NCBI GenBank assembly: GCA_963828735.1
Contig: CAWHFW010000005.1
Location: 2,692,838-2,756,837 of the forward strand
DNA: 64,000 nt
DNA from: an uncultured Gemmatimonadales bacterium
GTDB lineage: Bacteria > Gemmatimonadota > Gemmatimonadetes > Gemmatimonadales > GWC2-71-9
Reading direction: 5' to 3'
Shown: in pieces, positions 1 through 64,000 of the stretch
Numbering within the stretch: position 1 is the first letter of the stretch
How the letters are laid out: each line of letters begins with the position of its first letter
Translations under genes and position numbers: made by a program
The notes under the pieces: generated by a model
Told to the model about the DNA's origin: nothing
Database searches by the model: none
Seen by the model: the letters and a program-made list of their open reading frames with translations, nothing else

Positions 1-2
1 GC

Positions 3-872
3 GGCCGTGGCCGCGGTGGAACGAGTCACCGGCCTCGTGCCCTTGCCCGCCAGCGCCTCGGCGAACTCCGCCGCGGTGCCGAACCGGTCCGCCGGGAGCT
101 TCTCGAGCGCGGTGAGCACCGCCGCCTCGACCTCGGGCGGGATCGTGTGGCGCTGGGGCAGGATCGGGCGCGGCGTCTCGGTGAGCACACGCGCCACGAC
201 CGCCTGCGCCGTCGAGCCCGTGAAAGGCGGATCGCCGGTGAGCATCTCGTAGAGCACGACGCCCAGTGCGTAGACGTCGGACCGGGCGGTGATCTCGCGC
301 TCGCCCATCGCCTGCTCGGGGGACATGTAGTGCGGCGTGCCCAGCGACATGCCGGTCTCGGTCATCCGGTTGCCGCCGGCCTTGCTCGCGGCGAGCGCGA
401 TGCCGAAGTCGGCCACCAGCGCGCGGCCATCGTGCAGCAGGATGTTCTCGGGCTTGATGTCGCGGTGGACCACGCCGTGCCGGTGGGCGTAGTCGAGCGC
501 CGAGGCCACCTCGGTGGCGATCCGCACCGCCTCGGCGACAGGCAGCTGCTTCTCCCGGTTGAGCCGGCTCCGGAGCGATTCCCCTTCGACGAACGGCATG
601 ACGTAGAAGAGGTGGGAGTCCGCCTCCCCGGAATCGAACAGCGGGAGAATGTGCGGGTGCTGGAGATTGGCGGTGAGCTTGATCTCGGCCAGGAACCGCT
701 CGGCGCCGATGACGGCGGAGAGCTCCGGCCGCAGGAGCTTGAGGGCGACCTTGCGGTCGTGCCGCAGGTCCTGGGCGAGGTACACGGTCGCCATCCCGCC
801 GGCGCCGATCTCACCTTCGATCCGATACCGGTCGGCGAGCGCAAGCTGGAGCCGGTTGAGCAGCTCGGGCAT
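3..872 (-). CDS. Hanks-type Ser/Thr protein kinase, N-terminal part (runs off the left edge of the window)
   Basis: Minus-strand ATG at 872 reads MPELLNRLQLALADRYRIEGEIGAGGMATVY...HRDIKPEN...DFG...GTPHYMSPE. It is a close paralog of 2026-4698. It is absent from the ORF track because no stop falls inside the window. Confidence 0.92.
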   Translation of the reverse strand, partial: MPELLNRLQLALADRYRIEGEIGAGGMATVYLAQDLRHDRKVALKLLRPELSAVIGAERFLAEIKLTANLQHPHILPLFDSGEADSHLFYVMPFVEGESLRSRLNREKQLPVAEAVRIATEVASALDYAHRHGVVHRDIKPENILLHDGRALVADFGIALAASKAGGNRMTETGMSLGTPHYMSPEQAMGEREITARSDVYALGVVLYEMLTGDPPFTGSTAQAVVARVLTETPRPILPQRHTIPPEVEAAVLTALEKLPADRFGTAAEFAEALAGKGTRPVTRSTAATA

Positions 873-1037
873 GTTTGGGTCTTGGGTTGGGGAGTGCCTG
901 GAAGATGGGCGGGAAGAGGGCGCTAGGCTAGCAGGGGATGGAATCATCCCCTTGCGGTCCTGGTTTCACTGTTTCGATCGCTGACCTAAGGGGCGTCTCC
1001 GGCGACCTGCTTACGTCTTACGAGTTCGCCCCCCCAC

Positions 1038-1946
1038 TCAGTGCACGCCGGTAACTGTGACCGCCTCGGTCACCACCTCGCTCGAGCCCACCGGCACCAC
1101 CAGCGGCATCTGCGGGGTCGTGAAGACGGCGCTCAGTCCGGTCGGCGGCACCAGCGAGAGCTCGTACGTGTCCGGGGCGAGGTACAGCATGTCCGCGGTG
1201 AACACGCCGCCGGACGAGTCGGCCAGGGCAACCGTCGCCAGGGTGTCACCGGCCAGGACCAGCACCGCCGAAAACTCCGTCAGGCTCCTCGTCTGACCGA
1301 AGATGTCGATGAGGGTGACGTCGGTGCCGAGCTGCGTGGAGAGGTGAATGCTCCCGGCGAGCGCCGCGTCGATCCCGGTGACCACGGGATCCAGGACCCA
1401 GCCGCTTCCCGCATTCTTGAAGCTCTGGCCCACATCGAAGTCCACCAGCACACTCTTCTGGGCGGAAGTCAGCTGGAGCGCGTCTCCCTGTGTTGCCACC
1501 TTGACTCCCGCCGCCTCCAGGCTGGCCAGGAGCGTGCCCTCCGCCGGGCCGCCGCACGGCGTGCCGTCGTAGCCGGTTGTGGCGTACACGGTGCTCCCGC
1601 GGGTCCCGTTGTCCACCGCGATGCACGCGCCCGTGATCTTGAGGCGCAGCTCCTGGTAGTTGCCCGATGCGACCTCGGCGCCCTGCACCAGCGGGGCGGC
1701 GGAGGCGGCCAGCGTGAGCAGGTCCTCCGTCACCGGCGTTCCGGAGATGACCTGCACGCCGTCCGCGTTGACGAGGTCCACCTCGCCGATGGTGACCACG
1801 GCATGCTGCAGGTCGCCGGGCGCGTCCCGGAGCAGGACGGAGAACGAGATCGTATTGCTGGGGCTGCCGCCGCCGTCGCCGCAGGCGGCGAGGGCGGTGG
1901 CGATCGCGACGAGGGCGGCCAGCCTGGACGTGGCCAGGGTACGCAT
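1038..1946 (-). CDS. DUF4382-like lipoprotein
   Basis: Lipobox ALAAC, followed by LRDAPG, DLLTL, YQELRL and LVDFDVGQSF motifs typical of DUF4382 proteins (recognised from memory). Confidence 0.72.
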   Translation of the reverse strand: MRTLATSRLAALVAIATALAACGDGGGSPSNTISFSVLLRDAPGDLQHAVVTIGEVDLVNADGVQVISGTPVTEDLLTLAASAAPLVQGAEVASGNYQELRLKITGACIAVDNGTRGSTVYATTGYDGTPCGGPAEGTLLASLEAAGVKVATQGDALQLTSAQKSVLVDFDVGQSFKNAGSGWVLDPVVTGIDAALAGSIHLSTQLGTDVTLIDIFGQTRSLTEFSAVLVLAGDTLATVALADSSGGVFTADMLYLAPDTYELSLVPPTGLSAVFTTPQMPLVVPVGSSEVVTEAVTVTGVH

Positions 1947-2025
1947 GCGTGCTCCCGAAGAGGGAATGGGTACCGCTCCGTTAATAATGAAGCGGCCAGG
2001 CCAATCCGCTACGCCTGGAGGGCTG

Positions 2026-4698
2026 CTACTGCCCGCCCGCCTGCAGCCGCTGGCGGAGCTCGGTCCGCCAGTTCGGCACGACGACCAGCGGGTAGGTCGC
2101 GGACGCCAAGCTCGGGCTCACGATCCGGGAACCGTCCCGGCTGACGTCGAAGTTGGCCTGGCCGAACCCGGTGGCGGCGCTGAGGATGTTGGCAAAGGCG
2201 GTGTCTCGCGAGATCACTCGCAACCCGGGGGAGGTCGCGAGCCGCGCTTCGATGACGGCCGGTCCCGAGACGTAGTAGAGCCGGGTGCCGTCCGCCGACC
2301 AGGCGGGCCCGGCGCCGCCACCTACCGAGATCTGGACCTTGATGCCCGGATCCGGATACGAGCGGACGTAAATCTCGAACCGCCCGGATTCGTTGGTCGC
2401 GAGGGCGGCCCATCGCCCGTCCGGCGATATGCGCGGCGTAACGTCGTTGGGCCCCGTCGCGCTGTACATGCTGAGCGCCCGGTTCGAGTCCAACGACACC
2501 CGCTGAATCGTCCACGCTGTATTGAGGATGCTCTGCACCAGCAGGGACCGGCCGTCCGGCGCCAGATCGACGATCGGGCTCAGCACGGGCACATCGACCA
2601 GCTTCTCCGGCGCGGTCGCGCCCCCGACGGACTGGACCCAGATGGCATCCTTGGGTCCGCTGCCCGGTGCAGAGTACACGATCCGTTCCCCGTCGTGGGT
2701 CCATCCAAAGGACGTGAGGGTGCCCGCGGAGGTGAGCCGGGAGAGCGTCGCCGTCGCGATGTCGTAGATCCACACGTCCGCTTTGGATCGTTCTCCGATC
2801 AGGACGGCGATGCGGCGACCATCCGGCGACAGCCGCGGGCTGGAGAAGGCGCGCGCCTCACGCGTGATCGGGTGCGACCCGCCGGACCGATCGATCCAGG
2901 TCAGCTGCGAGTGGGGGCCTTCCAGGCCCGAGACCAGCGCTCCTCCGGAGGAGATGAAGACGCCGGAGTTGCCGTTGAGCGCCGACTCGACCGAGACCGG
3001 GTCGAGCACGGGCACGGGCTTCCCCATGACCTTCCGCCGCGACAGATCGATCGGCACGGCCATCACGGCACCGTCCGCCTGGACGTAGACCAGCGCGCCA
3101 TCGATCACCGCCAGCGGCCTGATACCCTTGATGTCGAGCCGGGTGACGGCGCCGTCCTCCAGCGAGGCGATCGCCAGCCTGGACCGGCCCAGCGCGCCCG
3201 ACCAGATCGTGAACACGACGCCGCGGCCGTCCGGCAGCGCGATCGGCCAGTCGTGCTCCCGCTCACCCTTCGCGGTGTCGGGCTGTGTGAACTCGGTCAG
3301 CTCGCCGCCCGCGACGCTTACCCTCATCAGCCCGGGGTGGCTTCGGGTGGACCCAGTGACCAGCTCCCCCTTGGTTGTCCAGTCCGCACCGTTGCTGGCG
3401 CCGCCATCGGCGATCGTGACCGGGGCGCTGCCGTCGAGCCGGACCTTCCTCTCCTTGCCCGCCACCTCGAACGCCACCCAGCGGCCGTCCGGCGAGAACA
3501 GCGGTTGGGTCGCCGCCTCGGTGCCGGGGATCGGGTGGCCCTCGAGCTGATCGGAGCGGCGCGCGTACAGCATCTGGCTGCCTCGTTGCCGGACGCTATA
3601 CACCAGGGTGCCGCCGTCCGGCGAGATCGCTGCGGGCCACGGGTAGTTGTCGACGACGGGCGCGCTGTCCGAGCCCGCGAACACGAAGCGGAGCGGGGGC
3701 AGCTCGGCGCGGGGCGCCGGTGGGCGGCCGCGCAGCGCGGCGAAGCCGATCGCGACGAGGAGCGCAGCGGCGAGCGCGAGGACGATGGGGTCGCGAAGGC
3801 GGGAGCGGATCGCGATTCCCCGACCGGCGGTCGCCGGGGCGGCGGCCGTCACCCGGCGCGTGGTCGTCGGGCTCGCCAGCGCCTGCGCGAACTCCGCCGC
3901 CGTGCCGAACCGATCGGCCGGGAGCTTCTCGAGCGCCGTGAGCACCGCCGCCTCGACCTCAGGCGGGATGGTGTGACGCTGGGGCAGCAGCGGACGCGGG
4001 GCTTCGGTCACCACCCGCGCGACGATGGCCTGCGCCGTCGACCCGGTGAACGGCGGGTCGCCGGTGAGCATCTCGTAGAGCACCGCGCCGAGGGCGTAGA
4101 CGTCCGAGCGCGCCGTTATCTCGCGCTCGCCCATCGCCTGTTCGGGGGACATGTAGTGCGGCGTGCCGAGCGACATGCCCGTCTCGGTCATCCGGGTGCC
4201 GCTCGCCTTGCTCGCGGCGAGCGCGATGCCGAAGTCCGCCACGAGGGCCCGGCCGTCGTGCAGCAGGATGTTCTCGGGCTTGATGTCGCGATGGATGACG
4301 CCGTGGCGATGCGCGTAGTCCAGCGCCGAGGCGACTTCGCTTGCGACCCGGATCGCGTCGGCCACGGGCAGCTGCTTCTCCCGGTTGAGCCGGTCGCGCA
4401 GCGACTCGCCCTCGACGAAGGGCATGACGTAGAACAGGAAGGAGTCGGCTTCGCCCGAGTCGAACAGCGGGAGGATGTGCGGGTGCTGGAGATTGGCGGT
4501 GAGCTTGATCTCGGCCAGGAAGCGCTCGGCGCCGATCACGGCGGCGAGCTCGGGGCGCAGCAGCTTGAGGGCGACCTTGCGGTCGTGCCTCAGGTCCTGG
4601 GCGAGGTACACGGTCGCCATCCCGCCCGCGCCGATCTCACCTTCGATCCGGTACCGGTCGGCGAGCGCAACCTGGAGCCGGTAGAGCAGCTCGGGCAT
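2026..4698 (-). CDS. Membrane-anchored Ser/Thr kinase with C-terminal TolB-like (PD40/WD40) beta-propeller
   Basis: GAGGMATVY, VALK, HRDIKPEN, DFG and GTPHYMSPE motifs; hydrophobic segment IVLALAAALLVAIGFAAL; repeated SPDG motifs. Confidence 0.93.
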   Translation of the reverse strand: MPELLYRLQVALADRYRIEGEIGAGGMATVYLAQDLRHDRKVALKLLRPELAAVIGAERFLAEIKLTANLQHPHILPLFDSGEADSFLFYVMPFVEGESLRDRLNREKQLPVADAIRVASEVASALDYAHRHGVIHRDIKPENILLHDGRALVADFGIALAASKASGTRMTETGMSLGTPHYMSPEQAMGEREITARSDVYALGAVLYEMLTGDPPFTGSTAQAIVARVVTEAPRPLLPQRHTIPPEVEAAVLTALEKLPADRFGTAAEFAQALASPTTTRRVTAAAPATAGRGIAIRSRLRDPIVLALAAALLVAIGFAALRGRPPAPRAELPPLRFVFAGSDSAPVVDNYPWPAAISPDGGTLVYSVRQRGSQMLYARRSDQLEGHPIPGTEAATQPLFSPDGRWVAFEVAGKERKVRLDGSAPVTIADGGASNGADWTTKGELVTGSTRSHPGLMRVSVAGGELTEFTQPDTAKGEREHDWPIALPDGRGVVFTIWSGALGRSRLAIASLEDGAVTRLDIKGIRPLAVIDGALVYVQADGAVMAVPIDLSRRKVMGKPVPVLDPVSVESALNGNSGVFISSGGALVSGLEGPHSQLTWIDRSGGSHPITREARAFSSPRLSPDGRRIAVLIGERSKADVWIYDIATATLSRLTSAGTLTSFGWTHDGERIVYSAPGSGPKDAIWVQSVGGATAPEKLVDVPVLSPIVDLAPDGRSLLVQSILNTAWTIQRVSLDSNRALSMYSATGPNDVTPRISPDGRWAALATNESGRFEIYVRSYPDPGIKVQISVGGGAGPAWSADGTRLYYVSGPAVIEARLATSPGLRVISRDTAFANILSAATGFGQANFDVSRDGSRIVSPSLASATYPLVVVPNWRTELRQRLQAGGQ

Positions 4699-4825
4699 GT
4701 CTGGACTTTGCTGGGGAGTGTCTGGAAGATGGGCGCGCGTGGCGTGTTAGTCCATCGCCGTCGCGCGTTGCTTGACGTATCCCGTACCGAAGAGCAGCAT
4801 TCGGCACCCCTTACAAGGCGCCTAC

Positions 4826-5467
4826 ATGTCCGTCCCGGCCAACTGCCGACTCATCGGCAGAGGCATCCCGATCATCGCCGCCGCCGTCACGCTCTGGATC
4901 TGTCCGTGTTCCTCCGCTTCGGCCCAGGGTGAGAAGCAGGTCGCCATCCCAGCCGCGTTGTCTCCCGATCTCGACGCGGCCCGCGCCGCGCTCGAGAAGT
5001 ACCAGGACCCGGTTCTCGCGGTCCATGACGGTTACTTCTCGACCGTCGCGTGCGTGGAGTACACCAAGGGCGGCGAAGGCAGCATGGACTACGTGCCGGG
5101 CGGGATGGGGGTGCACTTCATCAACCTGCAGGCCATCGGGCCGACCCTCGACCCCGCCAAGCCCCAGGTGCTGCTCTACGAGCCCGTCGGCGACAAGCTC
5201 CGCCTGGTCGCGGCCGAGTGGTTCGTGCCGACCAATGTGGCCGGCGCGACGCGTCCCTCGATCTTCGGGCACGAACTGCAGGGACCGATGGAGGGGCACG
5301 AGCCGCTGCAGCCGAAGGGCCTGCACCACTACGACCTGCACGTCTGGTTCTGGAAGAACAACCCGGCCGGTATGTTCTCGCCGACGAATCCGGCGCTCAA
5401 GTGCCCGAAGGGCAGCTACTCGTTCACCGAGCACGCGCCGATGATGGTGGAGGCGGCCGCGCACTGA
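4826..5467 (+). CDS. Secreted hypothetical protein with conserved-looking His motifs
   Basis: ATG at 4826 after an AAGG; signal peptide ending ASA-Q; motifs GGMGVHF, LLYEP, MEGHEP, HYDLHVW, NPAGMFSPTNP. Confidence 0.75.
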   Translation: MSVPANCRLIGRGIPIIAAAVTLWICPCSSASAQGEKQVAIPAALSPDLDAARAALEKYQDPVLAVHDGYFSTVACVEYTKGGEGSMDYVPGGMGVHFINLQAIGPTLDPAKPQVLLYEPVGDKLRLVAAEWFVPTNVAGATRPSIFGHELQGPMEGHEPLQPKGLHHYDLHVWFWKNNPAGMFSPTNPALKCPKGSYSFTEHAPMMVEAAAH

Positions 5468-5488
5468 CCAGCCGAAGGCCTGCGCCCA

Positions 5489-5650
5489 GCGCGGGGGCGC
5501 GCCGGGATAGCTCCCTTCGGGCGCAGTAGCCGCCACACATGCCTGGGGCTGCTACTGGTGGTTGAGGTAGTGGCGGCTACCGGGTACCCGCGAAGCGGGT
5601 GGACGCCCTGCGGGAGCCATCCCGTCGCTTCCCCGCGCCCCCAGCATCGC
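5489..5650. repeat. Long imperfect palindromic intergenic element, copy 1
   Basis: Arms GGGATAGCTCCC (5504-5515)/GGGAGCCATCCC (5612-5623) and GTAGCCGCCAC (5526-5536)/GTGGCGGCTAC (5570-5580). Homologous to 8816-8957. Confidence 0.75.
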
Positions 5651-5791
5651 GAACCACAGCCCGCGCCACCCTCGCGTGCCTCGGCGCGGCGCCCTCCCCG
5701 TACCTAGGCGCGCGGTCGACGACGCTCAGCTACCAGCGACACCACGCCAAGGGTATTTTCCGGCGACTCCCACCCATAGCCCAGGGCTCAC

Positions 5792-8700
5792 GTGTCCGAT
5801 CTGCGCGCGCAGCTCGAAGCCGGCCTGACTGATCAGTATGCCTTGCTCCGCGAGCTCGGCCGCGGCGGCATGGCGACGGTCTTTCTCGCGACCGACCTCA
5901 AGCACGATCGCCCCGTCGCCTTCAAGGTGCTCCATCCCGACCTCGCGCAGTCGCTCGGCCCCGAGCGGTTCCAGCGCGAGATAAGGCTCGCCGCCCGGCT
6001 GCAGCATCCGCACATCCTGACCGTGCACGACTCCGGTGCCACGGCCGGTCATCTCTGGTTCACCATGCCGTTCGTCGAGGGCGAGAGCCTGCGCGACCGG
6101 CTCCGGCGCGAACGGCAGCTCCCGCTCGAGGACGCGCTCCGCATCGCCCGCCAGGCGGCGCAAGCCCTGCACTACGCGCACGAGCACGGCGTGGTCCATC
6201 GCGACATCAAGCCCGAGAACCTGCTGCTCACGAGCGACGGCAACACCCTCGTCGCCGACTTCGGTATCGCGCGGGCCCTCGGCTCGGCGGACGATGACCA
6301 GCTCACCCAGACCGGCATGAGCGTGGGCACCCCGGCCTACATGAGCCCCGAGCAGGCCACCGGCGACCGCGCGCTCGACGCGCGGTCCGACGTCTACAGC
6401 CTGGGCTCGGTGCTGTTCGAGATGCTGGCGGGCGAGCAGCCGTACACCGGTCCCACGATGCAGGCCATTCTGATGAAGCGCCTGTCGGAGCCGGTGCCGC
6501 GGGTCCGGAGCGGGCGGCCGTCGGTGCCGGAGACGGTGGACGCAGCGATCTCCAAGGCCCTCGCGGTGGTGCCCGCCGACCGCTACGCCACCGCTGCCCT
6601 GTTCGCCAAAGCCCTCGATCAAGCCGCCACGATCAGCGGCAGTGCCATGGCGGCGACGACGCCCGTTGGGATTCCCGCTGCCACGACCGTCGCCGCCGAG
6701 CCGCGGCCGGCGCCCGCGTCCCTGCCGCGCTCGAGCCGCCGGCGCCTCGGCGTGGCGCTGGCCGGCGCGGGGCTGCTGGTCGCGGCACTGGTCGGGTGGT
6801 GGGCGCTCCGTCGAGCCCCCGCCGGCCCCGCCTCGGCGAACCACCTCGCCGTTCTGCCGTTCGCCGTCCATGGCGGCGGGCGGCTCGATTTCCTGGCCCA
6901 GGGCATGGTGGACCTGTTGAGCCGAAACCTCGACGGCGCGGGCGACATCCGGAGCGTCAACGGCGCGACCGTCCTGGCCGCGGCGCACGCCGACGGCGGC
7001 GTGGCCGATCTGGAGGAAGGGCGGCGGCTCGCCCGTCGGTTGGGCGCCGGGCTCTACGTGCTCGGCAGCGTGAGCGCGATCGGGAACCAGGTGCGCATCG
7101 AGGCCAGCCTCTACGACGGCGCGCCAGCGCAGCCGGCTATGGTCTCGCAGGCGAGCGTGAGCGGCGACACCACTCAGCTGTTCGAGCTGGTGGACCGGCT
7201 GGCCGGCGACCTCATGGTGCGGCAGGGCCGGGGCGTCGGCTCGCGCCTGCTCCAGACCGCCGCCACCACTACCCAGTCGCTGCCCGCGCTCAAGGCGTAC
7301 CTCGATGCCGAGGGGCAGCTCCGCCGCGGCGGGTTCGACTCGGCGCTGGCCGGCTTCCAGCAGGCCGTTCAGCTCGACAGCACCTTCGCGCTGGCCTACT
7401 ACCGGCTGGCGGTGGCCGCCGCGTGGTCCAGGCACACCGCGCTGATCCGGCCCAATACCGAGCGCGCCGTGCGCCTGGCCGATCGGTTGAGCGAGCGCGA
7501 CCGGCGGCTGCTGGAATCGTTCGCGGCGCTGGCCGACGGCAAGCCCGACGATGCGGAGAACGGCTACCGCGGCATTCTCCAGGACTATCCCGACGACCTC
7601 GAGGCGCAGTGGCAGCTCGCCACCGTGCTCAACGTCTACAATCCGCTGCGCGGGCGCCCGATTGCGGAATCGGCGCCGGTGTTCGACGGAGTGGTGAAGC
7701 TCGACCCCGAGTTTCTCTGCCCCATATGACCCATGATGCACCTCGCCGTGAGCGAGGAGGACATCGCGAAGGCCGAATCGCTGGTCGCCAGGGTGGGGAA
7801 GGACTACGCGGATAGCGCCATGTTCGCGGTGGCCGAGGGCGACAGCGCCCTGGTCGCGCGGCTGCTGCGTGAAGCCCGGGACAGCGCTCACATCGGTTTG
7901 GTGCTCAATGCCGCGTGGCAGGTCGGCGAGTGGCTGGAGCAGCCGGCCGCCGCCGAGCCGTTCGCCCGGGTCGGCGCGGCACGTCCCCAGCTGCCGGCGC
8001 GGCTCAACGCCGCCCTGGCGGAGAACCTGGTCAGCCAGGGGCGCTGGGCGGCGGCGGACAGCGCCTTCCTCCGCGCTGTCGGCACGGCCAACACCCCACT
8101 GCCGCGGCTGGAGCGGGGGATCACGGCGGCGCTCCCCTTCCTGCAGGTGCCGCGGCCGGTGCTCCAGGCCATCAGCGCCGATCTCTCGGCCTGGGACCCG
8201 GCGACGGACCGGTCGTTGGCGGTCGCTGCCGACCCCAGGGCCGCCATGGTGCCCGCGGTCCGCCTCTATGCGCTGGGCCTCCTCGCCGTGCGGCTCGGCG
8301 AGCCGGAGGCGGCGGCGCGCGCCGCGACTCAGCTCGAAGCGCTGCCGGTGTCGGATCAGGGCGCCGGGCCGGCCCGTTCGCTGGCGGCGGCGGTGCGGGC
8401 GGACCTGGCGCTCACCGCGCGCCGCCCGGCCGATGCGTTGACGGCGCTGGCGGGCGTGCGGGGCGCCGTGCCGCTGAGCCTCAGCGGCACGGCGCCGTTC
8501 TCCGAGGACTACGCGCGCTACCTCCGCGGCGAGGCGCTCCTCGCGCTCGGCAAGGACGCCGAGGCCCGACGCTGGCTGGAGAACGGCTTCGGCGGCACGC
8601 CGGACGTCATGACCTTCCGGGTCCCGGTGCTGTTCCGGCTGGGCGACCTCTACGAGCGCGGGGGCGAGCGGCAGAAGGCCATCGACGCATACGCGCGGGT

Positions 8701-8797
8701 CGTGCGGCTCTGGTCGGCCTGCGACGCGCCGCTTCGGCCTGCTGTGGACGATGCACGGGCACGGCTGGCGCGGCTGACGGCGGAGCCGAGGAGCTAG
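5792..8797 (+). CDS. Ser/Thr kinase - TM - TolB-N-like - TPR receptor kinase with one in-frame TGA (7727-7729); candidate selenoprotein (CxxU), 1001 aa if read through
   Basis: ORFs 5792-7729 and 7733-8797 are in the same frame, separated only by TGA-CCC. Kinase motifs GRGGMATV, HRDIKPEN, DFG, GTPAYMSPE; TM LGVALAGAGLLVAALVGWWAL; LAVLPF. TPR-like helices continue across the TGA to a C-terminal LWSACDAPLRP. Confidence 0.75.
7735..7765 (+). promoter_or_regulatory. Candidate bacterial SECIS element
   Basis: Stem CCTCGC (7741-7746)/GCGAGG (7752-7757) with loop CGTGA; lower stem GATG (7735-7738)/CATC (7762-7765). The upper stem starts 11 nt after the TGA. Confidence 0.6.
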
Positions 8798-8815
8798 GTC
8801 GGGCTCCGGCGCTCC

Positions 8816-8957
8816 GGCGCGGGGGAGCGGGACGACTCCCTGCGGGGCGCTGCAGTCGCCGCCACGCATGCGTTGGGCTGCTACTAATTGCGGAGATAGT
8901 GGCGTCGACTGACGCGCCGCTCCGGGAGCCATCCCGCTCCCCCGCGCCCCAGCATCG
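8816..8957. repeat. Long imperfect palindromic intergenic element, copy 2
   Basis: Arms GGCGCGGGGGAGCGGGACGACTCCC/GGGAGCCATCCCGCTCCCCCGCGCC and CAGTCGCCGCCAC/GTGGCGTCGACTG. Shares the core CATGC..GGGCTGCTACT and the tail CCCCAGCATCG with copy 1. Confidence 0.78.
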
Positions 8958-9059
8958 TCGGAATAGTCGGCGGTTCGTGATGGTCGGATGCGCCGCTGTC
9001 TGGCGGAGCCTGGCACTCCGCCCCACCTTTGGGATCGTGAGCTCCGGCCCGAGGGCAAC

Positions 9060-10595
9060 GTGGCCGATCCTACCGCTTACCACATCCCAGCTCCGAGTCA
9101 TCAGCCGCAGCCCGCCTCGATCGTCCGGGTGGCTGTCGCTGTTCTATGCGTCGGAACCGCCCGCTTCCCATTCCCCGGTCCCCTCGCGGCGCAAGGCGTA
9201 ACCGGCGCGGCCGTCGAGGGCAGGGTGCTCGGCGTGGACAGCACCCCGGTGGAGCAGGCGATCGTCCAGGTGCTGAACACGTCCACCGGCGAGCGGTCAC
9301 AGGCGACGACGGGCGCTCGTGGCCGCTACTTCATCGAGTATCTGTCGGTGGGCGGGCCGTACCGCATCGAGGTGGTCGCCATCGGGTACGAGCCGGCGGG
9401 GCGGGACTCCATCTTCCTCGCGCTTGGCCAGCGCCTGACCGCAAACTTTACCCTGACACCGGCCGTGGTGCAGCTGCAGGAGATCACCGTCAGGGGTACC
9501 ACGGATCTTCGCCTCGGCGCCGCCCGCACCGGTCCCGCCCAGATCATCACGGACAGCACCATTGTCCGGCTACCGGTGAACCACCGCGACTACACCGAGC
9601 TCGCCGTTCTCTCGCCCCAGGTCACCAAGAGCCCGAACGGCGGGCTGTCCTTCGCGGGGCAGCACGATCGGTACAACAGCATCCAGATCGACGGGACCAA
9701 CAACAACGACCCCTTCGGCCGCTCGTTCTCCGGGAACGGTACACCGGGTTGGGCCGTCGGGTTGACCGCGTTCACTCCCGAAGCGGTGAAGGAGCTTCAG
9801 GTCGTGAGCGCGCCGTTCGATGTTCGTTACGGCGGCTTCGCCGGCGGCCTGATCAACGCCGTGACCCGCTCGGGCACGAACCGGGTCGAGGGCTCGATCC
9901 TGGGCTATTTCGAGAACGCCGACCTGACCGGCACGGACTCGACCGGCAACCGGGCGAGCGAGTTCAGCCGGAAGGAGCTCGGCCTGACCCTGGGCGCGCC
10001 GATCGTGCGGGACCGCGTCGCGGTGTTCGTCAACGCCGCGCTACGCGAGGAGGTGATTCCCCAGTCGGTCCCTGTTCCGACCAGCGACACGACCGGCGGA
10101 GCGGACTCGGCCGGGGTGGGAATCCGCTACGAGAGCCTGGTGCGCTTCCAGGACCTCTTGCGGAACTACGGTGTCGAGCCGGGAACCTTTTCTGCCGGGG
10201 CGTACCATGCTCCCACCAGCAATCTCTTCGTCAAGGTGACGGCGCAACTCGGGACGAACAGTCGGCTGGCGGTATCCCACAACTACGGGCACGGCAACGT
10301 CCGGGACGAGTCCCTCGGCCGGTCCACCGACTCCTATCCGCTCTCCTCGAGTGGCGGTGAGAACCCCGAAACCATCAACGCCACACGGCTGGCCTGGACC
10401 ACGGCCTTCGCGGCACGGCTCTCCAACGAGCTCATTGTGGCCCGAGTTGACGACCGGCGAAACTGCTTTCCAACCTCGGACTTTCCGGCAGTGTCCGTGC
10501 GGGCTGACGGCGGGGAGCTTTCCGCGGGAGTTGCCGGCAGCTGCCTCGGGCTCGAGGCCGGGCATACCATCTGGGAGATGACCGACAACGACATG
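9060..10595 (+). CDS. TonB-dependent receptor (Oar-like, carboxypeptidase-regulatory-like N-domain), truncated at the junction
   Basis: GTG at 9060 after GAGGG; motifs GGPYRIEV, YNSIQIDG, PFDVRYGGFAGGLINAVTRSGTN, LGAPIVRDR. Only about half the usual length before the junction. Confidence 0.85.
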
Positions 10596-10631
10596 GCAAT
10601 CGTTTTTTGTTAAGCGTTTCAGCGTCTTGCT
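10596..10631. other. Chimeric junction resembling a degraded Nanopore ligation adapter
   Basis: GCAATCGT-TTTTTGTTAAGCGTTTCAGCGTCTTGCT resembles the adapter end GCAATACGT followed by the adapter start TTTT..TGTACTTCGTTCAGTTACGTATTGCT. Genes on both sides are truncated and gene content switches lineage. Confidence 0.75.
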
Positions 10632-10659
10632 CTGACGGAGCATGCGTCGCCAAAACTAG

Positions 10660-11013
10660 ATCTAGGACTACCAACGCTCGCCTGCTCGGTGTCGTACAGC
10701 GCACGGAAACGGAACGGGATCCAGACCGGATCGCGCCCCAGCTGAAGCTGTCCGGTTCCGTGCAGGTCACGCTGGACGATCCCCGCGGACGTGGCCTGCA
10801 CCCGCCCGAGGCGGACCTGGACCGCTCGCTCGCCGAACTGGCTCGAGATGGCGCCGATCAGCGCTGCCGCAGTCGCATCATCGATTGCCACGGCCGCCTG
10901 TCCGCGCGACTGCGGCGGCGGTGCGAGCGCCTTCCCGACGACGCTCGTCGCCGGCGTGCCGGCGATGGAACCGGCACCGAGCAAGAACGCGGACGCGAGA
11001 CGAGACGGAGCAT
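10660..11013 (-). CDS. Hypothetical exported protein downstream of lolA; 3'-truncated, probable indel near the start
   Basis: Reads [21 protein letters not shown]...[18 protein letters not shown]. Likely ATG at 11013 (MLRL...) is out of frame with the body. Confidence 0.55.
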
Positions 11014-11114
11014 CGTTTCCCGGAGGAACAGTCGTGGACGGATCGCTCCACCTTCCCGCTCCGGCCGTCGACGCGTCGTGATCCGACATGCGCGCCGCTG
11101 AACGCGTTCAGGCG

Positions 11115-11750
11115 TTATTCGGCTGGCGCCAACCCTCGCCGACGATGTCGACCCCCTTGGCCGGCACGAATCGGAACGTGCCCGCCGGAAAGGACGGATT
11201 GCGCTTCCAGCCACTGAAGTCGATGCGGGTCTTCTGCCCCAGTGCGTCGACGACCTGCATGGTCGCCAGGCCCTGCGCACCGAAGCCGAGCCGGGCGGAC
11301 TTGAATCCGTGTGTCGTCCGCCTTTCGCGGCGAGACGTCGAGCCATGCGAGCCCGTCCTTCGCTTCCGGCGTCTTGCAGGAGGTAGTCGCGCTCCAGCTT
11401 CGCGGGATCGACCAGCGCGGCGAGCGGGCTGTTCTGCTCTTCCGCACCCTGGGCGCACGGGTGACCTGCTGCAGGTCCGGGTCGTACACCCAGACGCGCT
11501 GGCCGTCGGCGACGATCAGCTGCTCGTACGGCTTGTTGTATTCCCAGCGGAACAGGTGCGGCGCGGACAGCGCGACGCGGCCGCTCGATGTTTCCTTCGG
11601 CTTGCCGTTGGCGTCGAACACCTGCTGCGTGAACTGGCCATCGAGGCCCTTGAGGCCCTTGGTGAACGTGGTCAGGTCGTCGCGTCCACCGGCGAAGGCG
11701 GTGGTCGCGACCAACGCAGAGGAAAGGCCGGCCAGGCGGATGGCGCGCAT
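11115..11750 (-). CDS. lolA: Outer-membrane lipoprotein carrier LolA (frameshifted)
   Basis: [36 protein letters not shown] and [14 protein letters not shown] spread across frames; lies downstream of ftsK. Confidence 0.92.
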
Positions 11751-11834
11751 TGCTCGTCTCCTGTCGATCGTTGCGGCAAGTCTGGCGTCGCCAGCTGAAT
11801 GCGCATTCGACGGTCGTCGAACGCGAACTGAACT

Positions 11835-14198
<2,364 letters not shown>

Positions 14199-14280
14199 CG
14201 TGCGGTCAGACCTTAAGACATTCCCCTAATGGCTTGATAGTACAAGCCATCGGGGAGGGTCGCCAGCGTCCTGCGATGAC

Positions 14281-15348
14281 TCAGAGCTTCATGCCCTGCA
14301 AGGCGGGGTGGACGATCTTGCCGCCTTCGACATTGATGCCGCGCACCAGCGGCTGGCTGTCGCGCCAGTTGCCGGAAGCGAGCTTGGTGACCCACGGCAG
14401 GATCGCTGCGCAGATCGCCTGCGAGGAGGTCTGCGGCACGGCGCCCGGCATGTTCGTGACCGCAAAATGGGTGACGCCTTCCTCGATGTAGGTCGGCTCC
14501 TTCCAGGTGGTCGGACGCGAGGTCTCGAAGCAGCCGCCCTGGTCGATCGAGATGTCGACGACCACGCTGCCCGGCTCCATGCCGCGGATCATTTCGCGGC
14601 TGAGCACGTGCGGCGCGACCGCGCCGGTCACGAGGACGGCGCCGACGACGAGGTCGGCCGAGGCGACTTCGCGCGCGACGACTTCCTCGTACGGATACAG
14701 CGCGGTCACGTTGTTGCCGAGGCGCATCATCTCGTCCATGCGGTCCTGGCGCTTCTCGAACACGACGACGTTCGAGCCGCCGGCCGCGGCCAGCGCCGCG
14801 GAGTTGCCGCCGGCCTGGCCCGCGCCGAAGACGACGACCTTGCCGCGTTCGGTCGACGGCAGGCCACCCAGCAGCTTGCCCTTCCCGCCCATCGGCTGGT
14901 GCAGCAGGTGCGTGCCGACCTGGACCGCGATCTTGCCGGCGATGATCGACATCGGCGCGAGCAGCGGCAGGTCGCCGTTGGGCAGTTCGACCGTCTCGAA
15001 CGCGACGCCGGTCAGGCCGATGTCGAGCAGGCGCTTGGTGAGCCCGGGCAGCGGCGCCAGGTGCAGGTAGCAGAACAGCAGGTGGTCCTTGCGCAGCAGC
15101 GCGAGGTCGCCTTCGATCGGCTCCTTGACCTTGACGATCAGTTCGCCCTTCTCGTACAGCGCGGCGGCATCGGGCGCGATCTGCACGCCGAGCTTTGTGT
15201 ATTCGGCGTCCTTGAAACCGGACTTGATGCCCGCGTCCTTCTCGATCCAGACCTCGTGGCCGCGACGGACCAGGTCGCCGGCAGCGGCCGGTACGAGCGC
15301 GACGCGCCCTTCGAGGGTCTTGGTTTCCTTGGGAACGCCGATACGCAT
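14281..15348 (-). CDS. ald: Alanine dehydrogenase
   Basis: MRIGVPKE, VKVKEP, YLHLA, DISIDQGGCFETS, NMPGAVP. Confidence 0.93.
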   Translation of the reverse strand: MRIGVPKETKTLEGRVALVPAAAGDLVRRGHEVWIEKDAGIKSGFKDAEYTKLGVQIAPDAAALYEKGELIVKVKEPIEGDLALLRKDHLLFCYLHLAPLPGLTKRLLDIGLTGVAFETVELPNGDLPLLAPMSIIAGKIAVQVGTHLLHQPMGGKGKLLGGLPSTERGKVVVFGAGQAGGNSAALAAAGGSNVVVFEKRQDRMDEMMRLGNNVTALYPYEEVVAREVASADLVVGAVLVTGAVAPHVLSREMIRGMEPGSVVVDISIDQGGCFETSRPTTWKEPTYIEEGVTHFAVTNMPGAVPQTSSQAICAAILPWVTKLASGNWRDSQPLVRGINVEGGKIVHPALQGMKL

Positions 15349-15563
15349 TGCCGGATCTCCGTTGCGCCCACATGCGAGCCGCGAGCGGCTCATCGGGCAG
15401 TTTGGGTTTCGCGATGCGGGACGAACGCTTCGTCCCGCGTTCCGCGCCTTGTGTTGCGGGGGCGGCGCCTCCAAGCTATGCCGCTCGCGGTCGCCGGGTG
15501 CGCTTGATGCCCGCTTCAAGTCGCCTGTTTCGCCCGGCAAACGCCGCATCACACAGCCCCTAA

Positions 15564-16523
<960 letters not shown>

Positions 16524-16533
16524 TCGCCGGCCG

Positions 16534-17681
16534 ATGAGCGTCGCGCGCATCGTCGGCAGCCTGTCGGAGATTCCCGCGACCGAGTGGGACGCGCTGCACG
16601 ACGGTCGCAATCCGTTCGTCGCGCATGCGTTCCTGTCCGGCCTGGAGACGCACGGCGCCCTGCTCGAACGCAACGGCTGGACAGCGCGCCACCTGCGTCG
16701 CTCCGTGACGACCGCGGCGCGCTGGTCGCCGCGGCGCCCGGCTACATCAAGCGCAATTCACACGGCGAATTCGTCTTCGACCACGCCTGGGCGCACGCCT
16801 ATGCGCGCTACGGCGAGGCGTATTTCCCCAAGTGGCTGTGCGCGGTGCCGTACACGCCGGTGACCGGACCGCGCCTGTTGGCGCGCGACGCCGATGCACG
16901 CGCGCGAGCTGGTCCAGGCGATTGAAACGATGACCGCGGGCGCTGGACTTTCGTCGGCGCACGTCAATTTCATCGAGCCGACCGACGACGATGCGTTCGG
17001 GGCCAGCTGGCTCTCGCGCGTCGACGTGCAGTACCACTGGCGCAACTTCGGCGGCTGGGGCGACTTCGACGCGTTCCTCGCCGCGATGGACCACAAGCAC
17101 CGCAAGAACATCCGCCAGGAGCGGGCGAAACTGGCTCGCGCGGGGGTCGAATTCCGGATCGTCCACGGCGACGAGGCCAGCGACTCCGACCTCGCCGCGA
17201 TGCATGGTTTCTACCTCCAGACCTTCTCCGAATACGGCAACACGCCGACGCTGACCCTGGCGTTCTTCCGGCATCTCGCGCGGGCGATGCCGCGACAACT
17301 GGTGCTGTTCCTGGCCGAGCGTTCGAGGCGAGCCCGATCGCCGGCGCACTGTGCCTGCGCGGCACCGACACGCTGTACGGACGCTATTGGGGAACGGCCG
17401 GCGACACCGGGCACGAACGCATTCCCGGGCTGCATTTCGAGGCCTGCTACTACCAGGGCATCGACTATTGCCTGCGCGAAGGCTTGACCGTCTTCGAACC
17501 GGGCGCGCAGGGCGAACACAAACTGGCACGCGGCTTCCTGCCGACTTTGGTCCGCAGTCGGCATTGGATCGCCGATCCCGCATTTGCCGAGGCTCTCGGG
17601 GCCTGGTGCAGGGAAGAAACCGCCTCGGTACTGCGCTACAAGGCGTTGCTCGACAGCCACTCGCCGTTCCGGCGCAGCTGA
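16534..17681 (+). CDS. GNAT/FemAB-like (DUF482) protein (frameshifted)
   Basis: SHGEFVFDHAWA, AVPYTPVTGPRLL, LHFEACYYQGI and FEPGAQGEHKLARGF across frames. Confidence 0.85.
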
Positions 17682-17732
17682 GCCGCAGATGTCTCGTTCG
17701 GCGATCGACACGTGCCAGCTCAAGATATCCAC

Positions 17733-18467
17733 ATGACGCTGCGCGTGCATTGGCTGGACCCTGCTCCGGACGCTCCCTTCCCGCCGGCCACGGCGGCGTT
17801 GCACGATCCGGACGGCTTGCTCGCGGCAGGCGGCGATCTGACCCCGCAGCGGCTGCTCAACGCCTACCGGCACGGCATTTTTCCGTGGTTCTCGGAAGGC
17901 CAGCCGATCCTGTGGTGGTGTCCGGATCCGCGGATGGTGTTCCGCACCGACGCGGTCAGGTTGTCGCAACGTTTCCGCCGCACGCTGCGCCGGGCACGGT
18001 GGGTCGTTCGTGCCGACACGGCGTTCGACGATGTCGTCGCCGCCTGCGCGACGGTCCCGCGCCCGGGCCAGGCCGGAACATGGATTACGAGCGGAATGCG
18101 CGAAGCCTATTCGGCGCTTCACGGGTTGGGCCATGCGCATTCGGTCGAGGTGTTCGACGGGGACACGCTGGTCGGGGGCATCTACGGGGTGGCGATCGGC
18201 CGCATGTTCTTTGGCGAGAGCATGTTCAGCGCGCGCCCGGGCGGATCGAAGGTGGCCCTGGCGGCGTTGGCCAGCCGATTGCGCGAATGGCAGTGGCCGC
18301 TGATCGATGCGCAGGTCGAGAGCCCGCACCTGCTGCGGTTGGGCGCACAGCCATGCCCGCGCGGGGAATTCCTTCGCAGCGTCCAGGCACTGACGGCCTT
18401 GCATGAACCGCCGGCGGCATGGACCGAACGCTTCGGCGAGCTGGCGGCCGCGTCGCTTGCCGACTGA
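17733..18467 (+). CDS. aat: Leucyl/phenylalanyl-tRNA-protein transferase
   Basis: GLLAAGGDL, GIFPW, WWCPDPR, AHSVEV, FFGESMFS. Confidence 0.95.
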   Translation: MTLRVHWLDPAPDAPFPPATAALHDPDGLLAAGGDLTPQRLLNAYRHGIFPWFSEGQPILWWCPDPRMVFRTDAVRLSQRFRRTLRRARWVVRADTAFDDVVAACATVPRPGQAGTWITSGMREAYSALHGLGHAHSVEVFDGDTLVGGIYGVAIGRMFFGESMFSARPGGSKVALAALASRLREWQWPLIDAQVESPHLLRLGAQPCPRGEFLRSVQALTALHEPPAAWTERFGELAAASLAD

Positions 18468-18596
18468 CGGTCTTTTGCGCGGCACCCCGCCCGCGTGCCA
18501 GAATGCCCGACTTTCCCGGCGGCTCCGCCGGACCCGCGGCGTGCCTGGCTCATGGTGAGCTTGTCGAACCACGCGCTGCGCAACACCAGGAAACAC

Positions 18597-18815
18597 ATGG
18601 CGAAAGACGACGTCATCGAATTCGAAGGCACGGTCTCCGAAACCCTCCCGAACACCATGTTCCGGGTGAAGCTGGAGAACGGCCACGAAATCATTGCCCA
18701 CATTTCGGGCCGGATGCGCAAGAACTACATCCGCATCCTCACCGGCGACAAGGTCAAGGTCGAAATGACGCCTTACGACCTCACGAAGGGCCGGATCACC
18801 TACCGCATGAAGTAA
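18597..18815 (+). CDS. infA: Translation initiation factor IF-1
   Basis: [11 protein letters not shown]...[18 protein letters not shown]...KGRITYRMK. Confidence 0.98.
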
Positions 18816-18856
18816 CCGCGGCCGAGCCGCACGGGCTATCCAGACGCAGATGCATC

Positions 18857-18881
18857 AAGGCGACCGATGGTCGCCTTTTTT
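18857..18881 (+). terminator. Intrinsic terminator after infA
   Basis: AAGGCGACC-GAT-GGTCGCCTT followed by a T run. Confidence 0.8.
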
Positions 18882-19020
18882 GCGCCTGCCCTGTCACAGG
18901 TCACCGCGACTGGAGGCCGACGGTCTTAGGTCACTGCCACTTCAGGCAGATTCCGAATAACGCGCACGGCCCTACGTTGGATCCCGGTTCGACCCGAGCC
19001 GTCCATCAAGGGGTACCGCC

Positions 19021-19386
19021 ATGCAAGTCCTCCGCATCACTTCCCTCGCGCTGCTCATGGCAACCGGCGCCGCCCAGGCGGAGGCGCCGGCCACGCAGTC
19101 GACGCCCCTCGCCGATTGCGTGGACCTGGCTCCGGATCATCAGGCGTTCGGCTTCGGCACGCAGTACCTGCTGGTGCAGGATGGCGACGCGCACTACCGC
19201 GTGTCGTTCTACGGCAACTGCGATGCCGTGGGGATGCCGCAGGTCGAGATCAGCACGTCCGGCACGACCAACCGGCTGTGCCCGCAGGCGACGCGCGTCA
19301 CCGCGAGCACGCGCACCTGCTCGGTCCGCAGCGTGGAACAGATCGACGCCGACCGCTATGCGCGCTATCGCCGCCTGAGCCGCTGA
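19021..19386 (+). CDS. Small secreted four-Cys hypothetical protein
   Basis: Signal peptide ending AQA-E; 4 Cys; GC3-biased codons. Confidence 0.7.
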   Translation: MQVLRITSLALLMATGAAQAEAPATQSTPLADCVDLAPDHQAFGFGTQYLLVQDGDAHYRVSFYGNCDAVGMPQVEISTSGTTNRLCPQATRVTASTRTCSVRSVEQIDADRYARYRRLSR

Positions 19387-19402
19387 GGGCCGCCGTTGCC
19401 GG

Positions 19403-21677
19403 TCACACCGTGACCGGCAGCAGCTTCTCCGGTTCTTCCTGGGCCTCGACCGACAAGTCGCCGTCCTTGACGTCGATGCTCACGCGCCCGCCGCGGGCGA
19501 GCTTGCCGAACAGCAATTCGTCCGCCAGCGGCCGCTTGACCTTGTCCTGGATGACGCGCGCCATCGGTCGCGCGCCCATCAGCGGATCGAACCCGTGCTG
19601 GGCGAGCCATTCGCGCGCCGTGGGGGTCGCCGACAGCGTGACGTTCTTCTCGTGCAACTGCGCCTCGAGTTCGATCAGGAACTTGTCGACGACGCGCAGG
19701 ATGTGATCCATGCCCAAGCGGCTGGAACTGCACGACCGCATCGAGGCGGTTACGGAATTCCGGGCTGAAACTCTTGCGGATGACTTCCATCGCATCGGTG
19801 CTGTGATCCTGCTTGGTGAAGCCGATCGTGCGACGGGCCGCCTGCGCGGCGCCAGCGTTCGTCGTCATCACCAGGATCACGTTCTTGAAGTTGGCCTCGC
19901 GCCCGTTGGTGTCGGTCAGCACGCCGCGATCCATGACCTGCAACAGGATGTTGAAGATGTCCGGATGCGCTTTTTCGACCTCGTCGAGCAGCAGCACGCA
20001 ATGCGGCGTCTTGACGATCTTCTCGGTCAGCAGGCCGCCCTGGTCGAAGCCCACGTAGCCCGGGGGCGCACCGATCAGGCGCGACACCGAGTGCGGTTCC
20101 ATGTACTCGGACATGTCGAAGCGCACCAGCTCGATGCCGAGCTGCAACGCGAGCTGCTTGGTCACCTCGGTCTTGCCGACGCCGGTGGGACCGGCGAACA
20201 GGAAGTTGCCGATCGGCTTTTCCGGATTGCCGAGGCCCGAGCGCGCGAGCTTGATCGCCGACGTCAGCGTCCCGATCGCCGGATCCTGCCCGAAGATGAC
20301 CATCTTCAGGTTGCGCTCCAGGTGCTTCAGCACGTCCTTGTCGGACGCGCTGACCTGCTTGGCGGGGATGCGCGCCATCTTGGCGACGATCGTCTCGACT
20401 TCCTCGACGTCGATGGTCGTCTTGCGCTGGTCCAGCGGCAGCAGGCGCTGGCGGGCGCCGGCTTCGTCGATCACGTCGATCGCCTTGTCCGGCAGCAGCC
20501 GGTCGCCGATGTGTTTCACCGACAGGTCGACGGCAGCCTGCAGGGCCTCGTCGGCGTAGCTGACGCCGTGGTGCGCTTCGTACTTGGGCTTCAGGCCGTG
20601 GAGGATTTCGACCGTCTCGCCGACGGTGGGCTCGACGATGTCGATCTTCTGGAAGCGGCGCGCAAGCGCGCGATCCTTTTCGAAGATGCCGCGATATTCC
20701 TGGAACGTGGTCGAACCGATGCAGCGCAGGTCGCCCGATGCCAGCGCCGGCTTGATCAGGTTGGACGCATCCATCGTGCCGCCGCTGGCCGAGCCGGCGC
20801 CGATGATGGTGTGGATCTCGTCGATGAACAGCACCGCGCCCGGGATCTTCTTCATCGCGGCGAGCACGGCCTTCAGGCGCTTCTCGAAATCGCCGCGGTA
20901 CTTGGTGCCGGCGACCAGCGCGCCGAGGTCCAGCGCGTAGATCACCGCATCGGCGAGCACGTCGGGAACGTCGCCATCGACGATGCGCTTGGCCAGGCCT
21001 TCGGCCAGCGCGGTCTTGCCCACGCCGGCTTCGCCGACATACAGCGGATTGTTCTTGCGGCGACGGCACAGCACCTGGATGGTGCGTTCGACTTCGTCGG
21101 CGCGACCGACCAGCGGATCGATCTTGCCGGCCATGGCGAGTTCGTTGAGGTTGTTTGCGTATTCGGCCAGGGCGTCGCCCTTGCCCTCGCCTTCGCCCGC
21201 CTCGGCGCGCGAACCCTCCTCGTGGCCCTGGGATTCGTCGCCGCCCTGCTTGGCGATGCCGTGCGAGAGGTAGTTGACGACGTCCAGGCGCGTCACGTCC
21301 TGCTGGTTCAGGTAGTACACCGCGTGCGAGTCCTTCTCGCCGAAGATCGCCACCAGCACGTTCGCGCCGGTGACTTCCTTCTTGCCGGAGGACTGCACGT
21401 GGTAGACCGCCCGTTGCAGCACGCGCTGGAATCCGAGGGTCGGCTGGGTGTCGCGGCCGTCGTCCTGATCGAGCTTGACGACCGACTTGTCGATCGCCTG
21501 CTCAAGTTCGGCGCGCAACCGCGGGAAATCCGTGCCGCTGGCCTTGAGGACCATTTCGGCCGACGGGTTGTCGAGCAGGGCGAGCAACAGGTGCTCGACG
21601 GTCATGTACTCGTGGCGCGCCTCGCGGGCGCGCTTGTAGCACTGGCCGATGCTGTATTCGAGGTCTTTGCTGAACAT
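19403..21677 (-). CDS. clpA: ATP-dependent Clp protease ATP-binding subunit ClpA (frameshift near 19710)
   Basis: MFSKDLE, GEAGVGKT, GPTGVGKT, RFDMSEYME, GARPMARVI. Confidence 0.96.
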
Positions 21678-21712
21678 GGGGCTGCTGCCCTCCGGAGAAA
21701 CCACTGCCGACG

Positions 21713-21741
21713 ATGTGGGGCGGCTGCATGCCGCTCTCAAG
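21713..21741 (-). promoter_or_regulatory. Putative sigma-32 promoter of clpA
   Basis: Minus strand CTTGAG...CCCCACAT resembles the RpoH consensus CTTGAA...CCCCAT. Confidence 0.55.
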
Positions 21742-21785
21742 CCCGCTGCCCACGTGCCCTGACCGACAGGGCCCCTGTCGCACGT

Positions 21786-22106
21786 TTACGCCTTCTCCAT
21801 CGTGCACAACAGCGGGTGCTGGTTGAGCCGTGAATATTCGTTCACCTGCGCCACTTTCGACTCTGCCACTTCGCGCGTGTAGACGCCGCACACACCCCGG
21901 CCGCGGGTATGGACGTGGAGCATGATCTGGGTGGCCTTTTCGATGTTCATCGCGAAGAAACGCACCAGCACCTCCACCACGAATTCCATCGGGGTGTAGT
22001 CGTCGTTCAGCAGCAGGACCGAATATAGCGGCGGCCGCGCCACCTCCGGCTTGGAGGTTTCGACCATGACGCCGTGGTCGCGTTCGTTTCCGGGTTGATG
22101 TGCCAT
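21786..22106 (-). CDS. clpS: ClpS adaptor
   Basis: [32 protein letters not shown]. Confidence 0.97.
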
Positions 22107-22173
22107 GGCGCCGATTATAGAAGCCGCGCCCCAACGCGGCATGGACGCACCGGCGGCCAGCAAAGGACAATGA

Positions 22174-23775
<1,602 letters not shown>

Positions 23776-23779
<4 letters not shown>

Positions 23780-24407
23780 GTACGCCAGTTTCCGAAAGGC
23801 CCGATCTTCCGCGCGACGAGCGCATGCTCGCCCTCGCCGGCCTGATGCAGGCGCTGCAACAGGTGCGTCGCATCGCCGATACGGGACAGGCCGACGGGGC
23901 GATCCTCGATGCAGCCGTGTCCAGCGTCTTCCGCATCGACGCGGACACCACGTCCGGCGTTTATGGCGGCATTGCCGCGCTGCGCCCCGGACTGCTGCTG
24001 TTGCGCGGTTACTTCCGCAATGAAGGCCGCGACGAGCTGCTGCCGCGCCTGGCACTCGCCGTCCTGCAACTCGAGCGGCGTTTCAGCCGCGATGCCGCGG
24101 CACGCAGGTACGCGACGGCATCCTTGCGGTTGCGCCGTCGGCCGAACGCCTCGGCCCGACGCATCCCGACGTGCTGGCTGCGCTCGGCAGCCTGTATGCG
24201 CAGACCGTCAGTCAGCTGCGCCCGCGTGTGCTCGTGCAGGGCAATCCGCATTATCTCGGCCAGGCCAATGTCGTCGCCGAAATCCGGGCGGTCCTGCTCG
24301 CCGCGTTGCGCTCGGCGGTATTGTGGCGACAGCTGGGCGGCAGCCTGTGGGATTTCCTCCTGCGACGCCGGCAAATGGTCGCCAGCATCGACGCACTGCT
24401 GGGTTAG
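23776..24407 (+). CDS. hflD: High-frequency lysogenization protein HflD (frameshifted)
   Basis: [39 protein letters not shown]. Confidence 0.92.
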
Positions 24408-24594
24408 CGCTCACATCCAGGCGTCCGCATGCATGCCTGACCTGCGTTTGCCCTAAAGCGCAACAACGCGCGCAGGACGTCCGTGGCATCGGCTAGCCCA
24501 GCCTGCCGCGATGCAAATCCCTGGCTGGCGCGTGTAGCCCGGGGCTGCTCCCCACGACGGGGACGACACGATTCGTGCACGGTGGGAGGTTCGA

Positions 24595-27360
24595 ATGGCC
24601 ACCCGGAAAAATGCGAACGCGTTGACTGCCGCGGAGAAGGAGGAACTCGTCCGCGCCTTCGTGATGATGAAGGCCGACCCAGTCCCCGGAAGGCCCTACA
24701 ACTGGTTCGATGCGTTCGCCCTCATCCATCGCTACATCCAGAACGTCAACGCTCCCGCCGTGCCCGGCGGCTCGCCTGCGAAGGACAGTGTCAACTTTGG
24801 CCACCATGGTGCGGCCTTCACGCCTTGGCACCGCTACTTCCTCTATCGCTTCGAACGCCAACTCCAGGTGTATGTGCCGGGCGTCATGCTGCCGTACTGG
24901 GATTGGACCGATCCGGCACCGAACATCATGGTGCCGACGTTCATGGGCCCAAATGGCCTCGCGACGAACAACTGGGAAGTGCGCCAAGGATATTTCGCCG
25001 CGAATGCGCCGGGCAGCGTCGACAACCTGATCCCCAAACCCGCGTGGTGGCCGGCCGGACTCGCCGGCTGGACGCTTCCGGCGGCGTGGGGTACCTACGC
25101 TGGCGCGCTGCGACGCAGCGTGCGGTCGGTGTCGGCGCTGCCGTCGGCCGACGCGATCCGGCAGACCCTCGATACGCCCAGCTACCTCAACTTCCGCGGC
25201 AACCTCGAGACCGGAGCCGGGGTGCCGGGCACCATGCACAACAGCATCCATGGTTGGTTCGGCCCGAACTCGCACATGCTGCTGGCGTTGACATCGGCGT
25301 CGGATCCGATGTTCTACCTGCACCACGCCAATATCGACCGGCTATGGGCGATGTGGCAGATGGACGGCCACGGTGCCGAGTACCCGCCAGACGGTTCGGT
25401 ACGCCAGGCACCACCGCCTCGACCGACCCGATGTATCCATGGGTGGCGCCGTCGGCCGGCTACGTTGCCAACGGCACGCTTCCCGGCGTTGCCGCAGCTT
25501 CCGGACTATTCCGCCGAGCCCGCAGTGACCGCAGCCGACGCGATGGACCATCGTGCGCTCGGCTACTCCTACGACACGATGGTGACGATCGGTATTTCGC
25601 TGGATCGCACCGGCAGCATGCTCGGACTCACGCCCGACCCGATGACGGGCATGGCCGATGTCAGCAAGTGGGTGGCGGCAAAGCGAGGGGTTTCGGCATT
25701 CCTGCAGGACTGCGAAGCGGCATACCAGGCGAACGAGGCGTACGTGGTCGCCGGCGTAAAGACCTTCCGGCAGACGACCACCAACCAGCTCGTGCCCGTG
25801 TTCGCTGGAACGTCTTACGGGGTGGTCAAGGCGTCCGGCGGGTACAGCGCCGCCGCCTTCGATGCCGCCATCGCGGCGCAGACGGTCGCGACGGGCGATA
25901 CCACGCCGATGGCCGCGGCGCTGACCGATGCGTTCAACACCTTGGTGCAGGCACCCTTCGCCGGAGCGCCCGCGGACGAACGCCGCTACCTGGCCGTCTT
26001 CAGTGATGGAATCCTTTCGTCCGGATCCGGACTTTCGACGATCCCGAACCACAGCCTGGCGCGGACCGCCGTGTTCGCGATGGGTTTCGGCAACGCCGGC
26101 CAGGTGAATTACACCACGCTGTCCAGCATCGTCGCGAAGGGTGCCGTGACGCTCCCGACGCCGCAGGTCTTCCACGGCGAAAATGCGGGACAGATCGACA
26201 AGTTCTTCTCGAAGGTGCTGGCGGATGCGCTGGGCTATGCGCCGGTGATGGATCCTGCGCTGGAACTCTTCGCGGGCGAACACGTCCACCTGCCGTTCAC
26301 GGCGACGTCGGCCGAAGCAGCGTTCTACATCACCGCGCAGGGTGCGGACTTCGACGGCGACGCATGGTCGTTCCAGTTGATGTCCGCCGACGGAACGATG
26401 TTGTATTCCGACGGCATCGCGCCAGCCCACGATCACGACAGCGGCCATGTCCACGACGGGGGCCGCGCGCCTTACGTGAGCGCGCGGCGCAGCGCAGGCC
26501 GGCTGACGCTGTTCGTACAACGAAACAACTGTGGCGATTCCACGTGGATTGGCGACTGGATGCTGCTGGTCGCGCGCCGCGCACTGGATTTCGAGGGAAT
26601 GGTGATGGTCGGTCCGGGCCCGATGTTGTTTCCGGTGGCTGCAGGGCCCGTGCGCGGCCCCCGGTATGCGCGGCTGCTGCGGGACCCGGCCGAGCGCCAC
26701 CCTGCCCGTCACATCGCGGCTCCGGCGAGCAACGTGCTGGATGAAACGATCAATTCCACGAACCGTTCCCACGACGCCTGCATGGTGGTCGTGAACATCT
26801 ACGCCAGGACGACGCTGCACTTCGACCTGGCGGTGGATGGAGAATGCACAGGCAAACCCCTGCGCATCGATCTCGTCTCCGATTCCGGTGCCGTGGCGAC
26901 GGTGACGCAATCGGCGGTGCGCGCGGTTTCCCCGCGCGTCGACCTGCGCTCACTGCTATCCGGAGGGTCGTGTCCGGAAGAGGACAATTCAGAAGACGAC
27001 CCCGAAAACGATGCCACGCTGTTGCTCGCAAGGATCGAGTCGAAGGAGCCGGACAAGTTCGCGCCCCTCGACGAGGCCGGCGCGCTGGTATCGCATCACG
27101 GAGGCGGCTGGCACTTCCATCTGGAACGCACCGACGTTCCGGGTGCCTACCACTTCGGCGTGATGATCAGCGGCACGTACACGCCATCGGCGCCCGCCCG
27201 GGACGATCCCCCGCAAGCCCATCTGCACGAGGGCGCAGCGCACGACCAGCACGCGGGCAGCCCCGTGGACTCCGGGCGTCACGACGGGACGCTGCAGCAG
27301 CGTGCAGAGTATTTCAGTCGAATCCTGACGGTTTCGACGGGGCTCTCCGACTCGACTTGA
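24595..27360 (+). CDS. Tyrosinase (type-3 copper) fused to a vWA domain and His-rich C-terminal domains
   Basis: CuA: LIH...GHHGAAFTPWHR; CuB: MHNSIH...DPMFYLHHANIDRLW; vWA: ISLDRTGSM, TTPMAAAL, VFSDG, AMGFG; His-rich HDHDSGHVHD. Confidence 0.85.
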   Translation: MATRKNANALTAAEKEELVRAFVMMKADPVPGRPYNWFDAFALIHRYIQNVNAPAVPGGSPAKDSVNFGHHGAAFTPWHRYFLYRFERQLQVYVPGVMLPYWDWTDPAPNIMVPTFMGPNGLATNNWEVRQGYFAANAPGSVDNLIPKPAWWPAGLAGWTLPAAWGTYAGALRRSVRSVSALPSADAIRQTLDTPSYLNFRGNLETGAGVPGTMHNSIHGWFGPNSHMLLALTSASDPMFYLHHANIDRLWAMWQMDGHGAEYPPDGSVRQAPPPRPTRCIHGWRRRPATLPTARFPALPQLPDYSAEPAVTAADAMDHRALGYSYDTMVTIGISLDRTGSMLGLTPDPMTGMADVSKWVAAKRGVSAFLQDCEAAYQANEAYVVAGVKTFRQTTTNQLVPVFAGTSYGVVKASGGYSAAAFDAAIAAQTVATGDTTPMAAALTDAFNTLVQAPFAGAPADERRYLAVFSDGILSSGSGLSTIPNHSLARTAVFAMGFGNAGQVNYTTLSSIVAKGAVTLPTPQVFHGENAGQIDKFFSKVLADALGYAPVMDPALELFAGEHVHLPFTATSAEAAFYITAQGADFDGDAWSFQLMSADGTMLYSDGIAPAHDHDSGHVHDGGRAPYVSARRSAGRLTLFVQRNNCGDSTWIGDWMLLVARRALDFEGMVMVGPGPMLFPVAAGPVRGPRYARLLRDPAERHPARHIAAPASNVLDETINSTNRSHDACMVVVNIYARTTLHFDLAVDGECTGKPLRIDLVSDSGAVATVTQSAVRAVSPRVDLRSLLSGGSCPEEDNSEDDPENDATLLLARIESKEPDKFAPLDEAGALVSHHGGGWHFHLERTDVPGAYHFGVMISGTYTPSAPARDDPPQAHLHEGAAHDQHAGSPVDSGRHDGTLQQRAEYFSRILTVSTGLSDST

Positions 27361-27577
27361 AGGGCGGCTCGAAGCACTTTCGACGGCCGTACGCCGTGGT
27401 GCGGCTTCCCGCATCGATCGCTTTTGACGGGTCGAGCCGCATACGTGGCGGCGGCTTGCACCGCAGCGCTGTCCCCGCCGGTCCGATCGTGGCCGAGCGA
27501 ATGCCTTTCCGGCATAATTACGGGGCTAAATGCGGTGATTTCGCCCGCACCTCCCCTTCCCTGCCCGGAGCCCTCGC

Positions 27578-30345
<2,768 letters not shown>

Positions 30346-30360
30346 GAGCGTCGTAAACGC

Positions 30361-30397
30361 TCGCCCGGACAAGCGCAGCCGCGCCTTGTCCGGGCGA
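30361..30397. terminator. Hairpin downstream of acnA
   Basis: TCGCCCGGACAAG...CTTGTCCGGGCGA, a perfect 13-bp inverted repeat with no U-tract. Confidence 0.5.
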
Positions 30398-30549
30398 CAG
30401 GCGTCGCGTGCACGTCCCGGCGGCACTGCGCGCGCCGTCGCATCGATTCGGGATCGTCTTGTCAGCCCCGGGAGCCTATGCTCCAATCGGTGCGCTGGCG
30501 TACGGTGTGATTTCGGCCGCGGCTGGCATCAAGACCAGCAGGGGCTCCG

Positions 30550-32235
30550 ATGCAACCACGTCCGTGGCTCGCGCAGTATCCGGCCGGAGTGCCGGCCGAA
30601 ATCGACGTCGACGAGTTTCCGTCCGTCGTGTCGGTGCTGGAACGCGCGATTTCCCGCTATCGCGATCGACCCGCGTTCGCCAATCTCGGCAAGGTCCTGA
30701 CCTATGCCGACATCGACGAGGCCAGCGCGCGCTTCGCCGCCTACCTGCTGGGCGCGCTGAACCTCAAGACGGGCGATCGCGTCGCGATCATGATGCCCAA
30801 CTGCCTGCAGTACCCGATCGCGACGTTCGGCATCCTGCGCGCCGGGCTGACGGTGGTGAACGTCAATCCGTTGTACACGCCGCGCGAGCTCAGGCACCAG
30901 CTGGTGGATTCGGGCGCCACGGCCATCGTGGTGCTCGACAACTTCGCGCACACGGTGCAGGAAGTGATCGCGCGAGACCGCAGTTGCGAGCATGTCATCA
31001 CGACCGCGCTCGGCGACATGCTCGATTTCCCGAAGCGCGGCATCGTCAACTTCGTGCTCAGGCACGTCAAGAAGATGGTGCCGGACTTCGACTTGCCCGG
31101 CGCCGTTCGCTTTCGCGATGCGCTCGAGCTCGGTGCCCGGCAATCGCTGCCGCCGATCGTCTGCGACGCCGGAGGACATCGCCTTCCTGCAATACACCGG
31201 CGGCACCACCGGCGTGGCCAAGGGCGCGATGCTCACGCATCGCAACCTCGTCGCGAACATGCAGCAGGCCGCGGCGTGGATCGTCAACAACGTGCGCGCC
31301 GGCGAAGAAGTGATCGTGACCGCGTTGCCGCTGTACCACATCTTCGCGTTGACGGCGAACGGCCTGGTGTTCATGAAGCTCGGCGGCCTGAACCACCTGA
31401 TCACCAATCCGCGCGACATGCCGGGCTTCGTCAAGGAACTCTCGAAGATCCCGTTCACCGCGATCACCGGCGTCAACACGCTGTTCAACGGCCTGCTCAA
31501 CACGCCGGGTTTCGACAAGGTCGATTTCTCGCACCTGCGCCTGACGCTGGGCGGCGGCATGGCCGTGCAGCGCGCGGTGGCCGAACGCTGGAAGCAGGTC
31601 ACCGGCTGCACGCTGGTCGAGGCCTATGGCCTGACCGAAACCTCGCCGGCCGCATGCATCAACCCGATGGACATCAGCCGGCTACAACGGTTCGATCGGC
31701 CTGCCGGTCCCCTCCACCGATGCCTGCATCAAGGACGAGGACGGCGCCATCCTGTCCGCCGGGCGAACGTCGGCGAGCTGTGCATCAAGGGCCCGCAGGT
31801 CATGCGCGGCTACTGGCAGCCGCCCGGAGGAAACGGCGGAGGTCATCGACGCCGACGGCTGGCTGCACACCGGCGACATGGCGCGGATGGACGAGCGCGG
31901 GCTTCTTCTACATCGTCGATCGCAAGAAGGACATGATCCTGGTGTCCGGCTTCAACGTGTACCCGAACGAGGTCGAGGACGTCATTGCGATGATGCCCGG
32001 GGTGCGGGAAGTCGCCGCCGTCGGCGTCCCGGACGAGAAGTCCGGCGAGGCGGTGAAGGTCGTCATCGTGAAGAAGGACCCGGCCCTGACCGCCGACCAG
32101 GTCAAGGCCTATGCCCGCGAGTACCTCACCGGGTACAAGCATCCGCGGTACGTGGAGTTCCGCGACGAGCTGCCCAAGACCAACGTGGGCAAGATCCTGA
32201 GGCGGGAACTGCGGGAAGCTCCGGCGGCAGGCTGA
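30550..32235 (+). CDS. rpfB: Long-chain fatty acyl-CoA ligase RpfB (frameshifted)
   Basis: LQYTGGTTGVAKG, EAYGLTE, GWLHTGD, DRKKDMI, LPKTNVGK; lies between acnA and rpfF. Confidence 0.92.
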   Translation: MQPRPWLAQYPAGVPAEIDVDEFPSVVSVLERAISRYRDRPAFANLGKVLTYADIDEASARFAAYLLGALNLKTGDRVAIMMPNCLQYPIATFGILRAGLTVVNVNPLYTPRELRHQLVDSGATAIVVLDNFAHTVQEVIARDRSCEHVITTALGDMLDFPKRGIVNFVLRHVKKMVPDFDLPGAVRFRDALELGARQSLPPIVCDAGGHRLPAIHRRHHRRGQGRDAHASQPRREHAAGRGVDRQQRARRRRSDRDRVAAVPHLRVDGERPGVHEARRPEPPDHQSARHAGLRQGTLEDPVHRDHRRQHAVQRPAQHAGFRQGRFLAPAPDAGRRHGRAARGGRTLEAGHRLHAGRGLWPDRNLAGRMHQPDGHQPATTVRSACRSPPPMPASRTRTAPSCPPGERRRAVHQGPAGHARLLAAARRKRRRSSTPTAGCTPATWRGWTSAGFFYIVDRKKDMILVSGFNVYPNEVEDVIAMMPGVREVAAVGVPDEKSGEAVKVVIVKKDPALTADQVKAYAREYLTGYKHPRYVEFRDELPKTNVGKILRRELREAPAAG

Positions 32236-32389
32236 CCGGTCCCAACCCCCCATTTTTCGCCACGCCCGCAGTCAGAAATGCTTGCGGGCGTCTCATTTTG
32301 GGAGCATAGATTCGCGGTCGGACGCCAGCACCTTGCCCTAGCCGTCCCGAAACGCGACCGATCGGGCGGCCACCCCTCGGAGAGATCCC

Positions 32390-33274
32390 ATGTCAGTGGT
32401 CCAACCGTTTCACCGCGTCAACACCGGCCAGACCCTGCGTGTCGTCGAGGATCCCGAACGCGGGATCTACTGGTGCAACATGCACGCCAACCTGGTCGCG
32501 ATGCCCGGTCGCGCGTGTTTTTCGACGCAGCTCGTCGACGACATCGTCGACTACCAGCACGACCTCGCCGAGCGCCTGCGCATCGAGCGGGCCCAGGCGA
32601 TCGACCGCCTCCCGCACGTGGTGCTGGCGTCCGACAACGAGGCCTTCAACCTCGGTGGCGACCTCGACCTGTTCTGCCGCCTGATCCGCCTCGGCGATCG
32701 CGCCCGCCTGCTCGACTACGCCCGTCGGTGCGTGGTCGGCGTGCACGCGTTCCATGCCGGCCTGGATGCGGGCGCGCACACGATCGCACTGGTCCAGGGC
32801 GACGCGCTGGGCGGCGGCTTCGAGGCGGCGCTGAGCTGCCACACCATCGTCGCCGAGGAAGGCGTGCAGATGGGGCTGCCTGAAGTGCTGTTCGACCTGT
32901 TCCCGGGCATGGGCGCCTATTCGTTCCTGTGCCAGCGCATCGCGCCGCAGCATGGCCGAAAAGCTGATGCTCGAAGGCAACATGTACGACAGCGAGGAAT
33001 TGCACCGCATGGGGCTGGTCGACGTGCTCGCGCCGCGGGGCCAGGGCGTTCGCGCCGTCGAGGAAGTGATCCGCAACAACCGCCGCATCCCGCACGCCCG
33101 CGTCGCCATGCACCAGGTGCGCGCGCTGTCGCAGACGGTCACGCCTGCGACGAAATGATGCGCATCACCGAGATCTGGGTCGACACCGCGTTGCAACTGG
33201 GGGAGAAATCACTGCGCACGATGGACCGGCTGGTACGTGCGCAGGTCCGTCGCTCCGGCGTGGAGGCGGCCTAG
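32390..33274 (+). CDS. rpfF: DSF synthase RpfF, enoyl-CoA hydratase family (frameshifted)
   Basis: GRACFS, FNLGGDL, ALGGGFEAALSC, LPEVLFDLFPGMGAYS, LRTMDRLVRAQ. Confidence 0.94.
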   Translation: MSVVQPFHRVNTGQTLRVVEDPERGIYWCNMHANLVAMPGRACFSTQLVDDIVDYQHDLAERLRIERAQAIDRLPHVVLASDNEAFNLGGDLDLFCRLIRLGDRARLLDYARRCVVGVHAFHAGLDAGAHTIALVQGDALGGGFEAALSCHTIVAEEGVQMGLPEVLFDLFPGMGAYSFLCQRIAPQHGRKADARRQHVRQRGIAPHGAGRRARAAGPGRSRRRGSDPQQPPHPARPRRHAPGARAVADGHACDEMMRITEIWVDTALQLGEKSLRTMDRLVRAQVRRSGVEAA

Positions 33275-33282
33275 GATGCGGC

Positions 33283-35492
33283 TCAGGGCGAGCGTTCGCC
33301 GCCGTCGACCACGGTGCGCGAACGCTGGCGGGCGTCCAGGATCTTCCTGCCTTCCGCCAGGCGCTCGCCCAGGCCACGCAGCGCGGGTCGGCCATTCGTC
33401 GGCAACCTGACGCTCGGCCAGCCGCATCAGTTCTCCCGCCACCGCTGCAAGCTTGACCAAACCGAGATTCCCGGCGACGCCCTTGAGGGCGTGCGCCTGC
33501 TCGCGCACGGACTCCCAGTCGGCCTGCCTGCCGGCATCGGTGAGGGCTTCGATGCAGGCGTCGGCGTCGCGCATGCATTGCGCGATGAACTCCCGTTCGA
33601 AGTTGTTGCCCAGGCCGAGCGCGCTCAGTTCGTCGAGCACCGTGCTGTCGAACACGTCCTCGCCGGCATAGCGCGGCGCCGCGAACGTCCGCGAACGACC
33701 GGCTGATCGCCCCATTGGCCGCGATGTCGGCCAGCGTGTCCAGCAGGCGCGTCGTCGAGACCGGCTTGGCGAGGAACGCCCGGGCGCCAGCGCGCTCGCA
33801 GGCCTGGATCGCATCGGGCGTGACGTCGGCGCTGAGCACGAGCACCGGCGTGCGCGGCCGCCACCGGCTTCCATGACGCGCAACTGCTTCAGCAGGTCCA
33901 GGCCGCTGATTCCTGGCATGTGCAGGTCGACGATCACCGCGTCGTAGTCGGCCGCGGCCAGCAGGTCGAGCACCTTTTCGCCGCCTTCGACGCAGACCGG
34001 GCGATGGCCGGCCTTCTGCAGCAGGCGCTGCACGACCATGCGGTTGGCGGCGTTGTCGTCGGCGACCAGCACCGAGCAGGCTCCGCACCCGCGCGCGATG
34101 GCGCAGGAACGGATTGGCGAAGGCGATGACGTTTTCGCCGGGGCCGTGTCGCGGCGTGCGGCACCGGCGGTTGCACGACTCCGTCTGCCTTTCCGGCGCC
34201 GCGGCCTGGGGACGTCGGCCGTCGCCACCGGCGCGAACGGCAATTCGACCCAGAACCGGGTGCCCTGCTGTTCCGCGCTTTCGAAGCCGATCGTGCCGCC
34301 CATGGCTTCGGTCAGGCCCTTGGCGATCGTGGTTCCGAGGCCGGTGCCGCCGTGACGCCGGGCCAGGCCGGCGTCGGCCTGCTCGAAGGCCTCGAACAGG
34401 CGCTTGCTGCGCGGCCATCGGAATGCCGATGCCGGTATCGGTGCACCGTGAAGCGCAGGCGCACGCCCGCCGGCATCGCTGGCCGGCGATCGCGACGTCC
34501 AGCCGGACCGAGCCGCTGTTCGGTGAACTTGACCGCGTTGCCCGCGAGGTTGATCAGGACCTGCTGCACGTGCGCCACGTCGCCACGCAGCATGTCCGGA
34601 ACGTCGTCGGCGACGCTGTCCACATAGAGCAGCTGCTTGGCGCGCGCCTGCGGCTGCAGGATCAGCGCGACGCTCTGGACCAGTTGGCGCGGTGAGAACT
34701 CCGACGGGCTGAGCTTGAGCTTGCCGGCCTCGATGGCGGAGATGTCGAGCACGTCCTCGACCAGCGCCAGCAGCGTGCGCGTGGAGGCCTGGATGGTGTT
34801 CAGGCATTCGCGCTGTTCGGAATCCAGGCGCGTCGTGGCGAGCAGTTCCGACATGCCCGCCAGGCCATTGAGCGGCGTGCGGAACTCGTGGCTCATGTTG
34901 GCCAGGAACTGGCTCTTGGCCTGGTTGGCGCGGCGCGCATCGTCGATCGCGCGGTCGAGCGCGTGGAGCAGCGAATCGAAGTACAGCGGCACGGCCGACC
35001 AGGCCGATCAGCAGGCCCCACGACAGGAATGTATTGGCCCGCCAGTACGGCGAGATCGAGATCACGACCGCGAACGACACCGAAGCCATCGCCGTGGCGA
35101 CCCGCAGGTAGCGGTTGCCGTAGCGCATGCCGTTGCCGATCGTCACCCACAGGAACACGGCATACAGCGGCGAGGCTTTCTCGCCTTCCAGCGACATGAT
35201 CGCGCCGATCGCGCAGTAGTCGGCGAGCATGCCCGATCCAGCGCCGGACGTGCGAGACGCCGGGCTGCTCGATCGATGGCGACGAGCAAGCCGAGCGCGA
35301 CCGCGAACTCGCCCGACCAGGATCAGCCAGGTCGTCAGCAGCGAGCCCGTGCTCTGGTGGTGCGTGTACTGCCCAGCCGAGGTAGGACGCGAACAGCGCC
35401 GTGATCACGATGCGGATGAGGTTCTGCGCGTGCTCGCTGTCGGGCCGGTTGGACAGCCGCGACCTGAGCCTGGCGAAGAGCGAACGCATCAT
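33283..35492 (-). CDS. rpfC: DSF sensor hybrid histidine kinase RpfC (multiple frameshifts)
   Basis: [39 protein letters not shown], receiver DLHMPG, Hpt AHALKG. Confidence 0.92.
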
Positions 35493-36597
35493 TCGATGCC
35501 TGGGCGCTTGGACACTGCCGAATACCGCGCGCAGATGTCCTCGAGCCTTGCTCGCGGTTGCGCAGCAGCACCTCGACGCAACGCGGATCGAACAGGATCC
35601 CCGCCTGCGCGTCGCAGGTATTCGAGCGCATCGTCCAGCGTCCAGCTGGGCTTGTACGGGCCGCGGCGACAGCAGCGCGTCGAGCACGTCGGCCACGGCG
35701 ACGATGCGCGCCTCGATCGGAATCTGCTCGCCGACCAGGCCATCGGGATAGCCGCTGCCGTCGTAACGCTCGTGGTGGCGCAGCGCGATCACCGCGCCGA
35801 TCTGGATGAAACGGTTCTGGCTGCCGCTGAGCAGCTTGTGGCCGATATGCGGGATGCCGGCGCATGGTGCCGATCTCCGCTTCGTCCAGCGGGCCGGGCT
35901 TGAGCAGCACCGCATCGGGGATGGCGATCTTGCCCATGTCGTGCAGGGGCGCGGCCAGCTCGATCAGCCGCACCTCGTCCTCGAACATGCCGAGTTCCTC
36001 GGCGATGAGTCCGGCGATATGCGCCATGCGCTCGAGGTAGGCGCTGGTGCCGGCGTCGCGGTATTCGATCGCGCGCGCCAGCCGCGACAGCGTCTCGCGT
36101 TCGCGCTCCTCGACCTCGTGCATGCTCGAGAGCAGGCGCTGCTCCAGCGACATCGCCCGTTGCTTGACCGACTCGGACTGCTGGCGCAGCTGCAGCAGGT
36201 TGCGGCAACGCGCGCGCAGTTCGCGCGGGCGCACCGGCTTGACCAGGAAATCGATCACGCCGGCTTCGAGCGCCGCCTGGCGGATCGGCTCGTCGCCGAC
36301 CACCGTGACCAGCACGATCGGGACGTCGCGGTGCATCAGCGGGCGGCGGAATCGGCGGGCGAACTCCAGGCCGTCCATGCCCGGCATGCGGTAGTCGAGC
36401 AGCAGCAGGTCCGGACGGTTCTGCTCGCACCAGTCCAGGGCCGCCTGCGGTTCGCCGAAATCCAGGACCTGCAGTTCCGGGCTGATGTCCTCCAGGATGT
36501 GGCGCAGCATCGTGCGCGCGGACGTCTGGTCATCGACGATGACAATGTTCACCGAATGATCCCATTGCACCGGCGCGCGGCACGCTTGCAAGGCCAT
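35489..36597 (-). CDS. rpfG: HD-GYP response regulator RpfG (frameshifted)
   Basis: [35 protein letters not shown]. Confidence 0.93.
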
Positions 36598-36763
36598 GGC
36601 CAGGGTCCCCTACGTTGACGGATGGCGTCAGGCATCATCCGGAGCAAGAAGGATGCCACGCAAGCGTCGCCACGCTGGACCCGATCCGCGTGGGCGCCTT
36701 CCAATGGCGGTCAGATGATGCCCTATTACGGCAATCAATGCCGTAGCTTGACGACCCGGTGCG

Positions 36764-38291
36764 TCAGCCAGCCGTCTCGGGTCGCATGTAGGGGAACAGC
36801 AGCACGTCGCGGATCGAGGCCGAGTCGGTCAGCAGCATCACCAGCCGGTCGATGCCCACGCCGAGCCCGCCGGTCGGCGGCAGGCCGACCTCCAGCGCGC
36901 GGATGTAGTCGTCGTCGTAATGCATGGCTTCGTCGTCGCCGCCGTCCTTGGCCTCGACCTGGGCGCGGAAGCGCGCGGCCTGGTCTTCGGGGTCGTTGAG
37001 CTCGGAGAACCCGTTGGCCAGTTCGCGTGCCGCCGACGAACAGTTCGAAGCGGTCGGTGATGCCCGGGTCGGTGTCGGACTCGCGCGCCAGCGGCGATCA
37101 CCTCGACCGGGTAATGGGTGATGAAGGTCGGCTGCACCAGGCTGGCTTCGACCGTCTTCTCGAAGATTTCCAGCAGCAGCTTGCCCCAGCCGTAGGCCGG
37201 CTTGACGTGGATGCCGCAGGCGCTGCGCAGTGCGCGCGCGAGCGCATCGCGGTCGCGGCAGTCGGCGCGCGCTGATCTCCGGGATTGAGCTCGCGCACGG
37301 CATCGTCCATCCTCCAGCGACGGAACGCCGGGCCGAGGTCGATGTCGTTGCCTTCCCACTGCAGCGCCGTGCGTGCCGAGCGCGTCGCGGGCGACATCGC
37401 GGATCATCGCCTCGGTCAGGTCCATGACCTCGTCGTACGTGGCGTAGGCCTCGTACAACTCGAGCATGGTGAACTCGGGGTTGTGCCGCGTGCTGACGCC
37501 TTCGTTGCGGAAGTTGCGGTTGATCTCGTACACGCGCTCGAAGCCGCCGACCACCAGCCGCTTGAGGTAGAGCTCCGGCGCGACGCGCAGGTACAGGTCC
37601 AGGTCGAGCGCGTTGTGGTGCGTGGTGAACGGCTTCGCGGTCGCGCCGCCGGCGATGTAATGCATCATCGGCGTCTCGACTTCCAGGAAGCGCCGCGCAT
37701 CGAGCCAGCGACGCATCGCGCGCGATGATGCGCGAGCGCAGCACGAACACGTCGCGCGCTTCCGGCGTCACGATCAGGTCGACGTAGCGCTGGCGATAGC
37801 GCTGCTCGACGTCGCTCAGGCCGTGCCACTTGTCCGGCAGCGGCCGCAGCGACTTGGTCAGCAGGCGCAGCGTGTCGGCCTTGACCGACAGCTCGCCGGT
37901 CTTCGTGCGCATCAGCGTGCCCTCGGCGGCGACGATGTCGCCGACGTCCCAGCCCTTGAACGCGTCGTAGGTGTCGCCCAGCGCGGTCGACTGCAGGAAC
38001 AGCTGGATGCGCCCCGACACGTCCTGGATCTGCGCGAACGCCGGCCTTGCCCATGACCCGCTTGGCCATCAGGCGGCCGGCCAGCGCGACGCGCCTGCCC
38101 TCGCCTTCGAGCGCTTCGCCGGTCCAGCGCTCGGCGTCGGCGTACGCGTCCTGCAGGTCCTGCGCGTAGTCGGCGCGACGGAAGTCGTTCGGGAACGCGA
38201 TGCCCTGCCCGCGCAGCGCGGCGAGCTTCGCGCGGCGCTCGGCGATCAGGTGGTTTTCGTCTACGGGTTGCGCGGAGGCTTCGTCGGTCAT
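36764..38291 (-). CDS. lysS: Lysyl-tRNA synthetase (multiple frameshifts)
   Basis: [47 protein letters not shown]. Confidence 0.96.
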
Positions 38292-38395
38292 TCGGTGCTC
38301 GTCATTCCCGCGAGGCGGGTCTTTGACAGACGGATGTCTGTCCGTCCAGTGTCATCTATCTGCGGGACGCAAGTCAACTGCGCAAGCATAGCGCC

Positions 38396-39527
38396 CTACG
38401 CCGCGTCGCTGCGCTTCGACCCCGCTTCGAGCCCGGCCTTCAGGCTGGCCTCGATGAACTCGTCGAGGTCGCCGTCCAGCACCTTCTGCGTATCGCTGCG
38501 CTCGATGCCGGTGCGCAGGTCCTTGATGCGCGATCTGGTCGAGCACGTAGTTGCGGATCTGGCTGCCCCAGCCGATGTCGGACTTGGTCGCTTCCAGCGC
38601 GTCCTTCTCGGCGTTGCGCTTCTGCACTTCCAGCTCGTACAGCTTCGCCGCCAGCATCTTCATCGCGCGGTCGCGGTTGGCGTGCTGGCTGCGTTCGGTC
38701 TGGCAGGCGACGACGGTGTTCGTCGGCACGTGCGTGATGCGCACCGCCGATTCGGTCTTGTTGACGTGCTGGCCACCGGCGCCCGAGGAGCGGTACACAT
38801 CGGTCCTCAGGTCGGCCGGATTGATGTCGATGTCGATGTCGTCGTCGACTTCCGGCGAGACGAACACCGACGTGAAGCTGGTATGGCGGCGGTTGTCGGA
38901 ATCGAACGGCGACTTGCGCACCAGCCGGTGCACGCCGATCTCGGTCTTCAGCCAGCCGTAGGCGTAGTCGCCTTCGACCCGGAAGGTCGCCGACTTGATG
39001 CCGGCGACGTCGCCGCCGCTGACTTCCAGCAGTTCGGTCTTCCAGCCGCGCGCCTCGGCCCAGCGCAGGTACATGCGCAGCAGCATTTCGGCCCAGTCCT
39101 GCGCCTCGGTGCCGCCGGCGCCGGCCTGGATGTCGACGAAGCGCCGAGTGCGAATCCATCTTGCCGGAGAACATGCGCTGGAATTCGAGCTGGTCGACGC
39201 CGCGCGCGTAACGCTCGACGTCCTCGACGATCGCATTCGCGGTGTCCTCGTCGTCTTCCAGCTCGACGAGGTCCAGCAGTTCGCCGGCGCCGACCAGGCC
39301 TTCGCTCAGGTTGCGGATGCCGTTGACGGTCTTGTCCAGCAGCGAGCGTTCGCGGCCCAGCGCCTGCGCGCGTTCGGAGTCGTTCCAGACGTCGGGACTT
39401 TCCAGCTCGCGATTGACTTCTTCCAGACGCTCGACCTTGGCGTCGTAGTCAAAGATACCCCCTGAGCGCGTGCAGCCGGCCTCGTGAGGTCGGCGATGCG
39501 CTGGCGGACGGGATTGAGTTCGATCAT
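38396..39527 (-). CDS. prfB: Peptide chain release factor 2 (programmed +1 frameshift plus error indels)
   Basis: [41 protein letters not shown]. Confidence 0.96.
39445..39463 (-). promoter_or_regulatory. RF2 programmed +1 frameshift site
   Basis: Minus strand AGGGGG-TAT-CTT-TGA-C: internal SD plus the canonical slippery site. Confidence 0.93.
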
Positions 39528-39558
39528 GGGTTTTTCGCGGTAATCCAAAGCGTGAATT

Positions 39559-39629
39559 GTAGGGCGGGTCTCAACCCGCCGCTATTCGTATGCCGTCTCG
39601 CGCGTCCTGCGGGCCAAGCTCCGCCCTAC
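39559..39629. repeat. GTAG-type REP doublet between recJ and prfB
   Basis: GTAGGGCGGG-TCTCA-ACCCGCC at the left end and CCGCCCTAC at the right end. Confidence 0.55.
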
Positions 39630-41354
39630 GCGGTTTCGCGGTGCACGATCACCAGTTGCACGGCGTCGCCGCCGCGGTAGTCGTCGGGCTCGAGCCGGAA
39701 AGCCAGTCGCAGCCGCGCCGCCGGCGTTTCCCCCGGCCATGCGCCGAACTCGATCGCGTTGAGCCGCCTGCCCTGCTGGCCGAGTTCGAATTTCAGATGA
39801 CGCTCGCCGACGATGCGCCACGCCAGCACGTCGAACTCGCCATCGAACAGCGGTTCCGGATAGCCCTGCCCCCACGGTCCACCATCGCGCAGCGCATCGG
39901 CGCTCTGGCGGGTGAATTCGTGCGCAAGCAATTCACCGTCGCTGAGGATCTCTGCCCGCAGCAACGCGGGGTCGAGCAGCCGGCGGACGGCATCGCGCAA
40001 CGCCGATTCGAATCGCGGGAAGGCGTCGAGCGACAGGCTCAATCCGGCGGCCATCGCGTGGCCGCCGAAACGGTCGATCAGCCCCGGATTCGCGCGCGTC
40101 GACGGCGGCGAGCACGTCGCGGATGTGCAGGCCCGGAATCGAGCGCGCCGAGCCGCGCAGCGACCTGGCTGCCCGTCGTCGGCCGGTGCGAACGCAAACG
40201 CGGGCCGATGGTGGCGCTCCTTCAGCCTGGACGCGACCAGGCCGACGACGCCCGGATGCCATTGCGGATCGAACAGGCAGAGGACGTCCGGCAGCTCGGC
40301 GCCCGGCGAGCGCCACCCGCGCAAGGGCGGCTTCGGCGTCGTCGGTCATCTGCTGCTGCACGCGCACGCCGCTCGCCGTTGATCTGGTTGAGCGTGGACG
40401 CAAGTTCGCGCGCCTGTGCCGCATCGTCGCTGAGCAGGCATTCGATGCCGAGCGCCATGTCTTCGAGCCGGCCCGCGGCATTGATCCGCGGCGCGATGCC
40501 GAAGCCGATGTCGGTCGCCGACAGGCGTGCGGGCGTCGCGCCCTGCGACTTCCGCCAACGCGCGCAGTCCTGCGCAGCCCTGCCCCGCGCGCAACCGGCG
40601 CAGGCCCGCGGCGACCAGCGCGCGATTGTTCGCGTCCAGCGGCACGAGGTCGGCGACCGTGCCGACGGCGACGAGGTCGAGCAGCGTCGAAAGGTCGGGT
40701 CCGGCCTCGCCGCCGAAGCGCCCCAGCGTCGCGCAGGCGCCGGCGCAACGCCAGCAGGACATAGAACATCACGCCGACGCCGGCGAGCATCTTGCTCGGG
40801 AACGCGTCGCCGGGCTGGTTCGGATTGACGATCGCATCGGCCGGCGGCAATCGCCGGACCCGGCAGGTGGTGGTCGGTGACCAGCACCTGCCAGCCGCGC
40901 GCCTTCGCCGCGGCGATGCCGGCATGGCACGCGATGCCATGGTCGACCGTGACCAGCAGGTCCGGCTGCAGCGCAGCCAGGTCATCGACCAGCCCGGGCG
41001 ACAGGCCATAGCCATGCACCATGCGATTGGGCACCGCGTAGCGACACGCGCGTCGCGCCCGAGCATGCGCAGGCCACGCACGCCCACCGCGCACGCGGTC
41101 GCACCGTCGCAATCGAAATCGCCGACGACGACGATGTGGCGTCGTGCGTCGATGGCCGCGATGAGCAACTCGCACCGCGGCGTCCATGCCGCTGAGCGAA
41201 TCCGGTGGCAGCAGGTGCGACAGTTTCGGCTGTGCCTGGTCGATGCCGCTGGCGCCGCGCGTCGCATGCACGCGCCGCAGCAGCGTCGGGAACGTGCGCC
41301 GGCCAGTCGCCGACGGCGCCGGCTTCACGGCGGCGGATGGTCCTGACGCGTCAT
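39626..41354 (-). CDS. recJ: ssDNA exonuclease RecJ (multiple frameshifts)
   Basis: GDFDCDG, HGYGLS, TDHH, VGTVADLVPL, PRINAAGR, FGGHAMAAG, PWGQG. Confidence 0.94.
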
Positions 41355-42331
41355 TCGTCCTGGGCTTCGCGTCGAGCGAAGGACGGCGGCTTGCGCCAGA
41401 AACGCCAGCGCTGCGCAGCGGCGATTCGCAAGCGCACGCCATCGACGCAATCGAGCTGCAGGTCCGCCAATCGCCGGTGGCGCATCGCATCGACGGCCGG
41501 AGCAAGCCAGCGGTCATGCAGGTCGCGCGAGGTCGGCGCCGCGCAGGTCGACCAGCACATCGGATCGAGGCTGCACGAATCGCTCAGGCAACGGCGAAAC
41601 TCCGGCCTTCGCCAACGTCGCGAGCGCACGCAGCAGGCTGTCGTCGCTCCACGCATGGGCATGGTCGCTCGACGCGAGATCCGGCATGACGCCGCCGCCC
41701 CAGAACCAGAGCGAATTGATCGGCGGCTTGCCCACCGCCGCGCGCTGCGCATTCCACGGATGGTTGTGCAGCACGACCTGCGCGTCGCTCATCAGCGCGC
41801 GCCAGCGGCGGGCGATCGACTCGTCCATCTGCGCAGCGTCGGGAAGATGGTCGAACAGGTCCGCGCCGAGCGCGTCGTCCGGATCGGCGAACGCGGGCAT
41901 CGGCGAGCCCGCGGCAAGCGCAGGTACCAGCGCGCGGGCGCGGGAGCATCGAGCGCGAAGCCCGACGTCGCCGAACAGCGGCCGCAGCGCGGGCAGGAGC
42001 GCATCGACGTCGTCCTGCGTGGGCTTGCAGCATGTCGCCGCAGGCGAGCAGGCGCGCGCCGTTGATGTCCGGACGCACCCAGGCCGGATCGGCGCGCAGC
42101 CATGCCGAGTGCGCGCGTCGCCGACGTCCGATTGCCGCGTCAACGCCGCCACCGGCCAGCCGCGCGGCAGGAGCTCGAAATGCCGCAGCAGCTGCGCCCG
42201 GTCGCCCGGCTTCGCCCTCGGCAAGCGATCCGCGCGCGCCATGACGGTCGCGAGCGGGCGCGGCAGCGAACTGCAGGCAGCGATCGCTGCGCCGGCAGCA
42301 GCAGCGTCGCCGTCGCGAGCACCTTCGCCAT
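41351..42331 (-). CDS. rpfE: RpfE / phosphoglycerate mutase-like protein (frameshifted)
   Basis: RPDINGARL, AQVVLHNHPWN, INSLWFWGGG, QRWRFWR; sits between greA and recJ as in xanthomonads. Confidence 0.78.
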
Positions 42332-42803
42332 CAGCCTTCGTAGCGGACGCCGACGATCTCGTACTCGCGCTGCCCGGCCGGCGCGTCGATGGTGATCACG
42401 TCGCCCTCGTGCTTGCCGATCAGCGCGCGCGCGACCGGCGAGGAGATCGCGATCAGGCCCTGCTTGATGTCGGCTTCGAGGTCGCCGACGATCTGGTAGG
42501 TCTTCTCTTCGTCGGTCTCGGCGTCGGCCAGCTCGACGGTCGCGCCGAACACGACCTTCGAGCCGGCGTTGAGCGTCGCCACGTCGATCACCTGCGCGTG
42601 CGACAGCTCGGATTCCAGCTGCTTGATGCGGCCCTCGATGAAGCTCTGCTGCTCGCGCGCGGCGTGGTACTCGGCGTTTTCCTTGAGGTCGCCGTGCGCA
42701 CGCGCCTCGGCGATCGCGGCGATCACCGCGGGCCGCTTCACCGACTTCAGTTCATCGAGTTCCTCGCGCAGGCGCTGGGCGCCCTTCACGGTCAATGGCG
42801 CTC

Positions 42804-42807
<4 letters not shown>
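42331..42807 (-). CDS. greA: Transcription elongation factor GreA
   Basis: [27 protein letters not shown]. Confidence 0.97.
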
Positions 42808-46069
<3,262 letters not shown>

Positions 46070-46070
46070 G

Positions 46071-47220
<1,150 letters not shown>

Positions 47221-47398
47221 GGGCGTCGCCTCGGGCTGCGGTGATCCTTCCGGCGCGGCCGGCATTGCGCAGGCTGCAGCAAAGCACGGACGCGGTTTGG
47301 ACCGGTCCGTGCTGGCGGAAAGTGCCAGATCGGGGAATCAGGGCGAGCGGGAATTCTACCGGGGCGGTCGCGCCGGCGCCAGCACTGCGGCGCGGCGG

Positions 47399-48129
47399 TC
47401 AGTCGAACAGATCCTCCAGCGCGTACCTTCCGGCGTGGCGGCCGCTCAGCCACAGCGCCGCCGCGAGCGCACCACGCGCGAAGATGTCGCGGTTCGTGGC
47501 GCGATGGATGAGCTCGATGCGTTCGCCGTCGGTCGTGAACTGCACCGTGTGCTCACCGACGATGTCGCCCGCGCGCAACGACGCGTAGCGCGGCGAGCGC
47601 GCCCTGCTTCGGCGGCGATCGATCCCAGGGTGAGCGCGGTTCCCGATGGTGCATCGAGCTTGCGCGTGTGGTGCGCTTCGACGATGTCGCAATCCCAGCC
47701 CGGCAGCGCGTGTGCGGCGCGTTGCGACCAGGTTGGCCAGGACCGCGACGCCGAGGCTGAAATTCGACGCCCAGAGGATCGGAACATGCGTCGCCGCGGC
47801 GTCCATCGCGGCTTCCTGGGCGTCGGTCAACGCGGTCGTGCCGGACACCAGTGCCGCTCCGCGCGCGGCGCACAGCGACAGGACGCCATCGAATCCCTCG
47901 CTGCCGGCTGAAGTCGATGGCGACATCGAATTTCGGCACGCCCGCCAGCTCGCTCGCGCGAAATCGCGGGATTCCGTCCACCACCCGCTGCTCGATGGTC
48001 GGCGATACCGCGGCGACGACCTCCAGGTCCTCGCGTTCGCCCGCACAGGCGCAGCAGGGACTGCCCCATCCGGCCGGTGGCGCCGTGGATGAGGATCGAG
48101 GGCCGCTGCGGGGCGTGAGGTGTATTCAT
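47399..48129 (-). CDS. dapB: 4-hydroxy-tetrahydrodipicolinate reductase (frameshifted)
   Basis: [37 protein letters not shown]. Confidence 0.94.
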
Positions 48130-48241
48130 CCGGGAAGGCTATATCGGGTATGCCGGTCCCGCCACAACCGCCGTCGATCGCGCGCCTCGGGACGCGCCTC
48201 CGGGCCCAGCGGTCTGAATGCGTGCTATATCCCATTCAGAA

Positions 48242-48278
48242 GTTGACGTGGTTCTCACTATGGCTCGGCTTTACTCGC
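48242..48278 (+). promoter_or_regulatory. Conserved upstream motif of tyrosinase A
   Basis: GTTGAC-n-TG-n4-TCAC-n6-TCG-n3-TTACT-n-GC, with the same spacing as 50018-50054. Confidence 0.55.
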
Positions 48279-48437
48279 TGGCGCCCCCGAGCAGTCGCCG
48301 AGCGGCGACTGCGACAGCGGCCACGTCGCCCCGGATCAGTCCTGTCTCCCGTGCAGGCAAGCGGGTCGGGGTTTGTCGCGTCCGATCGGGGCCAGCGGTT
48401 TGCGCCGGGCATTCAGGCTTCAGCTGCAGGAGAGCGC

Positions 48438-49925
48438 ATGCACCAGATTTCCCGCCGGAACTTCGTCAAGGGCATGGGCGCGCTGCCGTTGGCCTTGGCG
48501 CTTCCGCGTATCGCCGGCGCAACGGAGCCCCTCCTGCGCTGCGACCTGGCGAGCCAGCATGGCCGGGAGATGCTCGGGGTCTTGGCCGGCGCCATCCGGA
48601 AGATGCAGGCCTACCCCAACATGACGCCGCTCCACTGGACGTGGCAGTGGTACACGCACTTCGTCACGGGCACGACGACCAAGGCCGACGAGATCAACCG
48701 CATCTTCGGCACGGCGAACACCTCGATGCGTCGCCTGGCCGAGGAGACGTGGGATACCTGCCAGTCGCATTCGGGCCAGGATCCGAACTACTTCCTGCCC
48801 TGGCACCGGATGTTCGTGTTCTATTTCGAACGGATCGTACGGCGCGTCAGCGGGCGTGCCGACTTCACGCTTCCCTATTGGGACTACACGTCCGACGACC
48901 CCGCCAAGCGCGGGATCGTTCCATTGGAATTCCGGAGTCCGGACGATCCGGTGTTCGGCGTCCTCTACCGGCCCGATCGCAGCGACCTGGCCAACAGCGG
49001 CCAACCGATCCAGTCGAACAATCCCGGCGACCCGATGCGGATCGGCGGGCCGATGGGCAAGGCCTACTACGAGATGGTCGGAAGCGATGTCGGCTTCTGC
49101 CGGGCGATCAATTCGAGCATCCACGGAGCCATCCATGTCCTCGTGGGCAACAAGCTCGGCATGGGAACGGTGCCCTACTCCGCCAACGATCCATTGTTCT
49201 GGGTGCACCACTCGAACATCGACCGGATGTGGGCGAGCTGGAACCACAACGGCGGCGTCAATCCCGTGGACGCCGCGTGGGCGCAGAACAGTTTCGTTTT
49301 CGGCGATGCCAGCGGCCGCACGTCGGCGCCCATGAACGCCTTCTTCGATTGCGCCACCCTGGGCTATGGCTACGACGCCTACATCCCGCGACCCGGGGGC
49401 ACCGGCACGACGACGTCGCTGGCGCTCATGACGGCATCAGCCAAGCCCACGAGCCAGCGCATCGCAAAGGCACGCAGTGCCGCCGAACTGGGCGCCAGGC
49501 CGGCGCGGGTGACGCTGCTGCCGATCGAGGGCACGGTCGCGGACGGGCCGGTGCTCGGACTGGATGCGAGGCGGCCGGCGCAGCGCACCTACCTGGTGCT
49601 GAAGGACCTGCATACCTGGGCGCAGCCGGAGGTGCTCTACCACGTCTACCTGTCGCCCACCGCGGGAGGGCGGCTGGATCAGGACAGCCATGTCGGCCAC
49701 ATCAACTTCTTCGATGCCGAGTTCCACGACCACGGCCACGGCGCCATGGGCACGGCGCTGGGCGAGAACCTCTACAGCTTCGACGTCACCGACGTGCTGA
49801 AGAGGATCGCCCGCAGCGGGAATCCGAACGGGCGCCAGGCGCTGCTGGTTACGTTCGTCCCCGGTGGAACGCCGACGCCAGGCGGGAAGCCGCTGGTGGG
49901 GACAGTCGAACTCGTGCGGGAGTAG
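48438..49925 (+). CDS. Tat-exported tyrosinase / polyphenol oxidase A
   Basis: RBS AGGAG; twin-arginine SRRNFVK; CuA WYTHF..CQSH..FLPWHR; CuB IHGAIH..DPLFWVHHSNIDR; C-terminal cap domain. Confidence 0.92.
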   Translation: MHQISRRNFVKGMGALPLALALPRIAGATEPLLRCDLASQHGREMLGVLAGAIRKMQAYPNMTPLHWTWQWYTHFVTGTTTKADEINRIFGTANTSMRRLAEETWDTCQSHSGQDPNYFLPWHRMFVFYFERIVRRVSGRADFTLPYWDYTSDDPAKRGIVPLEFRSPDDPVFGVLYRPDRSDLANSGQPIQSNNPGDPMRIGGPMGKAYYEMVGSDVGFCRAINSSIHGAIHVLVGNKLGMGTVPYSANDPLFWVHHSNIDRMWASWNHNGGVNPVDAAWAQNSFVFGDASGRTSAPMNAFFDCATLGYGYDAYIPRPGGTGTTTSLALMTASAKPTSQRIAKARSAAELGARPARVTLLPIEGTVADGPVLGLDARRPAQRTYLVLKDLHTWAQPEVLYHVYLSPTAGGRLDQDSHVGHINFFDAEFHDHGHGAMGTALGENLYSFDVTDVLKRIARSGNPNGRQALLVTFVPGGTPTPGGKPLVGTVELVRE

Positions 49926-50017
49926 CCGGCATCGGCCGATCAAGGGCGCCGAACCCGTTGGAACCCAGCAGGTGCCGCGGTAGCGGCCAAGCGCGGGCTG
50001 CCCGCTTTTCGCGGGGC

Positions 50018-50054
50018 GTTGACCTGTCAGTCACCGGTTTTCGTTCTTACTGGC
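50018..50054 (+). promoter_or_regulatory. Conserved upstream motif of tyrosinase B
   Basis: GTTGACCTGTCAGTCACCGGTTTTCGTTCTTACTGGC aligns without gaps to 48242-48278. Confidence 0.55.
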
Positions 50055-50135
50055 ATCGGGCCAGCGGAGCGGCCCTTCACCAGCCTCCCAGCGTCGCCCC
50101 GGGGTCGACGAATCGTGCAGTTACAGGGGTTCCAC

Positions 50136-51638
50136 ATGAGCCAGCTCTCCCGTCGTTCGTTCATTCGCGGCGTCGCCGCCATGCCGTTTGCGCTGTGGCT
50201 GTCCTCACGCGGGGCGCTCGCCGACACACCGTTCATCCGCTACGACATCGCCACTCCGGAAGGGGCGGCCATGTTGCAGATCTACGCCGAGGCCGTGGCC
50301 AAGATGCAGGCGCTCGGGCCGGGCGACCCGTTGAGCTGGACATGGCTCTTTTACACCCACTTCGTCGACGGGATTACGACAAAAGACAGCGAAATCCAGC
50401 GGATATTCGGCGACGACGCGAGCCCGACCAAGGATCTGGCGACGGAAATGTGGAACACCTGCCAGGCCCACACCGGGCAGAACCCGAACAATTTCCTGCC
50501 CTGGCACCGGATGTACGTGCTCTTCATGGAGAACATCATCCGCCAGGTGAGCGGGCATCCCGAATTCGCGATGCCGTACTGGAACTACACCTCGTACGAT
50601 CCCGCCCAGCGCGGCATCGTTCCCGTCCAGTTCCGACTGCCGACGGATCCGGTTTATGGCGTCCTGTACCGCGCCAACCGTACCAAGCTGGCCAACACCG
50701 GCCAGTCGATCCAGGCCAACCAGACCACCGACGTGCTGGATCTCAGCTCGGCGATGGCCAAGACCGCCTACAGCAACGTCGGAAAGGTCCAGGGATTCTG
50801 CCGGGCGCTGGATTCGGGCGTCCATAGCCGACTGCATGTACTGACCGGCACTGCCAAGAACATGGGCTCCGTGCCGTATGCAGGGCGCGATCCGCTGTTC
50901 CTCGTGCATCACGCCAACATCGACCGCATCTGGGCCTCCTGGAACGCGAACGGTGGGCCCAATCCGACCAACGGCGGCTGGATGCAGCAGCAATTCGTTT
51001 TCGCCGATCCGCAAGGCCAGCGGGTGTCGAGCAAGCTGAGCGACTACTTCGACATGGCGACGCTCGGCTATGAGTACGACGCCCTCATCCCACCTGCGGC
51101 GACGCAGATGCTCGCCAAGGCGACGATCACCGCGGGCGACGTGCGCACCGGCAGCCAGCCCGTCACCGAGCGGGTGGCGGCTGCAGGCGGTGGCGCGGAG
51201 TTGAGCATCAAGCCCGCGCACGTCCGCCTGCTGCCGGTTGCGGGAGCCAAGCGAACGCAGGTTCTTGGACTGGACCCGGCACAGCATGGCAAGCGGTCGT
51301 ACATCGTCATGAAAGACCTGCACGTCTGGGTGCAGCCGGAGGTGCTGTACCACCTCTACCTGACGGCTCCCGGGTCGAACGCGACGCCGAATCGTGAGAA
51401 CTACGTGGGGACGATCAACTTCTTCGACGCAGAGTTCCACGACCACGGCCACGGCAGGATGGGCGACGCGCTCGGAGAGAACTTCTACAGCTTCGACGTC
51501 ACCCAGGTGCTGCAGAGGATCGCGCGGACCGCCAATCCAGGCGCGCGGGATGCGTTGCAGCTCATCGTCGTGCCTGCGGGCATGCCGAACCCGAAGGCCA
51601 AGCCCTTGATCGGGACGATCGAGCTCGTCCGCCAGTAA
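50136..51638 (+). CDS. Tat-exported tyrosinase / polyphenol oxidase B (tandem paralog)
   Basis: SRRSFIR; FYTHF..CQAH..FLPWHR; VHSRLH..DPLFLVHHANIDR; QPEVLYH and INFFDAEFHDHGHG shared with A. Confidence 0.92.
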   Translation: MSQLSRRSFIRGVAAMPFALWLSSRGALADTPFIRYDIATPEGAAMLQIYAEAVAKMQALGPGDPLSWTWLFYTHFVDGITTKDSEIQRIFGDDASPTKDLATEMWNTCQAHTGQNPNNFLPWHRMYVLFMENIIRQVSGHPEFAMPYWNYTSYDPAQRGIVPVQFRLPTDPVYGVLYRANRTKLANTGQSIQANQTTDVLDLSSAMAKTAYSNVGKVQGFCRALDSGVHSRLHVLTGTAKNMGSVPYAGRDPLFLVHHANIDRIWASWNANGGPNPTNGGWMQQQFVFADPQGQRVSSKLSDYFDMATLGYEYDALIPPAATQMLAKATITAGDVRTGSQPVTERVAAAGGGAELSIKPAHVRLLPVAGAKRTQVLGLDPAQHGKRSYIVMKDLHVWVQPEVLYHLYLTAPGSNATPNRENYVGTINFFDAEFHDHGHGRMGDALGENFYSFDVTQVLQRIARTANPGARDALQLIVVPAGMPNPKAKPLIGTIELVRQ

Positions 51639-51647
51639 CCGGATGCT

Positions 51648-51671
51648 ACGGAAGGGCCATCGCCCTTCCGT
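51648..51671. terminator. Hairpin between convergent tyrosinase B and dnaJ
   Basis: ACGGAAGGGC-CATC-GCCCTTCCGT. Confidence 0.6.
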
Positions 51672-51677
51672 GCCGGA

Positions 51678-52808
51678 TCAGGACGTCATCCGGTCCCAGA
51701 ACCCCTTGACGCCGTCCAGGAAGGTCGATGAGCGCGGCGAGTGCCGGCGCGCTTCCTCGCCCGAGAACGTGGCCTCGAACTGCTCCAGCAGCGCGCGCTG
51801 CTCCGGCGTCAGGTTGACCGGCGTCTCGACCACGGCCTTGCAGTAGAGATCGCCGGGTTTGCGGCTGCGCACCGACTTGACGCCCTTGTCGCGCAGTCGG
51901 AACACCTTGCCGGTCTGGGTTTCGGCCGGAATGCGGATCTCCGTTTCGCCGGCCAGCGTCGGCACGCGCACGGTGTCGCCGAGCGCCGCCTGGGAGATGC
52001 GGATCGGCACTTCGCAATGCAGGTCGTCGCCGTCGCGCTCGAAGATCGCGTGCGGCCGCACGCGTACTTCGACGTAGAGATCGCCCGGCGGCGTTCCCGC
52101 CGGCCCCGCCTCACCCTCGCCCGCCAGGCGGATGCGATCGCCGTTGTCGACGCCTGCCGGGATCTTCACCGAGAGGATCTTGTCCTCCTCCACCCGGCCC
52201 GCGCCGTGGCAGGCCTTGCAGGGATGGACGATGGTCTGCCCGCGCCCGCCGCAATGCGGACATGGCTGCTGCATGGTGAAGATGCCGCGCTGCATGCGCA
52301 CCTGGCCGCGGCCATGGCACGTGGCGCAGGTTTCGATCTTCCCGTCCTCCGAGCCGGTCGAGGCGCACGGTGCGCAGGGAACGAAGGTCGGGATCTCGAT
52401 GCGCTTCTCGGTTCCGGCGACGGCGTCCTCGAGGTCGAGTTCCATCACGTAGCCGATGTCGGCGCCGCGTCGCGGCCCGCGGCCCGGCGCCCCACCGCCG
52501 AAGATGTTGCCGAAGATGTCACCGAAGATGTCGCCCATGTCGCCGAAGCCGGCGCCATGGCCCTGTCCGCCGCCCATGCCGTGCTCGAACGCGGCGTGGC
52601 CGTGTGCGTCGTACATGCGGCGCTTGGACGGCTCGGACAGCACTTCGTAGGCTTCCTTGCACTCCTTGAACGCTTCCAGCGCCACGGTGTCGCCCGGGTT
52701 GCGGTCCGGATGGTGCTTCATCGCGCTGCGGCGATAGGCCTTCTTCAGGTCTTCGTCCGAGACATCGCGGGACACGCCCAGGACTTCGTAGTAATCGCGC
52801 TTGCTCAT
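51678..52808 (-). CDS. dnaJ: Chaperone DnaJ
   Basis: [14 protein letters not shown], CxxCxGxG repeats. Confidence 0.97.
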
Positions 52809-53392
52809 GCTTGTTTTTGGATTCGGGCTTCGATGCGACGGTCGGGCACGAACCACAGCGCCGCGACGGCGATGTAGCACAGGCCCGAAATCGCGGGATG
52901 GACGAACGCGAGCGGAATCGCCGCGGAATAGAGGAAAAGTGGAACGATACCTTTAACGTCGTGCCCTTTCACGGCCTGCGCGAGCACCGACCGCGGCCCG
53001 CCATTGGCGCGGATGATCGCCGCCTGGAACGGACGCCATGCGATGGCGGCCATCAGCAGTACGGCGCCGTACAACGCCACCGGCACCGGTGCGAAATGGT
53101 TTTCGCCCATCCACGCGGTCGCGAACGGAAACAGCGACAACCAGAACAGCAGGTGCAGGTTGGCCCACAACACGCGGCCGTCGACGTGCTGCGCCGCGTG
53201 CAGGAAATGATGATGGTTGTTCCAGTAGATGCCGACGTAGACGAAGCTCAGGACGTAACTCAGGAACACCGGCAGCAGGGGCACGAGCGATGCGAGGTCC
53301 GTGCCGTGCGGCGCACGCATCTCCAGCACCATGATGGTGATGATGATGGCGACGACGCCGTCGCTGAATGCCTCGAGCCGCGTCTTGCCCAT
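52805..53392 (-). CDS. TMEM175-family (DUF1211) potassium channel
   Basis: [32 protein letters not shown]; stop overlaps the dnaJ start. Confidence 0.9.
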
Positions 53393-53418
53393 GCCTGCCT
53401 CTGGTCCCCTCATGACAA

Positions 53419-53442
53419 CGGGCGTCCGTTGCCGGACGCCCG
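53419..53442 (-). terminator. Hairpin downstream of dnaK
   Basis: CGGGCGTCCG-TTGC-CGGACGCCCG with a weak U-tract on the minus strand. Confidence 0.55.
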
Positions 53443-53465
53443 CTGGCTATCGCTCGTCGCCGATA

Positions 53466-55391
53466 TCAGCCCTTCTTGCTGTCGTCGTCGCGCACTTCGG
53501 TGAACTCGGCATCGACGACATCATCGTTGCGCGGAGCACCCTGCCCGCCCGACGTGTCGCCGCCGGGCTGCTGGGCGGCCGAGGCCGCTGCGAACAGCGC
53601 CTGCCCGGCTTCTTCCAGCGCCTTGGACTTGGCTTCGATCTGGCCCTTGTCGTCGCCCTTCATGGCGGTTTCGAGTTCGGCGATCGCGCCTTCCGCACGG
53701 CCGATCACGTCGCCGCCCACCTTGTCGCCGTTGTCCTTGATCGCGCTGCGGGTCGCATGGATCAGCGCATCGGCCTGGTTGCGGGCCTGCACCAGTTCGT
53801 GGAACTTCTTGTCCTCTTCGCGGTGCGCTTCGGCGTCCTGCACCATCCGCTGGATCTCGTCGTCCGACAGGCCCGAGCCCGCCTTGATCTCGACCTTCTG
53901 CTCCTTGCCCGTCTTCTTGTCCTTGGCGGTGACGTGCACGATGCCGTTGGCGTCGATGTCGAAGGACACTTCCACCTGGGGCATGCCGCGCGGCGACGGT
54001 TCGATGCCGGTCAGGTCGAACTTGGCCAGCGACTTGTTGTAGCGGGCCTGCTCGCGCTCGCCCTGCAGCACGTGCACGGTGACGGCCGTCTGGTTGTCCT
54101 CGGCGGTGGAGAACGTCTGCGACGCCTTCGTCGGCACCGTGGTGTTCTTCTCGATGATCTTGGTGAACACGCCACCGAGCGTCTCGATGCCGAGGGACAG
54201 CGGGGTCACGTCGAGCAGCAGCACGTCCTTGACGTCGCCCTGCAGCACGCCGCCCTGGATCGCGGCGCCGACGGCGACGGCCTCGTCCGGATTGACGTCC
54301 TTGCGCGGCTCCTTGCCGAAGAAATCGGCGACCGCCTGCTGCACCTTCGGCATGCGCGTCTGGCCGCCGACGAGGATCACTTCACCGATGTCCGACGGGC
54401 TCACGCCGGCATCCTTCATCGCGATGCGGCAGGGCTCGATCGTCTTCTTGATCAGGTCGTCGACCAGCGATTCGAGCTTGGCGCGGGTCAGCTTGATGTT
54501 GAGGTGCTTCGGTCCCGACGCATCGGCCGTCACGTACGGCAGGTTGACCTCGGTCTGCTGCGAGGAGGACAGCTCGATCTTCGCGCGCTCGGCAGCATCC
54601 TTCAGGCGCTGCAATGCGAGATGGTCCTTGCGCAGGTCGATGCCCTGCTCCTTCTGGAATTCGTCGACCAGGAAGTCGATGACGCGCTTGTCGAAGTCCT
54701 CGCCGCCAAGGAAGGTGTCGCCGTTGGTGGCCAGCACCTCGACCTGCATTTCGCCGTCGACATTGGCGATCTCGATGATCGAGATGTCGAACGTGCCGCC
54801 GCCGAGGTCGTAGACCGCGATCTTGCGGTCGCCGCCCTTCTTGTCCATGCCGTACGCGAGCGCGGCCGCGGTCGGCTCGTTGATGATGCGCTTGACGTCC
54901 AGGCCCGCGATGCGACCTGCGTCCTTCGTGGCCTGGCGCTGGGAATCGTTGAAGTAGGCCGGCACCGTGATCACCGCTTCGGTGACCGTTTCGCCCAGGT
55001 AGGCTTCGGCCGTCTTCTTCATCTTTTCCAGGATCCGCGCGGAGACTTCCTGCGGCGAAAGCTTCTTGCCGTCGCTGGTCGCGACCCACGCATCACCGTT
55101 GTCGTGCTCGATGATGGCGTACGGCACCAGGCCCAGGTCCTTCTTGACCTCGGCATCGCCGAACTTGCGACCGATCAGGCGCTTGACCGCATAGAACGTG
55201 TTCTTGGGATTGGTCACCGCCTGGCGCTTGGCCGAGGCCCCGACCAGGACTTCGCCGTCCTTGGTGTAGGCGACGATCGAAGGCGTGGTGCGATCGCCCT
55301 CGGAATTTTCGATGACGCGGGGCTTCCCGCCTTCCATGATCGCCACGCACGAATTGGTCGTGCCAAGGTCGATGCCGATGATCTTGCCCAT
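53466..55391 (-). CDS. dnaK: Chaperone DnaK
   Basis: [32 protein letters not shown]. Confidence 0.98.
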
Positions 55392-55454
55392 GGTGATGCT
55401 CCCTCTCTAATGCTCTGGAATGTGGTCCGGCGGTGACGCCACCGATTGCCTGTG

Positions 55455-55482
55455 ATCTGGGGTCCGCGCCCTTCCCTTCAAG
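55455..55482 (-). promoter_or_regulatory. Putative sigma-32 promoter of dnaK
   Basis: Minus strand CTTGAA-n14-CCCCAGAT. Confidence 0.65.
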
Positions 55483-55505
55483 GGGGATTCGGGCGAACCG
55501 TCTCT

Positions 55506-56012
55506 TCAGTCCTGCCGGGCGACGACGACCAGCGCCGGTCGCAGCAGCCTGTCGTTCAGCAGGTAGCCTTTCTGGAACAGTTGGGCGACCGCACCCGGCG
55601 GCACGCCTTCCGCGTCGACCATGCTCATCGCCTGGTGGCGGTCGGGATCGAAGCTGTCGCCGGCTGCCGGCGCCACTTCCACCAGGCCGTTGTTCTCGGC
55701 GATGCGGTGCAGCTGGCGCAGGGTCAGTTCCATGCCCTCGCGCAACGGGTCGGCCTGCGGGGCGACGAGCAGCCCGGCTTCGAGGCTGTCGAACAGCGGC
55801 AACAGTTCGCTGAGCAGCCGCTCGTTGGCGAACTTGCGCGCCATCTCGATGTCGCGCTGCAGGCGCTTGCGCTGGTTGTCCAGGTCGGCGTGGTCGCGCA
55901 GGGATTGCGCGCGAAGCTGTTCCAGTTCGCCCTTGAGCGATTCGATCTCGTCGGCCGGCGACACCTCGCCTGCCTGCGCCACGTCGGCGTCCTGCATCGG
56001 TTCTGTGGTCAT
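55506..56012 (-). CDS. grpE: Nucleotide exchange factor GrpE
   Basis: [33 protein letters not shown]. Confidence 0.97.
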
Positions 56013-56058
56013 TCTGCGGAGTCCATCCGGCGGCGCCCGTGCCGCCCTGAACTACCGG

Positions 56059-56087
56059 TAATAGGGGCCACCCCGGGCCCTTTCAAG
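56059..56087 (-). promoter_or_regulatory. Putative sigma-32 promoter of grpE
   Basis: Minus strand CTTGAAA-n13-CCCCTATTA. Confidence 0.65.
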
Positions 56088-56114
56088 TCGCCCGATGCCG
56101 GCCTTGTCCGCCGC

Positions 56115-57185
56115 TCAGCCGGCGTCGATGGCGGCGCCGAGGACGTCGGCCGCGGCCTGCACCACCGGGATCACCCGCTCGTACGCCATGCGGGTGGGGC
56201 CGATCACGCCGAGCACGCCGAGCACCTGGCCACCGGCCGCACCGCCGGCGCGATACGGGGCGGTGATCAGCGACATCCCTTCCAGCGGTGCCAGTCCCGT
56301 TTCCTCACCGATGAAGATGCGCACGCCCGGCGCTCGCAGGGTGCGCTCGAGCAACTGCAGGATCTCGCGCTTGCGCGCGAACGCCTCGAACAGTTCCCGC
56401 AGCCGATCCAGGTCGGACAGGTCCTGGACGCCCATCAGCCGGGTCTGGCCCGCGAGCAGGACATCGTCGCCACCGACCACGAACGCCTGCTCGGCAAGCT
56501 CCACCGTGCTTGCGAGGAGCACTTCCATCTCGCTGCGCGCGGCCTTGAGCTCGCGCACGAGCGTCGTGCGGATGTCGGCAAGCGGCCGGCCCGCGAAGTG
56601 ATGGTTGAGGTAATTGGAGACGCGTTCCAGTTCGCCGGCATCGAACTGCCGGCGGGTCTGGATGATGCGGTTCTGCACGTCGTTGTCGGCGAACACCAGG
56701 ATCGCAAGCACGCGCTGCGCATCCAGCGGCACGAAATCGATGTGCCGGAACGCGAACTGCTCGCGCCGCGGCACGCTGACCACGCCGACGAAATGGCTCA
56801 TCGCCGACAGCAGTTCCGACGCATTGCCCAGCAGCGATTGCGTGCCCGAGCCCGCCGGCAGCTCGTGTCGCAGGCGCGCGAGTTCGGTGTCCGGGAGCGG
56901 CCGCAGTTGCAGCAGCGAGTCGACGAAGACCCGGTAGCCCTGGGCCGTCGGCACGCGTCCGGCCGACGTGTGCGGCGATGTCAGCAGCCCGGCGTCCTCG
57001 AGGTCGGCGAGGATGTTGCGGATGGTCGCGGGACTGACGTCCAGCCCGGCATGGCGCGCCAGCGTCTGCGACCCGACCGGTTCGCCTTCGCGGATGTAGC
57101 GCCCGATCAGCGAGCGCAGCAGATGGCGCGAACGCGCATCCAGTGCGTGGGGATCGAAGCCGGGCTCGTCGGAATGGCGACTCAT
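56115..57185 (-). CDS. hrcA: Heat-inducible repressor HrcA
   Basis: GEPVGSQTL, SPATIRN, PHTSAGRVPT, GVIGPTRM. Confidence 0.97.
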   Translation of the reverse strand: MSRHSDEPGFDPHALDARSRHLLRSLIGRYIREGEPVGSQTLARHAGLDVSPATIRNILADLEDAGLLTSPHTSAGRVPTAQGYRVFVDSLLQLRPLPDTELARLRHELPAGSGTQSLLGNASELLSAMSHFVGVVSVPRREQFAFRHIDFVPLDAQRVLAILVFADNDVQNRIIQTRRQFDAGELERVSNYLNHHFAGRPLADIRTTLVRELKAARSEMEVLLASTVELAEQAFVVGGDDVLLAGQTRLMGVQDLSDLDRLRELFEAFARKREILQLLERTLRAPGVRIFIGEETGLAPLEGMSLITAPYRAGGAAGGQVLGVLGVIGPTRMAYERVIPVVQAAADVLGAAIDAG

Positions 57186-57321
57186 ATCCTCGATATAAGC
57201 CTCGCCACCGGCTGGCGCAAGCGTTCGGGCGTGCAGTTCCCTGGCGGGCGCTGAGCGGTTCATGCGGTCGTGACGGCGCCCACGCTTGGCCGCGGTGCGG
57301 CGCACCCGCACAATCCGCACC

Positions 57322-58989
57322 ATGCTGACCCATCTGGCCATCAAGGACTTCGCCGTCGTCGCGGCGGCCGAACTGGAATTCGGCGCCGGACTCACCGTCA
57401 TTTCCGGTGAAACCGGCGCGGGCAAATCGCTCCTGGTCGATGCGCTCAACTTCCTGTCGGGCCTGCGCGCGGACAGCGGCATGGTGCGCCACGGCGCCGA
57501 ACGCGCCGAACTGGTCGCAATGTTCGACCTTCGCGACGCCCCGGCGGCGCTCGCATGGCTGCGCGAAGCGGAATTCGACGACGGTGACGAATGCCAGCTC
57601 CGCCGCACGCTGCGTGCGGACGGCGGATCGCGTGCGTGGATCAATGGCCGGCCAGCCACCGTCGCGCAGCTTGGCGAACTCGCCGAGCGCCTGGTCGAAA
57701 TCCACGGCCAGCACGAACACCAGTCGCTGCTTTCGCGCACCAGCCAGCTGGCATTGCTGGACGCGTTCGGCGGCCACGAAGCCGAACTCGTGGCGACGAG
57801 AAGCGCGGCGCAGGCTTGGGCCGCCCTGCTGCGCGAGCGCGAACTGCTGTCGAAACAAGGCGACGTGTCCGAGCGCATCGCGTGGCTCGAACACCAGTTG
57901 GGCGAATTGCAGCGCGAATCGCTGGAGCCGGAATCCATCGCCGAGCTGATCGCCGCGCACCGCAGGCATGCGCACGCCGCGGCGCTCATCGCCGGTTGCG
58001 AAGCCGCACTGGCCAGGCTCGGGGGCGACGATGGTCCGGCCCTGTCGCGGCAATTGCAGCAGGTGCGGTCTGAGCTTGCCCGCCAGGCGGAATTCGAGCC
58101 ACGCCTGGCGGATGTCGACGGCATGCTCGATTCGGCCGCGATCCAGCTCGACGAGGCGCTCGCCCTGCTCGAACAGGTGCGCGCGGACCTGGACCTCGAT
58201 CCATCGGCGTTCGACGACCTGGACCGACGCCTGGCGCGCCTGCACGAACTCGCGCGCAAGCACCGCACGCTCCCCGAAACGCTGGCTGCGCAACGCGACT
58301 CGCTGATGGCGGAACTGGAAATCCTCCGCGGCGCCGGCGATCGTGTCCGCGCACTCGACGGGGAGATCGCCACGGCAACCATCGCCTGGCGCAGCGCCGC
58401 CGAATCGCTGGGCGCGCGACGCAGGGAGGCGGCGTCGGCGCTATCGCAATCGACCACCGCGCTCATCGCCGAACTCGGCATGGGCGGCGGCCGGTTCGAG
58501 GTGCTGCTGGAACCGATCGAGGCCCAGCGGCCCGACCCGGCAGGCGCCGAGCGCGCCGAATTCCTTGTCGCTGCCAACCAGGGGCAGCCGCCGCGTCCGC
58601 TTCGCAAGGTCGCCTCGGGCGGCGAACTGTCGCGTATATCGCTGGCGATCGAAGTGGCGGCGTTGGGACTCGATGCGGTGCCGACGATGGTGTTCGACGA
58701 AGTGGATTCCGGCATCGGCGGCGCCGTGGCGGAGATCGTCGGACAGAAACTCCGTGCGCTCGGCACGGCCCGGCAGGCCCTGTGCGTGACCCACCTGCCC
58801 CAGGTCGCCGCCCAGGGCCACGCGCACTATCGCGTCAGCAAGGCCGAACGCTCCGGCATGACACAAAGCGCGGTGCAGGTGCTGGGCGCGAAACAGCGCG
58901 AGGAAGAACTCGCCCGCATGCTCGGCGGGGTGGAAGTGAGCAAGGAAGCGCGAGCCGCGGCCCGGAGGTTGCTGCAGGGCGTCGGCTGA
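57322..58989 (+). CDS. recN: DNA repair protein RecN
   Basis: SGETGAGKS, IHGQHEHQ, ASGGELSR, FDEVDSG, VTHLPQVAA. Confidence 0.97.
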   Translation: MLTHLAIKDFAVVAAAELEFGAGLTVISGETGAGKSLLVDALNFLSGLRADSGMVRHGAERAELVAMFDLRDAPAALAWLREAEFDDGDECQLRRTLRADGGSRAWINGRPATVAQLGELAERLVEIHGQHEHQSLLSRTSQLALLDAFGGHEAELVATRSAAQAWAALLRERELLSKQGDVSERIAWLEHQLGELQRESLEPESIAELIAAHRRHAHAAALIAGCEAALARLGGDDGPALSRQLQQVRSELARQAEFEPRLADVDGMLDSAAIQLDEALALLEQVRADLDLDPSAFDDLDRRLARLHELARKHRTLPETLAAQRDSLMAELEILRGAGDRVRALDGEIATATIAWRSAAESLGARRREAASALSQSTTALIAELGMGGGRFEVLLEPIEAQRPDPAGAERAEFLVAANQGQPPRPLRKVASGGELSRISLAIEVAALGLDAVPTMVFDEVDSGIGGAVAEIVGQKLRALGTARQALCVTHLPQVAAQGHAHYRVSKAERSGMTQSAVQVLGAKQREEELARMLGGVEVSKEARAAARRLLQGVG

Positions 58990-59056
58990 CGGCCGAAAGC
59001 TCGCAACTCGGGATCACGCGCGCTGCGGCGCGATCATTCCCGTCGCGGCGTATGGT

Positions 59057-59464
59057 TTATCGCGGCGCCTTCTTGCGGACGTAGAGCACCAATGCGTGCT
59101 CCTCGATCTCGTACCCGTGCTGCGCGGCGATCCGGCGCTGCAATTCCTCGATCTCGTCGCTCTGGAACTCGATGACCTTTCCGGTGTCGATGTCGACCAT
59201 GTGGTCGTGGTGTTCGCCGCGATCGAGTTCGTAGACGGCGTGCCCGCCTTCGAAGTTGTGCTTGAGCACCAGTCCGGCCGCCTCGAACTGGGTCAGCACC
59301 CGATACACCGTGGCCAGGCCGATTTCGTCGCCATGCTCCAGCAGCTGGCGATAGATGTCCTCGGCGGTCATGTGGCGCGGCTTGATCTGCTCCAGCAGCT
59401 CGAGGATCTTCATCCGCGGGTGCGTGACCTTGAGGCCGGCCTTGCGCAGTTCTTGCGATTCCAT
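59057..59464 (-). CDS. fur: Ferric uptake regulator
   Basis: GLKVTHPR, GLATVYRVL, HHDH. Confidence 0.97.
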   Translation of the reverse strand: MESQELRKAGLKVTHPRMKILELLEQIKPRHMTAEDIYRQLLEHGDEIGLATVYRVLTQFEAAGLVLKHNFEGGHAVYELDRGEHHDHMVDIDTGKVIEFQSDEIEELQRRIAAQHGYEIEEHALVLYVRKKAPR

Positions 59465-59596
59465 CGAGGCTCCGGTGCCTGCAGGGCGTCGACGCCGCGG
59501 TCCGGCAAGCCCGGAAAGCGCCCTGCGCGCAGCGTCGGTAGGACGAGCCCCAGTGTATCATCGGGCCTGTTTTCCCCACTCCCAATCCGGATCCGA

Positions 59597-59983
59597 ATGC
59601 GCAAGTTCCTGCTCGTTGCCGTCCTTGGCCTGGCCACTTCCGGCTGCGGCATCCTGTACAAGCAGCCGATCTACCAGGGCAGCCTGATCGAAAAGACGGC
59701 GGCCGACCAGTTGCAGGTCGGAATGACCCGGCAGCAGGTGCAGGCGTTGCTCGGCACGCCGTCGGTTGCCGACCCGTTCCACCACGACCGTTGGGACTAC
59801 GTCGCCACCGAACGCACCGGCCGCATGGGGCATACGCAGGTCAAGGACCTGACCTTGTGGTTCAACGGCGATTCGCTCACCAAGTGGGATGGTCAATACT
59901 TTCCCGAACAGGACGAAGAGCTGGTGCAGCGGATGCGCAAGTTCGGCAACCTGCCCAAGGACAAGGACAAGAAGAGGCACTGA
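59597..59983 (+). CDS. bamE: Outer-membrane assembly lipoprotein BamE (OmlA)
   Basis: Lipobox TSGC, IYQG, GMTRQQV..LLGTP, RWDY; divergent from fur. Confidence 0.94.
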
Positions 59984-60007
59984 GCTTCTTCCAGGCAAAA
60001 CCACGGA

Positions 60008-60031
60008 AAGCCCGGCCCGCGCCGGGCTTTT
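60008..60031. terminator. Bidirectional terminator between bamE and ratB
   Basis: AAAGCCCGGC-CCGC-GCCGGGCTTT followed by T's. Confidence 0.75.
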
Positions 60032-60050
60032 TGTCATCCGCCGGATGGCT

Positions 60051-60298
60051 TCATCGCGCGGCGCCGACGCGCTTCCTTGGGGTCGATCTGCAGGGGCCGC
60101 AGCAGTTCGAGACGGTCGCCATCGCGCAGCGGATGCTCGCTGCCGACGCGCTCGCCGAAAATGGCGAACCCCAGTGATCCCGTCCAGCGCGAAGCCGCTT
60201 TGCTCCAGCGCATCGGCGACGGACGAGGCGTCGGCGAGTTCGAGTTTCACCGCGTCGTGGCGCCTGGGCCACGCACGAATGACCTCGACGCGGATCAT
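60051..60298 (-). CDS. ratB: RnfH/RatB family protein (frameshifted)
   Basis: [11 protein letters not shown]..., then [23 protein letters not shown] in another frame. Confidence 0.85.
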
Positions 60299-60307
60299 GC
60301 CGTCGCC

Positions 60308-60754
60308 TCAATCGTCCGCATCGCTGCCCGGATCCGCATCGGCCACGCGGACGAAATCCTCGACCATGCGGTCGGCCAGCGCCTGGAAGCCGAGCGCCAT
60401 AGCAGGTGCCAGCAATCGGCTGCGGGGTTCGAAATCGAGCGTCAGGGTCACCTTGCACGCCGATTCGTCGAGCGCATGGAACTGCCAGCGGCCCGACAAT
60501 TTCCGGAACGGGCCGTCGCGCAGCTGCATGTCGATGTGGTGCGGGGGAGACAACGTGTTCTCGGTCGTGAACCACGTACGGATCGCGCCCAGCCCCAGGT
60601 CGAGCCGGGCGATGATGTGCGTCGCGTCGGATTCGAGCACTTTTGCCGATTCGCACCAGTCGAAGCGCCTCGGATATGCCGGGATGTCGTTGACCAGCGT
60701 AAACATCCGGGCAGCGGAGTGCTCGACCAGGGCGCTGCGTTGGATCTTGGGCAT
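60308..60754 (-). CDS. ratA: RatA/Coq10 START-domain protein
   Basis: [30 protein letters not shown]. Confidence 0.9.
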
Positions 60755-60809
60755 CGGCGACTCGTTCGGTGGCTCGCCTGCTCGGGCGGTTCAGGGGACA
60801 ATGGCTGCG

Positions 60810-61307
60810 ATGAGCAAGAAAGCAGCTGGCAAGGATAAGGCAAACGGCGGCGGCACCATCGCGCTGAACAAGCGCGCGCGCCACGAATACCACCTGGAAC
60901 AGCGCTTCGAGGCCGGCCTGGCCCTGCAGGGCTGGGAGTTGAAGTCGATCCGCGCCGGTCGCGCCAACATCACCGAGGCCTACGCGGTGATTCGCGATGG
61001 CGAACTGTTCCTGTTCGGGGCGCAGATGACGCCGTTGATCTCCGCGTCCACGCATGTCGTGGCCGACGCGCACCGGACGCGCAAGCTGCTGCTGCACAAA
61101 CGCGAGATCGACCAGCTGATCGGTCGCGTCCAGCGCGACGGCTACACGCTGGTGCCTACCGCGCTGTACTGGAAGGCGAACAAGGTCAAGGCCGAACTCG
61201 CGCTCGCCAAGGGCAAGCAGTCGCATGACAAGCGTGAGGCGAGCAAGGAGCGGGATTGGGCGCGCGATAAGCAGCGCCTGCTACGGCGGCATAACAAGGA
61301 CGCGTGA
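60810..61307 (+). CDS. smpB: SsrA-binding protein
   Basis: [39 protein letters not shown]. Confidence 0.97.
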
Positions 61308-61337
61308 GCGTCAGGGCAATGCCTCCCAGCGGACCCA

Positions 61338-63513
61338 TCACTCGATGACCGGTTCGGGCAACGTGAAATAGAACGTGGCGCGCTCCCCGGGCACGCCTTC
61401 GGCACGAATGGTGCCCCCGTGCCGTTCGACGATGCGCTTTACCGACGCCAGGCCGATGCCGTGCCCGCCGAATTCGTCCTGGCTGTGCAGGCGCTGGAAC
61501 GGGCGGAACAGCTTGTCGGCGTACTCCTGGGCGAATCCCACCCCGTTGTCGCGCACGAAGAACTCGCCGCGCTCATTCCTGCCGACCTCGACCCGTGCGA
61601 TGGGTCGATCCTTGCTGAATTTCCACGCATTTCCCAACAGATTCTGCAGCAGGCTGCGCACCAGTCCCTGGTCGGCGACGACGTGCAGCGGCGACTCGAT
61701 CCGCACGTCTACCTGCCGCTCGGGCTCGCTCGCGCGCAACTCTGCCAGGACCTCCGCCGCGATGCGGTCCAGATCCAGCGGTACGGGAGTCATCCCGCCC
61801 CGGCCGACACGGGACATCTTGAGCAACGAGTCGATCAGTTCGGCCATCCGTCCCGCGGCGTTGCGCACGCGGGTAAGTTGTTCCAATCCCGCCTCGCCGA
61901 GCACGTCGGAGAAGCGCTCGGCCAACAAGCGGCTGAAGCCGTCGATGGAGCGCAATGGCGCCCGCAGGTCGTGCGACACGCTGTATGCAAACGCCTCGAG
62001 TTCCTGGTTTGCCTGCGTCAGTTCGCGCGTTCGCGCCGCCACGCGCGCCTCGAGCGTGCGGTTCAACGCCAGGATCTGCGCTTCGGCGCGCACCCGCTCG
62101 GTGACGTCCTCCACCTGCACCAGGCGGGAGATGTCCTGGCCGACGTCGCCAGGTACCGGCGCGAAGGTCAGGTGGACCTGGCGGACGCCGTCGCCGCGAA
62201 ACAACGCACGCGTTGTACGCAGCACGCCATCTTGCGAATCGCGTTCCCGACCCAGGATCCTCTGCTCCATGCCGTCGACGAAGTGTTCGTCGAACGACGT
62301 CCCGATCAGCGATTCACGGCTGCTGCCCAGAATCGACGCCAGCGAAGGATTGGCGTCCACGATGTGATCGTCATGGTCGAGCAACCCCATTCCGATCGCC
62401 GAGTACTGCATCGCACTGCGAAAGCGCAGCTGGCTGCGACGGAAGGATTCGCTCATGCGCGCGGCCAGTTGCTCGGCGTGCGCTTGCGTGTGCACCAGGA
62501 TCAACGTCATCAGGAACAACAGCAGCGACGCGATCAGATCCGACCACCAGTGTCGGCCGCAAGCCGACGATCCGGGATTCGATCAGGTCAATGGGATCGG
62601 ATTCGAAGTCCAGGCGCCATTGCCGACCAAAACGTACGATCGTCGTCGAGTTACGGAACGCAGGCACCTCGTCGGAAGACGACATGCCTGGAGATTCATA
62701 CAGCATGGCTTGCTCGCCGCCGGTCACGTCGAAGATGCGAAGGTGCGGATGCCTCGGCGTGGACTGCAACGCGCGATCGACGAATGGGGCGAAACGGAAG
62801 GGAATGTAGACCCATCCCTCCATCGATTCCCGACGTGACGAAATACTGCCGGGGTGGAACGCAGAGCGGAACACAGGCAGGAACATCAGCAACGATGGAT
62901 TCGTACCACCGGCGTCCTGCACCAGGTGAACGATTCCGCTGAGGCGTGCTTCGCCACTGTCCATCGCCGCTTCCATCGCCGCATGGCGGATCGGTTCGGA
63001 ATACATGTCGAACCCGATGGCGTCGAGGTTTTCCTGGCTCCGGGGCTCCAGGTAGAGGATCGCACCGTAATGTTCACGTACGCCGTGTGGCCGCAATACG
63101 AACAGGCCTTCCCCACCCGACCGCATCGCGTTCTGCATGTCGGACAACTGGCCTGGCGACAGATACGCGGCAAACCCCAATCCGACCAGCGCAGGGAACC
63201 GCTGCCCGATGTTCAGGCCGTCGACATAGTCCTGCCATTGTTGCCGGGTCGGTCGGGCGACCGTGCCGAACAGTGCCACGCCGCCGCGCGTGACCAGTTC
63301 GTAGTAGCCCAGCCGCTGGTACAGCAACGAAGTGGTCTCGTCCGTGCTGGCGACGAAGTCAGCCTGCGCCGCCGCCATCTCCCGTAGCCGGGCGCTCCGC
63401 CAGTACCAGGCGACCACGAACAGCGAAGCCAGCAGCACCAGCACGGCAAGCACGTAGCCGCTTTTCGCGCCGGGCAGGATGGCCTTGTCGGTTTGCGCCG
63501 GGGGAATACGCAT
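61338..63513 (-). CDS. CHASE-PAS sensor histidine kinase (frameshift near 62530)
   Basis: TM-CHASE (ILYLEP, GFDMYSEP..R..AM)-TM-PAS-HisKA (FAYSVSHDLRAPL)-HATPase (GHGIGL). Confidence 0.88.
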
Positions 63514-63637
63514 GGTCGAAGAATAGCCGCAGCCCGGCTGCGGGCCCACTGAACACGTCCTGCACCCTGCAGCGCCATGGCATTGCGCGGTGTGCCGGCG
63601 CGCCTATACTGGCCGGGTCGGCGACATCGACATTCCC

Positions 63638-63992
63638 GGGGGTGCACTGGCTTCGACGGGGGTTGCGAAATCGTCTGGCGCATGCCGAGGGGGCAGCTTT
63701 CCTCGTTAATCCAGCCGCAAAAATCCAGACGCCAACGACGACGTCTACGCTCTCGCCGCTTAAGGCGTAAGCCCCGAACCCACTTGTGCCTGTGCTCGTG
63801 GATGTAGGGTCACTATCGCAGGATCGGCCATGGCGGCGACCCGTCAACCATGGCTCAACACAAAGCGGGTATGTCCCACGGTGTGCCTCGCACGTCGTGT
63901 TGCCGCGGGACGAGACCTAACGGCGAGCTAAGCATGTAGTGCCGGGCATGGAGTGCCTTCGGACGGCGGTTCGATTCCGCCCACCTCCACCA
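63638..63992 (+). ncRNA. ssrA: tmRNA; tag (A)ANDDVYALAA at 63731-63763
   Basis: 5' GGGGGTGCACTGGCTTCGAC; tag ORF GCCAACGACGACGTCTACGCTCTCGCCGCTTAA; 3' GGTTCGATTCCGCCCACCTCCACCA; upstream TATACT -10. Confidence 0.96.
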
Positions 63993-64000
63993 ATTGGTGG

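What the first reader, a model, noticed from the sequence alone, without database searches (positions are those of the whole stretch)
5792..8797. Candidate selenocysteine (CxxU) receptor Ser/Thr kinase hidden as two ORFs
Seen: the 645-aa kinase ORF ends ...KLDPEFL-C-P-I-TGA (7718-7729). The next codon CCC leads in the same frame into the 354-aa ORF at 7733, which has no SD of its own and simply continues the TPR-like helices. Read-through gives one 1001-aa protein: kinase, TM, TolB-N-like, TPR, with C643-P-I-U646. Known: CxxU is a common Sec motif in thiol-redox selenoproteins. The bacterial selenoprotein families I know are mainly redox or metabolic enzymes, not Hanks-type kinases. Inference: the motif lies after the TM, so it is probably extracytoplasmic and could be a selenenyl-sulfide redox or metal switch controlling a cytoplasmic kinase. 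Standard annotation would split the gene and miss it. This left segment shows no obvious frameshifts, which makes a random error landing exactly at Cxx-stop with a hairpin behind it less likely.
Basis: partly seen in the sequence, partly recalled or inferred. Interest (0 to 1): 0.92.

Follow-up and report, generated by a model that had tools for sequence, protein, structure and literature searches.

The report
Selenocysteine in a receptor kinase sensor
The apparent stop codon inside this membrane Ser/Thr kinase gene is almost certainly read as selenocysteine, so the gene makes one 1001-residue receptor with a selenium-bearing CxxU motif in its outward-facing sensor, a family that gene callers cut short and selenoprotein catalogues do not list.

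Summary
ORF 5792-7729 ends ...LDPEFL-C-P-I-TGA, and the same frame runs on to 8797, giving one 1001-aa protein.

I judge the TGA to be a selenocysteine codon (about 0.93), for these reasons:
- **Conserved codon:** it sits at the same alignment column in 42 public Gemmatimonadota genome loci and 36 metagenome loci, with homology on both sides.
- **Cys counterparts:** six read-through database homologs, one of which is also a genome locus (L069), carry Cys there (CxxC).
- **UxxU forms:** 19 loci (10 genome, 9 metagenome) have TGA at the Cys column as well.
- **SECIS hairpin:** a 17-nt hairpin starts 11 nt after the TGA and meets every published bSECIS criterion. Its few stem changes are compensatory, its synonymous sites are frozen, and the Cys-form locus lacks it.
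- **Machinery:** the genome has selD, selB, tRNA-Sec, selA (split in this assembly) and a TGA-containing formate dehydrogenase.
- **Independent assemblies:** separate DNA contigs and a contig from RNA libraries show TGA.

The motif lies at a helix N-terminus in a TPR solenoid behind a single TM helix. It is probably an extracytoplasmic redox or soft-metal sensing centre; that function is inferred, not shown.

No kinase or TPR family appears in the 2026 list of 119 prokaryotic selenoprotein families or in NCBIfam.

This scan had already reached the same reading on three other genomes.

The parts
5792..8797 (+). Complete read-through gene: 1001-residue receptor Ser/Thr kinase selenoprotein plus terminal stop
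   Evidence: homology across the TGA
5837..6598 (+). Hanks-type kinase domain (residues 16-269) with VAFK, HRD136, DFG156, SPE185
   Evidence: Pfam PF00069, 171 bits; motifs
6752..6808 (+). Single transmembrane segment (residues 321-339, VALAGAGLLVAALVGWWAL)
   Evidence: Highest Kyte-Doolittle 19-residue window, 2.07; arginines on both flanks seen
6827..7219 (+). Alpha/beta module after the TM helix (residues 346-476; the 'TolB-like' part)
   Evidence: AlphaFold2 model, strands and helices 1-131 of the domain; JGI names; no Pfam hit
7220..8794 (+). All-helical TPR solenoid (residues 477-1001) that holds the CxxU motif
   Evidence: Model pLDDT 91, pTM 0.88; Foldseek finds only TPR solenoids; Pfam TPR hits
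7718..7720 (+). Cys643 codon (TGC); TGA in the UxxU relatives
7724..7726 (+). Ile645 codon ATA, invariant at nucleotide level before the UGA
   Evidence: ATA in 30 of 30 aligned genes and in all 42 rows of A3
7727..7729 (+). UGA read as selenocysteine (U646)
7741..7757 (+). bSECIS hairpin: 6-bp stem, 5-nt loop CGUGA, 11 nt after the UGA
   Evidence: criteria from PMC13188914

Best explanation
Window 5792-8797 is one gene for a 1001-residue membrane receptor Ser/Thr kinase. UGA 7727-7729 is decoded as selenocysteine by SelB and Sec-tRNA(Sec), directed by the 17-nt hairpin at 7741-7757. All of this is inferred from comparative sequence evidence; none of it has been shown biochemically.

The protein has a cytoplasmic Hanks kinase, one TM helix, an alpha/beta module and a long TPR solenoid. 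Cys643-Pro-Ile-Sec646 sits at the loop and first turn of a solenoid helix.

My inference for function is that the C/U pair is an extracytoplasmic sensing centre. Either it cycles between selenol/thiol and selenenylsulfide in response to envelope oxidants, reductants or reactive sulfur/selenium species (about 0.45), or it binds a soft metal or metalloid (about 0.3). The resulting change in the solenoid would be passed through the TM helix to the kinase.

Relatives with UxxU would form a diselenide or a two-selenolate site. The same module appears behind other membrane anchors, which points to a portable sensor.
For: 1. **Conserved UGA.** TGA lies at the same column in 8 of 8 loci from 8 genomes of the genus. 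It is there in 42 of the 76 genome-contig loci that matched the motif piece and in 36 of 55 such metagenome loci. Single tblastn HSPs span both sides.
2. **Cys/Sec pairs.** Six of 87 database homologs read through with CxxC at this column. Locus L069 has TGC.
3. **UxxU forms.** 10 genome loci and 9 metagenome loci also have TGA at the Cys column. A gene boundary cannot explain that.
4. **Open frame downstream.** The frame stays open for 289-379 codons in the 37 loci with a complete 3' end, and 13 of those 37 end in TGA, so TGA is still a stop in these organisms.
5. **SECIS criteria.** The hairpin has a 6-bp stem and a 5-nt loop with G at position 2 followed by U. The UGA-to-loop spacing is 17 nt (26 nt from the upstream UGA of UxxU forms), and MFE is -8.9 kcal/mol. 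These meet the four bSECIS criteria quoted in PMC13188914, Fig. 2 legend, and match the E. coli geometry of a 17-nt stem-loop 11 nt from UGA (PMC8659212, section 13).
6. **Covariation.** 99.6% of 240 cells pair. Four cells in 2 pairs changed on both sides and none changed on one side only. Cys-form L069 has lost the hairpin.
7. **Frozen synonymous sites.** ATA 30/30, CTC 30/30, GCC 29/30, GTG 29/30 and GAG 30/30, whereas 0 of 139 other conserved degenerate codon columns has zero entropy.
8. **Machinery.** selD 371 bits, selB 256 bits, tRNA-Sec 65 bits with anticodon TCA, selA 322 bits, and an FdhA-like gene with one in-frame TGA.
9. **Not an error.** A DNA contig from another study (7400-7959) and a 315-nt contig from soil RNA libraries (7504-7818) cover 7727-7729 without a difference.
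10. **Placement.** A TM helix precedes the module in kinase, BTAD and kinase-less forms. The model puts Sec at the N-terminus of helix 300-309 of the domain.
Against: - No selenium incorporation has been measured, and no peptide data were available.
- selA in this assembly is split over three frames. That could mean a broken Sec pathway in this strain. However, FtsK in the window is split the same way, and selA is intact in 5 of 5 related genomes checked, so assembly indels are the likelier cause. I did not prove that.
- Covariation rests on few events: 4 of the 6 stem pairs never vary, and the metagenome loci added no new stem variants.
- The fold of this one sequence is not significant on its own (z = -1.5).
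- RNA-library contigs may derive from contaminating DNA, and runs X15 and X16 may be one data set filed twice.
- Function: no conserved neighbouring gene was found, Foldseek gave only generic TPR solenoids, and I could not read model coordinates, so exposure of the motif and the S-Se distance are unknown.
- Topology rests on one hydrophobic segment and analogy with related architectures.
Confidence: 0.9

Rival explanations
1. The TGA is a true stop. A 645-residue truncated kinase and a separate 354-residue TPR protein are made from two adjacent genes that happen to share a frame.
For: Gene callers give this result: 65 of 87 database homologs end at ...CPI and 7 end at ...DPGFL. ATG codons follow at 7733 and 7736.
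Against: The cut would fall inside a continuous TPR solenoid that is modelled with high confidence. Read-through homologs have Cys at exactly this column. Nineteen loci have a second TGA three codons upstream. Synonymous sites are frozen in a hairpin at SECIS spacing. L082, L077, L080 and L096 have Leu rather than Met at the position of the supposed start codon.
Confidence: 0.04
2. The TGA is a sequencing or assembly error, or a recent nonsense mutation in a decaying gene.
For: This assembly does carry frame errors: selA and FtsK are each split over three frames.
Against: The same TGA is present in 78 other loci from independent assemblies. It is also in laid contigs from another DNA study and from RNA libraries. 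Protein conservation continues for about 355 residues downstream.
Confidence: 0.01
3. Sec is real, but the C/U pair is a soft-metal or metalloid binding site (for example Cu(I), Hg, Cd, arsenite or selenite-derived species) rather than a redox switch. Ligand binding, not oxidation state, sets kinase output.
For: [quoted passage not shown] A loop-plus-helix-N-terminus geometry is shared by CxxC metal sites; that comparison is from my own knowledge. UxxU forms exist.
Against: No metal-handling gene is conserved next to the gene. No third conserved ligand was seen: the C-terminal Cys in ...LWxxCD... is not invariant in A2. No heavy-metal-associated (HMA) or other metal-binding family was among the hits listed.
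Confidence: 0.3
4. Sec is real, and UGA decoding itself is the signal. When selenium is scarce, termination at UGA yields a truncated receptor, so the amount of full-length receptor reports selenium supply.
For: Sec insertion competes with termination in bacteria (general knowledge). The invariant rare ATA codon before UGA suggests the decoding context is tuned. The truncated product would still hold the kinase and the TM helix.
Against: There is no direct evidence. Cys-form orthologs exist in genomes that keep Sec machinery, which shows the chemistry of the residue matters more than the recoding. A half solenoid is likely to be unstable.
Confidence: 0.07

Closest known systems
Bacterial selenoprotein genes decoded through an in-ORF bSECIS and SelB (prototype E. 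coli fdhF)
   Same: In-frame UGA; a 17-nt stem-loop starting 11 nt downstream; G then U in the apical loop; Cys-containing homologs; selA/B/C/D in the genome.
   Different: The carrier protein is a signalling receptor, not a redox or metabolic enzyme. One hairpin apparently serves two UGA codons 9 nt apart in the UxxU relatives. The codon before UGA is fixed as ATA.
CxxU / UxxC / UxxU thioredoxin-fold selenoproteins (SelW-like, Grx, Trx, Prx-like thiol:disulfide oxidoreductase; PMC13188914 Table 1)
   Same: A two-residue-spaced chalcogen pair, with the second residue at a helix N-terminus. Cys and Sec interchange in evolution.
   Different: No thioredoxin fold: the motif lies in an all-alpha TPR solenoid. 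No oxidoreductase domain is present anywhere in the protein.
Selenoprotein O-like protein (PF02696), the only kinase-fold entry in the selenoprotein catalogue
   Same: A selenoprotein with a protein-kinase-like fold (PMC3281104, title and abstract seen; Table 1 entry seen).
   Different: PF02696 was not among the Pfam hits listed here. SelO is a soluble pseudokinase with Sec near its C-terminus (recalled). Here the kinase is a canonical Hanks kinase and Sec lies in a separate sensor domain.
[quoted passage not shown]
   Same: An envelope receptor protein with a CxxU motif preceded by Phe, newly recognised as a selenoprotein.
   Different: It is an outer-membrane beta-barrel and not a kinase. 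NF049945 was not among the NCBIfam hits listed for this protein.
Kinase/BTAD/cyclase-TM-'TolB-like'-TPR receptors of Gemmatimonadota and relatives (Cys-free paralogs)
   Same: Same domain order and 30-38% identity in the sensor. Many copies occur per genome. TIGR04510 matches residues 406-889 weakly, below its cut-off.
   Different: Paralogs have an ordinary ...DPxHxxALxHLARIA... turn with no Cys or Sec and no hairpin. All CxxU, UxxU and CxxC forms make one clade apart from them (43 rows, SH-aLRT 100).

Membership tests
Bacterial selenoprotein gene (SelB/bSECIS-decoded UGA) | In-frame UGA conserved at the same column among orthologs | tested here: met
   8 of 8 loci; 42 of 76 genome loci and 36 of 55 metagenome loci that matched the motif piece. 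The remainder are Cys-free paralogs, one Cys form, and 6 without the column.
Bacterial selenoprotein gene (SelB/bSECIS-decoded UGA) | Cys-containing homologs aligned to the UGA | tested here: met
   P0002/P0003 CLTC, P0013 CVVC, P0014 CTFC, P0055/P0062 CPVC; L069 has TGC.
Bacterial selenoprotein gene (SelB/bSECIS-decoded UGA) | Protein-level conservation continues downstream of the UGA in the same frame | tested here: met
   Single HSPs over query residues 1-501; 59% mean column identity over 30 sequences; 289-379 open codons downstream.
Bacterial selenoprotein gene (SelB/bSECIS-decoded UGA) | bSECIS: 4-16 bp stem, 3-9 nt loop, G in the first two loop positions, 16-37 nt from UGA to loop, MFE <= -7.5 kcal/mol | tested here: met
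   6 bp; loop CGUGA; 17 nt; -8.9 kcal/mol. Criteria from PMC13188914, Fig. 2 legend. Compensatory changes and frozen synonymous sites.
Bacterial selenoprotein gene (SelB/bSECIS-decoded UGA) | selA, selB, selC, selD in the same genome | tested here: met
   All four found above their cut-offs. Caveat: selA is split over three frames in this assembly.
Bacterial selenoprotein gene (SelB/bSECIS-decoded UGA) | Selenium shown in the polypeptide | not testable with these tools
   Needs 75Se labelling or mass spectrometry.
Hanks-type Ser/Thr protein kinase (PF00069) | Kinase domain with catalytic Lys, HRD, DFG and APE-like motifs | tested here: met
   PF00069, 171 bits against a cut-off of 31.7; VAFK42-45, HRD136, DFG156, SPE185.
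Thioredoxin-fold CxxC/CxxU oxidoreductases | Thioredoxin fold around the motif | tested here: not met
   The motif lies in an all-helical solenoid. No Trx-like family was among the Pfam or NCBIfam hits listed. Foldseek returns TPR proteins only.
Thioredoxin-fold CxxC/CxxU oxidoreductases | Second residue of the pair at the N-terminus of an alpha-helix | tested here: met
   DSSP on the model: helix 300-309 of the domain, Sec at 301, Cys298 in the loop before it.
Any catalogued prokaryotic selenoprotein family | Listed in the 2026 inventory or covered by an NCBIfam selenoprotein model | tested here: not met
   Table 1 of PMC13188914 was read in full: 119 families, none a kinase or TPR protein. 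The NCBIfam scan gave only kinase and TPR models. [quoted passage not shown]
Selenoprotein O (PF02696) | SelO domain | tested here: not met
   PF02696 is not among the Pfam hits listed at E <= 0.01.
TolB N-terminal domain | Fold or profile match to TolB_N | not tested
   No Pfam hit at E <= 0.01. The alpha/beta module is modelled but was not compared on its own with TolB structures.

The most novel reading that the evidence does not exclude
This would be the first selenoprotein family in bacterial signal transduction. It is a portable extracytoplasmic TPR sensor whose CxxU (or UxxU) centre reads envelope redox state, reactive chalcogen species or soft metals. It is wired mostly to Hanks kinases, and apparently also to SARP/BTAD regulators and to bare membrane anchors. 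One SECIS hairpin would decode two UGA codons 9 nt apart in the UxxU forms.
Probability: 0.45. Interest if true: 0.87.

Novelty: new variant of a known kind. Interest (0 to 1): 0.8.

Why it matters
Known bacterial selenoproteins are nearly all redox or metabolic enzymes. A selenocysteine in the sensor domain of a receptor kinase would extend selenium biology to signal perception.

It also gives a concrete handle on an abundant but unstudied class of Gemmatimonadota receptors: a single reactive residue that can be mutated.

There is a practical consequence as well. 72 of the 87 public homolog records I examined are truncated at this codon, so annotation pipelines systematically lose the C-terminal 355 residues.

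The UxxU forms offer a natural test of how one bacterial SECIS can serve two nearby UGA codons.

Tried and rejected
- **Single-sequence fold.** Folding the 86 nt after the motif gave z = -1.5, so the single sequence does not establish the hairpin.
- **Rfam.** Scanning 7600-7900 found only a chance match, E = 0.97.
- **Foldseek.** Searching the model against PDB gave only generic TPR solenoids with TM-scores of 0.16-0.34, so no functional lead.
- **Conserved neighbours.** tblastn of five flanking window ORFs against the 80 genome loci gave only cross-hits to each locus's own kinase domain, plus one weak hit.
- **Downstream OMP gene.** I tested whether the gene at 8988-10613 is a second selenoprotein, like the catalogued FCYXU TonB receptor. 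It ends at a non-TGA stop followed by sequence that does not look coding, so this was rejected.
- **BTAD-type carriers.** I tried to see them at DNA level with the metagenome scan. The BTAD loci recovered were all Cys-free paralogs, so that architecture rests on two truncated protein records only.
- **Locus L030.** This locus (G018) was flagged '1 TGA', but it has no stop in the aligned stretch and no Cys at the motif, so it is not of this type.
- **Sec machinery versus Sec form.** I looked for a correlation between Sec machinery and the Sec form. The Cys-form genome also has selA and tRNA-Sec, so there is none.
- **selA breakpoints.** Reading the sequence did not reveal the cause of the frame changes.
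- **Paper not held.** PMC12013261 (Haft and Tolstoy 2025) is not held.
- **Supplements.** The review's supplements are not readable here, and the BSepDB supplement is cut when stored.
Full report
**Observation.** The 645-aa ORF starting at GTG 5792 ends CTC TGC CCC ATA TGA. The Cys codon is at 7718-7720 and the TGA at 7727-7729. The same frame continues CCC ATG ATG ... to a stop at 8795-8797. Reading TGA as U gives a 1001-residue protein with C643-P-I-U646. Pfam finds a protein kinase domain at residues 16-269 (171 bits) and TPR repeats. The catalytic motifs VAFK, HRD136, DFG156 and SPE185 are present, and there is one strong hydrophobic segment at 321-339.

**Homologs: Cys or a conserved stop.** A search of 5.8 billion proteins with residues 540-800 returned 87 hits.
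- 65 of them, including the window's own called protein, end exactly at ...CPI.
- 7 end at ...DPGFL.
- 6 read through with Cys at the TGA column (CLTC, CVVC, CTFC, CPVC).
- 9 are more distant.

So the 'stop' is conserved down to about 50% identity, and its counterpart in read-through homologs is Cys.

**DNA of relatives.**
- *Whole-genome search.* I searched 41 related genomes, reading through stops. This gave full-length matches with one in-frame TGA in several genomes of the same genus. In the 8 loci L022-L029 the TGA is at the identical codon of the alignment, while nine more distant paralogs have an ordinary Cys-free turn...DPDHxGAxVHL.... One of those paralog rows (L033) comes from the unpublished genome G003. 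Locus L030, also flagged '1 TGA', is not of this type.
- *Species-representative genomes.* This scan gave 80 loci, all but one from Gemmatimonadota MAGs. Of these, 76 matched a 105-residue piece around the motif. Among the 76, 42 have TGA at the Sec column, one (L069) has TGC, 31 have another residue (paralogs) and 2 lack the column. Among the 42, the first motif codon is TGC in 25, TGT in 7 and TGA in 10, which means UxxU.
- *JGI metagenome contigs.* This scan gave 80 loci, of which 55 matched the piece. Of those, 36 are Sec-type (17 TGC, 10 TGT, 9 TGA at the first codon), 15 are paralogs and 4 lack the column.
- *Frame and stop use.* After the TGA the frame stays open for 289-379 codons in the 37 genome loci with a complete 3' end. 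13 of those 37 use TGA as their terminal stop, so TGA has not been reassigned genome-wide.

**SECIS element.** In every Sec-type locus the sequence CCUCGC-CGUG(A/C)-GCGAGG starts 11 nt after the UGA.
- *Published criteria.* The hairpin has a 6-bp stem, a 5-nt loop with G at position 2 followed by U, 17 nt between UGA and loop, and an MFE of -8.9 kcal/mol. It therefore satisfies all four constraints of the consensus bSECIS model given in the Fig. 2 legend of PMC13188914 (passage read). It also has the geometry described for E. coli, a 17-nt upper stem-loop 11 nt from UGA (PMC8659212, section 13, passage read). For the upstream UGA of the UxxU forms the spacing is 26 nt, still within 16-37.
- *Covariation.* I used 42 sequences: the window plus 41 genome loci. 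I left out the Cys form L069, and L083, which has too little downstream sequence. In these, 99.6% of 240 cells pair. Two pairs carry changes on both sides in four cells (L087 and L089 U-A, L104 G-C, L101 U-A at the second pair). No pair changes on one side only, and one cell (L131) is unpaired. None of 500 shuffles reached the observed pairing or covariation score. Four of the six pairs never vary, so this support is real but thin.
- *Codon usage.* This is a stronger signal. In 30 aligned genes the hairpin codons are nearly fixed: Leu CTC 30/30, Ala GCC 29/30, Val GTG 29/30, Glu GAG 30/30. So is the Ile codon before the UGA, ATA 30/30. Of the 139 other conserved degenerate codon columns (>= 90% amino-acid conservation), none has zero codon entropy. 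Mean entropy is 1.48 bits for 108 four/six-fold columns and 0.74 bits for 31 two-fold columns.
- *Cys-form control.* L069 reads CCTCGC GGTCT ATCAGG and cannot form the stem.
- *Single-sequence caveats.* On this one sequence the fold is not significant (z = -1.5), and Rfam has no matching family.

**Machinery and sequence accuracy.**
- *Sec genes.* The window's genome (7 contigs, 4.78 Mb) has selD (371 bits), a selB match over cut-off (256 bits) and tRNA-Sec (65 bits; ARAGORN anticodon TCA). It also has selA (322 bits), an FdhA-like gene and a second molybdopterin oxidoreductase, each with one in-frame TGA.
- *Split selA.* selA is split over three frames in this assembly. FtsK inside the window is split in the same way, and selA is intact in 5 of 5 other genomes carrying family members. 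All five also have tRNA-Sec. I therefore attribute the breaks to assembly indels, without proof.
- *Independent contigs.* The TGA itself is not an error. A 635-nt contig from a different DNA study covers 7400-7959 with 15 differences, none at 7727-7729. A 315-nt contig from two soil RNA libraries covers 7504-7818 with two differences, none there. Those two libraries may be one data set, and DNA carry-over cannot be excluded.

**Structure and placement.** AlphaFold2 was run on the 30-sequence alignment of residues 346-1001 and gave mean pLDDT 91 and pTM 0.88. The model shows an alpha/beta module followed by a continuous helical solenoid.
- *Motif position.* Cys643 lies in the loop after the ...LDP... 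turn, and Sec646 is the second residue of the next helix (domain helix 300-309).
- *Structural relatives.* Foldseek finds only generic TPR solenoids.
- *Limits.* I could not read coordinates, so exposure and the S-Se distance are unknown. The remark that helix A of a TPR lines the concave groove is general knowledge, not a result.

**Architecture and phylogeny.**
- *Carriers of the module.* The UxxU loci L074 and L089 encode full kinases, whereas L101 and L104 carry the module behind a kinase-less membrane anchor. Two database proteins, P0074 and P0075, have a SARP/BTAD domain, one TM helix and the module, and end at ...DPEFLCPI. Their DNA was not seen. In the metagenome set, 29 of 36 Sec-type loci show the kinase, and in 7 the N-terminus lies off the contig.
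- *Tree.* I built a quick maximum-likelihood tree of 71 rows: the window, 65 genome loci whose match spans at least 400 query residues, and 5 database proteins. Shorter matches, L069 among them, were left out. The tree places all CxxU, UxxU and CxxC forms in one clade of 43 rows (SH-aLRT 100). UxxU forms a single sub-clade of 10 (100), and CxxC forms are nested in two places.
- *Prevalence.* In an even sample of 401 genomes of the phylum, 21 have a match at E <= 1e-60. Of the 26 matches, 17 hold one TGA, 3 hold two and 6 hold none. One '1 TGA' row is from the unpublished genome G094, and the TGA positions were not checked for this set.

**Mechanism.** The comparative evidence supports, but does not biochemically show, that this is one gene with a SelB-decoded UGA. 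The rest is inference. The module is extracytoplasmic, because a single TM helix precedes it in all three architectures. The C/U pair sits at a helix N-terminus, a geometry shared with redox CxxC motifs and with CxxC metal sites (my own knowledge). I rate a selenenylsulfide/selenol redox switch at about 0.45, a soft-metal or metalloid site at about 0.3, and other roles (structural, or selenium-gated production of full-length receptor) for the remainder. No conserved neighbour helps decide.

**Novelty.**
- *2026 review.* I read Table 1 of the May 2026 review (PMC13188914, section 7, parts 1 and 2). It lists 119 families and subfamilies, none a protein kinase, TPR or TolB-like receptor. The nearest entries are Selenoprotein O-like and a TonB-dependent receptor with an FCYXU motif.
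- *BSepDB supplement.* The held part lists 335 Gemmatimonadota entries and no 'kinase', but the file is cut.
- *Full-text searches.* Selenoprotein or selenocysteine combined with Gemmatimonadetes or Gemmatimonadota, and with kinase wording, found nothing relevant.
- *NCBIfam.* Release 20 gives only kinase and TPR models for this protein.
- *Not seen.* PMC12013261, the review's supplements and the BSepDB database itself could hold the family under another name.
- *Earlier scan notes.* Earlier agents of this scan reached the same reading on three other genomes. Those notes are unchecked and I do not count them as support.

**Verdict.** This is a genuine, unannotated selenoprotein family: a receptor Ser/Thr kinase with CxxU (UxxU in a sister clade) in its sensor domain. 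Confidence in Sec decoding is about 0.93. The function of the motif is open.

Noticed in passing
window 10858-14198 (- strand): FtsK is spread over three overlapping ORFs in different frames: 4TM region 12585-14198, alpha/motor 11672-13855, motor end plus gamma 10858-12585. This suggests indel errors in the assembly.
   Followed up: partly
G000:C2:304867-306146 (locus L019): selA matches in three consecutive pieces in three frames. It is intact in five related genomes. The cause of the breaks was not found by reading the sequence.
   Followed up: partly
window 7724-7726 and the same codon in all relatives: The Ile codon before the Sec UGA is always ATA, a codon I would expect to be rare in DNA this GC-rich. 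The base after UGA is C in 40 of 42 sequences. This suggests a tuned decoding context.
   Followed up: partly
L074, L085, L087, L089, L090, L091, L093, L097, L098, L099 and nine metagenome loci (L160, L164-L168, L171, L174, L178): Sister clade with TGA at both motif positions (UxxU), 9 nt apart, followed by a single hairpin.
   Followed up: yes
P0074, P0075 (database proteins): SARP/BTAD DNA-binding domain, one TM helix and the same sensor module, with the record ending at ...DPEFLCPI. This would be a ToxR-like transcription regulator carrying the Sec module. DNA not seen.
   Followed up: partly
window 2026-4698 (- strand): A second receptor kinase (Pkinase plus PD40 beta-propeller repeats) lies upstream on the opposite strand.
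   Followed up: no
window 8988-10613 (+): A CarboxypepD_reg plus outer-membrane beta-barrel gene stops after 541 residues at a non-TGA stop, much shorter than I would expect for such receptors. It may be truncated or frameshifted.
   Followed up: partly
G000:C5:22542-24410 and G000:C5:2563298-2564038: Two molybdopterin oxidoreductase genes (one FdhA-like, 664 bits) each hold one in-frame TGA, presumably the usual Sec codon.
   Followed up: no
G161:C2:727903-729392: A same-genus ortholog appears as two overlapping matches, the first with two TGA codons. This is either a UxxU form or a frame break; not examined.
   Followed up: no
loose ends at 7735 in runs X5 and X7: Contigs from other organisms in the same soils diverge upstream but carry ...TACGACCTCGCCGTGCGCGAGG..., the hairpin of the paralogous Sec clade. 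Several family members therefore appear to co-occur in these samples.
   Followed up: no
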